Positions 1 through 64,000 of a stretch of 64,000 nucleotides of DNA are shown here, one piece after another (positions within the stretch are counted from its first letter, which is position 1; each line of letters starts with the position of its first letter). Location of the stretch: the NCBI GenBank assembly GCA_031416315.1, contig JANOTL010000202.1, forward strand, positions 1 to 64,000, read 5' to 3'. The DNA comes from Pseudomonadota bacterium (lineage in GTDB: Bacteria > Bdellovibrionota_B > Oligoflexia > Oligoflexales > CAIYRB01). A model generated the notes under the pieces. That model was given only the letters and a program-made list of their open reading frames with translations. It searched no databases and was not told where the DNA came from. Both the position numbers and the translations under genes were made by a program.

Positions 1-570
1 ACCGGCAACCTCGACCCGACGGCCGGCAAGGTCCAGATCGCCGGCCGGCGCCTGACGCCCGACACGCCGGACGTGAAGCGCCTCATCGGCTATCTCCCGC
101 AGAGTCCGGTTCTGCCGCGCTGGGTGAGCGGGCGCTCGCTCCTGCGATACGCCGCGAAGCTCTACGGCATCGCCAACGCCGAGGCGCACGTCACCGCACG
201 TGAGATCTATTGGGACTGCGCGAGCTATCGCGATTTACCGCTCGCGGCTTTGTCTTACGGCATGCAGAAGCGGCTCGGCCTCGCGCTCGCGACCTTGAAC
301 GATCCGCCGCTCTTGATCCTCGACGAGCCCTTCTCCGGGCTCGACCTCTTTCACATCAAGGCGCTCGAGGACGCGATCTCGAAGCGGGGAACCGAAGGCC
401 ATGCGACGCTCGTCAGCACGCACGATGCGGCGAACGCCGCGCGCCTTTGCCACCGGGCGCTGATCATCAGCGACGGGCGCATCAAAGCGCTCGAAGGCTT
501 CGCCGAGGCCGGCTTCCTGAACCGCATCCGGATGATCGAGGACGCGTTCTTCCGGAAGGAGCCGGCGTGA
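1..570 (+). CDS. ABC transporter ATP-binding protein (ABC-2 type), 5'-truncated by window edge
   Basis: Frame is open from position 1 (TGNLDPTAGKVQIAG...); LSYGMQKR signature, LLILDEP Walker B, STH H-loop. Confidence 0.9.
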   Translation, partial: TGNLDPTAGKVQIAGRRLTPDTPDVKRLIGYLPQSPVLPRWVSGRSLLRYAAKLYGIANAEAHVTAREIYWDCASYRDLPLAALSYGMQKRLGLALATLNDPPLLILDEPFSGLDLFHIKALEDAISKRGTEGHATLVSTHDAANAARLCHRALIISDGRIKALEGFAEAGFLNRIRMIEDAFFRKEPA

Positions 571-2294
571 CGGCGACCACTGCGGCCGCGCCGAAGCTCG
601 GCTTCCTCTCGTTCACGCGGCGCTTCGTCACGCCACTGTGGCCGTGGTACGGCTCCGGAGCCCTGGTGCTCGCTGCGGTCAACCTCGTCAACCTCGAGAT
701 CCCGCAGCTGGCGAAGAAGGTGATCAACGGGTTCACCGACGGGATCGATCCGAAGGGGCTCACCGGGACGGCGCTGACGATCGCTTCGCTCGGCGTCTTG
801 CTGATGCTGATCCGAGCGCTATCGCGCATTCTGATCTTCTGGCCAGGACGGCGGCTCGAGACGACGACGAAACAGCATCTCTTCGAGCGCGCGATCCGCC
901 TGCCAGAGAGCTTCTTTCTGCGGCACGGGATGGGCGACCTGATCTCGCGCCTGTCGAACGACCTGGGGCAGATCCGCGCGTTCTACGCGTTCGGCGTGCT
1001 GCAGATCGCCAACGTGATCTTCCTGACGGTGTTCACCATCGGCAAGATGAGCTCGGTGCACGGGCCGCTGACGGCCCTGGCTCTGGCGCCTTTGGCGCTG
1101 ATGCTCGTGATCACGAAGATCACGATGCCGAAGATGCATTTTTGGTCGAAGAAGAATCAGGAGGCGATCGGCGCCCTGACCAATCGCGTGACCGAAGCCT
1201 TCGTCAACGTGCACGTGATCCAAGCGAACGCGGCCTCGAGCGCGTTCGCGGCGCGGGCGGAGGTCGAGAACGGCAAGGTTTACGAGACGAACATGCGGCT
1301 CGTCTTCGTGCGTACGCTCGTCTTTCCGATGATGACCTGCCTCGCGGGGCTGTCGCAGCTCGCGATCCTCGCTTACGGCGGTCACGAGGTGATCGCCGGG
1401 CGGCTGACGGTCGGCGACATTCTCGCGTTCAACGTCTACATCGGCCTCTTGACCTTCCCATTGATGGCGATCGGGATCATCTTGTCGATGTACCAGCGCT
1501 GCCGGACGGCGCTGGAGCGGATCGGCGAGATCGAGATGGCAGAGCCGGAGAAGCCTTTGACGGCGCAAGGGACGCCGCGGCCCGAGGCGGCGATCTTGTC
1601 GGTGAAAAACCTGTCGTTCACGTACGGCACCGGCGATTTCCGCCTCGAGGGGCTCGATCTGGAGCTGACGCCGGGCAAGAAGATCGGCATCTTCGGGCGC
1701 GTCGGCTCCGGAAAATCGACCTTGTTCCACGTGCTGACGCGGCTCTTCGATCCGCCGCGCGGCACGGTGACGTGGCGGGGGCTCGACGTGCTCGACGTGC
1801 CGCCCTCGGCCTTGCGGCTCGAGCTGGGTTACGCATTGCAGCAGGTGCATCTCTTCTCGGATACGATTCGCGCCAATCTGTGTTTCGGGCTGGATCGAGA
1901 GCCGAAGGACGCCGAGCTGGAGTCGGCGTGCGAAGCGGCGCAGATCCTGGGCGAGATCCGGGCGCTGAAAGACGGCTTCGCGACGGAGATCGGCGAGAAG
2001 GGCGTGCGCCTGTCGGGCGGGCAGAAGCAGCGGTTGGCGCTGGCGCGGCTCCTGCTGCGCAAGCCCGACGTCTTGCTGCTGGACGACGTCTTGTCGGCGG
2101 TCGACCACGGGACCGAGAAACGGCTGATCGACGCGCTCCATGCGCGCAACGCGGCGATGATCATCGCCTCGCATCGGGGGTCGGCGCTCAAGCGCTGCGA
2201 CGAGGTGATCGTTCTGGCCAACGGCCGGGTCGAGGCGCGCGGGACGTATGCGGAAATCGTGAGCAGATTTCCGGAGTTGCGGGCCGAGGCCTGA
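567..2294 (+). CDS. ABC exporter TMD+NBD, degenerate-site subunit (MdlA/YheI-like)
   Basis: GTG at 567 overlaps upstream TGA; TM helices, GRVGSGKS, LSGGQKQR, LLLDD (Asp replaces catalytic Glu). Confidence 0.9.
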   Translation: MTATTAAAPKLGFLSFTRRFVTPLWPWYGSGALVLAAVNLVNLEIPQLAKKVINGFTDGIDPKGLTGTALTIASLGVLLMLIRALSRILIFWPGRRLETTTKQHLFERAIRLPESFFLRHGMGDLISRLSNDLGQIRAFYAFGVLQIANVIFLTVFTIGKMSSVHGPLTALALAPLALMLVITKITMPKMHFWSKKNQEAIGALTNRVTEAFVNVHVIQANAASSAFAARAEVENGKVYETNMRLVFVRTLVFPMMTCLAGLSQLAILAYGGHEVIAGRLTVGDILAFNVYIGLLTFPLMAIGIILSMYQRCRTALERIGEIEMAEPEKPLTAQGTPRPEAAILSVKNLSFTYGTGDFRLEGLDLELTPGKKIGIFGRVGSGKSTLFHVLTRLFDPPRGTVTWRGLDVLDVPPSALRLELGYALQQVHLFSDTIRANLCFGLDREPKDAELESACEAAQILGEIRALKDGFATEIGEKGVRLSGGQKQRLALARLLLRKPDVLLLDDVLSAVDHGTEKRLIDALHARNAAMIIASHRGSALKRCDEVIVLANGRVEARGTYAEIVSRFPELRAEA

Positions 2295-2339
2295 AAGAGC
2301 TGACCGCTGGCGCCTTTGATCATCGGGAAGCGCGTGCCG

Positions 2340-2827
2340 CCGCAGTCGACCATCCATGACGCATCTGCGCCTCCTGTGCAAAAGAAGCGGCGCAGTGAGG
2401 CCTGGAAGGTGTTGATCATGTCCATAGGCGGCGAATGAGCAGCGGTGAAACTCGAGGCCCTTGCCCGCCTCGCGGCTGACGAAGCCAAGGAACTCGCGGA
2501 CGCCGACGGAGTTGACGTTGCGCGCCGCTGAAAGCTCGAGCTTCAAGGGACGCGGGTCGCCGTCGAAGACCTTGTAGTCGAGACTTTCGTCGATCTGGCC
2601 CTCGACCTTGTGTTCAAGGCGTCCATAAAGGCGAGCGAGCACTCGTGGAGCTCGACGTCTTTGTCGCGGCAGGCCTCGATGAAGCGGAGGAAATTGCGGA
2701 CGCCCAGACTGTTAACCGTGATGACGTTCCCCAAGCGGATTCGGATCGGCGACGGCGCCAGAAGCAACGCCTGGTAATCGACGTGCTCGTCGAGCACGCC
2801 GGTGACGATGAAAAAGGACTCGTCCAC
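2340..2827 (-). pseudogene. Two fused, frameshifted remnants of STAS-like (anti-anti-sigma-like) genes
   Basis: Copy 1 VTGVLDE...VNSLGVRNFLRF...HECSLAFMDALN joins out of frame to copy 2 VEGQIDE...VNSVGVREFLGF...HRCS, then shifts again into MDMINTF; both resemble the intact 14461..14934 protein; 3' limit approximate. Confidence 0.65.
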
Positions 2828-3027
2828 GATGATGCGACCAATGGTTATGACCTCATTCTACGAGGGGTGTGGGAGGGATCGCCGGAGGGCAATAATTTCC
2901 CGGCGGGACGCGCGCTGGGCAAGGCTTGCCGAGCGCGGCGCCGTGCGCAAACTGCCGGCTTCGTCCAGGGGGCTGGGCGCGCTATCCTGATTAAAGGTCC
3001 ACCCGCTTTTTCCCGATCCAGAGCTCG

Positions 3028-4959
3028 ATGCCGAGTCTCCTCGCCAAACTCAATCTTTCGCGTCGCACGATCGCGCGCGACCTGACCTTGCGCCTCGTCG
3101 TCACCATCACGCTGGTGTTTGGCTTCGCAGGCGCGGTGAACTATTTCTTCTCCGTCGATCGCGACACCTCCGCCTTGCACGAGAAGGCGAAGGAGATCAT
3201 GGACAACCTCGCGTCCGTGCTCGTGACGCCGATGTGGAATCTGAACGTCGAGGAGCTCGGGAAGATCGTCGACGTTTACCGACAGTCCGGGATCGTCCTC
3301 GACATCAAGCTGATCGACGACGCCGGCGCGCTTTTGGTGCCGCCGCGCTATGCGGGGACGATCGACGACGCCTACCTCGAGATGACGCGGATCATTCATC
3401 ACGACAAGACGCCGATCGGGCGCGTGACGGTCGCATTCTCCGACTCGAACATCATCGTGAAACAGAAAGAGATCGCGATCTACTCGATCGCCGTCTTCAC
3501 GATCTTGACGATCACCCTGATCCTCGCCACCACCTACCTCTTGAAACGCTATCTGAACGAGCCGTTCAAGAAGCTGGAGACGGGGCTCGAGGTGATTTCC
3601 TCCGGCAACTACGCCCATCAGTTCGAGTCGGTGCCACAGGAGGACGTCAACGACGTCACGAAGAAGGTGAGCTGGATGGCGGGAGAAATCGCCAAGCGCG
3701 AGGCCGCCCTCGAGGACAACCGCCGCAAGCTCGAAGTGCTGAACCAGGCCATCCTCGACATTTTCTCATGCTCGGAAATCGACGGACTGATCCGGACGGC
3801 CCTGACCTTGGCCCACAAGGTATGCGCCGTGGATCACGGCTGGTTCCTCGGCGAGCAGAACGGCGCGCCGATCACGGAAGAGGAGCAGGTCACGATCCCT
3901 GCGCCGATCATCTGCGTGCGCGGGCACGTCTTCGAGGCGACGATCCGCGAGGTCGAGCCGCAGCTGGCGAAGCCCGACTCAGACGTCCGCTTCAGCTTCC
4001 CGATCAAGTCGCGCTACCGGACGATCGGCTGCATGGTGCTGTCTTTCGACCGCGCGCCGGACTCGTCCACGACCTCTTTGCTCAAATCCTTGATGTCGCT
4101 CGTGACGCTGGCGACGATCCGGCAGTCTTTCATTCGCGAGACGGCCTTCATCGCCGCCGAGCTCCAGGTCGCGGAGGCCGTGCAGCGCTCGATGCTGCCG
4201 GACGAGGCACGAATGCCTGAGAATGCCTTGGTCTCATGGCACTACGAGCCCGTGCTCCGGGTCGGGGGCGACTGGTTCAACGTCATCGAGTCGCGCGACG
4301 GCGAGAGCCTCTACGTGATCGTCGGCGACGTCACGGGCCACGGCTTGGCCCAGGGCCTCGTGACGACCGCGATGGCCGGCGCGATGCAGGTCCTCGAGGC
4401 GATGATCCGCGACGTCGGCGGCGCCGCCTTCTCCAAGCCCTCGCAGATCGTGACGCAGCTCGGCAACGTGATCGCGCGTATCGCCGGCAAGAGCAATCTG
4501 CGCATGACCTGCGTCGCGGCGCATCTCGATTACCGGACCGGACAGCTGCACATGTGCAACGCCGGGCACACCTTCCCGATCTTGCTACGGCACGACGCGG
4601 CTGGGAAGACGTCCGTCGAGTCCTTGGCCCGGAGCCAGCAGCTGATGCTCGGGGAAGTGAACTTGGCGGGCGTGCGGCCGCCGTACGGGGATGCGACCTA
4701 TCCGCTCGCGGTGGATGACGTGCTTTTGTTCTATACGGACGGCCTGACGGAGGCGGTGGACCGCGAAGGGAAGCCGTTCACGAGGAAGTTCCAGCGGCAT
4801 TTCTCGCGGACTCTGGTGCGGCGGAGCGTCGAGGAGATTTGCGCGGACCTCCTCGGGATGTTCCGAGCGCATATCGGGGATGTGCCTTGTAAGGATGATA
4901 TGTGCGTGTTGGTGGTGGGTCGGAAGGATAAGCGGGAGACCGTGGTCAGCGCGGCCTGA
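3028..4959 (+). CDS. Membrane sensor with HAMP and SpoIIE/RsbU-type PP2C phosphatase
   Basis: Two TM segments, HAMP-like region, GGDWF, GDVTGHG, NAGH, YTDGLTE, DDMCV motifs. Confidence 0.9.
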   Translation: MPSLLAKLNLSRRTIARDLTLRLVVTITLVFGFAGAVNYFFSVDRDTSALHEKAKEIMDNLASVLVTPMWNLNVEELGKIVDVYRQSGIVLDIKLIDDAGALLVPPRYAGTIDDAYLEMTRIIHHDKTPIGRVTVAFSDSNIIVKQKEIAIYSIAVFTILTITLILATTYLLKRYLNEPFKKLETGLEVISSGNYAHQFESVPQEDVNDVTKKVSWMAGEIAKREAALEDNRRKLEVLNQAILDIFSCSEIDGLIRTALTLAHKVCAVDHGWFLGEQNGAPITEEEQVTIPAPIICVRGHVFEATIREVEPQLAKPDSDVRFSFPIKSRYRTIGCMVLSFDRAPDSSTTSLLKSLMSLVTLATIRQSFIRETAFIAAELQVAEAVQRSMLPDEARMPENALVSWHYEPVLRVGGDWFNVIESRDGESLYVIVGDVTGHGLAQGLVTTAMAGAMQVLEAMIRDVGGAAFSKPSQIVTQLGNVIARIAGKSNLRMTCVAAHLDYRTGQLHMCNAGHTFPILLRHDAAGKTSVESLARSQQLMLGEVNLAGVRPPYGDATYPLAVDDVLLFYTDGLTEAVDREGKPFTRKFQRHFSRTLVRRSVEEICADLLGMFRAHIGDVPCKDDMCVLVVGRKDKRETVVSAA

Positions 4960-5093
4960 CGCGCCTGCGAGGAATTCGCAGCCCGCCATTCAAGCTCGAC
5001 GATTGAGTCGGGTGGAGTCAAGATCATGCAAGGGCGTCGCATCAATGCGACGGTCCGCGCGGCGAGCCAGCGTTGGAAGCGTAGCTCACCCTT

Positions 5094-5109
5094 TGGTACG
5101 GTTCGTGCT
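5094..5109 (+). promoter_or_regulatory. Putative sigma54 -24/-12 promoter
   Basis: TGGTACGGTTCGTGCT (GG-N10-GC), upstream of AGGAGG RBS and ATG 5142. Confidence 0.55.
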
Positions 5110-5141
5110 TCGTGCGGGGCTCAACTTTAGGAGGTCCCCCC

Positions 5142-6248
5142 ATGAATCTGACGTTCGCTCACGGCGCCATCGTAGGCGTCACCCTGTTCGCTGCCGGCAC
5201 GGCATCGGCCACTTTTGACCACAAATTCTGCAATGACAACGACTACACGGTCGGCTACTCCGTGGTCTCCGGCGAGCCCAACGGTTACGGCTGGGTCACC
5301 GACGGCTGGTACGAGCTCGAAGCTGGACAGTGCAGCGATACGTGGTCGTTCGACTCGTCGCCCGTCTTCGTGCGCGGCGAAGGCTGGACGTCGGAATGGG
5401 GTGGCGACTACCTCTTTTGCGTCGAAGGCGAAGGCTCCGAGTTTCTCTACACCGGAGCTGCGGGCGATGGTTGCGCTACGGCAACCCAGTACAAGATCGG
5501 CTTCGCAAAGGTCGAAGGCACTTGGGGCGCGGTCACCGAGACCCGCTTCCACGGCGGCAACTACGGCAACTCGGCCCAGACGCTGGACGTCTGCAACCGT
5601 ACGGATCAAGCGACCTCGGTCGCGGTCGGCTTTCAGCGCGGCCCCTTCGCGACGCGCACTTACGACGGCTGGCACTCGATCGAGGCGGGTCAATGTCAAA
5701 GCCTCGACTTCCCGAACGTGGCCGAGGACCTCGAAGTCGTGGCGCTGCGTGACGACGGACGCATGATCTGGCAAGCGGGCGAAACCGCGCACCAGCATTG
5801 CATCTCGACCAGCGACAACTTCTGGTTCCAGAACCCGGACGAAAGCCGCGCCTGCAATCTCGCCGGCGAGCTGCGGGCTTCGTTCATCACGATCCCGATC
5901 ATCGAAGGTCGTGGCGCGTTCGACATCACGGCGGACGCGGGTCAGGTGCTCGATCTCCACGACGGCATTGGCGGCCAAGAGCAAGGCCAGCAGCAGCAGG
6001 GCCAAGAGCAAGGCCAGCAGCAGCAGGGCCAGGAGCAAGGCCAGCAGCAGCAAGGCCAAGAGCAAGGTCAGCAGCAGCAGGGCCAGGAGCAAGGCCAGCA
6101 GCAGCAAGGCCAGGAGCAAGGCCAGCAGCAGCAGGGCCAAGAGCAAGGCCAGCAGCAGCAAGGCCAGGAGCAAGGCCAGCAGCAGCAGCAAGGCCAAGAG
6201 CAAGGCCAGCAGCAACAAGGCCAGGAGCAAGGCTTCCGCCGCCGCTAA
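5142..6248 (+). CDS. Secreted protein with two DUF1036-like domains and a Gln-rich repeat tail
   Basis: Signal peptide; two CN...GW..(L/I)EAGQC repeats; strong RBS. Confidence 0.75.
   Translation: MNLTFAHGAIVGVTLFAAGTASATFDHKFCNDNDYTVGYSVVSGEPNGYGWVTDGWYELEAGQCSDTWSFDSSPVFVRGEGWTSEWGGDYLFCVEGEGSEFLYTGAAGDGCATATQYKIGFAKVEGTWGAVTETRFHGGNYGNSAQTLDVCNRTDQATSVAVGFQRGPFATRTYDGWHSIEAGQCQSLDFPNVAEDLEVVALRDDGRMIWQAGETAHQHCISTSDNFWFQNPDESRACNLAGELRASFITIPIIEGRGAFDITADAGQVLDLHDGIGGQEQGQQQQGQEQGQQQQGQEQGQQQQGQEQGQQQQGQEQGQQQQGQEQGQQQQGQEQGQQQQGQEQGQQQQQGQEQGQQQQGQEQGFRRR
5973..6233 (+). repeat. 27-bp coding tandem repeat, (GQEQGQQQQ)x9 plus a partial unit
   Basis: Unit ggccaRgagcaaggYcagcagcaRcaR; one unit has an extra Gln codon. 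Confidence 0.95.
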
Positions 6249-6265
6249 GCGCCGACGCGAGTCTC

Positions 6266-6289
6266 CGGGGCGGCCGTGCGGCCGCCCCG
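6266..6289. terminator. GC-rich hairpin between convergent genes
   Basis: CGGGGCGGCCG-TG-CGGCCGCCCCG; no clear U tract. Confidence 0.5.
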
Positions 6290-6293
6290 ACTC

Positions 6294-7031
6294 TCAGAAA
6301 GCGAAGCCGAACGTCAGCCGCCCCAACGCGAACGTCGGCCCGTAACGCAGGTAGCTCACCAGCCCCTTTAAGACTGAGCGCCCCTCACCCGAGACGGAGT
6401 CGAGTATCGGCGCATGCGCCTTCCCCTGCCCTATCGTGACGTACAACGTCAGCCAATCGGCGCTGAGCGAGCCGCCCCAGTCCCATTGCCATTGGTTGCT
6501 GATCGCGAGCGACAGGATTTGGTTCTCCACCTCGATCAAAGGTGGCACCGACTTCGTCGCGGGCACGTACTTCTCGAAGTATGAGGTCCCGAGCCGCAGG
6601 TCGTAGCTGCGCTGGCCGAGCCCGAGCATCAGGTTGAAGGAATTGCCGGGAAACCAGCGCGCGGTCGCGTGGTAGACCTTTTCCTCGAACGACGCCAGGT
6701 CCACCGTCAAAAGCGAAAGACTGTAGTCAGCGCTCGTGTAGTCGAAGCCGAACTCCCACTCGTCGTCGAAAATCCAATAAACGGCCGGACCCTTGCGACC
6801 GGGCAGCGCTAGTCCGTAAACGACGTAGCTATATCCGACGAGGACCGTCGAGTCGCGGCGGTTGCCCTCGGAGGTTTGCGCCGTCGCCGCATGCGGCGCC
6901 TTGCGCGTCGGATGATTCTCGGCGCCCTTCGCCGAGGACTTGGAAGCCGCGCTCGGCGTGGCCTTAGGCGCGGCCTCAACGTGATGGGAGAAGACCGAAA
7001 GACCGACGATTAGGAGCGAGCGCAGCAGCAC
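6294..7031 (-). CDS. Hypothetical outer-membrane beta-barrel protein
   Basis: Signal peptide, aromatic amphipathic strands, C-terminal RLTFGFAF. Confidence 0.65.
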   Translation of the reverse strand: MLLRSLLIVGLSVFSHHVEAAPKATPSAASKSSAKGAENHPTRKAPHAATAQTSEGNRRDSTVLVGYSYVVYGLALPGRKGPAVYWIFDDEWEFGFDYTSADYSLSLLTVDLASFEEKVYHATARWFPGNSFNLMLGLGQRSYDLRLGTSYFEKYVPATKSVPPLIEVENQILSLAISNQWQWDWGGSLSADWLTLYVTIGQGKAHAPILDSVSGEGRSVLKGLVSYLRYGPTFALGRLTFGFAF

Positions 7032-7101
7032 GCGAATACCTCATTGTTCCAAGCTTTCTTTTAGCTTACGTCGCCCGCATCGGACATGCTACCGTCGCGG
7101 C

Positions 7102-8880
7102 ATGGCGAAAGCGGGCTCAGAACGGACCGGACTCGTGCGCGAGGTCGCGGGACTCGCGCGGCTGTGGCCGTACATCAAGGTCAACCGCGGGCTGCTCGTC
7201 GCGGCGATCGTCCTGATCCCCGTGATCTCGGCCATGCAGACTGCGCTGCCGATGGTTCTGAAGTACGCCATCGACAAGGGCATCCTCGGCAAAGATCAGC
7301 AAGCGTTGATGCAGGCCGGGGGCGTGTACCTCGCGATCGTGATATTCGAGTACCTGTCGCGGGCGGGGCAGTCGGTCGCGTCCTCGCTTGCCGTGCACCG
7401 CATGATCCGAAAGCTGCGCGCGAAGCTCTTCGACCACGTCCTTAGCCTGAAGGCCTCGTTTCACGACCGCTCGCTCAGCGGCACCCTGGTGACGCGCGCA
7501 ACCAGCGACTTCGACAATCTGTCCGAATCGCTGAACCTCGGCGTGCTCACCGCCGTAGTGGACGTGGCGGTCCTTATCGGTTGCCTCGTCGGCATGTTCA
7601 CTCTCAACTGGCGCCTTGCCCTCGTGGCCGTCGTGTTCCTGCCTGCGGTGTGGTGGATCGTCGGGCTCTTCTCAACGGGACTCAAAAACGCGATGCTCAA
7701 GGCCCGCGTCAAAATCGCGTCGTTGAACGGTTACACCCAGGAAGCCTTTTACGGGCACACGACGGTGAAAGTGCTCACGGGCGAGCGCGCTGCGGCCGGC
7801 CGGCACGGCAAGCTCAACATCGAGTTTCGCGATGCGCAGATGGGCAGCGTGGTGCTCGACGCCTGGATGTTCGCCGTCCTGGACGGCATCGCGTCGGTAG
7901 CGGTAGGCCTCGTCCTCTGGCTCGTCCTCAACGGATCCCTGCTCGAGCTCGCCGGCGGCGCGACGCTGGTGAGCGCCGGCATTCTCGTGGCGTTTGTCCA
8001 GTACGTCCAGCAGATGTTCGAGCCCCTGAAGCAGCTCGGCAACAAAATGGCGATGCTGCAGGGGGCATTCGCCTCGATCGAGCGCATCTTTGGTCTGCTC
8101 GAGCAGGGCGAGAGGGTGAGCGGCGTCGAGCCCGTGCCGTTGCTGCGCGGCGAGGTCGAGTTCGATCACGTGACTTTCTCCTACGACCTGAGCCGGGAGA
8201 AGAGGACCGCGTCGCTGACGGACGTGAACTTCAAGCTCCTGCCGGGGCGCTCGCTCGCCCTCGTCGGACCGACCGGAAGCGGCAAGTCGACGATCGTGAA
8301 GCTGCTCGCAAAGCTCTACGACGGCTACGAGGGCAAGATTCGCATCGACGGCAGGGACCTGACGGCGCTGTCGGGCGAAGGGCTACGCTCTCGCCTCGCG
8401 ATCGTGCCGCAGGACATCGTGCTCTTCGACGGGACCGTCGCTTTCAACATCGGGCTTGGACATCCGGACGCCACGCCGGAGCGCATCGCGGCCGCCGCCA
8501 AAGAGGTGGGAGCGGACCGCTTCATCGAGCGCTTGGCGGGCGGGCTCCAGCACGAGATCAAGGAGCAGGGGGCAAACCTGTCGCACGGCCAGCGGCAGCT
8601 CCTGGCGTTCGCGCGTGCGCTGGCGAAAGACCCCGGCATCGTGATCCTTGACGAAGCAACTTCCTCGGTGGACCCCGAGTCGGAGGCAGTGGTGCAGGCG
8701 GCGACGCAGAGGATCCTGCGCGGGCGGAGCGTCGTCGTGATCGCGCATAGGCTGTCGACGATCCGCGCCTGCGACGAGATCCTCGTGATCGAGCACGGGA
8801 AGGTGGTCGAGGGCGGGACGCATGCGGAGTTGGCGGCTAAGGGCGGGGCGTATGCGAAGTTGCTGCAGGCGCTGCACTGA
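7102..8880 (+). CDS. ABC exporter TMD+NBD, catalytic-Glu subunit (MdlB/YheH-like)
   Basis: GPTGSGKS, LSHGQRQ, ILDEATSSVD, IAHRLST. Confidence 0.92.
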   Translation: MAKAGSERTGLVREVAGLARLWPYIKVNRGLLVAAIVLIPVISAMQTALPMVLKYAIDKGILGKDQQALMQAGGVYLAIVIFEYLSRAGQSVASSLAVHRMIRKLRAKLFDHVLSLKASFHDRSLSGTLVTRATSDFDNLSESLNLGVLTAVVDVAVLIGCLVGMFTLNWRLALVAVVFLPAVWWIVGLFSTGLKNAMLKARVKIASLNGYTQEAFYGHTTVKVLTGERAAAGRHGKLNIEFRDAQMGSVVLDAWMFAVLDGIASVAVGLVLWLVLNGSLLELAGGATLVSAGILVAFVQYVQQMFEPLKQLGNKMAMLQGAFASIERIFGLLEQGERVSGVEPVPLLRGEVEFDHVTFSYDLSREKRTASLTDVNFKLLPGRSLALVGPTGSGKSTIVKLLAKLYDGYEGKIRIDGRDLTALSGEGLRSRLAIVPQDIVLFDGTVAFNIGLGHPDATPERIAAAAKEVGADRFIERLAGGLQHEIKEQGANLSHGQRQLLAFARALAKDPGIVILDEATSSVDPESEAVVQAATQRILRGRSVVVIAHRLSTIRACDEILVIEHGKVVEGGTHAELAAKGGAYAKLLQALH

Positions 8881-8895
8881 CTGCTCACTGAGAAC

Positions 8896-8930
8896 AAAAA
8901 GGCCCCACCGCTTCCGCGATGGGGCCTTTG
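8896..8930. terminator. Bidirectional intrinsic terminator
   Basis: AAAAAGGCCCCA...TGGGGCCTTT between convergent genes. Confidence 0.8.
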
Positions 8931-8954
8931 AACCATATCTCTACTGACTAACGA

Positions 8955-10805
8955 TCAACGAAGGGGAACGATCTCGAAGAGGTTTCTGAGGAACTTCTGC
9001 TGCGCCGCGCGGGCGAAGTCGGCCGCTTCCATGTACGGCGTCCTGGTCATGTACACGACCTCGAGCAGGTTCGGGTTCTTGAACTCGCCGCACCATTTGA
9101 CGTCGTACGAGGTGCCTTCGTAGTTGCCGTTGGCGGCCGCGTAGTCGGCTTGGTAGTCGTGCGTGTAGCACTCGTACAGAGGCAGGTTCAGGTCTTCTTT
9201 CGCGATGAAGAACGCGCCGACCCACCACTTGTCGTTCGAGCTCGGCAGGCCAGGGCCTTGTCCCGCGATCGAGGCGACGCACATCAGGAACTCGGCTTTG
9301 ACGTTCTCGCCCCAGAAGCCGCGGTCGAGGAAGCGGATGGCTGGCGTCTTCTGGATCGTGCCGCGGCGGTTCATGCAGAGCTGCTCGAAGCGCGAGCGGC
9401 TCGCCATGAATTCGTAGTCGAGGTCGAAGACGTTCAGCATGATGCGGTCATGGTGGGTCGGGGTCACTTCGTCCGGGTCCGTCGCGATCTCGAGGTGGTT
9501 GTTGGCGAGACGGAACTCGCTGAGCCACTTGTAGAGGTCGCGAGTCGGAGTCGTGTTGCAGTAGTCGAAGTACTTGCCGGACGGGCTCGGCGCCGTGATG
9601 CGGCGGTCCCATTCGTGGTCGCAGCGATAGTTGCCGAGGTAGTACGGATCGGACTCAGGAAGGATGCGGTAGTAGTTGAGCTGACCGTTGTAGGTCTTGG
9701 TCGTCGCGTACTCGGTGACGTGCATGCCTTCGGGGACCAGGTACTCGTAGAAGCTGCCGAGCTGGAAGGACTTCACGATCGGCTGCGTCGGGCCGCCGTC
9801 GGCCGAGCAGGTGTCGATGCAGAAGGTCAGCATCGACTGCCCCAGGGCCGCGCCGTTGTTGCCCAGGGCCTGGATCTTCAGGGTGTGGCTACCGGAGCTC
9901 ATGCGCTGGCGCTCGACGCGGATCGAGCCTTGCGTTTGACCCGTCGGGCAGTCGGCCATGGTGCCGTCGTCGATCGAGCACATGATGCGCGCGCCTTCGA
10001 GGCCCGAGCGGTCAAGGATCAGGTCGATGTCGGTGCGCTTCTTATCTTCGAGCTTCTCCTCGCCGTCGAGGGGGAGCTTGGCGCTCTCGACTTTGAAGCT
10101 CAGGCTCGTCTCGCGCGCCAGGGCGCCGTTGTCGCGATGGACGCCGCGGACGGTGAGCGAGTAGCTCTGGCCGTCGATCAGTTGGTCGAAGGCGTAGCTC
10201 TTCGTGTCGGTATCGTTGCACCGACGGAAGTCTTGCTCCTTCTCGCGCTTGCACTCGAAGCGGATCTTGTCGGCCGGGACCTCGCCGCCGGAGACGCCGA
10301 GCTCGAGCTTCAAGCTCGACTTGGCGTAGGTCGCGCCGACTTCGTCGCGGTTCAGGATCTCGGTGGCCAGATTCAGCTCGGGGACGACCGGGGCCGGGGC
10401 AGGGCCGGAGCCGGAGCCGTTATCCTCGCCGTCCTCGGGGCCGGAGAAGCTATAGATGAAAGGAGTCGCGTCCTCGTTGCCCGCGGCGCTGACGGCCTTG
10501 GCTCGGAAGACGTATCTGACGCCGGGCTCGGACTCGATCGTGACGCCTTCGGCCGGGCACTCGGCCCAAGCTTGAACTTGGCCGTTGACCTCGGTCTGGC
10601 ACTGGTACTTCGCGCCTTCGACGTTCGACTGCAGGCTGATCTTCACCGTGCCGCCGTTCGACATCGCGAACGCGGAGGTTTCCACGTTCTCGACCTTTTT
10701 CTTGGGCGAGCCCGAATCGTTGCTCTTCTTCTTGGCGCAACCGGCACCGGCGAGCGCGACGGCGCTGGCGGCGAGCAGCATGCCATAGAACTGAGGCGTT
10801 TTCAT
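8955..10805 (-). CDS. Lipoprotein with about three Cys-paired Ig/FN3-like repeats and an unknown C-terminal domain
   Basis: Lipobox GAGC; repeats YQC...WAECP, FEC...FRRC, MCSIDDG...DCP; RBS AGGAG. Confidence 0.7.
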   Translation of the reverse strand: MKTPQFYGMLLAASAVALAGAGCAKKKSNDSGSPKKKVENVETSAFAMSNGGTVKISLQSNVEGAKYQCQTEVNGQVQAWAECPAEGVTIESEPGVRYVFRAKAVSAAGNEDATPFIYSFSGPEDGEDNGSGSGPAPAPVVPELNLATEILNRDEVGATYAKSSLKLELGVSGGEVPADKIRFECKREKEQDFRRCNDTDTKSYAFDQLIDGQSYSLTVRGVHRDNGALARETSLSFKVESAKLPLDGEEKLEDKKRTDIDLILDRSGLEGARIMCSIDDGTMADCPTGQTQGSIRVERQRMSSGSHTLKIQALGNNGAALGQSMLTFCIDTCSADGGPTQPIVKSFQLGSFYEYLVPEGMHVTEYATTKTYNGQLNYYRILPESDPYYLGNYRCDHEWDRRITAPSPSGKYFDYCNTTPTRDLYKWLSEFRLANNHLEIATDPDEVTPTHHDRIMLNVFDLDYEFMASRSRFEQLCMNRRGTIQKTPAIRFLDRGFWGENVKAEFLMCVASIAGQGPGLPSSNDKWWVGAFFIAKEDLNLPLYECYTHDYQADYAAANGNYEGTSYDVKWCGEFKNPNLLEVVYMTRTPYMEAADFARAAQQKFLRNLFEIVPLR

Positions 10806-10866
10806 GAGTTCTCCTCGTCTTGCGTATGGTTCGTTACGCAGTTTTTATGGTGACGGGAGATTTCTA

Positions 10867-10900
10867 TTACAACTGCGCCATAATGTCAACGCAGTTGTAA
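10867..10900 (-). promoter_or_regulatory. Perfect 11-bp inverted repeat overlapping a TTGACA -35 box
   Basis: TTACAACTGCG-N12-CGCAGTTGTAA in an AT-rich tract; minus strand reads TTGACA-N17-TAGAAA. Confidence 0.6.
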
Positions 10901-10927
10901 AAGATTTTATAAATTGTATTGTAATTG

Positions 10928-11650
10928 CTAGGGAATGTAATGAAGTGGCGTGTCAGGGCCTTCGTCCGCAGGGGCCCAGAGGGCCTGGTCCTTGAGGATC
11001 CTATTGGCAATCCTTTCGTAGCCTTGGGATGAGGGATGCAGGCAGTCGGAGAAGTCTTTGACGTCCTTCCCCATCTCCTCGAGGTCATACGTCGTGAGGG
11101 CGATGTCGCCGCGCTCGGCGGCCACCTCGAGGATCTCCGCGTTCAACCGCATGCGGTGCAGGTTGTAGAACTCCCAGACCTTGGCGTCGTATTGAGGACA
11201 GGCCTCGAGCGAGGTCGGCCAATAGGTGAGAAAGACGGCGCGCTTGCCGCGGTCGTGGATCGCCTGGCTGATCGACCGCAGGTGCTCCCCGATCGACTGG
11301 TACTTCTCGTCGACGACGGCCGGGTCGCAGATGCGGTTGCACCAGGAGCTGCGGAAGGCCTTGATCCAGTCGTTGCCGCCGTGGAGCACCATGACGACGG
11401 ATGCGTTCGGCGCCGAGCGCAGGGCCACGTCAATGCGGCCAGCCGCGCCGTCGGCGCGCTCGCCGGGAACCGCCAGGTTGGTGAAGGTGTAGCCGGTCTT
11501 CTGGGAGACCTTGCGAACCCACCCGCCGAGCGGGAAATCGCCGTAGCCCCAACTGACGCTGTCTCCGTACACTGCAATGGAGGCCGTAGGCTGCACGTTA
11601 CAGCTAGAAAGCGTGAAAGGCGCGAGGGCTGCTATGATGAGGTGCTTCAT
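10928..11650 (-). CDS. SGNH/GDSL hydrolase lipoprotein
   Basis: LSSC lipobox after MKHLII start; GDS, GGND, DCLHP blocks. Confidence 0.88.
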   Translation of the reverse strand: MKHLIIAALAPFTLSSCNVQPTASIAVYGDSVSWGYGDFPLGGWVRKVSQKTGYTFTNLAVPGERADGAAGRIDVALRSAPNASVVMVLHGGNDWIKAFRSSWCNRICDPAVVDEKYQSIGEHLRSISQAIHDRGKRAVFLTYWPTSLEACPQYDAKVWEFYNLHRMRLNAEILEVAAERGDIALTTYDLEEMGKDVKDFSDCLHPSSQGYERIANRILKDQALWAPADEGPDTPLHYIP

Positions 11651-11671
11651 CCGATCAGTATAGGTGGTCAC

Positions 11672-12238
11672 GTGCGAGGTCCGCAAAAGCTCGCCCTCGC
11701 GTCGTTGCTCTTGAGCTCGGCTGCGGCTTCGGCCGGATTCGACGCGAACGAGCGCAGTATCAACGGCACAGGCGAGACCTTGGCACAAGGCCGCTACGAG
11801 GTGGGCATCGGGTCCGTGGCCTACGGGGTCACCAATCAGACCATGGTGCGGGTTCCTACCTTATCGATCCTGGTTGGAGCAGCTCGTCTCGAGGCACGAC
11901 ACAAGGTGGAGCTCGGGGCCTCGGCACGGGCCACGCCCTACGTCGGGGCGGAGACACCGCGGCACGGTGTCGCCGGTGTGGACTTCGGTCTCGATTTGGG
12001 GACGGGGCGCGAACACTCCCTGACGGTCGGAGCCGGCGCCAAGATCGGCCCGCACGGGGGCGGCGACGTGTCCGCGGAGTACGATTTCTATCATCGGGGC
12101 AACGTGGTGTACGCCGGCGTTGTCGGGCGGGTGGGATACCTAGGCTATACCTGGGCTTGGGAATCCTTCCATGTGGGGCTCATCACCAGTCCGGCCTCCG
12201 GGTTCTTGCCGTTTCCTTATGTGGCCTGGCGCCTTTAG
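11672..12238 (+). CDS. Hypothetical small outer-membrane protein
   Basis: GTG start, signal peptide LALASLLLSSAAASA, Gly/aromatic beta-strand pattern. Confidence 0.6.
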   Translation: MRGPQKLALASLLLSSAAASAGFDANERSINGTGETLAQGRYEVGIGSVAYGVTNQTMVRVPTLSILVGAARLEARHKVELGASARATPYVGAETPRHGVAGVDFGLDLGTGREHSLTVGAGAKIGPHGGGDVSAEYDFYHRGNVVYAGVVGRVGYLGYTWAWESFHVGLITSPASGFLPFPYVAWRL

Positions 12239-12241
12239 AAA

Positions 12242-12257
12242 CGGCCCACTCCTTGCT
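12242..12257 (+). promoter_or_regulatory. Putative sigma54 promoter of paralog A
   Basis: CGGCCCACTCCTTGCT (GG-N10-GC with TTGC). Confidence 0.5.
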
Positions 12258-12314
12258 CTAGCGTGCGGGACGCACACGGACGTCTTTCACGTCTTTTTGG
12301 AAGGGGAACGGATC

Positions 12315-12740
12315 ATGAAGAAACTTGCCATGCTGATCGTGTCGGTTGGTGCCTTGGTCGCCTGCCAAACGCAGTCTAACCCTGAGGCCACGAAAGAACT
12401 AAACACGCACGGAATGCCGTCGTCGACCGGCGACTCGGCCGAGCCGATGGTCGATCCGGACGACGCCTCGGCCGCCGACGCGCTCGCGGCGCGGAATGCG
12501 ACCGAGGGCCGGGTCGAGGACGACCTCAATGTCGAGACCTCCGCGATTCCAGAAGGCAGCGCGGTCGACTCAGCCTCCACGGACCTCGAGGATGCGGACG
12601 CCGATCGGAGTCTCGCAGCGGAGACGGGATGTGGCCTCTTCGTGATCTCGACCAGCCCAGGCGCCGTCGGCGACCCGTGCATGACCCAGGAGATGGTGAA
12701 CGCTGGTTACGCCAACTCCACGGAAGGATTGGCGCACTGA
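12315..12740 (+). CDS. Acidic lipoprotein with GAVGDPCMTQE C-terminal motif (paralog A)
   Basis: LVAC lipobox; tail CGLFVISTSPGAVGDPCMTQEMVNA...LAH shared with the next two genes. Confidence 0.85.
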   Translation: MKKLAMLIVSVGALVACQTQSNPEATKELNTHGMPSSTGDSAEPMVDPDDASAADALAARNATEGRVEDDLNVETSAIPEGSAVDSASTDLEDADADRSLAAETGCGLFVISTSPGAVGDPCMTQEMVNAGYANSTEGLAH

Positions 12741-12815
12741 GGCATCAGGCCAGTTCCGATCGCTATCTCGTACGAGTTTTGCTACGAGGCGGCAGCAAAC
12801 CGCTTGTAGGAGCTC

Positions 12816-13154
12816 ATGTCCATGAAAGCCCTCGTCCTCTTGTTCGCAGCCTCTTTGTCCGGAGCCGCGGTCGCGGCCCAGCCGATCAACAACCAGACCG
12901 CGCTCGAGTCGACCCCGTCGGCGACCCCGGTCAACAACCAGACGGCCGGCTACGGCACGTCGGCCTCGGACACTGCCGAAGATGCTCCGGAAGCAATAGA
13001 CGCCGTCGCTTCGACGGAAGACGCCGCGGACCTCGCGGTCAACGACCGCAAGGCGCTCCCGTGCGGCCTCTTCCTCGTTTCGATCAGTGCCGGCGCCGTC
13101 GGTGACCCGTGCATGACGCAAGAAGTCGTCAACGCTGAGCAGCTCGCACACTGA
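12816..13154 (+). CDS. Acidic secreted protein with GAVGDPCMTQE motif (paralog B)
   Basis: SPI-type signal peptide (AVAA); two P(I/V)NNQT repeats; CGLFLVSISAGAVGDPCMTQEVVNAEQLAH. Confidence 0.85.
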   Translation: MSMKALVLLFAASLSGAAVAAQPINNQTALESTPSATPVNNQTAGYGTSASDTAEDAPEAIDAVASTEDAADLAVNDRKALPCGLFLVSISAGAVGDPCMTQEVVNAEQLAH

Positions 13155-13172
13155 GTGACTTCGAAGGTCCAG

Positions 13173-13208
13173 AGCCCGCCCGTGCCACCCAGGTGGCGCC
13201 GGCGGGCT
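13173..13208 (+). terminator. Hairpin terminator after paralog B
   Basis: AGCCCGCC...GGCGGGCT with inner stem, followed by TCCCATTTT. Confidence 0.6.
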
Positions 13209-13216
13209 TCCCATTT

Positions 13217-13232
13217 TGGACTGCATCTTGCT
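13217..13232 (+). promoter_or_regulatory. Putative sigma54 promoter of paralog C
   Basis: TGGACTGCATCTTGCT (GG-N10-GC with TTGC). Confidence 0.5.
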
Positions 13233-13286
13233 TTGACGATCGTGGATAAAACCTCAAGCCCACGATTCGACGAAGGAGAACGGAAG

Positions 13287-13757
13287 ATGAAAGCAGCGAG
13301 CTTCATGCTGGTATTCGGCGCACTCACCGCTTGTCAGTCGCATAGCGACTCCAGCGTCGTCACCGAGCCGATGAACGAAGAGGCGATGGCGAGCGAAGAC
13401 ACCCGGACCAGCGTGTCCTTTAAGAACCCGACAGACCTCGCGGCGGCGCCCTCGGCCGTGCCAGTAAACAACCAAACTCCGTACTATCAGGCCGACGACG
13501 TGGCCGACGTCGATGTGAGCGGCGACGTCTCTGAAGGTCAAGTCGACGTCGACGTCACGACCGACGACGGCATCACGACCGAGGTCTTTTCGGCCGACGC
13601 GGATCTTCCGGCCGTCACGTCCACCAACATCGGCACCGAGACGTCCTGCGGCCGTACCGTCATCGCGACGAGCCCCGGCGCGGTGGGCGATCCTTGCATG
13701 ACGCAGGAGATGGTGGATGCGGGCGCTTTGGGTCGTGATGAATCGATCGCTCACTGA
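13287..13757 (+). CDS. Acidic lipoprotein with GAVGDPCMTQE motif (paralog C)
   Basis: RBS AAGGAG; LTAC lipobox; PVNNQT; CGRTVIATSPGAVGDPCMTQEMVDA...IAH. Confidence 0.85.
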   Translation: MKAASFMLVFGALTACQSHSDSSVVTEPMNEEAMASEDTRTSVSFKNPTDLAAAPSAVPVNNQTPYYQADDVADVDVSGDVSEGQVDVDVTTDDGITTEVFSADADLPAVTSTNIGTETSCGRTVIATSPGAVGDPCMTQEMVDAGALGRDESIAH

Positions 13758-13854
13758 GTCTGCGGACTGATTCGACCAGAAATTTGAAGCCCTGCTTGCG
13801 AACGATCGCAAGCAGAGCTTCAGGCGCCTCGTATTCTGAGCGCGCGGTGTCGTG

Positions 13855-14280
13855 TCAGCTGATCAGTCCCATGGTCGCAAGCGAGGAAAGCGGCAACACG
13901 AAGCGCCAGCTCGTACCAGAGCCCGGTGAGGACTCGAGGTCGATGCGACCTCCCAGCTTGTCGACCGCCTCCTTGACGGCGCTGGTACCGACGCCCCGAC
14001 CCGAAAGCTCCGTGACCGTGCTGCGCGTCGAAATTCCGTCGGTCAGCAAGGCGGTGACCAAGTCGGAACGCGTCTCGTGCGGCAGGCCCGCGGCGCGTGC
14101 CCTGGCGGCGATGCGCGTGAAATCGATCCCGCGGCCGTCGTCCTTGATTTGAATCCAGAAAGAATCTTCGTCTTTGCCGGCTTCCAGGCTCAAGTTGCCG
14201 ACGGCGGACTTGCCGGCTTGGATCCGGTCGTCTTCCGTCTCCAGGCCGTGATCGAGGGCGTTCCGTACGATATGGATCAT
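13855..14280 (-). pseudogene. Isolated CheA P4 (HATPase) domain; probable truncated gene
   Basis: HIVRNALDHG, DDGRG, SGRGVG motifs; no Hpt or dimerisation domain upstream and no CheW domain downstream. Confidence 0.7.
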
Positions 14281-14460
14281 GCTTCCGCCGTCAGGACGCT
14301 CGTGATCGAGTACGCCGCGACCATACTTCAGCGCTCGCGTTACGAAAAGCCGCAGTGACGCGACGGTCCAGATTTGGTGATCCGGCGACGCGAGGTCGAA
14401 AGAGAGCACGAGATGCTCCGGCCAGCTCGCGCTGAGGAGCCGCCACGTCGTCAGTTGCAT

Positions 14461-14934
14461 TCAACCGCCCAAGCCCTCGAGATACTCGTCGGCCTCGACT
14501 TCGGCCACCGCCGCGTTTTTGCCGCAGCTCTCGCATTTTTTCGCCGGGAAGCCCGATTTCTTCAGGTCCTTGGCGACCGGGAAGAGTTGCTCCGAGGCAT
14601 AGCCGCAATCGTCACAGCAATAGGGTACTAGTACCGACGCGACGCGTGCGCCTCGCATGAGCTCGGGACACATCGTCGCGTAGTCGACGAGGTAGACGGA
14701 GCAGCGCTCGAGGCTCACCTTCGAGGGCGTCTCGAGGCCTTGGAGAAAGCCGCTCCAAAGGCCGACGCCGATGGAGTTGATCGAGGAGATGCGCGCGCAA
14801 TTCAGGCTGACGTCGCCCTCGGCGGCGACCAGTGCCTTCAGCGCGGTCAAGGCCGGGCCGCAGGCCTCGTCGAGCGAGCCGACGAGGTCGATCTTTCCAG
14901 GGCCCACTTTTTCTACCGTCAAGCGCCGCGCCAT
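14461..14934 (-). CDS. STAS-like protein with C-terminal Zn-ribbon (CxxC...CxxC)
   Basis: GSLDE...ISSINSIGV...LERCS; PYCCDDC and CESCG. Confidence 0.75.
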   Translation of the reverse strand: MARRLTVEKVGPGKIDLVGSLDEACGPALTALKALVAAEGDVSLNCARISSINSIGVGLWSGFLQGLETPSKVSLERCSVYLVDYATMCPELMRGARVASVLVPYCCDDCGYASEQLFPVAKDLKKSGFPAKKCESCGKNAAVAEVEADEYLEGLGG

Positions 14935-15098
14935 AAAACCACCCTCTCTTTGGAGAAGTGATCGTACCTCACGGCTTGTTGGCGGCCCAGCTCACGTCCT
15001 CGACGACGACCGGCGCGGGGCAAAGTTCGAAAACGCCGGTGGTTTTCGAGGCTTGTAGGAGCGCCTGCGGACGATGACCTTTTAGAATTCATACATAC

Positions 15099-15129
15099 TT
15101 GACATAGTAATCATAGTAATCTATAGAAT
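15099..15129 (+). promoter_or_regulatory. Sigma70-like promoter with a 9-bp direct repeat in the spacer
   Basis: TTGACA-N17-TATAGA (TAGAAT at N19); CATAGTAAT x2. Confidence 0.6.
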
Positions 15130-15187
15130 ACCTTGGAATCTTGCTGCTGTTGTCGTTGATTTACCTGTCGTTGTTGTGGAGTAAGTC

Positions 15188-16447
15188 ATGTCGCGAATCC
15201 TGCGCACCTTGGGCGTTGCCGCGCTCGCCGCTTTCGCGGGCGGCGAGCTCGCCCTTGCGAAAACCGAAGCGTATTTTGCCCGTGAAACAAGCCTCACCGA
15301 AGTCGCGAAAGCGGAGCTCGGGACGGCGCGGCACCGCGTCGACGCGGCGCTCCCCGATTTGAGCGACGAGCCGTTCGTCGATCAGCTCGTCGCGCTCGCC
15401 GACCGGAAGATTGCCGTGCGCGTCCTCGTCTCTTCGACGGGCGACGCGAAATGCAAAGCCTGCGACCGGCTCGAGCTGCACGGCGCCGACGTGCGCATCA
15501 CCGAGACCCGCATGCTGCACCGCTTCGCCGTAGTGGACGGCCCGCGCGGCAAGCAGGCCTCGGGCGTCCTCGCCAAGGTCTTGCTGCTCAATGGCTCCCT
15601 GGCACGCGGCGGCCGCGATGCCAGCCTCGTCGCCGCTGAGCGCGACGGCGACGTCGCCCTCGCCTTCCAGGATCAGTTCAACTTTCTCTGGGGCATCGGC
15701 CGCGACCACGACGACAAGGCGAAGGCCGGCAAGAGCATCGCCGTGCACGCCCCTGCAGCAGCGCCGGCGTTGTTCAGCTCCGCCAACATGGTCCCCTTGG
15801 AGCTGGAGGGCGGTTGGCTCCTCAGCCCGATGATGGATCTGAAGAGCGGCGCGTTCGCCGCCTATCTCTCCAGCGCGATCGACCACGCTTACGAGCAGGT
15901 CCTCGTCGCCTCGCCTTCGCTCAAGAGCCTGGAAGTGTATCAAGCGCTGACGCGCGCGCTCGAGCGCGGCGTGATGGTGCGCGTCTTGGTCGACGGCAAG
16001 GAAATGCCGCGCGGCAAAGGCGTGCTACCGAACTGCCTTACGCTGGCGCGCAGTGATCTGCGCTCGATGGACGAATGCCTGGCGAGCCTCGGCGCCGACG
16101 TGCGCTACGCCCGGGGCAATGGCCGCGGCGTGACGACCGCGTTCGTCGCCATCGACGGGCGCACGGTGCATACTGGCAACTTCCGCTTGTCGCGGGTCTC
16201 TGAGCTGAAGGCGCTTGGCAGCGTGTTGACGCTGAAAGGCGAGTCGGCGAAGAGCTTCGTGCGGCATTTCGAGAAGAGCTTTGCGATGGGCACGGCTTTG
16301 CCGCGGAAGAAGCAGGTGAAGCCTTTGGCGGCGGCGGCGAGCGTGCCGAGCGAGCTGAAAGGCTGCGTCGGCATCCGACCGGCGTCGCTGAGCTTTGCAG
16401 AGATGCGGAAGTGGCGGGCGATTTATCAGCGGGGGATGTGTGAGTAG
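15188..16447 (+). CDS. Secreted two-domain phospholipase D-fold protein with degenerate HKD motifs
   Basis: RGVMVRVLVD, GADVR repeats; MLHRFAVVDG and VTTAFVAIDG...TGNFRLS at the HKD positions. Confidence 0.75.
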   Translation: MSRILRTLGVAALAAFAGGELALAKTEAYFARETSLTEVAKAELGTARHRVDAALPDLSDEPFVDQLVALADRKIAVRVLVSSTGDAKCKACDRLELHGADVRITETRMLHRFAVVDGPRGKQASGVLAKVLLLNGSLARGGRDASLVAAERDGDVALAFQDQFNFLWGIGRDHDDKAKAGKSIAVHAPAAAPALFSSANMVPLELEGGWLLSPMMDLKSGAFAAYLSSAIDHAYEQVLVASPSLKSLEVYQALTRALERGVMVRVLVDGKEMPRGKGVLPNCLTLARSDLRSMDECLASLGADVRYARGNGRGVTTAFVAIDGRTVHTGNFRLSRVSELKALGSVLTLKGESAKSFVRHFEKSFAMGTALPRKKQVKPLAAAASVPSELKGCVGIRPASLSFAEMRKWRAIYQRGMCE

Positions 16448-16461
16448 TCCGTAAATCCCTC

Positions 16462-16629
16462 GTCGACGTCGACGTAGACCTGTGCTTCTGCGTACCGCTT
16501 ATGCGTGATCGTGATCTCTCACGTGAGGCTTAGCCCGTTTTCGCTCACGTCGGCGTCAACGGGCTAGGCCTCACGTGAGAGATCACGATCACGCACAAGT
16601 GATACGCACAGGTCGAAGTCGAAGTCGAC
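16462..16629. repeat. Long inverted-repeat (MITE/REP-like) element
   Basis: Arms 16490-16539 and 16558-16607, 46/50 complementary, with further outer pairing. Confidence 0.85.
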
Positions 16630-16640
16630 TTTGACGAAAG

Positions 16641-16666
16641 AGGGGCCCCCCGAGCGGGCCCCTTTT
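16641..16666. terminator. Intrinsic terminator
   Basis: AGGGGCCC-cccgagc-GGGCCCCT followed by T tract. Confidence 0.75.
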
Positions 16667-16688
16667 CTTCGTCGATCATCGCGATGAC

Positions 16689-18857
16689 TTACGGCAGCCC
16701 CTGCGTCGGCGCAACCTTAGGCGCGACCGGCGCCGCCACGTCCTTCGCAGTTCCAGCCTTCTTCTGCTCCGCAACGGCCGCCGCGGCCTGCGCCTTCTCC
16801 AAGTCCGGCAACACGATCTTGCTCGGGAGCGCGCGCTTATTCAGCAGCTGGACGTAGTCCGCGGAGATGCGGAGCGTCTCTTGGAGGTGGAAGTCCTCGG
16901 TCAGCGGCAGCTTCTCCTCGTCGTCCTCGTCTTCAGCTTTTTTCTTGTCCTTGTCCTTTTTGCCCTTGTCGCGGCCCGGCTTCGACTCAGCGCTCTTGAT
17001 GCCGTCCTTCTTCTCTTTCTCCGCCGCCGTCTCTTCCTTCAACGAGACCTTGGACCGCGACTCCTCGCCGTCCTTGTACTCCTTGATGGCGACGCGGATC
17101 TTCTCGAAGCCCTTGTCGGCGACGAGACGGGCAACGCTGGCTTCCTTCAGCTTCTTCACGGTCTCCGGGGAGACGAGCGTGAACGTCTTATAGTCGCTGG
17201 CCGCGATTTTCTCCCATGGGAGCGCGTAGTCGTAGTGCTTCTCGCCGATCTCGTACTCGTCGAGGACGTCGGGAAGGGCGATGTCGGACTCGACGCCTTT
17301 CAGCTGGGTCGAGGAGCCGGACGGGCGGTAGAACTTGGAGATCGTCACCTTGATGGCGCCGAGCTTCTCGTCCAAGTCGTTTAAGTTCTGGACCGTGCCC
17401 TTGCCGAACGTGTGCGTGTCGCCGACGATCAGTCCGCGGCCGTAGTCCTGGATAGCGCCGGCGAAGATCTCCGAGGCGGAAGCCGACTGGCGGTTGATCA
17501 TGACGACGAGCGGGCCGGCGTACTCCGTCTTGCCGTCTTCGTCTTTCTGCACGTAGGTCGAGCCGCGCGTGTCCTTCGTCTGCACGACCGGACCCTTGTC
17601 GAAGAACAGGCCGGCGATGTCGATCGACTCGTCGAGCGAGCCGCCGCCGTTGGAGCGCAGGTCGACGACGACGGCGTCGACGTTCTGCTTTTTCAAGTTG
17701 CCAATCTCGTTGCGCATGTCGGCCGACGAGCTCTTGAAGTTCTTCTCGCGGTTCTGGCGGCCCTCGAAGTCCATGTAGAAGGACGGGAGCTCGATGACGC
17801 CGACCTTGATCGTGCGCGGCGTCGCGCCTTCCGTGACGTTGACGTTGTACACGGTGGACTTGGCGGCGCGGTCTTTGAGCTGGATCTGCTCGCGGACGAT
17901 CGGCACGACGAGCTGCACGTTCTTGCCGCCGTCGTCGCGGACGACGGTGAGGCGGACTTCCGTGGCGCGCGCGCCGCGGATCAATTTCACGACCTCGCGC
18001 AGGTCCATGTCGATGACGTCGACCGGCGGCTCCTCGCCCTGGCCGACGGCGATGATCTTGTCGTCGACCTTGACCTTGCCGGTCTTGGCCGCGGCGCCGC
18101 CGGGGACCAGGCTCTGGATCGTGGTGAAGCCGTCTTCGCTGCGGAGCACGGCGCCGATGCCTTCAAGGGAAAGCCGCGTCGAGATGCGGAAGTCTTCCAG
18201 AGACTCGGGCGACAAGTACTCCGAATGCGGGTCGAGAGCCGATGAAAAAGAATTGAGGAAAAGCGAGTAGACGTCGTCGGAGGTCATCTCGTTCTGGCGC
18301 TTCACCCCCAGGAGGTAGCGCTTCTTCAGCTTGTCCTTCGCCTTTGCAACGTCGCCCATCGTGCCCTTCAGCTGCATCAGCTGGAACTTGATGCGCTGGC
18401 GCCAGCGCTCGGTGAGCTCCTCGGTCGTCGTGCCCCAGTCGAGCTTCTTCCGGTCGATGACCATGAACTCGTCTTTGGTGAAGTCGTGCGGCTGGTCGAC
18501 GATCGGGTCGATCGTCTTCTGGCGCTCCTCGAAGCGCTTCGCGTAGAGCTTCACGACCTCGTCGATCGCAGCGCAGTTCGAGTCCATGACCTGATCGTCG
18601 AGCTTGGTCGAGTACTTGGCCGCGATGGCTTCGACGTCGGCCTTGAGGAAGTAGACCTTACCCGGATCCCAGCTCTTGATGAAGTTGTCGAGCGTGCGCC
18701 GCGAGAGCTCGTCGTCGAAGTCGTGATGATAAAAATGCATCTTGAAGTAGACGCTGACCAGCTGGCGTACCTGTTGGCAGTTCAGCGCGTACGCGTCTGA
18801 GGCGCCGAAAAAGGCGCCGAGCAGAAAGCCGAGCTTCAGGACCCGGGAGAAGGGCAT
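16689..18857 (-). CDS. prc: Carboxy-terminal processing (tail-specific) protease, S41
   Basis: LDPHSEY, PDZ GIGA, DLRSNGGG, SASASEI, TFGKGTVQ, STQLKGVESDI. Confidence 0.95.
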   Translation of the reverse strand: MPFSRVLKLGFLLGAFFGASDAYALNCQQVRQLVSVYFKMHFYHHDFDDELSRRTLDNFIKSWDPGKVYFLKADVEAIAAKYSTKLDDQVMDSNCAAIDEVVKLYAKRFEERQKTIDPIVDQPHDFTKDEFMVIDRKKLDWGTTTEELTERWRQRIKFQLMQLKGTMGDVAKAKDKLKKRYLLGVKRQNEMTSDDVYSLFLNSFSSALDPHSEYLSPESLEDFRISTRLSLEGIGAVLRSEDGFTTIQSLVPGGAAAKTGKVKVDDKIIAVGQGEEPPVDVIDMDLREVVKLIRGARATEVRLTVVRDDGGKNVQLVVPIVREQIQLKDRAAKSTVYNVNVTEGATPRTIKVGVIELPSFYMDFEGRQNREKNFKSSSADMRNEIGNLKKQNVDAVVVDLRSNGGGSLDESIDIAGLFFDKGPVVQTKDTRGSTYVQKDEDGKTEYAGPLVVMINRQSASASEIFAGAIQDYGRGLIVGDTHTFGKGTVQNLNDLDEKLGAIKVTISKFYRPSGSSTQLKGVESDIALPDVLDEYEIGEKHYDYALPWEKIAASDYKTFTLVSPETVKKLKEASVARLVADKGFEKIRVAIKEYKDGEESRSKVSLKEETAAEKEKKDGIKSAESKPGRDKGKKDKDKKKAEDEDDEEKLPLTEDFHLQETLRISADYVQLLNKRALPSKIVLPDLEKAQAAAAVAEQKKAGTAKDVAAPVAPKVAPTQGLP

Positions 18858-18987
18858 GGCAAAGAACTCCTGCATTGGGGAAAGACCCATTCGATAATTA
18901 TTTCACCTTTTTACGGGCTCGGACAGGGGGGAGGTGGTCCGCCACGCTAAGCTTCTGGGCATGAACACCGATTAATGGAACGGGTTC

Positions 18988-21063
18988 ATGGGGTTTAGGC
19001 AACGCGAGAGGAGTTCCCGGGTGAGCGCTCCGCAAAAAAAGCGGCGCACCTTTTGGCTGGCGGACACGGTCACGGCGCAACACCGCGATCGCGCTCTGCT
19101 CTTGCAGCAAAAAGGATTTGACATCCAGTTCTTCACGTCGATCGACGTCGTGATCCAGGAGCTCGAGCAAAAACGCGCGGCGGTCATCGTCGTCTCCGAC
19201 GACGGCGACGAGACGGTGACCGAGACGATGGTGACGCAGCTGATGGGGATCCCCGAGGTGCAGGGTGCGCGCCTCATCCTCGTGCGCGGCGCCGCCTCGG
19301 AGCGGCTCAACTTCCTCGCGGCCTGCGCCAACTTCCGCGACGTGATCCCGTTCGACCTCGACGAGAAGCAGTGGCTTAACCGCTTCATGTTCGCGACGGC
19401 CAGCGGGCCGGTGCGCCTGCCGCAACCGGTGGCCCAAATCTCGGCGAGCCACATCGCCGCCGCGGCCTTCCCCGCGCGTCTCACCTGGATCAGCGAGCGG
19501 CGCCTGCGCTTCGAGAGCCGGGTGCGTCCCCCCGCCGGCGCGACCCTGAATTTAGGCGGTTATCTGGCCGCCGCGCTGGGGATCCCGTCGATCTCCTGCA
19601 TGGTGGTCGAGACCCAGCGCAGTCACCTCCTCTACCGCTTCTCCGACGCGGTGATCGCCGACTGGACCGTGCCACAGGCCGTCCGACCGAAGATGCTCGA
19701 GACGCTCGAGCTGTTGAAGCAGCAAGACCCGGGCCCGCGCTGTCGCGTCTTCCTCGCCGTGCAGTCGCCCAACCTGCGCAGCGAGATCCTCTCCAACTTC
19801 GCGGATCCGCGCTTCGAGGTCACCACGGCCTTGTCGAAGCAGGGGATCTCGGAGGAGCCGCGCTTCTTTTCTCCCGACGTCATCTTCTTCGAGACCGCCC
19901 TGGCCATGGAAGACGACGGCGTGCGCTTCGCGCAGATTATGGCCAACACGCACGAGAGCGCGACGATCGTCCTCGTCGGCGACGCGTCCGGCGCGACCGA
20001 AGTCCAGCAGTTCGCGAAACGCTTTCCGGGACGTCGCATCGTCCTCATGCCGAAGCTCGTGCGCAACGTCACGCAGTCGGTTGCGAATCGCTACCTCCAC
20101 GTGAGCGCCCGCCGGATGCTCAGTGAGGAGCCGGAGGCGCGTCAGCTCCTTCCAGAAAATCCCCTGTCGTTGGCGGAGGTTAGCTTCCCGGCGCGGGTCA
20201 CGCGTCTGCACCCCACGGCCATCCAGGTGGCGATGCCCTTCGCGGTCGGCAACTTCGCGCTCGGCCGCGTCGAGGCGCCGGCCCTGCGCAAATTGATCGG
20301 GCGCAATCCTTGCGTGAAGATCACCGCGACCTATCAAGATACGCATCCCGAAGCGCAAGGCTTTGTGTACCTGGCCGACGCGGCCTTGGCCGATCTCACG
20401 AGCGACGAGCAGAAGCGGCTCGGCGAAGGCCTCATGCGCTTCGTCGCCGACGCCATGGCGCGCGGCGCGACGGTCGGCTCGAGCGCGGTCGCGGCTCAGG
20501 TCGCCGTGGCGACGCCGATCGTGCCGGCCTCGGTGGCGGCGAGCAACGTCGTGCCGATCAAGGTCGCTCAAGCGCAGGTCGCCGCACACGCCGTGGCGCA
20601 TGCGACGAACGCGAGCGCGAGCGCAACGGCGATCGCGATTGACCCCTCCCCTTCCTTCACCTCCCAGCCTACGACCGTGGTCGCTACGGTTTCGGACTCC
20701 CGGGCGCATGAAGCGCGCATCAACGCGGCCATGGCGCGGCTCGAGGATACGATGACGGCCCCGGGCTTTCCGCTGAAAGAGATGAGCGCGCCGGCGTCGA
20801 GCATGGGCAACGAGGGCGGAACGTATCGCAGCGCGGCCGCCGAGCTGCGGGGCGACGTGGTGCGCGTCGTGCGCAATGCTCAGGCCGAGGGCCTGATCAT
20901 GGTCTTGAAATACGTGGCCATGGTCGCGTTCGGCTTGGCGATCGTTTGGGCGATCTTCGCCTTGGTCGCGCCGCATTATGAGCATTCTGGCGGGGTTTAT
21001 TCTGAGGGGCTGAAGAAGATGGCGCCGCATTTGCAGTCAACGCCGCCCACTAAGGGTAAGTAG
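18988..21063 (+). CDS. Hypothetical protein with duplicated receiver-like/PilZ-like modules and a C-terminal TM helix
   Basis: Long ORF with typical codon bias; repeated FPAR(L/V)T motif; hydrophobic C-terminal helix; domain calls tentative. Confidence 0.6.
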   Translation: MGFRQRERSSRVSAPQKKRRTFWLADTVTAQHRDRALLLQQKGFDIQFFTSIDVVIQELEQKRAAVIVVSDDGDETVTETMVTQLMGIPEVQGARLILVRGAASERLNFLAACANFRDVIPFDLDEKQWLNRFMFATASGPVRLPQPVAQISASHIAAAAFPARLTWISERRLRFESRVRPPAGATLNLGGYLAAALGIPSISCMVVETQRSHLLYRFSDAVIADWTVPQAVRPKMLETLELLKQQDPGPRCRVFLAVQSPNLRSEILSNFADPRFEVTTALSKQGISEEPRFFSPDVIFFETALAMEDDGVRFAQIMANTHESATIVLVGDASGATEVQQFAKRFPGRRIVLMPKLVRNVTQSVANRYLHVSARRMLSEEPEARQLLPENPLSLAEVSFPARVTRLHPTAIQVAMPFAVGNFALGRVEAPALRKLIGRNPCVKITATYQDTHPEAQGFVYLADAALADLTSDEQKRLGEGLMRFVADAMARGATVGSSAVAAQVAVATPIVPASVAASNVVPIKVAQAQVAAHAVAHATNASASATAIAIDPSPSFTSQPTTVVATVSDSRAHEARINAAMARLEDTMTAPGFPLKEMSAPASSMGNEGGTYRSAAAELRGDVVRVVRNAQAEGLIMVLKYVAMVAFGLAIVWAIFALVAPHYEHSGGVYSEGLKKMAPHLQSTPPTKGK

Positions 21064-21071
21064 TCCTCCGT

Positions 21072-21101
21072 CTCTGCGTCCTCTGCGCAGAGGACGCAGA
21101 G
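21072..21101. repeat. Perfect 30-bp palindrome (REP-like)
   Basis: CTCTGCGTCCTCTGC|GCAGAGGACGCAGAG. Confidence 0.9.
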
Positions 21102-21142
21102 GAGACATGGCGCGGGTCATCTGGTTGGCCTAGACTCGGCAC

Positions 21143-22588
21143 ATGACTATCCCCGTCGCCATCATGGTCTCCGCAGCTTTAGGCTTCTACTCCCGAGGTG
21201 TCTGGCAGCCCCTGACGCTCGGCGCAGGCAACGTCGTGCGCTTCCATGCCGAAGGTGCGACGGCGACGGGCGTCCTCACGAGCGATGTCGTGATCGGCAC
21301 CTCCGGACCGAACGCCATCGACGTCTTGCACGCCTTGCCCGGATTTCTCGGGCACCGGCCGCTGCGCGTGCCGAACGCCTTGGTCGCGACCTTCACCACG
21401 CCGCTGAAAGCTTTGGCCGCGGCGAACGCATTGCACGGCGAAGCGGGGATTCGGTATGCGCATCCGGATTTCATCCTGCCGAAGAATTGGCGCGGCGCGA
21501 CCGACGAGCCTTTGTTCTCTTCGCAATGGCATCTGCAGAATCGCGGCGAGGACGGCGCCCGCGCCGGCGCCGACATCAGGGCCCTCGAGGCGTGGACGCA
21601 CGCTACCGGGCGGCCGGAGACCCTGATCGCCGTGATCGACGGCGGCTTCGAGACGGCGCATCCCGACATGGCCCTTGCCTGGGCCGTGAACCCGGGCGAG
21701 ATCGCGGGCAACGGGGTCGACGACGACCACAACGGCTACGTCGACGACGTGCTCGGCTGGAACTATTTCGTCGACACGGCAGATGTCGACGACGGCTTGA
21801 TCGAGGACCATGGCGCCGCCGTCGCGGGCGTCGCGGGCGCGCGGATGAACGGCCTGGGCTTGACCGGCGTTTGCCCGGACTGCAAGCTCTTGCCGATCGT
21901 TGCCTCATGGCAGGCCTCCGACGACGCCGAGGCCATGATGTACGCGATGGAACGCGGCGCAGCGGTGATCACCAACAGCTGGGGCTACGAGCTGCACGCT
22001 CCGGTCACCGACGTGATCGTCGATGCGATCGACACAGTGACGCGCAACGGGCGCGGCGGCAAGGGCAGCGTCGTGCTCTTCGCCATGTCGAACATCGATC
22101 AGGACGACTGCGCGGGGGATAAGCCCGACATCTCGTCTCTGGCGACGGTGATCGCCGTGAGCGCGTCGTCCGACCTAGACAAGAAGGTCAAGGCCTCGGG
22201 TCACGGGCCGTGCATGGAGATCCTTGCGCCCTCGTGGGAGCGCGGACGCGGCCATATCGCGACGACGGATCTGACGTCGACGCGCGGCTACAATCGGCGC
22301 GTGGCGCCGACGGATTTCCCGGATCTCGACTACACGAAATCCTTCGGCGGCACTTCGGCTTCGACGCCGATGGTGGCGGGGGTCTTCGGGCTGGTCTTTT
22401 CAGTAAATCCAGAGCTGACGCGGGCGGAGGCGACGGCGATCGTGCTCGGAACGACGGCGAAGATCGATGCGGACGTGGCGGCTTATGATCCGATCACGGG
22501 GATGAGCGTGACGCACGGGTTTGGGCGGGTGGATGCGGCGGCGGCGGTGGCGGCGGCTCGGGCGGCGCAGGAGCGCTCGCGGCCTTAG
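21143..22588 (+). CDS. S8 subtilisin-family serine peptidase
   Basis: AVIDGG, HGAAVAG, GGTSASTP triad; NGVDDDHNGYVDD Ca loop; start uncertain. Confidence 0.92.
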   Translation: MTIPVAIMVSAALGFYSRGVWQPLTLGAGNVVRFHAEGATATGVLTSDVVIGTSGPNAIDVLHALPGFLGHRPLRVPNALVATFTTPLKALAAANALHGEAGIRYAHPDFILPKNWRGATDEPLFSSQWHLQNRGEDGARAGADIRALEAWTHATGRPETLIAVIDGGFETAHPDMALAWAVNPGEIAGNGVDDDHNGYVDDVLGWNYFVDTADVDDGLIEDHGAAVAGVAGARMNGLGLTGVCPDCKLLPIVASWQASDDAEAMMYAMERGAAVITNSWGYELHAPVTDVIVDAIDTVTRNGRGGKGSVVLFAMSNIDQDDCAGDKPDISSLATVIAVSASSDLDKKVKASGHGPCMEILAPSWERGRGHIATTDLTSTRGYNRRVAPTDFPDLDYTKSFGGTSASTPMVAGVFGLVFSVNPELTRAEATAIVLGTTAKIDADVAAYDPITGMSVTHGFGRVDAAAAVAAARAAQERSRP

Positions 22589-22624
22589 GTCCGGCCGGGA
22601 TTTTGCGGCTTCACGCCTTAGTTC

Positions 22625-22765
22625 GTCTCTGGCGCGAAACGCGCCAGAGACTATCCTCAGCGCAGCGAAGGATCTCACCGCGTCAATCGAAACAGTTGGT
22701 AATCGCCGAGTTCCTCCGGCGCTTTGCTCCCCAGCTTTGTCTCTGGCGCGTTTCGCGCCAGAGAC
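22625..22765. repeat. REPIN-like pair of 27-bp palindromes in inverted orientation
   Basis: GTCTCTGGCGCG-AAA-CGCGCCAGAGAC at 22625 and the same with TTT loop at 22739. Confidence 0.85.
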
Positions 22766-23262
22766 TAGTTCACCTGCGGCCGGCGATCGCAGCGCTCGCG
22801 GCGGCAGTGGCCGTACATGTCGAGGCGGTGCGAAGCGAGCTTGAAGTCGTGCGCTGCGGCCATCTTCTCCTGGAGGCGCTCGATTTCCTCGTTCTCGAAC
22901 TCGATGACCGCGCCGCAATCCAGACAGATGATGTGGTCGTGATGCTCGCCCGGGGTCGAAACCTCGTAGACGAAGCGTCCCTCACCGAACTGCTTTTGCT
23001 CCGCCAAGCCGGCGTCGGCGAGGAGGTTGAGGGTCCGATAGATGGTGGCGAGGCCGATGTTGTGGCCGTCGCGGCGCGCCGCCTCGTGCAGCTCCTCCGC
23101 CGATAGGTGGTTCTTCATGTTGATGAAGAGCTCGACGATGAGCTTCCGCTGGCGCGTCTGCTTCAGGTTTTTCCGAAGAAGATAGTCGTCGAGAGCCGTC
23201 CAGAACCAGCGGTGCTGGTCGGGCTTCTTGGTGCTCGGTTTGGTCTTGGCAGTCTTCAACAT
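22765..23262 (-). CDS. fur: Fur-family transcriptional regulator
   Basis: HLSAEEL, GLATIYRTL, HHDHIICLDCG...EF. Confidence 0.92.
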   Translation of the reverse strand: MLKTAKTKPSTKKPDQHRWFWTALDDYLLRKNLKQTRQRKLIVELFINMKNHLSAEELHEAARRDGHNIGLATIYRTLNLLADAGLAEQKQFGEGRFVYEVSTPGEHHDHIICLDCGAVIEFENEEIERLQEKMAAAHDFKLASHRLDMYGHCRRERCDRRPQVN

Positions 23263-23373
23263 GGAGCCTGGAAAAAGCTTGGGCGATCTGGGGACCGGCG
23301 CGAGGGCCGCGAATCACTTGATTTATTCATATAAATCAGAAGATTATGCTTGCGGTCAAGGCTTTCGAGGGAT

Positions 23374-23389
23374 TGGCACGGAAGGCGCA
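23374..23389 (+). promoter_or_regulatory. Putative sigma54 promoter
   Basis: TGGCACGGAAGGCGCA; upstream inverted repeat TGATTTAT-N4-ATAAATCA at 23319-23338. Confidence 0.55.
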
Positions 23390-23425
23390 TCGTTAGATGA
23401 TATGCTGAGTCGGAGGATTCCCCCC

Positions 23426-24313
23426 ATGTTCCCAACGTTTGTCCGCGCCCGCGTGGCCTTGATCCTGCTTGTCTTGGTGGCGGTGACGGCCCAAGGTTGC
23501 CGCACCCCGCGCCGCAGCGTCCGCGTCGGCGGCGACGCCGCGACCCTCAAGGTGCAGATGGGTGGACTCGATCAAGCCGCTCTCGGGCGCACCGACTGGC
23601 TGTATGAGCTCTCGGGCTGCGTCCCCGTCCTAAACGGCGCCCTAGAGGGCTCTGACCTCGTCGTCTTCAAGGCCATGGGCCTGAAAAAAGGTCTGGCCGG
23701 CTGCCAGCTGCGGGTGCGGCTTTTGAACTCGACCCCGGGCATCAGCTTTGCCGCCGGTACCGAGCCGAACGTCCTTTTCTGGGCGCGCGAGCTCATCATC
23801 TCCCAAGACGCCGGCGGGCACCTCGTCGCCAAAGCGCCCCTACAGAAGCTCTTCACGATCGCTCCGTCCGCCCAGGCAAAGAAGAACTTCACCCTGAAGG
23901 TGCCGGTGAAATTCAAGCTGCCGGAGGCCGGCACGCCGATGACGGCAGCGCTCACCTGCACGCCCCTGATCGCCAATATCGGCCTTTATCCCGACGGCAA
24001 CCCGGTGGAGGGCGAGTTCACTTTCGCCGTCGCCATCGACCAGGAAACGCCGTTCAAGTGCACCGAGATGCAGGTCGGGATCGCCGGCACGAAGAGGCGC
24101 TACAGCGCCACGTTCGAAGGCGGTAGCGTCGACATCCAGGCCGTGCCGGACCAGACCGTGACGACCGCGGCGCTCGAGCTCGAGTTGCAGGAAGGCCCCG
24201 ACGGGGACGGCGGCGGCGTTCAGGTCGAGGTCGAGTCCAAAGACTGCAACAGCGACGGCAAGATCTTCGACACCGCGACGAAAGAGTGCGTCGACAAGCC
24301 GGCCGCGAACTAA
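23426..24313 (+). CDS. Hypothetical Cys-containing lipoprotein
   Basis: GGAGG RBS, AQGC lipobox, beta-rich body with paired Cys. Confidence 0.7.
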   Translation: MFPTFVRARVALILLVLVAVTAQGCRTPRRSVRVGGDAATLKVQMGGLDQAALGRTDWLYELSGCVPVLNGALEGSDLVVFKAMGLKKGLAGCQLRVRLLNSTPGISFAAGTEPNVLFWARELIISQDAGGHLVAKAPLQKLFTIAPSAQAKKNFTLKVPVKFKLPEAGTPMTAALTCTPLIANIGLYPDGNPVEGEFTFAVAIDQETPFKCTEMQVGIAGTKRRYSATFEGGSVDIQAVPDQTVTTAALELELQEGPDGDGGGVQVEVESKDCNSDGKIFDTATKECVDKPAAN

Positions 24314-24396
24314 GGGCGCATAAGGGCAACAACTGCCCACCGCCACGTTGCTGACGGCATACTAGCGCCGCCTCCCTTCCCCTAAAATGAAGGGGA

Positions 24397-26745
24397 ATGA
24401 GTCTTCGCCGCCCTACCGCCTCCGATTCTTTCGGACGCGACGCCCTGCCCAAGGCACGTGCGTTCGCGAGCTCGGCTGCGCTGTGGGCGATCGTCGCGAG
24501 CGCCGTCTACTTCTCCAGCGCGCATACCGCGCTGGAAGATGCGGTCGCGACGCCTATGGCCCAAGCGTGGCGCGACCTTGGAGCGCCGCGAGTCAGCTTC
24601 GCGCCGCAGCTGAAGATTTTCGCGTACGACGACGAGGCCGTGCTGGCGCTCCAGAGCGAATCGCCGCCGGTTGCCGATTGGGCTCGGGTCTTCGGCGCGC
24701 TGGCGGCGCAAGCTCCAGCCTCGGTCATCGTCGACGAGTCTTTCGCCTTCCTACCGGTCGAGTCGGACGCGGCGCGCGCGGCCGTGTCGGAGCTCGCCGC
24801 CGCGGCGAAGAAGCTTCCAAATCTCACGGTGGCGGCCTTGGTCGACGAGCAAGTTGCGCCGGGACGGGCGGCGCTCATGATGGACCGCGAGGACCTGCGG
24901 CTAGACCCGCGCGCGAAGCTCTCGACGCGGCCGCTCGAGGTTTACGGGCCTCACCCTTCGCTGCGCGACGCCTTCGCCCACATCGCGCATTTCCGCGTCG
25001 CGCGCGGCGGACGCATCGAGCCCTGGCTCCGCATCGCGGAGGGACGGGCCCTGCCGCACGCCTCGGTTTTCGCCGTCCGCCGCGGCCGCGACCTCCAGGC
25101 ACCGCTCTTGCCGCTCGACCGCCGGAACATGCTGAGCTTCGAGCTGCCGTCGCGGCAAGCCTTCAAGCAGCATACGCGCTCCTTCCTCGGCGCCATCCTC
25201 GCCGCGCGCGCCGGGCGGCCGATTCCGGGCGTCGAGGCGGGCGACACGGTGCTGATCCTGACGCACTTCTTCGCCGGCGCCCGCACGGAGGTCGAGACGG
25301 CGCGCGGGAAGATGCCGACGGGCGCCGTGTTGGCGAGCGCGATCGACTCGGTCCTGCGCGCGCAGTTTTTAACGCCGGTGCCCGACGCCTCGGGGAGCGT
25401 CCTGCTCTTCATCGTGCTGGCGGTGGCCGGCGCCGCGGCAGGCGCCTACCTCGTGCCTCTGACCGCTTTGCCCTTGATTCTCCTCTCAACGACGGCCCTC
25501 GCGGCACTCGGGATCTTCGCTACGGCGCGGCTGGGAGCGGTCGTCCCCTGGATTCCGGCGGCCGCGGCGACGGCAGGGGCAGGACTTCACGCCGCGTACA
25601 CGCTCGCGTCGTGCCGTGAGCGCATCAACCGGCGCGTGCGCGAGGCGCTGAAGGGCGCGGTGCCCGAGGCCCGGCTCGAGAAGATCTTGCGCTCGGGCGC
25701 GAGCCTCGCGATCGCGCCGTCTGAGCGCGTGGTGACGGTGATGTTCGTCGACATCGCGAACTTCTCCATCGCGGCCGAGCGGGCGCCGCCGCAAGAGACG
25801 TTCCTACACCTTCGCCAGGTGCTGCGCGACGCGACGCGCACCGTCCATAAGTACGGCGGCACCGTCGACAAGACGCTGGGCGACGGGATGCTCTGCTTCT
25901 TCGGTTACAGCTACGACGGCGAGGTCATCGAAAACCAGGCCGACCAGGCGATGCGCTGCGCCGTCGAGATGCAGCGGGAGAACGTCCGTCGCTGCGTCGA
26001 CGCCGCGCGCGCCGGCAAGCCGATGCTCGCCTTCCGCATCGGCCTCAACACCGGCGCGGTCTACATCGGCGACATCGGCACCGACGAGCGCCTGGATTTC
26101 ACGGTGATCGGCAACGGCGTCAACTACGCGAAGCGCCTCGAGGCCGCCTGCGACTTGAACCACATCATGCTGAGCCCGACGACGCTCGACTTCGCCACGA
26201 GCTTCGCCGTCGACCAGCCGGGCTTCAAGAAGCGTTTGATCCACGTGAAGCATCAGAAAGATCTGATCGAGGCGATCGAGCTCGACCCGATCCACGACGA
26301 GCCGGAGCTTGCCGAGGCGGCGCGGGCCGAGTTCCGCCGCGCGTTCAACTTGGACCGTAAGGATCAGCGCTGGCCGGTCCTCGAGCCGAGCCGCTTCCGC
26401 ATCCTGTCGGAGTTCGGCAAAGTGCTCCTCGTCGACTTTTCGTTCACGGGCGCCTGCGTGCGGCTCGGCTCTTATCTGTCGAAGGGCGTGATGTTCGACC
26501 TCGAGCTGGGGCAGGGCCAGCCGGAGCTCGCGGCTAAGCTCGAGGCGAAAGGCCTGACGCCTCTGCGTTGCGAGGTTCGGTGGGGGCGACCCGAGTCGGA
26601 GGAAGAAGGCGTGTCGGGCGCCTTCCTGCACGGCTTGAAGTACGTGAACCTCTCCGAGCTGCAGATGAAGGCTCTGCTCGACATCCTGCGCGACTCGTTC
26701 GCGGCGGGAAGCGGCGGCGCGCCGAAGTTGAAGGGCGCTGGCTAA
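24397..26745 (+). CDS. CHASE2-like sensor / class III adenylate cyclase / PilZ fusion
   Basis: TM cluster; MFVDIANFS, DKTLGDG, RIGLNTG, TVIGNGVNYAKRLE; RKDQR...DFSFTG. Confidence 0.88.
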   Translation: MSLRRPTASDSFGRDALPKARAFASSAALWAIVASAVYFSSAHTALEDAVATPMAQAWRDLGAPRVSFAPQLKIFAYDDEAVLALQSESPPVADWARVFGALAAQAPASVIVDESFAFLPVESDAARAAVSELAAAAKKLPNLTVAALVDEQVAPGRAALMMDREDLRLDPRAKLSTRPLEVYGPHPSLRDAFAHIAHFRVARGGRIEPWLRIAEGRALPHASVFAVRRGRDLQAPLLPLDRRNMLSFELPSRQAFKQHTRSFLGAILAARAGRPIPGVEAGDTVLILTHFFAGARTEVETARGKMPTGAVLASAIDSVLRAQFLTPVPDASGSVLLFIVLAVAGAAAGAYLVPLTALPLILLSTTALAALGIFATARLGAVVPWIPAAAATAGAGLHAAYTLASCRERINRRVREALKGAVPEARLEKILRSGASLAIAPSERVVTVMFVDIANFSIAAERAPPQETFLHLRQVLRDATRTVHKYGGTVDKTLGDGMLCFFGYSYDGEVIENQADQAMRCAVEMQRENVRRCVDAARAGKPMLAFRIGLNTGAVYIGDIGTDERLDFTVIGNGVNYAKRLEAACDLNHIMLSPTTLDFATSFAVDQPGFKKRLIHVKHQKDLIEAIELDPIHDEPELAEAARAEFRRAFNLDRKDQRWPVLEPSRFRILSEFGKVLLVDFSFTGACVRLGSYLSKGVMFDLELGQGQPELAAKLEAKGLTPLRCEVRWGRPESEEEGVSGAFLHGLKYVNLSELQMKALLDILRDSFAAGSGGAPKLKGAG

Positions 26746-26930
26746 TCCCGGCACCCGGTTGATCGCTGCGCCCGCGCGGGCGCGAGCGCGAAAAACAAAA
26801 GAAAGTGCCCGACTCGCGAAGCGAGCCGGGCCAGGGGGAGCGTGCGTGATGGTCCTCTTGTTTCCCTTTCGGGACTCAAGCTTTCAGAGTGGGGACGGAA
26901 GCCGCGAAGGCAGCGCGGACTTCCGGGAGG

Positions 26931-28007
26931 TCAGTAACCCGAGACGTATTCCGTGGATTTCGTCGTCGGGATTTTCGTGCCGGCGTGGGAGCTGAAGATC
27001 AGCCCGTCGTTGCCGGACACTTCGCCTTTACGATTCAGCTTCCAGCTGCCGGCGAGGGTCGCCATCATGCTGCCCGTCGCGGCGCCGTCAATGCCGTCGT
27101 CGTCGTGGTCGGCAAAGGACGAGTAGTCCCTTTTCGACGCGCGGCGACGGAGGAGGAGCGCGGTGAGGAGGAGCAGGAGGGCGCCGCTCGCGAGCGAGCC
27201 GTAGCGGATCAGTTCGTTGGTGCGCGTCGGCGTGGCGCCGGCGACTTCGATCGAGACCATGCTGGACCAGGCGAGGCCGAACATCGGGTCAGTTTGGTCG
27301 GAGAAACGGTCGGCCATGTCGGTGTAGGTCGTGAGGAATTGCTTCTCGCCGCCAGAGACGAGGACGTTCATCTGCATCATGCGGTACTCGCCGAGCTCGT
27401 ACGCGCCGTAAACCAGGAGTCCGTCGTTCTCGCCGCGATAGTTGAAGAACTTGTGCTCGATGATCTGGTAGTTCGCGACGGAGCCGTCTTCGCCGAATTG
27501 CTTCACGAGCTGCGCTTCGAGCTCGGTGGCGCGGCGCTCGTCGATCGGCGAGGCCTTTTGCAGGACCGCGACGGTCACGTTGCGGCGGTACTTCGCCTTG
27601 TCGTAAGCCGGGTTCTTGTCTTCCGGCTCTTTCATCACGAAGGAGAGGTTGCCGGTGTAGGTGTTCACTTCCCAGCCCGCGATCGGGCTGATCTTGAAGC
27701 CGAGCTCTTCCATGGCGAAGGCTTGGCCGTCGCTGATGAAGGATTTCGACTCGGGGACCACCGGAGCGGTCACGGCGGGCACGGTCTCGGTCGAGGCGAC
27801 GGGGGCGGCGTCGAGCGCGGCGGCCGGTGCTTCGGGCGCGGCGGCGGTGCCGTTGGCGCCGTTGAGGTCAGTCTCGACGAACTCGCTCTTCGCGGCCCAT
27901 TTGGGCGCCGAGGGGAGCTTGGTCGGGACGCCGGTTTCGGCGTGGGCGCCGGTTCCGGCGAGAAGCGCGATGACGACGGCTGAGCAAAGTGCAGGACGCA
28001 TGGACAT
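26931..28007 (-). CDS. Hypothetical exported protein with C-terminal TM anchor
   Basis: Signal peptide, Ala/Pro linker, globular domain, LASGALLLLLTALLLRRR. Confidence 0.7.
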   Translation of the reverse strand: MSMRPALCSAVVIALLAGTGAHAETGVPTKLPSAPKWAAKSEFVETDLNGANGTAAAPEAPAAALDAAPVASTETVPAVTAPVVPESKSFISDGQAFAMEELGFKISPIAGWEVNTYTGNLSFVMKEPEDKNPAYDKAKYRRNVTVAVLQKASPIDERRATELEAQLVKQFGEDGSVANYQIIEHKFFNYRGENDGLLVYGAYELGEYRMMQMNVLVSGGEKQFLTTYTDMADRFSDQTDPMFGLAWSSMVSIEVAGATPTRTNELIRYGSLASGALLLLLTALLLRRRASKRDYSSFADHDDDGIDGAATGSMMATLAGSWKLNRKGEVSGNDGLIFSSHAGTKIPTTKSTEYVSGY

Positions 28008-28189
28008 GGTGGGATCGACTCCGGAGCGGGGGAAGGGGGAGCGGGCGAATCAGCAGCAGCAGGGAGAGTTGGGAGTCGCGAGCCCGAGGGCGTCGTCGAC
28101 AAAGACAGTTCTACTATGGCGACTTACTCATTGCAAGCCAATTCTATCAATATCAAAGATATTATAACAATATATTGATATCATTACTA

Positions 28190-29995
28190 TTACGGCTGCG
28201 ACAGACAATAGAGGTGCGTACTCGGGTCGGCGCAATAATTTGACCCCTGATTCAGCCAAGCTCGCCCCGTCCCATCGGTGTAGCCATGACTTCCCGGGGT
28301 GCTAGTCGCTGCGGTAGTCCAGGAACTACAATGATGCTGGCTGATTGCGCCTGTGGCGGTCGCGCCCGTCCAGACGCGAAGACTTGGGGATGCCGCGCCG
28401 AGCTCGTCATGGAATGCCGCTTCGCGCAATCCATCCGGCGAGAACAGCGCTCCGACGGCGAAGAGCTGCTGCCCGCCCGCTGCACGCGTGTTGTTGATGG
28501 GTAGCGTCACGACGACGTGGTCTGCGGCAGCGACCGTCGCGGTCCCGTAGACGGCCTTCCAAGCAGCTCGGTAGAGCCCGGCCGCCTCGGCACGTTGAGC
28601 GCACACGAAGTCGAATCCGCTTGGCGACGCGTTGACGTTCGCCGCGACGGGAGACGCGGTGACGAACATCAAATGCGAGGCCGGGGGCGCTTCGCCTCCA
28701 GCGCCGGTCGTGGTGGTCGTGGTCTCGCCGCCGGTGGTCGTGGTGCCCGCGGTCGACCCGTCGGTGCCACCGGTGTCATCCGCCCCATCGGCGCCGTCGG
28801 CGCCGTCGACCGTTCCCGTTCCACCCGTCGTGCCAGAATCGACCTTCGCCAGCGCCTCGTTCAGCGCGTCGGCGGCGGCACCGGGCGCCAACGCGCCCGC
28901 GAGGTACTTCCCGATCGTGTCGAGCGGCATGATGCCAACAGCTGCAAAGATCTTCTGCTGCTGCGCGCCTTCGGCGGGGAACTCGAGGAGGATGCGCTCG
29001 ACGGTGTGGACGCGCGCGCACTGTTCGACTCCGCCGAGCCGACCGGGATCCTTAGCCAGCGCGGTGAACGCGCCGTCGACCGTCTCCAAGCCGAGGAAGC
29101 CGGCGGCGGCGCGGGCGGCATAGCGCTCGTTGTAGGAGCCGGCGGCGACTTGTTGATCGACGACCGCGGCGCCGTTGCCCAGGTCCTGGGCTTCGGTCTG
29201 CTGCCGCGCGAGCGCGGCGTCGTCCTTGCCGGCGGCGTTGGCGACGGCGACGACGGCGAGGTTGGCCGAGAGTAGCTCGGCGGCGAGGCGGTCGAGGATC
29301 GACGCATCGCTCGCGGAGCCGAACTCGTCGACGGCCTTCCGCAGCACGGTACCGAGCTCGCGCATGCCGGCGACGTCGGCCACCCCGCGGGAGACGAGGG
29401 CGAGGCCATCCGCCGTCGCGGCGATGCGGGTGAAGAAGGCGGCGGCGAAATCCGTGGCGCGGCTGACGACGACGCCGACGTTCGTGTTGCCGAGCGGGGC
29501 AAGGACCGCGGCTCGGCCGTCGACGGTGACGACGAGGTAGCGGTCGCCGCGAACTTTCGGGAGGGCGAAGTGCTGGCCCTCGAAGCTGACGCGCGCGATT
29601 TCAGCGCGGATCAGGGTGCCGTTCTCGGCATAGGCTTCTTCGACGATCGCCTCGCGTGTTCCGGCCGTGAGGTTGGTGCCGGAGACGGAGACCGATTCGG
29701 CCGCCGGCGTGAAGTCGGCGTCGGCGACGTAGCCGCTGAGGCTCCCGCTGACAGGCGCGGCTTCCAGGAGGCCATCCTTCGAGGCGGTCCCTGGCGTCTG
29801 GCCTGCCGGGTCCACGACGACGGGAGAGCCCGCGGGCGAGGCCGGGTCGGTCTTGGCCGCGCCGTCACGACGCGTGCGCAGGTCGGCTTGGTTCGCTTTG
29901 CTACACGCGGCGACGGGAGCGGCCACCAACCCAGCGAGGAGCAGGGCGTAAGTCACCGTTCGCGGCGCTTTTCTGCAGACGAAACCCGGGATCAT
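28190..29995 (-). CDS. Lipoprotein with Thr/Gly linker and C-terminal DUF1554/endostatin-like domain
   Basis: VAAC lipobox; MFVT...D..C...WKA...VWTG...CSSWTT...LYCLSQ. Confidence 0.75.
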   Translation of the reverse strand: MIPGFVCRKAPRTVTYALLLAGLVAAPVAACSKANQADLRTRRDGAAKTDPASPAGSPVVVDPAGQTPGTASKDGLLEAAPVSGSLSGYVADADFTPAAESVSVSGTNLTAGTREAIVEEAYAENGTLIRAEIARVSFEGQHFALPKVRGDRYLVVTVDGRAAVLAPLGNTNVGVVVSRATDFAAAFFTRIAATADGLALVSRGVADVAGMRELGTVLRKAVDEFGSASDASILDRLAAELLSANLAVVAVANAAGKDDAALARQQTEAQDLGNGAAVVDQQVAAGSYNERYAARAAAGFLGLETVDGAFTALAKDPGRLGGVEQCARVHTVERILLEFPAEGAQQQKIFAAVGIMPLDTIGKYLAGALAPGAAADALNEALAKVDSGTTGGTGTVDGADGADGADDTGGTDGSTAGTTTTGGETTTTTTGAGGEAPPASHLMFVTASPVAANVNASPSGFDFVCAQRAEAAGLYRAAWKAVYGTATVAAADHVVVTLPINNTRAAGGQQLFAVGALFSPDGLREAAFHDELGAASPSLRVWTGATATGAISQHHCSSWTTAATSTPGSHGYTDGTGRAWLNQGSNYCADPSTHLYCLSQP

Positions 29996-30026
29996 ACAAT
30001 AAGTATCCTCTGGTCGACGGGCCCTG

Positions 30027-30776
30027 ATGGGATCGGCCGATTGCGGCAGAATTTTGAGGTACGCTATTTTTACGAAAATATTTCAGGTACTTATCCTCGC
30101 ATTTGCGGTGCTTGCGAGCTTCGTGGCGGTACCGTCGAGCGCGGCGGGCGCCGGGTTTCCGGTCCGCTGCGTCGGCAAACCGGACGCGACGCGACGCGCG
30201 ATCTTCCTGCACGGTCGGCGCCCGAGCTCGACCTCTTTCGTCGAGGCCGGCATGGTGGCGCCGCTCACCCAGCTCGCGGAGAAACTCGGCTACCGGATCG
30301 CGATTCCGGAAGCGACGACGCTCTGCCAAGGGCATGGGGCGCTCTATTGCTGGCGGGGCGAGCGCCTCGAGAACCTCGCGCGGACTTGGGCGGCGGTGAC
30401 CGCGGCGGCGGCGGAGTGCTTTCCGAACGGCGCGCAGAGCGAGGATTTCGGCGTGATCGGGTTCTCAAACGGCGGCTACCACGTGGCGAAGGTCGTGATG
30501 CGGGGCTTGGCGCCGCATCCCAAATGGGCCGTGTCCATCGGCGCTGCCGGGCATCTGGCCAACGCCGAAGGCGCCTCGGCGACCGCGAAGGCGATCCCAT
30601 TCAGGGTGATTGCGGGAAAACGCGACAGCGTGCGACACGAGGCCCGCGCGTTGGCGTCGAGCTTGTCGGCGCGCGGCTACGCGACGGAGTTCCGCGAGGT
30701 CGAAGGCGGCCACGCGGTCCCGCTGGCCGAGCTCGAGGCGTTGATGGTGCGTTGGGGAGCGGTAGCGAGCCGATGA
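30027..30776 (+). CDS. Putative secreted alpha/beta-hydrolase (esterase)
   Basis: FLHG, GFSNGG nucleophile elbow, GKRD, GGH; start uncertain. Confidence 0.7.
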   Translation: MGSADCGRILRYAIFTKIFQVLILAFAVLASFVAVPSSAAGAGFPVRCVGKPDATRRAIFLHGRRPSSTSFVEAGMVAPLTQLAEKLGYRIAIPEATTLCQGHGALYCWRGERLENLARTWAAVTAAAAECFPNGAQSEDFGVIGFSNGGYHVAKVVMRGLAPHPKWAVSIGAAGHLANAEGASATAKAIPFRVIAGKRDSVRHEARALASSLSARGYATEFREVEGGHAVPLAELEALMVRWGAVASR

Positions 30777-31381
30777 GCACCATCTATTGCATCGGCCGGA
30801 ATTACGCGGAGCATGCGGCGGAGCTCGGCAACGCCGTCCCGACGACCCCAATCGTGTTCTTGAAGTCCCAAGGCGCGCTCCGGCGCGTCGACGAGGATGG
30901 CCTCGCCTACCCTACCGAGACGTTTCACCACGAGGCGGAGTTGGTCCTGCGGGTGGGGCGTGCGGCCGACCTCGGAGCGACTCCGGGCTGGGAGATCATC
31001 GACGAGGTGGCGCTCGGCCTCGATTTGACGCGCCGCGGCGTGCAAAGCGAGCTGAAGGCGAAGGGCCTGCCGTGGACGGCGGCGAAGAGCTTCGCCGGCG
31101 CGGCGGTGATCTCCGCCTTCGTGCCGCGGAGCGCTTTTCCCGATCCCGATCAGATCGAGTTCACGCTGAGCGTCGGCGGCGAGCTGCGGCAGCACGGCAA
31201 TACGCGCGACATGATCTTCAAGGTGCCGGCGCTCCTCGCGCACTTGGCGTCGTCGACGCCACTGAGGATCGGTGACCTGATCTACACGGGCACGCCTTCC
31301 GGAGTCGCGGGCATTCGGAAGGGCGACCCCTTCGTGCTGGCGTTTCCCGCGTTGGCCCTCGAGTTCAAGGGGACGCTTTGA
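30773..31381 (+). CDS. Fumarylacetoacetate hydrolase family protein
   Basis: IGRNYAEH, HHEAEL, LDLT, GDLIYTGTPSG; ATGA overlap with upstream gene. Confidence 0.93.
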   Translation: MSTIYCIGRNYAEHAAELGNAVPTTPIVFLKSQGALRRVDEDGLAYPTETFHHEAELVLRVGRAADLGATPGWEIIDEVALGLDLTRRGVQSELKAKGLPWTAAKSFAGAAVISAFVPRSAFPDPDQIEFTLSVGGELRQHGNTRDMIFKVPALLAHLASSTPLRIGDLIYTGTPSGVAGIRKGDPFVLAFPALALEFKGTL

Positions 31382-31593
31382 TGGAGGCCAAGATTCCTTG
31401 GTTCGTGGCCGGTCTGGCGTTCTCGATCATCGGCTTCGCCTATTTCCGCTACGGGAAGAAGCAGGCCAACGTGCCGATGATGATCGACGGCGTCATTCTG
31501 ATCGGCTTTTCCTATTTCACGGATAGCTGGATCACGACGGCAGCCGTCGGCGCGGTGCTGACCGCTCTGCCGTTCGTTCTCAAATGGTGGTGA
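31381..31593 (+). CDS. Small membrane protein
   Basis: Hydrophobic helices, GFAYFRYGKKQ; translationally coupled to upstream stop. Confidence 0.7.
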   Translation: MEAKIPWFVAGLAFSIIGFAYFRYGKKQANVPMMIDGVILIGFSYFTDSWITTAAVGAVLTALPFVLKWW

Positions 31594-31633
31594 CGCGATG
31601 GCACGACGCCCGACGACGGCGTGAAAGCGTGAG

Positions 31634-32938
31634 ATGAAGGGTCTCAGCGCGCTGAGACATCCGAATTACCGCCTGTTCTTCACCGGTCAGGCGGTGTCGC
31701 TCATCGGCACGTGGATGACGCGGGTGGCTTCGAGCTGGCTCGTGTACCGCCTGAGCAACGATCCCTTCATGCTCGGGGTCGCGACCTTCGCGGCGCTGAT
31801 TCCTTCGTTCGCGCTAGCGCCCTTGGCCGGAGTGATCGTCGATCGCAGCCGCAGCGTCAAGCGCCTCATCTTCCTGACGCAGGCCGCCGGAATGCTGCAG
31901 TCCTTGGGGATGGTGGCGGTGACCGTCTCGTCGCTCGCCCCGGAGACGGCGATCCAGCTGCTGATCGGCCTCAACTTCGTGCAGGGCGTGATCAACGCTC
32001 TCGACATGCCCAGTCGGCAGGCCTTCCTGCCGCGCATGGTGCCCGACCCGAAGGACCTGCCGAATGCGATCGCGCTGAACGGGACGGTGTTTCACGCGGC
32101 GCGGCTCGTCGGGCCGGCGCTCGCTGGAGCTTTGGTCTCTTTATACGGTGAGGCGTGGTGCTTCGGGATCGACGCGCTGAGCTACGTCGCAGTCCTATGG
32201 GCGGTATGGGCGATCCGGATCGACGATCCCGCGGCGGCGGCGAGCGCGGCGGAGGCGGCGGTCGCGGGGCTCAGGGCGGATTCCTTCTACGGCAATCTGG
32301 TAGACGGGTTCCGCTATGCCTTCAGCTACTCGCCAATTCGAGCTGTGCTCCTGTTCGTCGCGTGCTTGAGCCTTTCCGGCATGCCTTATACGGTTCTCTT
32401 GCCGATCTACGCGAAAGAGATCTTGGGAGGCGGGCCGCGAGTCTTCGGCTGGATGACGGCGGCCGCGGGATCGGGCGCCATGCTCGCAGCGGTCTACCTT
32501 GCGCGGCGCGAGCGGATCCAAGGCATCACGAACGTGATCATGGCCTCGGGCGCGGCATTTTCCGTCGCCCTGTTCGGCTTCGCGACCTCGACGAGCGTGG
32601 CCCTTTCGCTGGTGCTCTTGTTCGTGCTCGGCTTCGGCATGATGGCGCAGTCGGCGTCTTGCATGACGATCGTGCAGACGATCGTGGATCCGGCAAAGCG
32701 CGGGCGGGTGATGAGCTTGTATTCGATGGCTTTCGTCGGCATGGCGCCGTTCGGCAGCTTGGCGGCCGGTTTCATGGCGAAGCATTGGGGGGCGCCGCGG
32801 ACGCTCCAGATCGGAGCGGGGCTGTGCGCGGTGACGACTTGGTACTTTTCGCGGAAACTGCCGGTCGTCAGGGAGGTGCTATCGCCGCCTGGGGCGGAAG
32901 TCGTGGTCGGGACGCCCGACGCCACGGTGACGAGCTAG
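31634..32938 (+). CDS. MFS transporter (MFS_3/DHA3-like)
   Basis: YRLFFTGQAVSLIGTWM, DMPSRQA, NAIALN, RGRVMS; about 12 TM. Confidence 0.92.
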   Translation: MKGLSALRHPNYRLFFTGQAVSLIGTWMTRVASSWLVYRLSNDPFMLGVATFAALIPSFALAPLAGVIVDRSRSVKRLIFLTQAAGMLQSLGMVAVTVSSLAPETAIQLLIGLNFVQGVINALDMPSRQAFLPRMVPDPKDLPNAIALNGTVFHAARLVGPALAGALVSLYGEAWCFGIDALSYVAVLWAVWAIRIDDPAAAASAAEAAVAGLRADSFYGNLVDGFRYAFSYSPIRAVLLFVACLSLSGMPYTVLLPIYAKEILGGGPRVFGWMTAAAGSGAMLAAVYLARRERIQGITNVIMASGAAFSVALFGFATSTSVALSLVLLFVLGFGMMAQSASCMTIVQTIVDPAKRGRVMSLYSMAFVGMAPFGSLAAGFMAKHWGAPRTLQIGAGLCAVTTWYFSRKLPVVREVLSPPGAEVVVGTPDATVTS

Positions 32939-33019
32939 GGGAGCCGCAGGCGGTTCGCCCGCCGCAGGACGTGAGCTCCAGACGCACCCTGGTTATGGTA
33001 AGTGCCTTTGAATCAAGTT

Positions 33020-33053
33020 TAGTTTCGCGCGAAACCGATTTCGCGCGGAACTA
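33020..33053. repeat. Palindromic hairpin between convergent genes
   Basis: TAGTTTCGCGCGAAA-ccga-TTTCGCGCGGAACTA. Confidence 0.6.
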
Positions 33054-33093
33054 GAAGATGTCGTGAACGCGGGGCGCGCGCGGCTCGCTCGCC

Positions 33094-34563
33094 TCAGCGC
33101 GCCAGAGCTGCCGTCCCGAGCACGGCTTTCAAGTCCTGGTCGTTGAAAGTCAGACCGCCGCCCACGAAGAAGTTGACCTCTTTGTTCACCTTGCCCGTGG
33201 CGGGGTCGGTGCGGGTGGGATCGTCGACGCCGGCCATGGCGTAGATGTGGTTGTAGAAAAGGGCCGAAGCGTAGGCCTTCAGGTGGGCGTTGCGGCGGCG
33301 GGTTTTGTCGGCCGTGTCCCAGTCGAAGGCCTCGACGGTCGCGGTGATCTTGTCCTTCAGGAAGTGGAAGTCGCTGGCGATGCCGCCGGAGGTCTCGAAG
33401 AGGCCGAAGCGGATGGTGGTGAAGTACCAGCGCTTGGCGATCTGGGCGTTGAACTTGATGGCGCGCTTGGTCGAGACGGACTCGATCTCGGTGGTGCTGC
33501 CGTCGGCGTTGCGGGTGAGCTTGGTGTTGCGGTCGTAGACGTCTTTCGCCGTGTCGGTGAGGCCGATCAGGTAGAACCGATCGGGACGCGTGCGAAAGAG
33601 GATGTTGAAGTAGTGCTGCGTCGTCTCGTTGCGGCGGAACTCGCCGTGGTAGTCGACGTCGATGGCGAGCTTGTTGGCGGGGGCCAGGATCTTGCGGACG
33701 TCCTTGATGGCGGACTCGAGCTCCGAGATCGTCTTGTCGTCGTTGACGAGCTTGCCGATCGTGCCCTCGCCCTTCTCGACCTTCTCGGCGATCAAATTGA
33801 TGTTTTTGGCGGAGCCGCGGACGTCGACCATGGTCTCGTCGAACGAGGAGAGGATGCGGTCGATGCGGTCTCTGTTCTCTTGATTGACGACGTCCTTCAG
33901 GTTGCCGGAGAAGGTCCGAAGGTCCTGGACGGCAAGGCGCACGTCGGTGATCATCTTGCGGAAGTCGTCTTCCTTGCCGCCGACGACGCTCTTCACGGTG
34001 CCGGTGGTGACCTTGATGTCCTCGGTGATCTGCTCGAGGTTCTTCAAAGTGTTCGTGATCGATTTCTTGCCGTCCTCGGAGCCCAAGACCTCGGCCAAGG
34101 TCTTGGTGATGACCTTGAAGTCCTTCGCGATCTCGCCGGCCATGGCGAACATGGCATTCATGTCGAAGCCGGTCTCGGACTGCGGGATGAAGCCGCCGTC
34201 CTCGACGTACTGGCCGGTGTCGGCGCCACGGACGACTTCGAGGTGCACGTCGCCGAGGAGGCCGACGCTGCGAATCTCGATGCGGGACGAGGTCGGGACC
34301 TTGATCGACATGTCGACTTCGAGCACGATGCGCGTCGAGGTGCCTTCGAGGGCGACCGACTTCACTTTGCCGATGCCGACGCCGCTCGTCTTCACGTGCG
34401 ACTTGGCGACGATACCCGCGGCGCTGCGTAGGACCGTGTAATAGGTCCTGTACTCTTTGTTCTCGAAGGTGTCCGGACTCAAGACGAAGAACATGTAGCC
34501 GAGCGTGACCAAGGCCACGAGCGCGAACAAGCCGACTTTGAATTCCGTACCGAGGTTCTTCAT
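33094..34563 (-). CDS. mlaD: MCE/MlaD protein, long form with helical stalk and beta-rich C-terminus
   Basis: EFKVGLF TM, GVGIGKV, VGLLGD, GEGTIGKLVND. Confidence 0.9.
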   Translation of the reverse strand: MKNLGTEFKVGLFALVALVTLGYMFFVLSPDTFENKEYRTYYTVLRSAAGIVAKSHVKTSGVGIGKVKSVALEGTSTRIVLEVDMSIKVPTSSRIEIRSVGLLGDVHLEVVRGADTGQYVEDGGFIPQSETGFDMNAMFAMAGEIAKDFKVITKTLAEVLGSEDGKKSITNTLKNLEQITEDIKVTTGTVKSVVGGKEDDFRKMITDVRLAVQDLRTFSGNLKDVVNQENRDRIDRILSSFDETMVDVRGSAKNINLIAEKVEKGEGTIGKLVNDDKTISELESAIKDVRKILAPANKLAIDVDYHGEFRRNETTQHYFNILFRTRPDRFYLIGLTDTAKDVYDRNTKLTRNADGSTTEIESVSTKRAIKFNAQIAKRWYFTTIRFGLFETSGGIASDFHFLKDKITATVEAFDWDTADKTRRRNAHLKAYASALFYNHIYAMAGVDDPTRTDPATGKVNKEVNFFVGGGLTFNDQDLKAVLGTAALAR

Positions 34564-34594
34564 GCTCTTTTCATCGGCCCTTCCGTCGTTCCCT

Positions 34595-35347
34595 TTAGAG
34601 GAACTCCATGGGACCTTCGACCTTTCCGGCAAAGAATTGGCGTACGATCGGGTCCTTGGAGGCCCGGAAGTCGTCCGGTGAGCCGGCCAATGCGATCCGA
34701 CCCTTGTAAAGGAAGACCAGGTTCTCCGCCGTCGCCATCGCCGCCTTGAGATCGTGCGAAATAACGACGGAAGTCAGAGCCTTTTCCTCCTGATTCAGCT
34801 GCACGATGAGCTCGTCGATCATCTCCGACACGAGCGGGTCCATCCCCGTCGTCGGCTCGTCGTAGAGGATGATCTTCGGGCGGTGCACGAGGGCCCGGGC
34901 CAGGCCGACGCGCTTCTTCTCGCCCGTGGAGAGCTCGGGCGGGTATTTGTGCTGGATGTTCGGCAGGCCGACTTGGATCAGCACCTCCTCGACGCGCTTC
35001 AGCATCTGCGCCGAGGTCATGCTCTTCACGTGCTCGCGCAGCGGAAAGAGCACGTTCTCGCCCACAGTGAGGCTGTCGAAGAGGGCCGCCATCTGGAAAA
35101 GCATCCCGAATTTTTTCCGGTAGTGGCGCAGCGCTTCCACGTCGAAGTCCGTGATGTCCTCGCCGTCGACGATGATCCGGCCCTCGTTCGGCTTCATCAG
35201 GCCCATGATGTGCTTGATGGAGACCGACTTCCCCTCGCCCGATTTGCCGAGGATGAAGGTGATCTTGCCGGCGGGGATGGTCAGATTCAGGTCGTCTAAG
35301 ACCTTGTGCGTCCCGAACGACTTGGTGACGTTGTTGAATTGGATCAT
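34595..35347 (-). CDS. mlaF: Mla ABC ATPase
   Basis: GKSGEGKS, FQMAALFDSL, YDEPTTGMDP, SHD. Confidence 0.92.
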   Translation of the reverse strand: MIQFNNVTKSFGTHKVLDDLNLTIPAGKITFILGKSGEGKSVSIKHIMGLMKPNEGRIIVDGEDITDFDVEALRHYRKKFGMLFQMAALFDSLTVGENVLFPLREHVKSMTSAQMLKRVEEVLIQVGLPNIQHKYPPELSTGEKKRVGLARALVHRPKIILYDEPTTGMDPLVSEMIDELIVQLNQEEKALTSVVISHDLKAAMATAENLVFLYKGRIALAGSPDDFRASKDPIVRQFFAGKVEGPMEFL

Positions 35348-35351
35348 CGCC

Positions 35352-36176
35352 TCACCACACGATCTGGACGTAGGTGATGACCACGTCCACGAAGAGGATG
35401 GAGAGGAGGGTCGTGACGACGGAGTTGGTCGTCGCGATGCCGACGCCCTTGGCGCCGCCGGAGGCCTTCAGGCCGTAGCGGCAGGCGAGCGCGCCCATGA
35501 TGATCGCGAAGACGAAGGATTTGACGATGCCTCGGGTGATGTCGCGCGGCAGGACGAAACGAATGATCTTCTCGACGAACATGCCTTCGTCGATGTTGAA
35601 GAGAAAGACGCCCGCGATGTAGGCGCCGATGACGCCGATGAAGATGAACACCGCGCACAGCAAAGGCACGATGAGCATCGAGGCGAGCACGCGCGGGACG
35701 ACGAGGTAGCTCACTGGGTCGACGGCCATCGCCTCCATGGCGTCGACCTGCTCGTTCACCTTCATCGTGGCGATCTCGGCGGTCATCGCGGAGCCGACGC
35801 GGCCCGTGATCAGGACGGCCGTGACGAGCGGCGCGAGCTCCATGCAGAGCGCCTTGCCGGTGGCGGCGCCCATCAGGCTCTCGGCGCGAAAAATCTGGAA
35901 AATCGCGCCGATTTGCAGGCCGAACACGGCGCCGACGGCCAAGGCGGAGATCAGCACGATGTTGAGCGACTGGTTGCCGACGAACTCGAGCTGCTGGAAG
36001 AGGGAGCCGACGCGGAACGGCCGGCGAAACGTCCACTTCACCACTTCTTTCAGGAACTCCAGGAAGGAGCCGAGGTCCTTCCCGACGACGATCACCTTTT
36101 TACCGAACAGCTCGATCCCGCGACGCAGAAGCGTGAGCGGCGAATAACTCGGGAGCTGCTTGGTCGAGGTTTCCAT
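35352..36176 (-). CDS. mlaE: Mla permease
   Basis: GRVGSAMTAEIATMKVNEQVDAM, GAKGVGIATT. Confidence 0.93.
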   Translation of the reverse strand: METSTKQLPSYSPLTLLRRGIELFGKKVIVVGKDLGSFLEFLKEVVKWTFRRPFRVGSLFQQLEFVGNQSLNIVLISALAVGAVFGLQIGAIFQIFRAESLMGAATGKALCMELAPLVTAVLITGRVGSAMTAEIATMKVNEQVDAMEAMAVDPVSYLVVPRVLASMLIVPLLCAVFIFIGVIGAYIAGVFLFNIDEGMFVEKIIRFVLPRDITRGIVKSFVFAIIMGALACRYGLKASGGAKGVGIATTNSVVTTLLSILFVDVVITYVQIVW

Positions 36177-36297
36177 CTCCTCGATTTTAGCGCACTGGCA
36201 CCCTGGTTCACAGGGAGGCACAATCACCCAGCGTCAACGAATTGACGGGCGCGACTGCGTCTTATCGGACACAGCCGTCGACGGAGAGCGCACTGAG

Positions 36298-37329
36298 CTA
36301 CAACTGCACAGCCAGCTTCGAGATCCCGGCGAGCGCGGCGAGGTCGTCTTCGATCTCCTCGACGCGGATCACACGCACACTCTTGCCGAGCATCGCCTCG
36401 ATCGCCGCGGCCACCACGCGCTCCGAGGCGAGACGGCGCGCCAGGGTCGGCTGAGAGGCGTCCACAGCGGCCGCCACGGCGGCGGGCAGGCAACGGTTTA
36501 CGATCGCGGCGTCCAGCTGATACCCGAGCCCGGCGAGCTCCCGCGTCACGAAGCGCGCGGAGCGCTCGGCGGCACGGGTCGGCACGGTGACCAGGAAAAA
36601 GCACGTGCTCGGGCTCTTCAGCAGCTTCAGGATCTTCTCGCCCGAAGCGTTGAAGCCCTCGATCACCTCTTGCACCAGCACCAGAAAATCCGCGAAGGAG
36701 GTGAGCGCCGTAACGCCCATCACCTTCGCGACGCCACCCATCAGCTTTTCCCCGGCCGAGAGGAGTCGGCCCAGGCCAAAGCGCCCGGCGACCAGAAAGG
36801 GCTTCACCAGCCAGCTCATGACCTTGTTTTCGAAGAATCCGGAGAGCACGTTCGGCCGTGCGAGAAAGTCGAGCGCATGCGTATCGGGCGGCGTATCGAG
36901 GACGACGAGGTCGTAGCGCTTGTCGTCGGCGAGATCCTGGAGCTTCGCGAGCGCCATATACTCGAGCGGGCCGATGAGCTTTGTCGACGCAGCCTGGTAA
37001 ATCGGATGTGAGAGGATCCGAAAAGCGACGCTCGGATTCGGCGCGTGGCGGCGCACCATCGCGTCGAAAACTTCTTTCTGGTCGAGCATCGCCGCGTCGA
37101 GCGTGCCTTTGACCTCGGGCCCGAGGACGACTTGACGCATCTCTCCGCCAAGGGGGATCCCGAGCGCTGCCGCAAGGCGCTGAGCCGGGTCGATGCTCAA
37201 AAGGGCGACGCGTCGGCCCTCCGACGCAGCGCGCACGGCGACGGCGACCGATGACGTGGTTTTCCCTACCCCGCCGGCTCCGAGCAGGATGACGACGCGC
37301 TTTCCTTCCAGCAGCGGGATCAAGCTCAC
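36298..37329 (-). CDS. ArsA/Get3-family P-loop ATPase (subunit 2)
   Basis: GAGGVGKTT, SIDPAQRLA, LDTPP; GTG start overlaps upstream stop. Confidence 0.88.
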   Translation of the reverse strand: MSLIPLLEGKRVVILLGAGGVGKTTSSVAVAVRAASEGRRVALLSIDPAQRLAAALGIPLGGEMRQVVLGPEVKGTLDAAMLDQKEVFDAMVRRHAPNPSVAFRILSHPIYQAASTKLIGPLEYMALAKLQDLADDKRYDLVVLDTPPDTHALDFLARPNVLSGFFENKVMSWLVKPFLVAGRFGLGRLLSAGEKLMGGVAKVMGVTALTSFADFLVLVQEVIEGFNASGEKILKLLKSPSTCFFLVTVPTRAAERSARFVTRELAGLGYQLDAAIVNRCLPAAVAAAVDASQPTLARRLASERVVAAAIEAMLGKSVRVIRVEEIEDDLAALAGISKLAVQL

Positions 37330-38234
37330 TTTAGGCCCTCCGCGGCGTCGGCCCAGAGGCGCGTGCCAAAGTCGACCGCGAAGGGCTCGTCGACGGCGCC
37401 CAGCTCGGGCAGGAGGTAGACGGGAACGTCGAGGCCATGCTCTGCTTTCAAACGCTCGAGCCCGCGCGTTAGCGTCGCGAGCGCCTGCTCTGCACGCGCA
37501 CGTCGCGCCGCGCAGAACTGCGAAGCCGCGTCGGCGCCTGCGGCGGGCACAGGCGGCACGCGGTTCAAGACGATGGCCGCGAGCTTCGCGGGGGCCTTCT
37601 CTTTCAGCTTCGGCAGGAAGTCGAGCGCCTCGGAGACGACGAGCTCTTCTGGAGTCGCGACGTAGACGATGCCGCACTTCGTCGTGTCGCCGAGGAAGGC
37701 CTTGATGCGCTCCGACTCTTTCGCCACGGGACCGCCCAGACTCGACTGCAGGACGGCGTCGGGCGTCGTCATCAAGCTTAGGAAGTGGCCGGAGGCGAAT
37801 CCGTCGTAAACAAGCGTCGGATAGCGCGGCGAGGGCTTCAGCTCGACGGCGTAGAAGAGACGGCCGAGCATCATGAGCTCGGAAAAGCCGGGAATGGTGT
37901 TGATAAAGCTCTTCACCACGCGGTGGTTGAAGACCTTCTCGTAGAGAAAGGGCTGGTTGAGATACTTCACGATGTACTCGCGGAAGTTCTCCGGCGGATC
38001 GAGGTTGATCGAGCCCAAACGCTCGCCTAGCGGCGCTTCCTCGTGCTTCGGGCCCGGGACCAGGCCGAAAAGGGGCGCGATCTGGTCGGTGGCGGCGCTC
38101 TCGACGAGCAAGGCGCCGCGGCCTTCCGCGGCGAGCGCTTGGCCCAAGGTCGCGGTCACGAGAGTCTTGCCGACGCCACCTTTGCCGGTGACGAGGAGCA
38201 ACTTGAGCGCGAGCAGCGGGCGGATGTCAGCCAT
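37326..38234 (-). CDS. ArsA/Get3-family P-loop ATPase (subunit 1)
   Basis: TGKGGVGKT, PGFSEL, DGFASGH, PEELVVSE. Confidence 0.88.
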   Translation of the reverse strand: MADIRPLLALKLLLVTGKGGVGKTLVTATLGQALAAEGRGALLVESAATDQIAPLFGLVPGPKHEEAPLGERLGSINLDPPENFREYIVKYLNQPFLYEKVFNHRVVKSFINTIPGFSELMMLGRLFYAVELKPSPRYPTLVYDGFASGHFLSLMTTPDAVLQSSLGGPVAKESERIKAFLGDTTKCGIVYVATPEELVVSEALDFLPKLKEKAPAKLAAIVLNRVPPVPAAGADAASQFCAARRARAEQALATLTRGLERLKAEHGLDVPVYLLPELGAVDEPFAVDFGTRLWADAAEGLK

Positions 38235-38248
38235 CGGGTGGAGGCGGC

Positions 38249-38479
38249 TTAGGCCGGCTTCTCCGGGCTCGTCGGATCTTTTTTCTCGCCGCCTTCGCCT
38301 GCGAGCTTCTTCGCTTCTTCTTCGTCCGGGCTCTTCACGCCTCTCTTGAAGTTCTTGATGCTCTCGCCGACCGCGCCGCCAAGGGCGGGCAGCTTCTTGG
38401 CGCCGAACAAGAGCACGACGACGCCGAAGATCAAGACCAGTTCGCCGATGCCCGGCAACGCGATCAATGGCATGAGCAC
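38249..38479 (-). CDS. tatA: Twin-arginine translocase TatA/E
   Basis: ELVLIFGVVVLLFGAKKLP...G..IKNFK. Confidence 0.93.
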   Translation of the reverse strand: MLMPLIALPGIGELVLIFGVVVLLFGAKKLPALGGAVGESIKNFKRGVKSPDEEEAKKLAGEGGEKKDPTSPEKPA

Positions 38480-38623
38480 CCGCCTCCTTCAAGATTCCGT
38501 CTCTGCACTATACAACGGAATTTACTCGGTCGGTGAGCCTAAAACCTTGAACGTGCTCGAAAATTAGCTTCCAGCAAGCGCCCCATTCAAGTCGGCCCCC
38601 GGAGCGCCCGAAGCAGGGAGGGC

Positions 38624-39187
38624 ATGGATCCAACCCGTAATTATCGCAGCGCTTGGGGCGGCTGGGCTCGCACGGTCTTCGACCTGGCGCGGACCTCGCT
38701 CGACTTGCCGCAGGCCTTGGGCACGGCGGCGGCAACCGGCGCCTCGCACGAAGAGCCCGATCTCGACCGAGTGCTGATGGCCGCGGCCGTGGCGGGGGCC
38801 CTGGCGGGGCTCGTGGATCAGGCCATGGCGCTGTCACGCGGCACCACGGTGCTCGGACAGGCGCTGGCAGAGGTCGCCTCGATTCAAGAGAAAGTCGTCG
38901 ACCTTTGGCGGACGAGCAACTCGATCAGCGCAGAGATCGTCCAGGCGCTGGGCACGGAACCGACGAGTCGCGAATGGCCGCTGCGCTTGGCTGCTCTGCA
39001 GCACCAAGCTTGCGAGGGCGGGCTCGATGCGGCCATCGGTTACTACGAGACGCACGCAGCCGTCGGCCAGCGAGGTGAGAGCATGGCGCAGCGGCTCGTG
39101 CGGGACCTGCTCGCTTTGCGTAAGACGCGCGCCACTGGAAGCGAACGGCCCGCGGCCGTGTTTGCGGCCTTGCGGTCCGTGGGCTGA
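38624..39187 (+). CDS. Hypothetical helical protein
   Basis: GGGAGG RBS; fills the gap between flanking genes. Confidence 0.55.
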   Translation: MDPTRNYRSAWGGWARTVFDLARTSLDLPQALGTAAATGASHEEPDLDRVLMAAAVAGALAGLVDQAMALSRGTTVLGQALAEVASIQEKVVDLWRTSNSISAEIVQALGTEPTSREWPLRLAALQHQACEGGLDAAIGYYETHAAVGQRGESMAQRLVRDLLALRKTRATGSERPAAVFAALRSVG

Positions 39188-40366
39188 TCAGTCGTCGTCA
39201 CCCTCGTCAGGATCCGGCTCGGCAAGCGATTTCTTTTGTTTTTTCGAGTACTTGCCCATGGCCTGACTGTCCAAGACGACCGGGGCCGGCTCGTCCCTCC
39301 GGATTCGCATGAGAAGCTCGCCGAGGCATTCATAGAGCATCGTGTTGTCCTGGGCGGCGTACGTGGCGAGATTTTTCTCATACGTGTCGAGTTGGCCCAG
39401 AAAACGCTCCACGGCCGAGGCGTCGATGCGCGCGACCGTGTCGCCGTAGCCGTATGCGGCGAGGTAGCGGCCGTTCATCATCTGCTCGAACTGGCCGCCG
39501 ACCGGGACCGAGAGAATCGGCTGGCGCAGGTGCAAGGCTTCGCCCAGGAGGGTGAAGCCGCCTCCGGCGATGACGGCGCGCGCATTTGCAAGGTCTTTGA
39601 GGAAGCCGCTCTCCGAGAACGGGCACAAGGTGACGTTGCCTTCGACGCCTTCGCGACCCATGCCGTAGACGCGGAAGGTGCCCGCGACTTTTTGCAGAGC
39701 GGGGACGAGCTCCGTGTTGGAGCTCGAGGTTTGGTAGACCAGGACATGCGCGCCAGGCTCCCGCTTCGATTGCAAGACCTCGTCGCGGAGGATCGGCGGG
39801 ATCAAGGTCGTGCGCTTTTTGCGGACCGTGGGGAAGAAGAAGCTCGTGACCAGGTAATGGTAGGCGCGGGGGATCTTGACCTTGACGGCGAGCTTGGCGA
39901 TGCGGAAATCCAGGCTCTTCCTCGAGCCCAGGATCGCCTTCTCGTGTTTGGCGCGATTGATGATCTGCATGTTGTCGATGCTGATCACGGGAAGGCGATG
40001 ACGCATGCCGTACAGGTGCGCCCAAGACTCGAAGTCGGTGATCACCGCCTCCGGCTTGAAGCGTTGCTCGACGACCTGGCGGTAGATCTCGTAGTTCTTG
40101 AGGAGCCCGGCCGGAAGCTGCCCGACGTTGGAAATGACGCTCTCGGCGATGTTGAGCTGGTTCTCGCCGTATTCGAGCGTGAAGCCGTGGATCTCGGCGA
40201 ACTGGATGCGCTCCCTGCCCTCAAAGCGGCGGACGAGGAACTTATGCGCGCGGCCGGAGACGACGACGAGCACCTCGTGCCCTTCGTTCAAAAGGAACTC
40301 GAGCACGACGCGGCTGCGTAACGCATGTCCCATGCCTTCGCCGACGACTCCGTAAAGAATGCGCAT
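39188..40366 (-). CDS. GT-B glycosyltransferase (MJ1255/VC2487-like)
   Basis: GEGMGHA, ITDFE, SIDN, GGFT..GEAL, PVGGQFEQ. Confidence 0.9.
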   Translation of the reverse strand: MRILYGVVGEGMGHALRSRVVLEFLLNEGHEVLVVVSGRAHKFLVRRFEGRERIQFAEIHGFTLEYGENQLNIAESVISNVGQLPAGLLKNYEIYRQVVEQRFKPEAVITDFESWAHLYGMRHRLPVISIDNMQIINRAKHEKAILGSRKSLDFRIAKLAVKVKIPRAYHYLVTSFFFPTVRKKRTTLIPPILRDEVLQSKREPGAHVLVYQTSSSNTELVPALQKVAGTFRVYGMGREGVEGNVTLCPFSESGFLKDLANARAVIAGGGFTLLGEALHLRQPILSVPVGGQFEQMMNGRYLAAYGYGDTVARIDASAVERFLGQLDTYEKNLATYAAQDNTMLYECLGELLMRIRRDEPAPVVLDSQAMGKYSKKQKKSLAEPDPDEGDDD

Positions 40367-40424
40367 GCTCGCCTCCCACTTCTCGCCCTTGACGTGGTCC
40401 CCTGAACGCATCGATATATTAGAC

Positions 40425-41735
40425 ATGACCGAGGGTAGTCCGCAGCGCTTAAAGTTTCCCGAGGGCTTTCTCTGGTCCGCGGCCACGGCGGCGCACCAAA
40501 TCGAGGGCGCCAACGACAACTGCGACTGGTGGGACTTCGAGGCGGAGCCCGGCCGTATCAAGCGCGGCGAGCGCTCGGGACGGGCCTGTGACCATTGGAA
40601 TCGGGTCGCCGAGGACGTCGCGCTCGTCCAGGCGCTGAATCTGAACCACTACCGCTTCTCGGTCGAGTGGGCGCGGATCGAGCCTTCGCCGGGGGTCTTC
40701 GATAAGGGCGTGATCGACCACTATCGGCGGGAGCTCGAGCTCCTCCGCGACGCGGGGATCGTGCCGCTCGTCACGCTGCACCACTTCACTTTGCCAAAGT
40801 GGGTCGCCACGGCGGGGGGGTGGGGCGCGGACGACATCGCGGAGCGGTTCGCCCTCTATTGTGAGAAGACTTACGAAGCGCTCGGCGATCTGGCGCGCGA
40901 CTGGATCACGATCAACGAGCCGATGGTCCTAGTCGTCGCGGGGTATCTGTCGGCGGACTTTCCGCCGGCGCGGCGCGAGCCGGCGGGGATTGTTGCGCCC
41001 TTGCGGGGCCTGGTCAAAGGACACGTGGCCGCTTACCACGTGATGCATTCGGTCGCGCGGCGTCTCGGGCGAACCTTGAGGGTCGGGATCGCGCATCATC
41101 TGCGCTGCTTCGATCCAGCGCGCCCTTGGCATCCGCTCGACCAGGCGTCGGCGATGATCCTAGGGAAGGCGTTCAACTGGGTGATTCCCGACGCCTTGCT
41201 CACGGGCAAGCTGTCCTTTCGACTGCCCTTCGTGGTGAAGATGAAGGAAGAGATCGCGCGGGCCAAAGGAACCGAGGACTTCTTCGGGATCAACTACTAC
41301 AGCCGCGACTTCATCAAGTTCGCGCCGCTTCACCCCTTGCGCTTTATGCGCGTGGAGCCTCCGGGGATGTGGCGCAGCGACCTTGGCTGGGAAATCTACC
41401 CGCACGGACTCTATCGCCTGTTGAAGGAGATCGAGCGGCGCTATCCCGGGACGCCGATCTTGATCACAGAGAACGGGCTCGCGGACGCGCGGGACGTCTC
41501 GCGCGAGCGCTTCATCCGGGAGCATCTCCAGGTCGTCCACCGGGCGATCGGCGAAGGCATGAAGGTCGAAGCGTACTCGCACTGGTCCTTGCTCGACAAC
41601 TTCGAGTGGGCCGAGGGGTTCGAGCCGAGGTTCGGGCTTTGTGAAGTGGATTATGGGTCGATGCGGCGGACGGTGCGGGGGAGTGCGCGGGCTTATGCGC
41701 GGATGGCGGCGGAGAATGCGGTGGAGCTGGTTTGA
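40425..41735 (+). CDS. Glycoside hydrolase family 1 (beta-glucosidase-like)
   Basis: AHQIEG, INEP, GINYY, ITENG, WSLLDNFEW. Confidence 0.95.
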   Translation: MTEGSPQRLKFPEGFLWSAATAAHQIEGANDNCDWWDFEAEPGRIKRGERSGRACDHWNRVAEDVALVQALNLNHYRFSVEWARIEPSPGVFDKGVIDHYRRELELLRDAGIVPLVTLHHFTLPKWVATAGGWGADDIAERFALYCEKTYEALGDLARDWITINEPMVLVVAGYLSADFPPARREPAGIVAPLRGLVKGHVAAYHVMHSVARRLGRTLRVGIAHHLRCFDPARPWHPLDQASAMILGKAFNWVIPDALLTGKLSFRLPFVVKMKEEIARAKGTEDFFGINYYSRDFIKFAPLHPLRFMRVEPPGMWRSDLGWEIYPHGLYRLLKEIERRYPGTPILITENGLADARDVSRERFIREHLQVVHRAIGEGMKVEAYSHWSLLDNFEWAEGFEPRFGLCEVDYGSMRRTVRGSARAYARMAAENAVELV

Positions 41736-41743
41736 ATTTTTTT

Positions 41744-41803
41744 ACCGCAAAGGGCGCAAAGCCCGCGAAGAGTCTTTAAACCACCCTTTGCGTCCTTTGC
41801 GGT
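41744..41803. repeat. REP-like inverted repeat with 9-nt periodic unit; may act as terminator
   Basis: ACCGCAAAGGGCGCAAAG...CTTTGCGTCCTTTGCGGT flanked by T and A tracts. Confidence 0.75.
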
Positions 41804-41815
41804 CAAAAACCGGCC

Positions 41816-44800
41816 TTACTGGGCCTTATCTAGAGGCGTCAGCGTCTCGTCATGCTGCGCCTGCGCCACCTCGTCCACCAACACGGCGCCGACGTAATAG
41901 CGCGGGAGCGCCTCGAGCGTCACCATGCTCGCGAGGACGCGATGCAGGTCTTCTGCCGAGTGCGCGCGATGCATGTCGGCCGCAAGGCGCCTTTGCACCG
42001 TGTCGATGGGAGCCGCATCGAGCTTCGCCGTGTCGTAGCTCTGGATGAGGGCGTGCGGGCCGGCGAGCTCGGCGGCGACGTCCCAATAGCGCAAGTCTTT
42101 GCCGGAGACGAAGGTCATGACGGCGTCGTTGGACGGCGTGACGACGTTCTCGATGCCGACGACGAAGGGGCGCGAGGGACCGAAGTGGCCGCTGAAGCTG
42201 ACCTTGTCCTCTTTGTTGAAGAGCGTGAAGGCTAGAGACAGGTTGTCGAGCGTCGAAGCCTTTGGCGAGGCACCGAAGAAGGACGTGAACTCCTCGCGCA
42301 GCTCGGAGATCTCCATCGCGGCGCGGCCCGAGGCGACGGCCAGGGCCCGCAGCACGTAGAAGTGATGCCAAATCATCGAGCCGATGCGCTCGCGAATCTG
42401 CTCGGTGCCGTTCATCATGCAGTAAGCGAGCAGGTACTGGCCTTCGCCGACGTTGAGCCCCAGGAACCACGAGGTCTCGCGCTGCGCCCGGAGGCGGCCG
42501 TAGTGCCACGTCTTGAGCCAGCTGACCGGCTCCAAGGTGTAAGACGCAGGTTGGTAGATCGCATTCGCGACTTGAACCCGGCCCGGTTGCTCGGTCGGGG
42601 CTTGGCTCGAGAGCTCGAAGCCCGTTTTGCGCTCGATCATGATGCCGAGCTGCGAGCCGAACTGGTCGAGCTCCTGACGTCCGAACGCCGTCTCCTTGCC
42701 GTGCTTCGAGCCGACGTCCTCGATGAAGACGACGCCGAGCGACTGGAAGTTGGCGCGCAGCGGCACGAGGGCGGACATCTGCAGCACGCCGCCCCCGCCG
42801 CCACGGTCGCCCATGCTGGTGCCCAGGGTCTTGCTCTTCTGCGTCGACGTATGGCTCGGTCCCAGCGTGCTCGTCGACTCGAGGTCCTCGGAGCGCTGCG
42901 TCTTTTGCACGCGCGCAGGCGCACCGCCGACCACCATCGTGGAGCCTGCGTCGAAGTCCGCATCCGGCGCGGAGTCGCCGCCGCCGCCACCCATGAGGCC
43001 GATCTGCGTCCGCTCGTCGCCGGAAAGGTCGGTCGGCTCGCCGCCGTTGGCCGCGCGTGCCCACGGAGCGTCGCTCATCGGCAGGAAGAGGGTCGATCGA
43101 ATGTTGATGTAGGGCTCGATGTAGTCGACGACGAGCTGGGTCTCCGGCCCCGGGTCGAGCGGCCAAATGACCTTAGGCTGGCCGCCTTCGGGTACCATGA
43201 TGCAGTGGATGCGGCCCGAGTTGTAGTGCTTCGCCAGGGTGGCGAAGGAGACGGCGAGGTCTTCCGCGAGCTGCGTGTCGGTCTCGGCCGCGTCGCAGAC
43301 GTGGTTCAAGTGCTCGATAAAGAGGCGCGACGGCAGGAACTCGCCGCTGGTCTCGCTGCGGTCGCGGGTCGTGGAAGTCGCCGCGAGCGCCGCTTCCTTC
43401 AGGAAGATGCCGCGCTTTTCCATGAGCTTGCGCGAATAGTCGACGACGGTCTTCAGCTCGAGCTTGTGCGCGAGGAGGAAGGCGCGGCGCACGTAGTCGG
43501 ATTTCTTTTGGCCGCGGTCCAGCAGGTGGGTCCCGAACCACAGGTAGGCGAAGACTTGGACCAAGTTGTTGCCTGCGACCTTACCGCTCTTCATGGCGTT
43601 GTCGTACATGCTGCGGATCTGCTTGTCGGAGTTCTTGGCCGCGATGAGCTCGATGACGCGCGCCATCATGAGTTGCGGGATGGCGCGATGCTCCCAACCC
43701 TTGATGCGCGAGATCCGGCGCTTAAGCCGCGGGAGAAACTCGGCCATCTCGTCGGTGCGCATCAGCTGGCGTCCGTGCTCCTGCTCGAAGATGATCGGGA
43801 AGGTGAAAGCGACCAGGCCGATGAAATCTTCCTCGAACGGATAGAGGAACTCCTGCTCGGCGACGAAGCCGCGCACGGTGATGATGTAGGCTTCGCGCGT
43901 CTTGTCGATCTCGCCGCGCGCGAAGGCGATGATGGTGTGGATCACCTTGGTGAAGAGATCGTGGCCGCGGCCGGCGACCTTCTGCCGGCGCTTCAAAAAC
44001 ATCTCGCCGTGGCGCACGATGTTGTCGCGCGACCCTTGGAGGAGATAGCCGAAGAGCATCATCGCCATATAGCGCGGCGACAGCCAGTTGCGCGTCGGGA
44101 TCGTGTCCGGCATACGTTGGCTGTAGTGGTAGACGCCCGTGAAATTACAGCGCGTCAGCTCGCGGAAGATCTTGAAGAGGAGGCCTTCCCCGTAGGCTAG
44201 GCGGTCCTCGTTCGGTTTCAGAAACTCCATGGCAGTCTTCAGGTGGTCGGAGACCTCCTCGTGACGGCCCTTGACGTAATCGATCGTTAAGACGCGCAAA
44301 AGGGCGATGTAGCCGAAGACCGACTTCAGCTGCAAGCCGCGCGCGAGGTCCATCGCGAGCTCGAGATAGAAGTAGGCATTGCGCGCGAAACCTAGATAGC
44401 CCAGAAGAGCCGCGCGTTGCGCTACGACGCGCAGAATCGACGCCGGTGAGCCGCGTCCCGCGAGCGCTTCGCCCAACGCGTAATTGTGGTGTACTAGGGC
44501 GAGCATGCGCCGGTCACGTTGGTTAAGAAGTGTTCCGGCCAGATGGATACGGATCGCGGAGTGCGTTCTGTCGAGGGCCTCGGGGTCTTGACCGCGGCCC
44601 GCATGCGCTGCATGCAGCGCGCGGTAGAGACGCTTCTTGCGCTTGTTGAGCGGGAGCGCGTCGATCATGAGCGATGCGACGAGCATGAACTTCTCGTAGC
44701 CGTTGACCATCACCTGCTTGCGACGCAGCATGCGCAGCGCGTAGGAGATCAGCTTCGAGGTCTCGCTCATGACCCCGCCGATGAGCTGCAGATAGATCGC

Positions 44801-47476
44801 CTTGCAGGCGATCGCGGCATGCATCGCGACCGGGAGCTTCTGGCCCAGAAGGTCGCGGAACATCTTCAGCGCCTTGCCGTGCAGCTTCTGTTGAGCGGCC
44901 AGATCGGCAAGCGTCTCGACGACTTGAGCGCGCGCCTCGGCGGTCGAGATCTGGTCTTTCCAGGTCGCCATGATCCGCCAGGCGTTCTCGTAGTAACGCT
45001 CGGCGGTTTGCCAGGAGCCCGTCTTGTAAGCGCAGGCGCCGGCCTTGATGTTGAACTTGAGCGCACGCTCCGCGAGCTGCTTGTCCTCCGTTTGACCAGA
45101 GACCCCGAGGGCGGAGTTGAAATGGTGAGCGAGCGAGAACAGGGTCTTATCGGAGGGCTCGGGGACGGCGCCCTCGAGCTTCTCGCCGATCAGCTTGTGC
45201 AGCTCGCAGCGCTTGTCTTCTTCGATGGACTCGTAGATCGCGTCGCGCGCCTTCTTGTGCGCGAACATGAAAGTTTTGCCGAGGTGCTTCAGGTCGGGGT
45301 CGTCGGTGACCCGGATGACGAGGCCCTCGTCGATGGCGCGCTGCACGGCCTTCATCACCGGCACCGACTGCGAGCGTCCGCCGAGGAGCAGGACCTCGAA
45401 CTGGAAAGTGAGGCCGATGGTCGCGGCAATGCCGAGCACCTGACGGTCGAACTCGCCGTAGTCTTGAATGCGCGACAGGATGAGGTCGATCGTATTGAGC
45501 TGGATCTGCGTCTTGCGGACGGCCTTGAGATCGAACTCCCAGTCGCCGCCAGTCGTCTTGGGATAGATCAAGTCGCGGGCGACCAGCGTGCGCGAGAGCT
45601 CGACCAGGTGCATGGGGTTGCCCTTGGACTGCTCTTCCAGATACTGCACGAGCTCGTCGGTGACGCTGTCCGGGGAGGAGAGCATGTTGCCGACGACGGA
45701 GCGGATGGCGTCGATCGAGATGCGCTCGAGCTCGACCTCCTGATAGCGGCGCTTGAGCTTCTTGAACTTCTCGATGAAGTGCTCGTAGCGCTCGTTGTGC
45801 AGGTGCAAGCCGGTGCGCTGCGTCACGACGAGGTAGAACTGGAGCGTGTTGGCGTTGGAGAAGAACGAGTCGATCAGGTCGAGGCTCTTCGCGTCGGCCC
45901 AGTGCAGGTCCTGGAACATGAACACGACCGGCTGGTTGTCGGTGCCCAAGCAGCGCGTGAAGTCGGAGAAGGCCTTGGCGAAGGTCTGGAAGGCTTGCTC
46001 GTTGCCGAGGACGTCGCCGGCGGTCGTCGTCGTCTCGGTCGAGCCTTCCTCGGATTCCGGGATGTCGAGGAGAAAGGGCTTAAGGCCCGGGACGATCTCG
46101 GCGATCTTGTGCGCGGCTGGGCCGATGGTGGCGCGGATGCGGCGGCGCAGCTCCTCCGCCTCGTGCGGACGGCGCTTGATGACGCTGTGAAGATACTCGT
46201 TGAAGGCGTTCGCGAGCGCGTTGAATGGCAGCGCGTTCTCGTGCTGCGAGAAGCTGCCGGAAACGAAGCGTACGTTGCGCCGCGCGAGGTAGCCTTGGAA
46301 CTCGGCGATAAGGCGCGACTTGCCGATGCCGGCGCCGCCTTTGACGAGCGTGATGCGGGCGCGGCCGCGCGGCTTCGCGACGTCTTCGTAGTCGGTGATG
46401 AGCTGCTTCAGCTCCTTGTCGCGGCCCACGATCGAGAGCTGGGCCGACACGGCCTGGAAGCGGTCCTTCAAGCCAAGCGGAAAGCTGATGCCCTGCGGGC
46501 GGCCGCCGGCCTTCTCGAAGAGCGTTTTCGCTCGCATCAGGTCGGCGTGCAGCGAGAAGGCCGTCTGATAGCGGTCGGTCGGATGCTTTGCGAGGAGCTT
46601 GTGGACGATCTTCTCGACCAGGGGCGGGACGTCCGGCCGCAGGTTCGTGAGCGGCTCGGGGTCGGCGAAGACGTGCTGCTTCTCCAGCTTCTCACGCGAA
46701 TTCGCGCTGAAGGGCGGCTTGCCGGCGAGAAGCTCGTAGAGCACGCAGCCGAGCGAGTAGAGGTCGACGCGGTGGTCGACGGGCGCGTCCATGAGCGGGG
46801 TCTGCTCCGGCGCCATGTAGAGTGGCGTGCCGGCAGCCTCGTCGTTGCTGATGCCCTTCTGAGAGCCTTCTTTGCCGTCTTTGGCGCTATAGTGCATCGC
46901 CTCGGCGAGACGGGCGACGCCAAAGTCCAGGACCTTCACGAGCACGCCGCGCTGATCGCGAAATGCTTGGCCGACGATGATGTTGTGCGGCTTGATGTCG
47001 CGGTGGATGATGTTCTTGCCGTGCGTGTAGTCGAGCGCGGACGTGACTTGCAGGCCTACCTGGAAGAAGTAAGCGAGGTCTTTTCGCCCGTCGCGCACCA
47101 AGCTGTCTTTTAGGTTGGTGCCGTCGGCGATTTCCATGACGATGTAGTAGCCGCTGCCGAGCTGGTCTTCCTCGCCCGCGTCGAGCTCACCGTCTCTGCC
47201 GTAAAGGCCGAGCTCGTGGAAGACGACGATGTTCGGGTGGTGCAGCTGCGACATCAGCGAGGCTTCCTTCTGGAAGCGCATGAGATCGTCGTAGCCTAGC
47301 TTTCCGGCGCGCTGGATGACTTTGATGGCCACCGAGTGCGAGGGATCGTCGAAGGGAATCGCCTTGAAGACGGCGCCCATGCCGCCGCGCCCGATCTCGC
47401 CTGTAATACAGTAGCGATCGGCGATGCGTTTTCCGACGAGCCTGTTGGCCTGATTCGACAAAGTCTTCTCCTGCAC
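41816..47476 (-). CDS. Ser/Thr kinase + AAA(STAND-like) ATPase + helical repeats + degenerate SpoIIE-like domain
   Basis: GRGGMG, HRDIKPHN, DFG, APE; GGAGIGKS, QDLHWAD, GNP. Confidence 0.9.
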   Translation of the reverse strand: MQEKTLSNQANRLVGKRIADRYCITGEIGRGGMGAVFKAIPFDDPSHSVAIKVIQRAGKLGYDDLMRFQKEASLMSQLHHPNIVVFHELGLYGRDGELDAGEEDQLGSGYYIVMEIADGTNLKDSLVRDGRKDLAYFFQVGLQVTSALDYTHGKNIIHRDIKPHNIIVGQAFRDQRGVLVKVLDFGVARLAEAMHYSAKDGKEGSQKGISNDEAAGTPLYMAPEQTPLMDAPVDHRVDLYSLGCVLYELLAGKPPFSANSREKLEKQHVFADPEPLTNLRPDVPPLVEKIVHKLLAKHPTDRYQTAFSLHADLMRAKTLFEKAGGRPQGISFPLGLKDRFQAVSAQLSIVGRDKELKQLITDYEDVAKPRGRARITLVKGGAGIGKSRLIAEFQGYLARRNVRFVSGSFSQHENALPFNALANAFNEYLHSVIKRRPHEAEELRRRIRATIGPAAHKIAEIVPGLKPFLLDIPESEEGSTETTTTAGDVLGNEQAFQTFAKAFSDFTRCLGTDNQPVVFMFQDLHWADAKSLDLIDSFFSNANTLQFYLVVTQRTGLHLHNERYEHFIEKFKKLKRRYQEVELERISIDAIRSVVGNMLSSPDSVTDELVQYLEEQSKGNPMHLVELSRTLVARDLIYPKTTGGDWEFDLKAVRKTQIQLNTIDLILSRIQDYGEFDRQVLGIAATIGLTFQFEVLLLGGRSQSVPVMKAVQRAIDEGLVIRVTDDPDLKHLGKTFMFAHKKARDAIYESIEEDKRCELHKLIGEKLEGAVPEPSDKTLFSLAHHFNSALGVSGQTEDKQLAERALKFNIKAGACAYKTGSWQTAERYYENAWRIMATWKDQISTAEARAQVVETLADLAAQQKLHGKALKMFRDLLGQKLPVAMHAAIACKAIYLQLIGGVMSETSKLISYALRMLRRKQVMVNGYEKFMLVASLMIDALPLNKRKKRLYRALHAAHAGRGQDPEALDRTHSAIRIHLAGTLLNQRDRRMLALVHHNYALGEALAGRGSPASILRVVAQRAALLGYLGFARNAYFYLELAMDLARGLQLKSVFGYIALLRVLTIDYVKGRHEEVSDHLKTAMEFLKPNEDRLAYGEGLLFKIFRELTRCNFTGVYHYSQRMPDTIPTRNWLSPRYMAMMLFGYLLQGSRDNIVRHGEMFLKRRQKVAGRGHDLFTKVIHTIIAFARGEIDKTREAYIITVRGFVAEQEFLYPFEEDFIGLVAFTFPIIFEQEHGRQLMRTDEMAEFLPRLKRRISRIKGWEHRAIPQLMMARVIELIAAKNSDKQIRSMYDNAMKSGKVAGNNLVQVFAYLWFGTHLLDRGQKKSDYVRRAFLLAHKLELKTVVDYSRKLMEKRGIFLKEAALAATSTTRDRSETSGEFLPSRLFIEHLNHVCDAAETDTQLAEDLAVSFATLAKHYNSGRIHCIMVPEGGQPKVIWPLDPGPETQLVVDYIEPYINIRSTLFLPMSDAPWARAANGGEPTDLSGDERTQIGLMGGGGGDSAPDADFDAGSTMVVGGAPARVQKTQRSEDLESTSTLGPSHTSTQKSKTLGTSMGDRGGGGGVLQMSALVPLRANFQSLGVVFIEDVGSKHGKETAFGRQELDQFGSQLGIMIERKTGFELSSQAPTEQPGRVQVANAIYQPASYTLEPVSWLKTWHYGRLRAQRETSWFLGLNVGEGQYLLAYCMMNGTEQIRERIGSMIWHHFYVLRALAVASGRAAMEISELREEFTSFFGASPKASTLDNLSLAFTLFNKEDKVSFSGHFGPSRPFVVGIENVVTPSNDAVMTFVSGKDLRYWDVAAELAGPHALIQSYDTAKLDAAPIDTVQRRLAADMHRAHSAEDLHRVLASMVTLEALPRYYVGAVLVDEVAQAQHDETLTPLDKAQ

Positions 47477-47567
47477 CGTAGCTATCGGAGCTGGCAGGAA
47501 CTATCTGAAGGCCCGAGGAGCTCCGGCCCGTGTTAGGATGGGGGGGCACCCCTCGAGGCACTCCCGC

Positions 47568-48236
47568 ATGGCCGGTCCGGAGCTGACGCAGCTGTTTCTG
47601 CTCGTAGGAACTGGCGTCATTTGCGGTTTTTTCAGCTCGACTCCATTGGGCGTGATCAACCTCTGGGTCGTCGACGCCGCGCTCGCCAAGCGCGAGCACA
47701 CCATGAAGGCGTTCGTCGCGGGCGTGATCGTGGCGGACATCGCCTATGCGGCGATCGCGGCTTGGGGTTTCCACGCATTTTTGTCGGAAGGCCCGTTCGG
47801 CCGCTGGTTGGAGCTCGTCGGCGGCGGCTTCCTGGTCGTCGTCGGCGGACTGAATCTTTGGAAGGCGCGCGCGTCGAGTGCGACCGGGGCGACAAAGGCC
47901 GTGCCGGCGGTGCTCGGCGGAGGCCTCGGGACGAAAAAGATTCGCGACTTCGCCCTTGGGGCCTTCTTGTGCGGCTCGAACCCTGCGTTTTTGATGTTTT
48001 GGCTCTTTTGCATCAAAAAGATCGAAGAGTACGAGCACATCCTCCTCACCGATGCCAACGTCTACGCCTTTCTCGGGGGCATCGGGCTCGGCGACGCCCT
48101 CTGGTTTCATCTTCTCACCAAAGTGGTCCACCGGGGTCAGAAGGCCGTGCGGCCCAAGGCCCTCAACGTCATCAGCTCGGTGATCGCCGTACTCTTCGTC
48201 GCCGCCGGGCTCGCCGCCGTCGTCAAAGCCTTCTAG
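47568..48236 (+). CDS. LysE-family transporter
   Basis: PLGVIN, AD..Y, NP..L.FW, G..LW; about 6 TM. Confidence 0.8.
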   Translation: MAGPELTQLFLLVGTGVICGFFSSTPLGVINLWVVDAALAKREHTMKAFVAGVIVADIAYAAIAAWGFHAFLSEGPFGRWLELVGGGFLVVVGGLNLWKARASSATGATKAVPAVLGGGLGTKKIRDFALGAFLCGSNPAFLMFWLFCIKKIEEYEHILLTDANVYAFLGGIGLGDALWFHLLTKVVHRGQKAVRPKALNVISSVIAVLFVAAGLAAVVKAF

Positions 48237-48337
48237 GTGTCTCGCCGTCGGAGGAGAACTGGACTATAATCGTCCAATACTCCAGACTTATTGAGCGACA
48301 CTCAGACCTGTGCGGACGCTGCAAAGGTGGACTACCC

Positions 48338-49324
48338 TTGGCCAAGATCGTGGAAGAATCGCGCCTGCGCCCCCTGACGAAGCCCCTGTCCTTGCCGAGC
48401 TGGGACGAGCTCTGCGCCCATACCGCCCGAAAAGCCCGCACTCCCGAAGGGCGCGCTTTCCTCGCCGAGGTCGAGGAGCTGAAGACGGCGCCGCCGCGCT
48501 TCGGTTACCGCGTGGCGCGCAAGGTCGTCACGACGCTCCTGCGCGACCCTTTCTATCAGAAGTTTCTGACTTGCACGCTCGGCGACATCGTCGACATGCT
48601 GGCCGATCAGGTCGTGCGCAACCAGGAGATCGAGAAGGACGCGTCGACGCTGCCGACCTCGGCGCCGCTTTCCGACCGCGCCGGGACACGCATTTTCAGG
48701 CCGTACAACCAGATGCCATGCACGCGCGGCACGGCCGTCCGGCGCGTCGCCAAGGCCTTGGAGCTGGCGCAGAAGGACGATCCGATCCTCCTTCTCGGGG
48801 ACGACGACCTGGTTAGCGTCGAGCTCGCTGCGGCGGGCTTTACCAAGGTCACGGCAGTCGACATCGACGCCAAGGTGCTCACGGAGATCGAAAAACTTTG
48901 TAAAGAGCAGGACCTCAACGTGCGGCGCGTGGAGCAGGATCTGTCGAAGCCCCTCCCCCTCTCGCTCTACGACGACTACAAGCTCGTCGCCTTCGACCCC
49001 TGCTATACGATCCCGAGCGTCCAACTCTTTCTCGACGCCGGCCTCGAGCTGTCGCGCCGATCGAGCGGGACGCACTTCTTCCTCAGCCTGCACACCATGT
49101 CGCTCATGCGCCACGGGCTTCCGGAGTTCTCACAGGCCCTGTCTGCACGAGGCCTCGATCTCGTCGAATTCCACCAGGGATTCAACGCCTATCCTGCCCC
49201 CTCGCGGCTAAAAAGCTTGATTCATCTCGTGAACAAGATTGTAATCGGCTCGAAAACCTTGGCGACCGAGGGTCACGGATTCCCGTTCTTCCTTTCGGAT
49301 GCGCTGCTTCTACGCAAGGCGTAG
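48338..49324 (+). CDS. Branched-chain polyamine synthase BpsA-like (DUF43) aminopropyltransferase
   Basis: YNQMP, LLGDDDLVS, VDID, QDL..PLP, FDPCYT; TTG start is a best guess. Confidence 0.75.
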   Translation: MAKIVEESRLRPLTKPLSLPSWDELCAHTARKARTPEGRAFLAEVEELKTAPPRFGYRVARKVVTTLLRDPFYQKFLTCTLGDIVDMLADQVVRNQEIEKDASTLPTSAPLSDRAGTRIFRPYNQMPCTRGTAVRRVAKALELAQKDDPILLLGDDDLVSVELAAAGFTKVTAVDIDAKVLTEIEKLCKEQDLNVRRVEQDLSKPLPLSLYDDYKLVAFDPCYTIPSVQLFLDAGLELSRRSSGTHFFLSLHTMSLMRHGLPEFSQALSARGLDLVEFHQGFNAYPAPSRLKSLIHLVNKIVIGSKTLATEGHGFPFFLSDALLLRKA

Positions 49325-49326
49325 CT

Positions 49327-50862
49327 ATGGCCCCCGATCCGGTCGCGAATCTTTCGATCTCCACCGAAGGCCTGCCAGCCCTCACCGGCTTCAAGGCCTT
49401 TCAATCCGGTCACCGCGTCAGGCACTGCAAGATCGTCGGCACGCTCGGTCCCTCGTCCTCGGACGAGAAGACGCTGCGGGCCCTCGTCGATGCAGGCTTG
49501 GACATCGCCCGGCTCAACTTCTCGCACGGCTCGCACGAGACGCATCGCAAGAACATCGAGCTCGTCCGGAAAGTCGCGCGCGAAGCCGGGCGTCACGTCG
49601 CGATCCTGCAGGACTTGCAAGGGCCGAAGATCCGCGTCGGCAAGCTCACGGGCGACCAGATGGAGATCGTCGCGGGCGCCACGTACGTGCTTCAGTTCGG
49701 CGTCGAGCAAACCTCGCCGACGGTCATCCCGATCGACTATCGCGAGCTCGTTCACGACGTCGCGGAAGGGCAGCGCGTCCTGATGGACGACGGCCTGCTC
49801 AGCCTCAAGATCGAGAAAATTCAGGGCGACGCCGTGCACGTGCGCTGTCTCGACGGCGGCACGCTCAAGAACCGAAAGGGCGTGAACTTCCCCGACGCCA
49901 AGCTCTCCCTCCCCGCTCTGACCGAGAAAGACAGCCGCGACCTCCTCTTCGGCGTGAGTCACGGCGTCGACTTCGTCGCCCTATCTTTCGTCCAAGACCC
50001 CGAGGACGTGCTGCAGGTCAAAAAGATGATCGCGGCGCTCGGGTCCGACATCCCCGTGGTCGCGAAGATCGAGAAGCTCTCGGCGATGGACTGTATCGAC
50101 GAGATCGCGGCGGTCGCAGACGGCCTCATGGTCGCGCGCGGCGACTTGGGCGTCGAAGGCTCGGTCGAGCGCGTGCCCGGCTTCCAGAAGCGCATCATCG
50201 AGGCGGCCGCGAAAAAGTCCCGACCCGTCATCGTCGCCACGCAGATGCTCGAGTCGATGATCGAAAACCCGCAGGCGACCCTGGCCGAGATGGCCGACGT
50301 CGCCAACGGCGTCCTCGACGGCGCCGACTGCTTGATGCTGTCCGGTGAGGTGGCGAGCGGGAAATATCCAGTCGCGGCCGTGAAGCAGATGGTCTCGATC
50401 ATCGAGCAGGTCGAAGGTTGGACGTTCAAGAACCCCGAACGTTACGAGAGCGACTCCTTCGAGCCGATGATGCAGTCGGGCGACAACAAGGACCGCTGGG
50501 AAGAGCACGAAGCCGTGGCCCGCGCTGCATGCGAAGCCGCCGACGCTCTGGGCGCGAAAGCCATCGTCTGCCTGACGCTCACCGGCTCGATCGCACGCTC
50601 GGTCGCGCGCTGGCGCCCGACGACGCCGATCATCGCCATCAGCCCGCGCAAAGACGTGATCCAGCGCTTGGTGATGGTGTGGGGCGTCTACGGGATGCAG
50701 AACCCGCTGTTCTACAATACTGACGTCTTGCTCCAGGACGTGCCGCAGCTGTTGAAGAATCTCAACATCGTCAAGACGGACGAGATCGTCGTGATTACGG
50801 CGGGGATTCCGATCAATCAGATGCGGCCGACCAATATGGTCAAGATCAATCGGATCCCGTAA
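49327..50862 (+). CDS. pyk: Pyruvate kinase
   Basis: KIVGTLGP, RLNFSHG, DLQGPKIR, AKIE, MVARGDLG, ATQMLESM. Confidence 0.97.
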   Translation: MAPDPVANLSISTEGLPALTGFKAFQSGHRVRHCKIVGTLGPSSSDEKTLRALVDAGLDIARLNFSHGSHETHRKNIELVRKVAREAGRHVAILQDLQGPKIRVGKLTGDQMEIVAGATYVLQFGVEQTSPTVIPIDYRELVHDVAEGQRVLMDDGLLSLKIEKIQGDAVHVRCLDGGTLKNRKGVNFPDAKLSLPALTEKDSRDLLFGVSHGVDFVALSFVQDPEDVLQVKKMIAALGSDIPVVAKIEKLSAMDCIDEIAAVADGLMVARGDLGVEGSVERVPGFQKRIIEAAAKKSRPVIVATQMLESMIENPQATLAEMADVANGVLDGADCLMLSGEVASGKYPVAAVKQMVSIIEQVEGWTFKNPERYESDSFEPMMQSGDNKDRWEEHEAVARAACEAADALGAKAIVCLTLTGSIARSVARWRPTTPIIAISPRKDVIQRLVMVWGVYGMQNPLFYNTDVLLQDVPQLLKNLNIVKTDEIVVITAGIPINQMRPTNMVKINRIP

Positions 50863-50955
50863 CGGGGAGACGCGTCGAAGGGATGGACGCCGAGTCCCGT
50901 TGAGGCGCGCCAACGGAGGACACGGCCAGGGCCACGTCCAACGTTTGCGTGAGCC

Positions 50956-51906
50956 CTACGGCTGCGCCTCCGCCTCCGGCACAGTCCCAGATCCGCCCAT
51001 CTCGCTCTCGCCTTCCTGCAAGCCCAAACCCTGCACGAGCTGGATGATCGACATGATGTTGCCGCCGCCGCCGCCCTTGACCAGGTTCAGGACCTGGCCG
51101 AGCTGACCGCCGGAGAGGGAGGAGAGGAGGCCTTGGATGTTGCCGTTGGCTCCGCCGCCGAGGAGGCCCATGATCTGATTGATGAGGGCGCCGTTGCCGC
51201 CAGCGCCAGTTGCGCCGCCGGAGCCGGTCGTGGTCCCGCTGCCGGTGGTCGTGGCGCTGCCCGTCGTGGTCGTAGCGCTCGAGGTGGTTGTGGTGGTCGA
51301 GCCGGCGTCGGCGACGATCTCGACTTCGTAACGGTCGCTCACGACGTCGAAGGCGTCATTGCTGCCGACGACGCCGAAGTCGGCTTCCCTGATGTCGCAG
51401 CTCGTCGAGCCGGAGGCCTCGCACTTGGCCTTGTCGCGGAGGATGAAGCGTAGATTGTGCTTGCCGAGCTTCGGCTTGGCCCAGACGATCGCGACGTCGG
51501 CGCCGGAATGGCTGAGGCTCGGACCGCCGGGCGTCGGCGTTTCGAGGAGGCCGAGGATCAAGTCCTTGCCGCCGTCGGTCAGCGTGAACGGGATCGACAT
51601 CGCCTCACTCTGCGGGAACTTCAGCTCGGCGGTGTCCTTGCGCTCGATCGAGATCGCGGCGCCGGTGTCGGTACCGCCGGTGTTGCCGCCGGTGGTGGTC
51701 GTCGCGCTAGCGGTCGTGCCGCCCGCAGCGGTCGTAGCGCCGGCGATGGCTTCGCCGCCGCCCGTTCTCTTCACGGGAGGCTTCGGCGCGTTGGAGCTGC
51801 AGGCGGCGCCGAACGCGACGAGGGCGAAAGAGGTGCCGAACACGCAAGCGCGCGCGGCGGTCACGAAGGCAGGGGCGAGGACGCGCGGCGTCACGGGCGA
51901 CTCCAT
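50956..51906 (-). CDS. Hypothetical lipoprotein with Thr/Gly low-complexity linkers
   Basis: GAAC lipobox; Thr-rich tracts; Gly/Leu C-terminal repeats. Confidence 0.65.
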   Translation of the reverse strand: MESPVTPRVLAPAFVTAARACVFGTSFALVAFGAACSSNAPKPPVKRTGGGEAIAGATTAAGGTTASATTTTGGNTGGTDTGAAISIERKDTAELKFPQSEAMSIPFTLTDGGKDLILGLLETPTPGGPSLSHSGADVAIVWAKPKLGKHNLRFILRDKAKCEASGSTSCDIREADFGVVGSNDAFDVVSDRYEVEIVADAGSTTTTTSSATTTTGSATTTGSGTTTGSGGATGAGGNGALINQIMGLLGGGANGNIQGLLSSLSGGQLGQVLNLVKGGGGGNIMSIIQLVQGLGLQEGESEMGGSGTVPEAEAQP

Positions 51907-52036
51907 GCTGGAAAAGAGAGCTGGGCAGTAGCGTTGCTTTTTCTTGATCGGCAGACCGGGGACGAAACTTTAGCAAACGACCGAAGTCGGTGTTTCTCGC
52001 CGTAAAATCAGCGGGGAGAAACCACCGGCTTGCGGC

Positions 52037-52399
52037 TCAGTGGGCCGGATTCTGGGTCTCCGATGCGCCTTCGCGGCGACGCAGCTTCGCCAGGGCGATG
52101 AGCTCCGACCCGATGGCGAGGATCTTGACGCGGCCCAGGCCCGAAAGCTCGATGAGCTCCTCTTGCGAGTCAGGAAAGAGCTCGCAAACGGTGAGCAGCT
52201 GCCGGTTGGTCATGACCTGATACGGCGGCAAGCCAACATCCTTCGCCATGCGGGTGCGCAAGAGGACAAGGTCGCGATAGAAGCGGCGCCGCGCCGGATC
52301 CAGGGCCGCCAAGCGGCGGGCCTCCTCGAAGCGCCATTCGAGGCTGCGGTCGAGGCGGGCGAGAGGACTGAGCTGTGGGACGGCTTCGAGGATGGACAT
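52037..52399 (-). CDS. Stand-alone HRDC-domain protein
   Basis: L..LR..MAK..GLPPYQV.....L......P....EL..LSGLG..K....G. Confidence 0.8.
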   Translation of the reverse strand: MSILEAVPQLSPLARLDRSLEWRFEEARRLAALDPARRRFYRDLVLLRTRMAKDVGLPPYQVMTNRQLLTVCELFPDSQEELIELSGLGRVKILAIGSELIALAKLRRREGASETQNPAH

Positions 52400-52501
52400 G
52401 CGGGCTCCGGCGTGAGGGGGCCGCGCGGAAATGCGCGGCGTCATGCGCGGAAGCTAGTGGGACGCGACGGCGCGGGGAAGCGACATCGCATGTCCGCTCG
52501 C

Positions 52502-53206
52502 TCAGGGAGCTGCTGGAGCCGCCGCGACCAAACCCGCATCCAAGAGCTCGTTGCCTTTCGCCACGAACGCCGCCGCATCCCACGCTGGATCCTGGACGGC
52601 AAAGCCGCGCGAGCCAGCATCCATCATGACCGAATAAGGCGTGGTCGCCGGCAAGACCTCAGAGGGCGTGCCGGGCGCGAAGAAGCTCCAGAGATCGCCG
52701 AAATCATCGTAGACCCACGCGGCGTTCTTCGCGACCTCGCGCTTCAGGCGGCGCTCGTCGTCGGTCGACAAATAGCCCATCGGATCGGTGACGACGACGA
52801 CTTGCAAGAGCGTCGACGCGAGGCCTTGCGCCTCGAGACCGGTAGCGACGCTTGCGATCCATTGCATGCAAGGAAAGCACGTGACGCTGGTGAATTGAAA
52901 GAGCGCGACCTCCTTCTTGCGATCCTTCAAGAGATCGCACATCGTGCGGACGCGGTTGCCCGACATGATGCGAAGCGAGTCCGCGGGCACGTGGCGCAGG
53001 TCGACCCCGGCTTCGGCCGCGGCTTCGTCCAATGCTAGTGCGGCTGGTGTCGCCGGCGCGCCGGAGCAGGTCACCGCGGCGACAAGGTCCGCGCCTTGGG
53101 CGACGCTTTTCCCCGTCGGCTTATCACGCGCGCTTTCCTCTGCGGCTCCGCAGGCCGCTAAGGCCGCGCCGAAAACGAGGAGGACGGTCGAAGAGAGTTT
53201 GTTCAC
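52502..53206 (-). CDS. Thioredoxin-fold (TlpA-like) CxxC lipoprotein
   Basis: LAAC lipobox, LFQFTSVTCFPC, TPYSVMMD; GTG overlaps upstream stop. Confidence 0.72.
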   Translation of the reverse strand: MNKLSSTVLLVFGAALAACGAAEESARDKPTGKSVAQGADLVAAVTCSGAPATPAALALDEAAAEAGVDLRHVPADSLRIMSGNRVRTMCDLLKDRKKEVALFQFTSVTCFPCMQWIASVATGLEAQGLASTLLQVVVVTDPMGYLSTDDERRLKREVAKNAAWVYDDFGDLWSFFAPGTPSEVLPATTPYSVMMDAGSRGFAVQDPAWDAAAFVAKGNELLDAGLVAAAPAAP

Positions 53207-54162
53207 GGTGCCTTCTCCAGATACGTGCCGTCGGCCCAGGCTTTGAAGAGATCTTTCTCGGCTTGGCCGAGCGCGCCACCCGCGCCTGCGGTCGGCATGG
53301 TCCCGGCCATGATGCGGACGAGGCTTCTGACGCCGCCCGCTTTCGCGGCCGCGAAGGTGTCGAGCGCGGGCGGGGTTCCGCCCGCGGCGTGACAGTTCGT
53401 GCAGTTGTTGGTTAGCAGGAGCTTGATGTCGTCGTTGTAGTTTACGACCTTCGGCGGCGCAGGAACGGGCACCGGTGCGGGCGCAGGCGCCGGAGCTGGC
53501 TCGGGGGCGGGCGCAGGCACCGGAGTGCCCGGAGCCGGGGTCGGGCCAGGAGCCGGCGCAGGAGCTCCAGGAGCCGGTGCAGGCTCCGGCGCCGGTGCCG
53601 GGGTGCCGTCGGCGGGCGCAGCGGGAGCGGCCACAACCGGCGCCTTCTTGCCGGGAGCCTGGCAGATCGCCTTCAGATCGTGCGGCAAGGACGCCGGCGC
53701 GGCCGTTGCTGGGCTCGTGCCGGTCGCCGGCACCACGGCGTCGACGGCGTTCTGCGCCATGCCCTGCTCGACCCATTGCGCGAACAGCTCTTGCTGCGCC
53801 GCGCCGAGCGCGGCGGCCGGCGGCATCGTGCCCGCTTTGATGCGGTTCAAGCTCGCCTCGCCCTCCGCCTCGAGGGCCGCGAAAGTCGACAGATCCGGCG
53901 ACACACCTTTCGGGTTGTGGCAGCTGACGCATTGCGCATCGACGACCGCCTTCACGCTCTCGTTGTAGCCGATGCCGCCGCCGTCGACCAATGCGGCCGC
54001 GGCATGCGTCTCGTAGCAGGCGAACTCCGCGTCGGTGAACTTCTTCGCCGCGACGGTGCCGTCGGCGCCGCCGCCTTGTTTCGCATCTTCTTTCGGCTCG
54101 AGCGGGGCGCAGGCTGCAGTCGTGATCACGGCCAGCGCGACGAGCGCGTTACGGAGCTTCAT
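53203..54162 (-). CDS. Di-heme cytochrome c lipoprotein
   Basis: TAAC lipobox; CVSCH and CTNCH, each followed by GTMP; Pro/Ala linker. Confidence 0.85.
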   Translation of the reverse strand: MKLRNALVALAVITTAACAPLEPKEDAKQGGGADGTVAAKKFTDAEFACYETHAAAALVDGGGIGYNESVKAVVDAQCVSCHNPKGVSPDLSTFAALEAEGEASLNRIKAGTMPPAAALGAAQQELFAQWVEQGMAQNAVDAVVPATGTSPATAAPASLPHDLKAICQAPGKKAPVVAAPAAPADGTPAPAPEPAPAPGAPAPAPGPTPAPGTPVPAPAPEPAPAPAPAPVPVPAPPKVVNYNDDIKLLLTNNCTNCHAAGGTPPALDTFAAAKAGGVRSLVRIMAGTMPTAGAGGALGQAEKDLFKAWADGTYLEKAP

Positions 54163-54297
54163 GGTCCATCCTCTAGTTGTCCGAGGTCCCGCGGGGGCTC
54201 GCTCGAAATCACTCGAAGGGGACTCGGTCGTATTGGCGAGCGCCTTTAGAAATTTGAATTGCGGACGCCATTTCGCGTACTTGCGGAGGCGAACGCC

Positions 54298-54329
54298 GAA
54301 GCCCCCGGCCAAAGGGCGCCGGGGGCTTC
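54298..54329. terminator. Hairpin downstream of the DUF4331 gene
   Basis: GAAGCCCCCGGC...GCCGGGGGCTTC; weak U tract. Confidence 0.5.
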
Positions 54330-54349
54330 GCGGATTTCTCGAGCTCAGC

Positions 54350-55858
54350 TCAAGGGCCGTAGGTCGGATAATCCACGTTGTGGAAATAAGAGCTGTGCGG
54401 CGCGTCGATGTACGGGAAGGCCGCGATCAAGCCGTTGGTCGTACCCCCTGGGGTCGCGTCGCCCGCAGTGACGAAGTCGTCGAGGAGGCAGTTCGCCGGG
54501 CTGAGGCCGACCGTCGGCGGTTCAACTTCACCGTACGGGTTAACCGGCGTGCCGGTGTTAGCCATCAGCTTCGTGCACTGTGCCAGGAAGGTGAGAGCGG
54601 CCTTGACGACGTCGTCTTTGAGCTGGCGGCCGGAGAGCGGCCACTCCTGGATGCCGAAGGCTTTGTTGACGCGGATCATATCGCCGGCGTTCTCGATCGA
54701 GCCCGGGATCTTGTTGATGTTCGGGAGGCCGTCGACGAAGGCGGCGACGAGGTCGGCGCGGCCGTCCTCTTTGATCGCGGTGATGAAGTTCGGCACGGTC
54801 GCGCCGGCGGCCCCGGCATATAGAAAGTTCAGCACATACGCGAGCTGCGGCTTCACGACGTAGCCGGCGTAATTCTTGGCGTCGTCCTTCGGCTCGGTGT
54901 TGTTGAACTTGTCCTTGTCGTTGATCTTGATCACGACCTCGTTGACGAGCGGGTTGCCCAGGCGCGAGACCTGGACGTAGCCGCCGCCGAAGATCGAGTC
55001 TTTGCCGCCCAAGCGCCAGATGCCGGCTTGCGGACGGCTCGCGGTGGCCCAGACGCCGAATTTGCCGCTCTCGCCGCCGAAGTCGGCGTCGGGAATGTCG
55101 AACGCGATGGTGAGGACGTTAGCGCCTTTGAGCGAATCACGCGGGTTGCCGGTGACGGGGCCGTCGCCCGGGACGACCTCGGGAATACGCGGACTGACGC
55201 GGTCGAAGACAGCGCCCAGATCGACGAAGAAGGGGTCGTTGCGCGGCCCGGCGAAGAAGTGCGAGGTGCCAACCGGCTGGATCGCGTTCGCGGCGAGGGA
55301 GTTGTATGCCGCGTACATCAGGGCGTGGTCGCCCTTGTTGGCGGCGCCGCCATCGGTCGTGTAAGGCCCGATGCGCGGCGGCGCGACCGGCAGACCCTTG
55401 GCGATCTCGGTCCGCGTTCCCGTGCGGCGGTTGCCGACGATCTTCGTAACTTTGTAGAGCTGCGACAGGGCGCCGCTGAACGAGCCGTTCGCGTACGTGA
55501 TGGCCGGGAAGTTCGCGACGATCAGCGCGTTCTCGCCCAGGCCCTTGTAGTCGGCCGTCTTGAACTCGAACTGATAGGTCGTGTCCTCGACGCCGTCGCC
55601 GTTGACGTCGATGTGCACTTCGTAGATCGCGTCGTCGGCGAAGCGATACCAGTTCGGGCCCGCGTACGCCTGGTAGGCGGGCGAGACGTTCAGGATGAAC
55701 GAGGTGTGGGTCGTCGGCTTCGCCGGAGTCGGGAAAACATAGAGGTCGGAGATGTCGACGGCCGGATCTTGGGAGATGGCCGGGGCCTCGCGGTGACTCG
55801 AGGCGAGAGCGACGCCGGCGGTGAGCGCGGTGGCGGCGACGAAGAGCTTCTGCAACAT
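54350..55858 (-). CDS. DUF4331 family secreted protein
   Basis: ASSHREAP, D.SDLYVF, FAGPRNDPFFVDL, QVSRLGNPLVNE, FPY. Confidence 0.9.
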   Translation of the reverse strand: MLQKLFVAATALTAGVALASSHREAPAISQDPAVDISDLYVFPTPAKPTTHTSFILNVSPAYQAYAGPNWYRFADDAIYEVHIDVNGDGVEDTTYQFEFKTADYKGLGENALIVANFPAITYANGSFSGALSQLYKVTKIVGNRRTGTRTEIAKGLPVAPPRIGPYTTDGGAANKGDHALMYAAYNSLAANAIQPVGTSHFFAGPRNDPFFVDLGAVFDRVSPRIPEVVPGDGPVTGNPRDSLKGANVLTIAFDIPDADFGGESGKFGVWATASRPQAGIWRLGGKDSIFGGGYVQVSRLGNPLVNEVVIKINDKDKFNNTEPKDDAKNYAGYVVKPQLAYVLNFLYAGAAGATVPNFITAIKEDGRADLVAAFVDGLPNINKIPGSIENAGDMIRVNKAFGIQEWPLSGRQLKDDVVKAALTFLAQCTKLMANTGTPVNPYGEVEPPTVGLSPANCLLDDFVTAGDATPGGTTNGLIAAFPYIDAPHSSYFHNVDYPTYGP

Positions 55859-55895
55859 AAGGAAACCTCCACGAGTAATTCTAAAAAACTTTTGT

Positions 55896-56282
55896 TTATT
55901 CAACGTCGGTCGCGACGACGTCGACTTTCGCGCCGCCCTCGAAATTCACCGCGGCGAGCTGCGCGCACAGCTTGGTCGCATGGGCGCGCGCTTCGTCGGC
56001 GTCGGCGATGCCAAGTGGCGCGATCTCCGAAGCGTCGACTCCGAAGCACTTCGCGAGCATGGCTTCCGCCGTCTCGACTACGGGCGTAACGGGGCCGGGA
56101 GCGGGAGCCGGGCCTGGCGCGGGACCGGGAGCAGGGCCCGGCTCAGGCGCGGTCGGCGTCGGCTTCTTCTTCGGCGTATCGTCCTTATCGTCCTTTTTCT
56201 TGCATGCACCGGCGTAGCTGACGGCTACACCTAAGACGAGAATCGAAGCAATCGACCTCGCCTTCGAGAGGGTGATCTTCAT
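55896..56282 (-). CDS. Small Pro-rich lipoprotein
   Basis: AGAC lipobox, (PAPG)n, C-terminal Cys pair. Confidence 0.7.
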   Translation of the reverse strand: MKITLSKARSIASILVLGVAVSYAGACKKKDDKDDTPKKKPTPTAPEPGPAPGPAPGPAPAPGPVTPVVETAEAMLAKCFGVDASEIAPLGIADADEARAHATKLCAQLAAVNFEGGAKVDVVATDVE

Positions 56283-56418
56283 GGGGACCTCATACGTAAA
56301 AGCACTCATCTACTGTCGACGAGCCCCGATGGTAACAGCTCGGACGCTGTACCGCTCGGTCGCATGAGATATTTATGGGTCGCCTGCGCACGCCTCGTTT
56401 ACGCTGCGCGCGACTTGA

Positions 56419-57627
56419 TCATGGAACGATAAACGTCCACGTCTGCGGCACGCCCGGCACGTTCATGGCCAAGGGCAATTGCGTGTCGACCAACATCCCC
56501 GTCAGGCGCCGCAGCCGCGAGTCGACGAAGAATTTCGTCGACGGCCGCAGGCCGAGCGAGTTGGTCACTTGCGCCCCACCGAAGTCGATCGCAAGCTCGT
56601 AGGCCAAGTCGCCGGTGAAGCCGGAGACGGCGCCGATGCGACGAAGAGACACAGTTCCGGTCAGCACGGTGCCGGCCGTAAGGCCAGAGACCGTGGAGGT
56701 GACGATGGTCGCCTTCACGCCGCTCCAGGTCTTGTCGGTCGCGAGCTCCGCGTCGAAGCGCTCCTTCGCCGCGCCGGCGAAGATTCCCGTCGGCAGCGGC
56801 GGGTCGAAGGTGACGTCGACTGAGCCCGCGCCCGTCTGCGTCGTCAATTTTCGGGCGCCGGCCACGGTGCAGACGATCTTCTCCCAACCGGCCGCGGGTG
56901 CGGCGACGGGCACGGCCTTGCCCGGCTCCAGACGCTCGTCGATCCTGACCAGCTCGGCCGAGCTCGAGCCGGCAGCGAGGTCGGTCGCCGTCTCGGCGCG
57001 CGTGATGGCGCGCTCGTTGTTGCCGGAGACGGCGAAGGACAGGCTCGAGACGCTGGCGGCGGTGGTGGAGCGTAGCGCGACGGTGGGCGTGACGATCAGC
57101 ATGTAGTCGACGGTGAACAAACCGCTCTTGATCTCGCCGGACTGCTGCTGCGGCGCACCGGCCGCGTTGGCGCTCAGGATCTCGAGCTCGGGGCGCTCGG
57201 TGTCGACGCCGCAGGCCTCCATCAACTTGGCGCGGGCGATCTCGCCCGACGGCTCGTCGTCGACCTCGTCGCCCGTAGCGCCGCCGTCGGGCGCCTCGGG
57301 ATCCGGGAGGCTACCGCCGTCGGGCGAGGGCGCCGGGGCCGGCGCCGGCGCGGGCGCCAATGGGGGCGGCGGCTCAGGGTCGCGCACGTTGCCGCCGTCC
57401 GCGTCAGGCTCGTCCTCGACTGGCTTCTTCTTCTTGTCCTTGGCTTTCTTCGCTTTGTCGTCGTCGTCATCGTCGTCGTCGGACGTGGCATCGTCGTCCG
57501 AGCCGGTGTCGTTCGGCACGGCGTTCCCGTAAAACGGCGAGGGGCTCGTGGGCGGCAGCGGCGCCGGCTCGGAGCCGCAAGCGGCGAGGGATAGTGGAAG
57601 GCCTAGGGCGTAAGCCAAAAGGCGCAT
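56419..57627 (-). CDS. Hypothetical lipoprotein with acidic/Pro-rich N-terminus
   Basis: GGAGG RBS, LAAC lipobox. Confidence 0.7.
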   Translation of the reverse strand: MRLLAYALGLPLSLAACGSEPAPLPPTSPSPFYGNAVPNDTGSDDDATSDDDDDDDDKAKKAKDKKKKPVEDEPDADGGNVRDPEPPPPLAPAPAPAPAPSPDGGSLPDPEAPDGGATGDEVDDEPSGEIARAKLMEACGVDTERPELEILSANAAGAPQQQSGEIKSGLFTVDYMLIVTPTVALRSTTAASVSSLSFAVSGNNERAITRAETATDLAAGSSSAELVRIDERLEPGKAVPVAAPAAGWEKIVCTVAGARKLTTQTGAGSVDVTFDPPLPTGIFAGAAKERFDAELATDKTWSGVKATIVTSTVSGLTAGTVLTGTVSLRRIGAVSGFTGDLAYELAIDFGGAQVTNSLGLRPSTKFFVDSRLRRLTGMLVDTQLPLAMNVPGVPQTWTFIVP

Positions 57628-57721
57628 GATTTTGTTCCTCCAGAAGACGTGCGTGCGGGCGAGCGAGATCGCCCATCAGGGGCCTCGGAGAAAGCTGGCG
57701 CTGCGCTTGAGCAAAAGAAAA

Positions 57722-57737
57722 AGAGAATCGATTCTCT
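57722..57737. promoter_or_regulatory. Perfect 16-bp palindrome, candidate operator
   Basis: AGAGAATCGATTCTCT in a divergent intergenic region. Confidence 0.5.
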
Positions 57738-57855
57738 CCGTCGTTCCTTGGCGTTGGAGCCCGCCCTGAGTGGGGTATTCACCGGCGAGACTTCGGCTCC
57801 GAGCCGAGCTCCGGCCGATTTCACGGCTAAGATGTAAGGGAAATGTGGAGGGTCC

Positions 57856-60786
57856 ATGCGCAAGACGGTTCTCGTGCTCACCTGCCTGACGGGCGCTTCC
57901 GGGCTGATCTACGAGGTGGTCTGGCAACGCTACCTGGCCAACCTCTTCGGCAGCCATGCGCGCGCGAGCGTCTTGATCCTCGCGGTGTTTCTCGGCGGGC
58001 TCGGGCTCGGCTATGCGGCCTTCGGACGCTTGAGCAAGGAGCGCGGCGCCGCCTCACTGCTGCGCGCCTACGGCCTCGCGGAGCTCGGGATCGCCGCTTG
58101 GGCTTTCGCGTTCCCGACCATGTTCGAGACGATCTGGGCCGCGGACGGCCTGCGCGCGGAACTGTCGTCTTTGGGCGCCTTCGGTGACGCGCTGCTCGCG
58201 GCGCTTTTAATCGGCGCGCCGACGGTGCTCATGGGGGGGACGCTGCCCCTCCTGACGCGCGCTCTGGCGCGGAATCTTCGCGATGCGACGCGTTTCCACG
58301 CGCACGTCTACGCGGTGAATACCGCAGGCGCCTGCCTCGGCGCCTTGGGCGCGGGCTTCGTCCTGATCCCGGCGTTCGGCCTGCCGCTCACCATGATGGG
58401 CGTCGCGGCGGTGAATGCCGCGACCGGCCTCGTCTTTCTCGCAATGGCGAGCGCCGTCACCGAGGCCGTTGAAGCGCCGGGCGTCGCGACCGCGTCCCCC
58501 GGCGAAAGCGCGAGCGAGACGGCGATGGGCGCGTGGCGTGCGTGCATGCTGGCATTTTTGGGCGGCGCGGTCTCGATCTGCCTGCAGACCGTGGTGATCC
58601 GCATCGTGGGGCTCAGCGTCGGCAGCTCTGAGTACGCGTTCTCGATGGTGGTCGCCGTTTTCATCGCGATGCTCGCCGCGGGCGCCGCAATCAAAGGGAG
58701 CGGCAAGAGTGGAGCGCTGCTCCGGAACCAAGGCGTCGTCATCCTCGGGCTGATCGTGCTCTACGCGAGCGTTCCGTACTGGCCGTGGGTCGCGCACCTC
58801 GCGCGCGCGACGTTCGCGTCGAACGGCATCGCCTTCTATGCCTACTATGCGGCCATTTTCCTGCTCCTGGCCGCGGTCCTCTCATTGCCGGTCGGCGCGC
58901 TCGGGCGCTCGATGCCCCTCCTTTTCGGCGCCGTGAATCGCCGCATTGGAAGCTCGGGAAACGAGGTGGGGCGGCTCTACGGCTGGAACACGCTGGGCTG
59001 CATCGCTGGGGCCACGCTCGGCGGCTATGTCGCGCTGCGCTTCGTGAACCTGGATGATGTCGCCCGCTTCTGCATCGCCCTCGCCACGCTCGCGGGAATG
59101 ATGATGATGACCGCGAAAGCGCGCCTTCTCGGGCCGGCCCTGGCCCTCGTCGGCGCGCTGCTCGCCGTCGTCTTTTTGCCGCCCTGGCCCGAGGACCATC
59201 TCGGCTTCGGGCTCTTTCGGCTGACGGCTTTGACCCCGAGCTCCCTCGACGGGGCGGAGGCCATGTACCGCGAGCGGAATGCGGGCCTCACCTATCTCTT
59301 CTATCGTGACGATCCCAACACGACGGTCGCGGTGACGGAGGCGGTCGAGCAGACGCGGCTCCAGGACGGGTTCTCGCGCTCGCTCGTGGTGAACGGAAAA
59401 TCGGACGGCTCGACGGGGGGCCCGGACCGGTACACGACCATCCTTTTGGGTCAGATTCCGGCACTCCTGCAGGAGTCGGGCTCCGATCGAGCGGCCGTCG
59501 TCGGCTTCGGGACGGGGCTCACCGTCGGGACCTTGAGCTTGCACGGCTGGGTTAAGACGATCGACGTCATCGAGATCTCGGAGGCCGTGCGCGACGCCGC
59601 GCCGCTTTTCGACGCGTCGAACCACGCGGCCTCGCGGCATCCGAAGGTGACCTGGCACTTGGACGACGCGTACCGGAAACTGGCGGCGTCGACCGAGCGC
59701 TACGGCGTCATCGTTTCGGAACCGTCGAATCCATGGGTGACGGGGGTCGAGCGGCTCTATACGCAGGAGTTTTACGCGCTGATGCGCCAGCGCCTAGCGG
59801 AAGGCGGCGTGTTCGCGCAGTGGTTTCACACTTACAGCGTGTCCGCGGATACGGTCGGCTTGGTGATCAACACGTTTGCGACGGTCTTTCCAGGGGTGCG
59901 CATCTTCTACACGAGCTCGGGCGATCTCTTGCTCCTCGGCTCCGCGAAGCGCCTCGGCACGAGCGCCGTGACGACGGCGGCGGCGCGGATGGCGGAGCCG
60001 GAGGTGCGCTCCGAGCTCTTGTCCCTGGAGATCGGCACCGTATCGGCGCTGCTCGGCTACGAGCTTTGGCTCGCGCCGGCGGCGTATGGCGAGCACGGGT
60101 TGCAGCTGCTCGATTTTCCGAAGCTCTCGCACCGCGCCGGGCGGGAGTTTTTTCAGCAGCTGACAGGGGACGCGCCGCGTTTGGCGGAGGCTCTGACGCT
60201 TCGGCCGTGGACGCGGGAAATGGCGGTGCGGACCTTGCTGCAGGAAAGCGGGCTACCTCTTCAGGAGGCGTTGCCGCAGATCTGCAACGTGCGCGCGGCG
60301 GACGTTTACAATCGCCTGGAGTCGCAGAGCTGGCAGTGCCGGTCGGCGGCGATGAGCTTGGCGATGACGGGCAAGGTCGATGCGGCCGCGGCAGGCGACG
60401 TGGCCGGAATCGTGCTCTGGCTCTCGGGGAAAGACGGCGGCACGGCGCCGGCGGATGCAACGCCCCGGTTGGCGCGGCGCTACATCGAGGCTTTTGCTGA
60501 CTATGAGTCCGCTTTGCTGCCGCTTTCCGCGGCACGCTTGGGGGAGGCGGCGGCGCCTTGCCTCGGGGCTTTGAGTGACGAGAACGTGTTTTGTCGTGGG
60601 CGTTATATCGTGGCTCTGGCGCTAGCAGGAGACGGTGATGGCGCGGCGCGCGAGATGAACCGGATGGTGGAAGAGGCGCGTGCAGGGAAACGGAAGTTGC
60701 CGCGGGTGATGCTTGGGGACATGCGGGAGGCGGTGGGGGGAGCGTTGCGGGCACGGGAATCGCGGAACGGCGCGGCGGCGCGATAA
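57856..60786 (+). CDS. Fused MFS-like membrane domain / spermidine synthase-like SAM-fold domain
   Basis: GLIYEVVW, YAVNTAG, NGKSDG, VGFGTG, IEIS, SEPSNPW. Confidence 0.9.
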   Translation: MRKTVLVLTCLTGASGLIYEVVWQRYLANLFGSHARASVLILAVFLGGLGLGYAAFGRLSKERGAASLLRAYGLAELGIAAWAFAFPTMFETIWAADGLRAELSSLGAFGDALLAALLIGAPTVLMGGTLPLLTRALARNLRDATRFHAHVYAVNTAGACLGALGAGFVLIPAFGLPLTMMGVAAVNAATGLVFLAMASAVTEAVEAPGVATASPGESASETAMGAWRACMLAFLGGAVSICLQTVVIRIVGLSVGSSEYAFSMVVAVFIAMLAAGAAIKGSGKSGALLRNQGVVILGLIVLYASVPYWPWVAHLARATFASNGIAFYAYYAAIFLLLAAVLSLPVGALGRSMPLLFGAVNRRIGSSGNEVGRLYGWNTLGCIAGATLGGYVALRFVNLDDVARFCIALATLAGMMMMTAKARLLGPALALVGALLAVVFLPPWPEDHLGFGLFRLTALTPSSLDGAEAMYRERNAGLTYLFYRDDPNTTVAVTEAVEQTRLQDGFSRSLVVNGKSDGSTGGPDRYTTILLGQIPALLQESGSDRAAVVGFGTGLTVGTLSLHGWVKTIDVIEISEAVRDAAPLFDASNHAASRHPKVTWHLDDAYRKLAASTERYGVIVSEPSNPWVTGVERLYTQEFYALMRQRLAEGGVFAQWFHTYSVSADTVGLVINTFATVFPGVRIFYTSSGDLLLLGSAKRLGTSAVTTAAARMAEPEVRSELLSLEIGTVSALLGYELWLAPAAYGEHGLQLLDFPKLSHRAGREFFQQLTGDAPRLAEALTLRPWTREMAVRTLLQESGLPLQEALPQICNVRAADVYNRLESQSWQCRSAAMSLAMTGKVDAAAAGDVAGIVLWLSGKDGGTAPADATPRLARRYIEAFADYESALLPLSAARLGEAAAPCLGALSDENVFCRGRYIVALALAGDGDGAAREMNRMVEEARAGKRKLPRVMLGDMREAVGGALRARESRNGAAAR

Positions 60787-60817
60787 AAAGCTCCGGCCGG
60801 CCGGAGCTCTCTTTTTT
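60785..60817. terminator. Bidirectional terminator
   Basis: AAAA-AGCTCCGGCCGGCCGGAGCT-CTCTTTTTT. Confidence 0.75.
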
Positions 60818-63182
60818 ACTTGGTCATCGTAAACTTCAGCTGATCCCCGTCCAGCTCGACCAAGACCTGCCCGCCATGCGCAAGCTTCCCGAAGAGCAAC
60901 TCGTCGGCGAGCGGCTTCTTTAGCTTGTCCTGGATGACGCGCGCCAGGGGCCGCGCGCCGTAGGTCGGGTCGTAGCCTTTCTTGCCGAGCCACTTCCGTG
61001 CCGCCTCGCTGACCTCCAGGTGCACGCGCTGCTTCGTCAGCTTCTCGCGCACCTCGGCCAGGAACTTGTCGACGATTGAGAGAATCACCGACTCCTGCAG
61101 CGGGCCGAAGGAGATGATGGCGTCAAGACGGTTCCTGAACTCCGGGGAGAAGAGCTCGCGGACGGCGACGCTCTCGCCGGCGCCCAGGCCCGCCGCGTCG
61201 CGGCTGAAGCCTATGGAGCCCGTCGCCAATTCGCGCGCGCCGGCGTTCGTCGTCATGATGATGACGACGTTGCGGAAATCGGACTTCCGACCGTTCGAGT
61301 CGGTGAGCGAGCCGTGGTCCATCACCTGCAACAGGATGTTCTGGATCTCAGGATGGGCTTTCTCGATCTCGTCGAGAAGCAGCACCGCGTGCGGCGTCTT
61401 GCTCACGGCGTCAGTCAAGAGGCCGCCCTGCTCGAAGCCGACGTAGCCAGGAGGCGCGCCGATGAGCCGCGAGACGGTGTGGCGCTCCATGTACTCCGAC
61501 ATGTCGTAGCGGATGAATTCGACGCCCATCACTTTGGCGAGCTGCTTGGCGACCTCCGTCTTACCGACGCCCGTCGGGCCGGCGAAGAGGAAGCTGCCGA
61601 TCGGCTTCTCCTCGTCGCGCAGACCCGAGCGCGATAGCTTGATCGCCGCGCTGAGCGTCTCGATCGCTTGGTCCTGGCCGAAGACGACGGCCTTCAGTTC
61701 GGGCTCGAGGTCCTTCAGCGATTTGCGGTCGGTGGCGTTGACCTTCTGCGCCGGGATGCGCGCCATTTTCGCGACGACGTTCTGGACGTCCAAGGCAGTG
61801 ACCTTGAGCGGCTTGGTCGCGGTGCCACGCTTCGGCCGGAGCGCGAAAGCCGCGCCGGCCTCGTCGATCACGTCGATGGCGGTGTCGGGGAGCTTCCTCT
61901 CGCGCAAGTGGCGCGCCGCGAGCTCCGCCGCCTGCCGCAGAGCGTCGAGCGTGTAGACCACCTTGTGATGCTCTTCGTACCGGGTTTTCAGGCCTTTCAG
62001 AATCTTGATCGTGTCCTCGATGGACGGCTCGTCGACGTCGATCTTCTGGAAGCGGCGGTCGAGCGCGTGATCGTTCTTGAAGTGCTGGCGGTACTCTTTG
62101 TATGTGGTCGAGCCAATGCAGCGGAGCTGGCCGGAGGAGAGTGCCGGCTTCAAAAGGTTCGAGGCGTCCAGCGCGCCGCCGCTTACGGCACCGGCGCCGA
62201 TCACGGTGTGGATCTCGTCGATGAAGAGAACGGCGTGCTTGCGCTTGCTCAGCGCCTTCAGAACGTCCTTCAAGCGTTGCTCGAAGTCGCCGCGGAAACG
62301 CGAGCCGGCGATCAAGGTGCCCATGTCGAGCGCGAAGATCTCCGCGTCCTTCAAGGGCTCTGGGACTTCGCCTTCGATGATCTTCAGCGCCAGGCCCTCG
62401 GCGATCGCGGTCTTGCCGACGCCGGCGTCGCCGACGTACAGGGGATTGTTCTTGCGGCGGCGGCAGAGGACCTGCACCGTGCGCTCGATCTCCGCCTCGC
62501 GGCCGATCAAAGGATCGATCTTGCCTTGTTTCGCCCGCGCGCACAGGTCGACGCAGTAGAGCTTGAGCGGATCCTTGTCTTTCCTCGTCTCCTGCGTATT
62601 GCGGCGGGCGCCGGCGCGGCCGGGGCCTTCTTCGCCGTCACTGTCGCCGTCGCCTAAGCTCGGCTCGTCGTCATGATCAGAGTCGTCGTCACCCGAGGGC
62701 AGTTTCGGGCGCTCCCCGCCGTCCTCGTCCTCGAACTGCGGGTCGACGCCCGGCTTCACGATGCCGTGGGACATGTAGTTGATAACGTCGAAGCGGGTGA
62801 CGTTCTGCTTTTTCAGGAAGTAGACGGCGAACGACTCGCGCTCCGAGAAGAGGGCGACGAGGATGTTGTCGCCTTTGATCTTCTCCTTGCCCGAAGCGCG
62901 CACGTGCTGCGCCGCGCGTTGGATGACGCGCTGGAAGGCCAAGGTCGGCTGGGGCATTTGCCCGGGTTTTAAGGTGGGCGAAGGATAGTGCTCGCGGAAA
63001 AACTCCTCGAGCATTCGCCGCGTTTCGTCCAGCGAGGCGCCGCAAGCCTTGAGGGCCCGCGCCGCCGAGTCGTTGCCCAGCAAGGCCAATAGCACGTGCT
63101 CAACAGTCACGTACTCGTGGCCGCGCCGCGCCGACTCGCTCACCGCGAGATTCAGGCTGGCTTCCAGTTCCGGACTAATCAT
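60816..63182 (-). CDS. clpA: ATP-dependent Clp protease ATP-binding subunit ClpA
   Basis: Two AAA modules (GDAGVGKT, GPTGVGKT), no ClpB middle domain, IGF loop, adjacent clpS. Confidence 0.96.
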   Translation of the reverse strand: MISPELEASLNLAVSESARRGHEYVTVEHVLLALLGNDSAARALKACGASLDETRRMLEEFFREHYPSPTLKPGQMPQPTLAFQRVIQRAAQHVRASGKEKIKGDNILVALFSERESFAVYFLKKQNVTRFDVINYMSHGIVKPGVDPQFEDEDGGERPKLPSGDDDSDHDDEPSLGDGDSDGEEGPGRAGARRNTQETRKDKDPLKLYCVDLCARAKQGKIDPLIGREAEIERTVQVLCRRRKNNPLYVGDAGVGKTAIAEGLALKIIEGEVPEPLKDAEIFALDMGTLIAGSRFRGDFEQRLKDVLKALSKRKHAVLFIDEIHTVIGAGAVSGGALDASNLLKPALSSGQLRCIGSTTYKEYRQHFKNDHALDRRFQKIDVDEPSIEDTIKILKGLKTRYEEHHKVVYTLDALRQAAELAARHLRERKLPDTAIDVIDEAGAAFALRPKRGTATKPLKVTALDVQNVVAKMARIPAQKVNATDRKSLKDLEPELKAVVFGQDQAIETLSAAIKLSRSGLRDEEKPIGSFLFAGPTGVGKTEVAKQLAKVMGVEFIRYDMSEYMERHTVSRLIGAPPGYVGFEQGGLLTDAVSKTPHAVLLLDEIEKAHPEIQNILLQVMDHGSLTDSNGRKSDFRNVVIIMTTNAGARELATGSIGFSRDAAGLGAGESVAVRELFSPEFRNRLDAIISFGPLQESVILSIVDKFLAEVREKLTKQRVHLEVSEAARKWLGKKGYDPTYGARPLARVIQDKLKKPLADELLFGKLAHGGQVLVELDGDQLKFTMTK

Positions 63183-63236
63183 TGCGCGCCCTCCGCAAAA
63201 CCTGCTTCGAGACGGGGGTCGCGCCAGGCGCCGCCG

Positions 63237-63578
63237 TCAGGCTCGTTCCATCGTACACTGCAGCGGATGCTCGTGCTCCCGAGCGGCCTCGGTCACCAAA
63301 GCCACCTTCGTCTCGGCAACCTCGTAGGGAAAGATCCCGCAGACGCCTTTGCCCTTGTAGTGAACCGCCAACATGATCTCGGTCGCTTGTGCGTGCGTCT
63401 TGCTGAAGAAGCGCTCGAGGACGTCGACCACGAAGTCCATCGGAGTGAAGTCGTCGTTGTGCAGCAACACCTTGTAGAGGTTCGGGCGCTCCGCCCGGAC
63501 CTTCCGCTCGGTCAATAGACCGGTGCTACCGCCATCGTCGTCCTGCTGATTCGGATTGTCGTGCTCGTCTTGCGCCAT
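63237..63578 (-). CDS. clpS: Clp adaptor ClpS
   Basis: [25 protein letters not shown]. Confidence 0.96.
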
Positions 63579-63919
63579 CGTCGTTTGACACCCGATCCGG
63601 AAGATATCCAAAACAAAATGGGGCGCGCCTAAGAAACGTCAAGGGCGCGCGACTCCATCGTCGCAACTTGGGCTGGGCGCGGCAAGGACTTCCGAAAAAC
63701 TAATATAATCGTACAGTTAGCAATGGTGGCGGCGCAGCGCGACGGCGCGACGCGAAAATGAGACGCCGGCGAGGGCGAAAGCGGCGTCGAAATGGCAGCC
63801 AACAGCGCGAGAGACGCGCTACGTCGAGATCAGCTCGCGCGACGGCATCCGAAAAGTTGGCACGAAAGATGAAGCGGCGAGGACGAGCGCGTGACGCGCC
63901 AATACGAAAGGACACCCAC

Positions 63920-64000
63920 ATGTCGATCTCTTTGATTCTTCTCGTCGTGCTCGTCGTCTTGCTGCTCGGCGCCGTCCCGGCATGGCCGCACAGCCGCAAC
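63920..64000 (+). CDS. DUF3309-family small membrane protein, 3'-truncated (absent from ORF track)
   Basis: AAGGA RBS; MSISLILLVVLVVLLLGAVPAWPHSRN. Confidence 0.8.
   Translation, partial: MSISLILLVVLVVLLLGAVPAWPHSRN

What the first reader, a model, noticed from the sequence alone, without database searches (positions are those of the whole stretch)
12242..13757. Three tandem exported proteins sharing a near-invariant C-x15-C 'GAVGDPCMTQE...AH' tail
Seen: three adjacent co-oriented genes (two lipoproteins, one SPI-secreted) whose acidic low-complexity bodies barely align. All end in C-G-x6-S-[PA]-G-A-V-G-D-P-C-M-T-Q-E-[MV]-V-[ND]-A and terminate in [LI]AH. B and C also share P(V/I)NNQT. I recognise no family with this motif. 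Inference: strong selection on a ~25-aa disulfide-closed tail carried on disordered tethers. It could be a released signalling or ligand peptide, a sorting/polymerisation signal or a metal-binding tip. The Asp-Pro in GDPC recalls GDPH autocleavage sites (speculative). No modifying enzyme is adjacent, so a RiPP reading is unsupported.
Basis: partly seen in the sequence, partly recalled or inferred. Interest (0 to 1): 0.85.

Follow-up and report, generated by a model that had tools for sequence, protein, structure and literature searches.

The report
Undescribed cysteine-loop domain ending in histidine
Three neighbouring exported proteins end in a small two-cysteine domain that matches no catalogued family, recurs in about 90 diverse proteins, so far traced only to one bacterial order, nearly always finishes with a histidine, and likely serves as a docking tip that binds an unknown partner in the cell envelope.

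Summary
Observation confirmed: three co-oriented genes (two lipoproteins, one secreted) with acidic low-complexity bodies share a C-x15-C tail ending in [LI]AH. Synonymous sites are saturated (pS 0.59-0.77, pN 0.09-0.19), so this is purifying selection, not gene conversion. The tail is the shortened form of an undescribed ~55-residue domain found in 89 protein clusters, all small and mostly exported: C-x7-[ST]xxAV[GA]xPCxTTxxF..LGL[ST]xxQ..AH, predicted as a cysteine loop plus two helices. A, B and C lack the second helix. His is the last residue in 78 of 89, at 12-60 residues from the second Cys, so it goes with the terminus, not the fold. No Pfam, NCBIfam, PDB or fold match. Real genome hits are in 5 of 131 genomes of the phylum, all in the window's order (Oligoflexales). 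Neighbourhoods are not conserved. Asp-Pro is present in only 33 of 89, which rejects autocleavage. No large cargo argues against a sorting tag; no linked enzyme argues against a RiPP. Best reading (0.45): an RcsF-like disulfide-stapled docking tip on a disordered spacer, with short subfamily-specific head motifs as a second binding site. No partner is identified. The scan's earlier notes showed no look-alike on other DNA.

The parts
12315..12740 (+). Gene A, 141-aa predicted lipoprotein (lipobox Cys17), acidic disordered body, truncated cysteine-loop domain, ends LAH
12630..12704 (+). A: C-x15-C loop plus helix 1 (25 codons)
12822..13154 (+). Gene B, 110-aa predicted signal-peptidase-I secreted protein (alternative start 12816), ends LAH 13 residues after the second Cys
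12882..12944 (+). B: two copies of the head motif P[IV]NNQT (12882-12899, 12927-12944)
13062..13136 (+). B: C-x15-C loop plus helix 1
13173..13208 (+). GC-rich hairpin in the B-C spacer (17-nt arms); possible pause or mRNA-stabilising element, not scored as a terminator
13287..13757 (+). Gene C, 156-aa predicted lipoprotein (lipobox Cys16), ends IAH
13461..13478 (+). C: head motif PVNNQT shared with B
13647..13721 (+). C: C-x15-C loop plus helix 1
13785..13822 (.). 17-bp hairpin between C and the convergent gene; terminator-like on the minus strand, may close both transcripts

Best explanation
A, B and C are tandem paralogues of an undescribed family of small exported proteins whose conserved C-terminal domain likely folds as a disulfide-closed loop with one or two helices and likely docks, with its free ...AH end, onto a conserved cell-envelope partner encoded elsewhere. 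Shown: the family, the motif, purifying selection, the terminal His, the lack of cargo and of conserved neighbours. Inferred: (1) Sec export, with lipidation of A and C and release of B; (2) DsbA/DsbB closes the single Cys pair; (3) the invariant [ST]-x-x-A-V-[GA]-x-P-C-x-T face and the free C-terminal hydrophobic-Ala-His are read by a partner; (4) the acidic disordered body is a spacer, as in RcsF; (5) short subfamily-specific head motifs just after the signal peptide (here PVNNQT; elsewhere EGA[FY][KP], LPPW, NVAGH, ELGDE), often repeated, are a second binding site, making each protein a two-ended adaptor. The window's copies lack helix 2 yet keep loop, helix 1 and His, which would define the minimal functional unit.
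For: 89 of 97 hits in the 50%-cluster library are under 300 aa and carry the motif; Cys2 100%, Cys1 98%, S/T 99%, A 100%, V 96%, P 99%, T 96%. 78 of 89 end in His (66 AH), 12-60 residues after Cys2, against 190 of 5284 His ends genome-wide. Tail pN 0.09-0.19 versus pS 0.59-0.77. 81 of 90 have a hydrophobic N-terminal segment; 85 of 90 have no Cys in the linker. DsbB and six DsbA-like genes are in the genome. AlphaFold with 87 rows gives block pLDDT 75-93 over residues 31-80 and helices 53-59 and 64-75. P0048, P0059 and P0081 are almost only signal peptide plus domain, so the domain is the functional unit. Head motifs cluster on the domain tree (EGAF 6 changes versus 16.7 shuffled) and in this genome EGA[FY][KP] and P[VI]NNQT occur only in family members. 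Three members carry an OB-fold-like envelope domain in front (Atlas lead 0.84-0.90). RcsF has the same layout (PMC9907809, passages).
Against: No partner was identified and no binding was measured. No gene is shared across neighbourhoods except between orthologous loci. The family was found in only 5 of 131 genomes of the phylum, so any partner must be as patchy or the function dispensable. 10 of the 90 sequences lack the terminal His. C-terminal AH is 4.4-fold enriched across this genome and not significantly export-specific once the family is removed (p = 0.13), so part of the AH signal may be a generic end preference. In Acinetobacter LirL, a lipoprotein with a terminal His, deleting it did not change the phenotype tested (PMC9499571, passages). 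The model's pTM is 0.46 and the loop has no regular secondary structure; the disulfide was not read from coordinates. 44 of 94 sequences have none of the eight head motifs scored.
Confidence: 0.45

Rival explanations
1. Envelope stress protectants: hydrophilin-like disordered bodies do the work (crowding, desiccation or dormancy protection) and the conserved domain only self-associates or stabilises the chain; the AH end merely protects it from tail-specific protease.
For: Bodies are acidic and almost free of aromatics. Some members lie near stress-type genes recognised by eye (Hsp20, hibernation-factor/cold-shock fusion, ElaB-like). 4 of the 10 non-His ends are Pro, the genome's other favoured last residue. 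A Tsp-like protease gene lies 3 kb away.
Against: Members with almost no body exist. Protection would not require 66 of 89 to end exactly AH. Most neighbourhoods are not stress clusters.
Confidence: 0.2
2. Metal-binding tip: the terminal His (imidazole plus free carboxylate), with Thr/Asp/Met of the loop or reduced Cys, chelates Cu, Zn or Ni in the periplasm.
For: His is rare inside the domain (1.3%) but last in 78 of 89. In the shortest forms it caps helix 1 at +12/+13 from Cys2.
Against: The His sits 12-60 residues from the loop, so it has no fixed geometry. Only two Cys, expected to be oxidised after export. Met after Cys2 is only 21%. No metal-handling neighbours.
Confidence: 0.12
3. Multi-core peptide precursor: the repeated head motifs (LPPW x2-3, NVAGH x2, GVAQF x2, PVNNQT x2) are core peptides and the conserved domain is a follower recognised by a processing enzyme encoded elsewhere.
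For: Exact internal repeats of subfamily-specific motifs in P0033, P0041, P0056, P0062, P0063, P0065, P0075, P0077, P0078 and B, in front of one constant C-terminal module.
Against: No modifying enzyme, protease or transporter is shared among 17 loci. Both MNIO genes of the genome have their own adjacent Cys-rich signal-peptide precursors. No common cleavage motif flanks the repeats, and about half the family has no scored motif.
Confidence: 0.1
4. Canonical-type protease inhibitor: the disulfide-closed loop presents a variable residue (K 47%, T 19%, L 12%) before an invariant Ser/Thr as a P1-P1' reactive site, protecting the cell from its own or prey proteases.
For: Variable residue before a 99% conserved S/T in a Cys loop; paralogue expansion; the order includes predators (abstract starts). 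The likeness to Bowman-Birk K-S loops is recalled, not tested.
Against: No sequence or fold match to any solved inhibitor. The Cys spacing differs from Bowman-Birk and Kazal loops (recalled). It does not explain the terminal His.
Confidence: 0.07
5. C-terminal sorting or secretion tag, or D-P self-cleaving module.
For: Always C-terminal, behind variable N-terminal sequence, on exported proteins.
Against: Largest member 248 aa, no enzymatic cargo in a search without length limit. No transmembrane segment in A, B or C. D-P in 33 of 89 only.
Confidence: 0.06

Closest known systems
RcsF (E. coli outer-membrane lipoprotein; PMC9907809, passages read)
   Same: Lipid anchor, disordered N-terminal tether, disulfide-stabilised C-terminal domain acting by protein contacts.
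   Different: No sequence or fold match; RcsF's core is about 70 aa with two non-consecutive disulfides; this family has one Cys pair, soluble as well as lipidated members, several paralogues per genome and a conserved terminal His.
LirL (Acinetobacter baumannii; PMC9499571, passages read) and Braun's lipoprotein Lpp
   Same: Small low-complexity lipoproteins whose last residue drew attention (His in LirL, Lys in Lpp).
   Different: No detected homology; LirL's His was dispensable in the assay reported and LirL is not peptidoglycan-linked; Lpp is tethered through Lys, which this family does not conserve at the end.
Spy/CpxP LTXXQ family (PF07813)
   Same: Helix-L[ST]xxQ-helix pattern resembles the second half of the full-length domain (resemblance recalled).
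   Different: No member of 87 hit PF07813 at E <= 0.01; the Cys loop is absent from Spy/CpxP; A, B and C lack that half.
MYXO-CTERM sorting tag (PMC11980579, search listing and abstract start only)
   Same: C-terminal module with an invariant Cys on exported proteins.
   Different: No transmembrane helix, no large cargo, two Cys and a soluble helical end.
MNIO-modified exported peptides (bufferin type)
   Same: Signal-peptide-bearing small proteins with conserved Cys; the genome has two MNIO genes.
   Different: Those genes have their own neighbouring precursors; none is near a family member.

Membership tests
Any Pfam or NCBIfam family | Profile match at or near curated cut-off | tested here: not met
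   A, B, C: 0 Pfam families at E <= 1; NCBIfam best 14 bits versus cut-off 37; 87 members: five unrelated families, one member each, E 0.005-0.009
GDPH / self-processing Asp-Pro modules | Invariant Asp-Pro bond | tested here: not met
   D-P in 33 of 89, GDPC in 27 of 89; N 24%, Q 20% at that column
GDPH / self-processing Asp-Pro modules | Observed cleavage at D-P | not testable with these tools
   needs MS
MYXO-CTERM-type sorting tags | Transmembrane helix after the signature (feature partly recalled) | tested here: not met
   no 19-residue hydrophobic segment after residue 45 in A, B, C or the C115 paralogue
C-terminal sorting or secretion tags in general | Attached to diverse folded cargo proteins | tested here: not met
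   89 members, maximum 248 aa; only three with a folded OB-like domain; the 8 long hits lack the motif
RiPP precursor (MNIO or other) | Modifying enzyme encoded beside the precursor | tested here: not met
   17 loci compared, several on short contigs; MNIO loci have other precursors
RiPP precursor (MNIO or other) | Processed or modified core peptide | not testable with these tools
   needs MS; a trans-acting enzyme is not excluded
RcsF | Lipid anchor, disordered tether, Cys-containing C-terminal domain | tested here: met
   A and C from sequence; architecture only
RcsF | Sequence homology and two non-consecutive disulfides | tested here: not met
   no profile or PDB-sequence hit; one Cys pair
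RcsF | Shared fold | tested here: inconclusive
   best Z 2.3, uninformative for so small a domain
Spy/CpxP LTXXQ (PF07813) | Profile match and two LTXXQ repeats | tested here: not met
   0 of 87 members; one L[ST]xxQ only
Canonical protease inhibitors (Bowman-Birk, Kazal) | Inhibitory reactive loop and fold | tested here: inconclusive
   no match; activity untested

The most novel reading that the evidence does not exclude
The family is the ligand side of an undescribed envelope recognition system that reads a free C-terminal Ala-His together with a disulfide loop, with swappable, repeated head peptides as address labels or as core peptides released by an enzyme encoded elsewhere; the genome-wide 3-5-fold excess of AH/SH/TH ends would be other clients of the same reader.
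Probability: 0.15. Interest if true: 0.8.

Novelty: new variant of a known kind. Interest (0 to 1): 0.48.

Why it matters
It defines a new, tightly delimited protein domain in a poorly studied order that includes predators, with an unusual constraint: the last residue is conserved as His regardless of distance from the folded part. A conserved free C-terminus implies a reader, so this gives a direct bait for finding an unknown envelope protein. The natural truncations in this window mark the minimal unit to synthesise (about 30 residues). Without a partner or phenotype it remains a well-defined domain of unproven function.

Tried and rejected
Gene conversion: rejected, synonymous differences at or near saturation. 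D-P autocleavage: rejected. Upstream beta-barrel as partner: homologues in 8 of 94 other genomes of the order, only G001 also has the family, no family gene in the 10 loci scanned. AH as the tmRNA tag: the tmRNA reads ...ALAA by eye, ARAGORN chose another frame. Fold searches: Foldseek best E 5.1, VIA-align best Z 2.3 (rmsd 3.8, 32 aligned); absence is uninformative. ESM Atlas: no usable hit for the domain. Homotrimer prediction: no answer, score 0.00, neither for nor against. Expression: no RNA holder listed; four small-share DNA runs gave only short pieces. Viral contigs: 0 pattern matches. The search for related loci could not use the 6-row alignment. Word-indexed protein searches were insensitive: 2, 6 and 17 hits. 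Profile comparison with the nearby Tsp-like protease was meaningless. Independent origins of the truncated form could not be shown: the tree has 46 columns and 52 of 91 inner branches open. Literature: motif search AVGDPC/AVGNPC/AVGQPC/GAVGDP gave two unrelated papers; searches listed nothing on this family; supplements were not searched and could hold a mention. One weak hit (G049:C5, E 0.006) was not inspected.

Full report
1. Observation. Three co-oriented genes lie at 12315-12740 (A, 141 aa), 12822-13154 (B, 110 aa) and 13287-13757 (C, 156 aa). A and C have lipoboxes (LVA-C, LTA-C) and B an Ala-x-Ala signal, judged from sequence and a crude hydropathy script. Tails are 16-21 of 25 identical; bodies are acidic, nearly free of aromatics and align weakly. 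In the 25 tail codons pS is 0.59, 0.68, 0.77 and pN 0.10, 0.09, 0.19 for A-B, A-C, B-C; synonymous differences at shared residues are 7/19, 10/19, 10/15 against 8.8, 8.8, 6.9 expected at saturation. This is old duplication under purifying selection.

2. Own genome. Two more copies exist: a complete lipoprotein on C115 (10408-10821, minus) with a longer, divergent tail ending SAH, and a 44-codon piece on C74, 84% identical to C's tail, with no signal peptide in frame and no match to C's body in other frames, probably a remnant.

3. The family. An 11-row tail profile run over 1.84 billion cluster representatives gave 97 hits. I dropped 8 hits of 669-3263 aa that lack the motif; 89 remain, at most 248 aa, including B, C, the C115 paralogue and the C74 piece. 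Column frequencies: Cys1 98%, S/T 99%, A 100%, V 96%, G/A 100%, then D 38%, N 24%, Q 20%, P 99%, Cys2 100%, T 96%, T/S 94%, F/V 96%, L 76%, L 73%, Q 71%. Cys spacing is 15 in 67, 13 in 12, 14 in 4, 16 in 1; 5 were partial or mis-parsed. 78 of 89 end in His and 66 in AH, 12 to 60 residues after Cys2; the third-last residue is mostly L, V, A or T. 81 of 90 have a hydrophobic N-terminal segment, the median linker is 58 residues, 48 linkers are strongly acidic and 4 strongly basic. So the window's tail is the first half of a ~55-residue domain. A, B, C, P0067 and L090 stop after helix 1 but keep the His; A, B, C and the C74 piece form a supported clade, with P0067 as sister. One origin of the truncation is not excluded.

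4. Structure. AlphaFold on P0059 with 87 rows: mean pLDDT 74, pTM 0.46, blocks 75-93 over residues 31-80, helices 53-59 and 64-75, no regular structure in the Cys loop; an 11-row model agreed on two helices. The disulfide is inferred from the invariant pair, export, and DsbB plus DsbA-like genes in the genome. No Pfam, NCBIfam or PDB-sequence match.

5. Range. Clear hits in 5 of 131 genomes of the phylum, 12 loci: G000 five, G001 two, G007 one, G008 two, G059 two. The other 9 genomes match only the signal-peptide and linker part at E >= 0.004. A degenerate DNA pattern over 185,579 species genomes gave 49 matches, of which 3 are real by profile (E < 1e-17) and 46 are not; a stricter version of that pattern fits 53 of the 89 proteins, so divergent members elsewhere can be missed. 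One real match is a record titled Oligoflexus sp. (L087), and the same protein occurs in a genome of the window's order, which places the window in Oligoflexales (inference). Most of the 89 clusters are metagenomic singletons without taxonomy (10 looked up). A metagenome scan gave 10 matches, 7 real.

6. Context. Across 17 loci, neighbours are shared only between orthologous loci; several loci are short contigs. No modifying enzyme, receptor or transporter recurs. The two MNIO genes of the genome have their own precursors. The beta-barrel gene upstream of A does not track the family.

7. Head motifs. The variable bodies carry short subfamily motifs soon after the signal peptide: EGA[FY]-type in 18, an AN-x-G-type in 10, LPPW in 6, ELGD in 6, NVAGH in 4, PVNNQT in 2, and none of the eight scored in 44 of 94. 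Several are repeated within one protein. They cluster on the domain tree, which shows inheritance, not co-evolution. In this genome the EGA[FY][KP] and P[VI]NNQT patterns occur only in family members; LPPW occurs in five unrelated large proteins.

8. The terminal His. Of 5284 genes from my own crude gene caller, 51 end AH, 4.4 times the near-end expectation; SH, TH and xP ends are also enriched. The excess in exported over cytoplasmic proteins (18 of 1131 versus 23 of 3203, p = 0.012) is not significant without the four family members (p = 0.13). A survey of bacterial C-termini (PMC7246954, passages) reports clade-variable Pro bias and, in those passages, nothing on AH. A generic preference thus exists, but 66 of 89 against about 1 in 100 needs family-specific selection.

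9. Mechanism. The constant part is small, exported, sometimes nearly the whole mature protein, never found on an enzyme, and conserved both in a constrained loop and at the free end. The simplest reading is a docking tip for an envelope partner encoded elsewhere, on a disordered spacer, like RcsF in layout (PMC9907809, passages) but unrelated in sequence; confidence 0.45. Rivals: stress-protective disordered proteins with a stabilising cap (0.2), metal-binding tip (0.12), multi-core precursor (0.1), protease-inhibitor loop (0.07), sorting tag or D-P module (0.06). The LirL precedent shows a terminal His on a lipoprotein can be dispensable (PMC9499571, passages).

10. Novelty. I found no description: motif search and five topic searches (listings and abstract starts only), and no look-alike in the scan's earlier notes. 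Supplements were not searched. Labels of neighbouring genes not backed by a family call (Hsp20, ElaB-like, FmdB zinc ribbon, Tsp, DegT) are recalled from sequence appearance. Verdict: a real, undescribed domain in a known kind of architecture; interest 0.48.

Noticed in passing
window 11675-12238 (+): Predicted ~187-aa small outer-membrane beta-barrel, 76 nt upstream of A; weak PF13505 hit only; homologues in 8 other genomes of the order.
   Followed up: partly
window 13855-14460 (-): Isolated CheA-like ATPase domain (PF02518) matching the middle of three full-length CheA proteins of the genome at 35-40%; looks like a fragment, behind a STAS/zinc-ribbon-like gene.
   Followed up: partly
G000:C74 6596-6955 (-) (L010): Orphan 44-codon copy of C's tail starting at a G-run, no signal peptide, still pN 0.04 versus pS 0.36 against C.
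   Followed up: yes
L090:526-1035 and L094:607-936: A second small exported low-complexity protein with a C-x15-C...LGGxW tail directly follows the family gene in both loci, 57% identical over 42 aa.
   Followed up: no
whole genome G000: C-terminal SH, AH, TH (3-5.5-fold) and xP (up to 4.4-fold) dipeptides are enriched over near-end expectation.
   Followed up: partly
window 5112-6248 (+): Secreted tandem DUF1036 protein ending in about ten copies of a GQEQGQQQQ repeat.
   Followed up: no
G000:C138 67399-69544 and C5 3342-5371: Two MNIO (PF05114) genes of about 550-580 aa, each behind a signal-peptide, Cys-rich precursor.
   Followed up: no
L102:8303-9070, L103:2424-3116, L096:653-1411: Family members with an OB-fold-like domain in front of the Cys-loop domain; L103 has a stand-alone similar lipoprotein next door.
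   Followed up: partly
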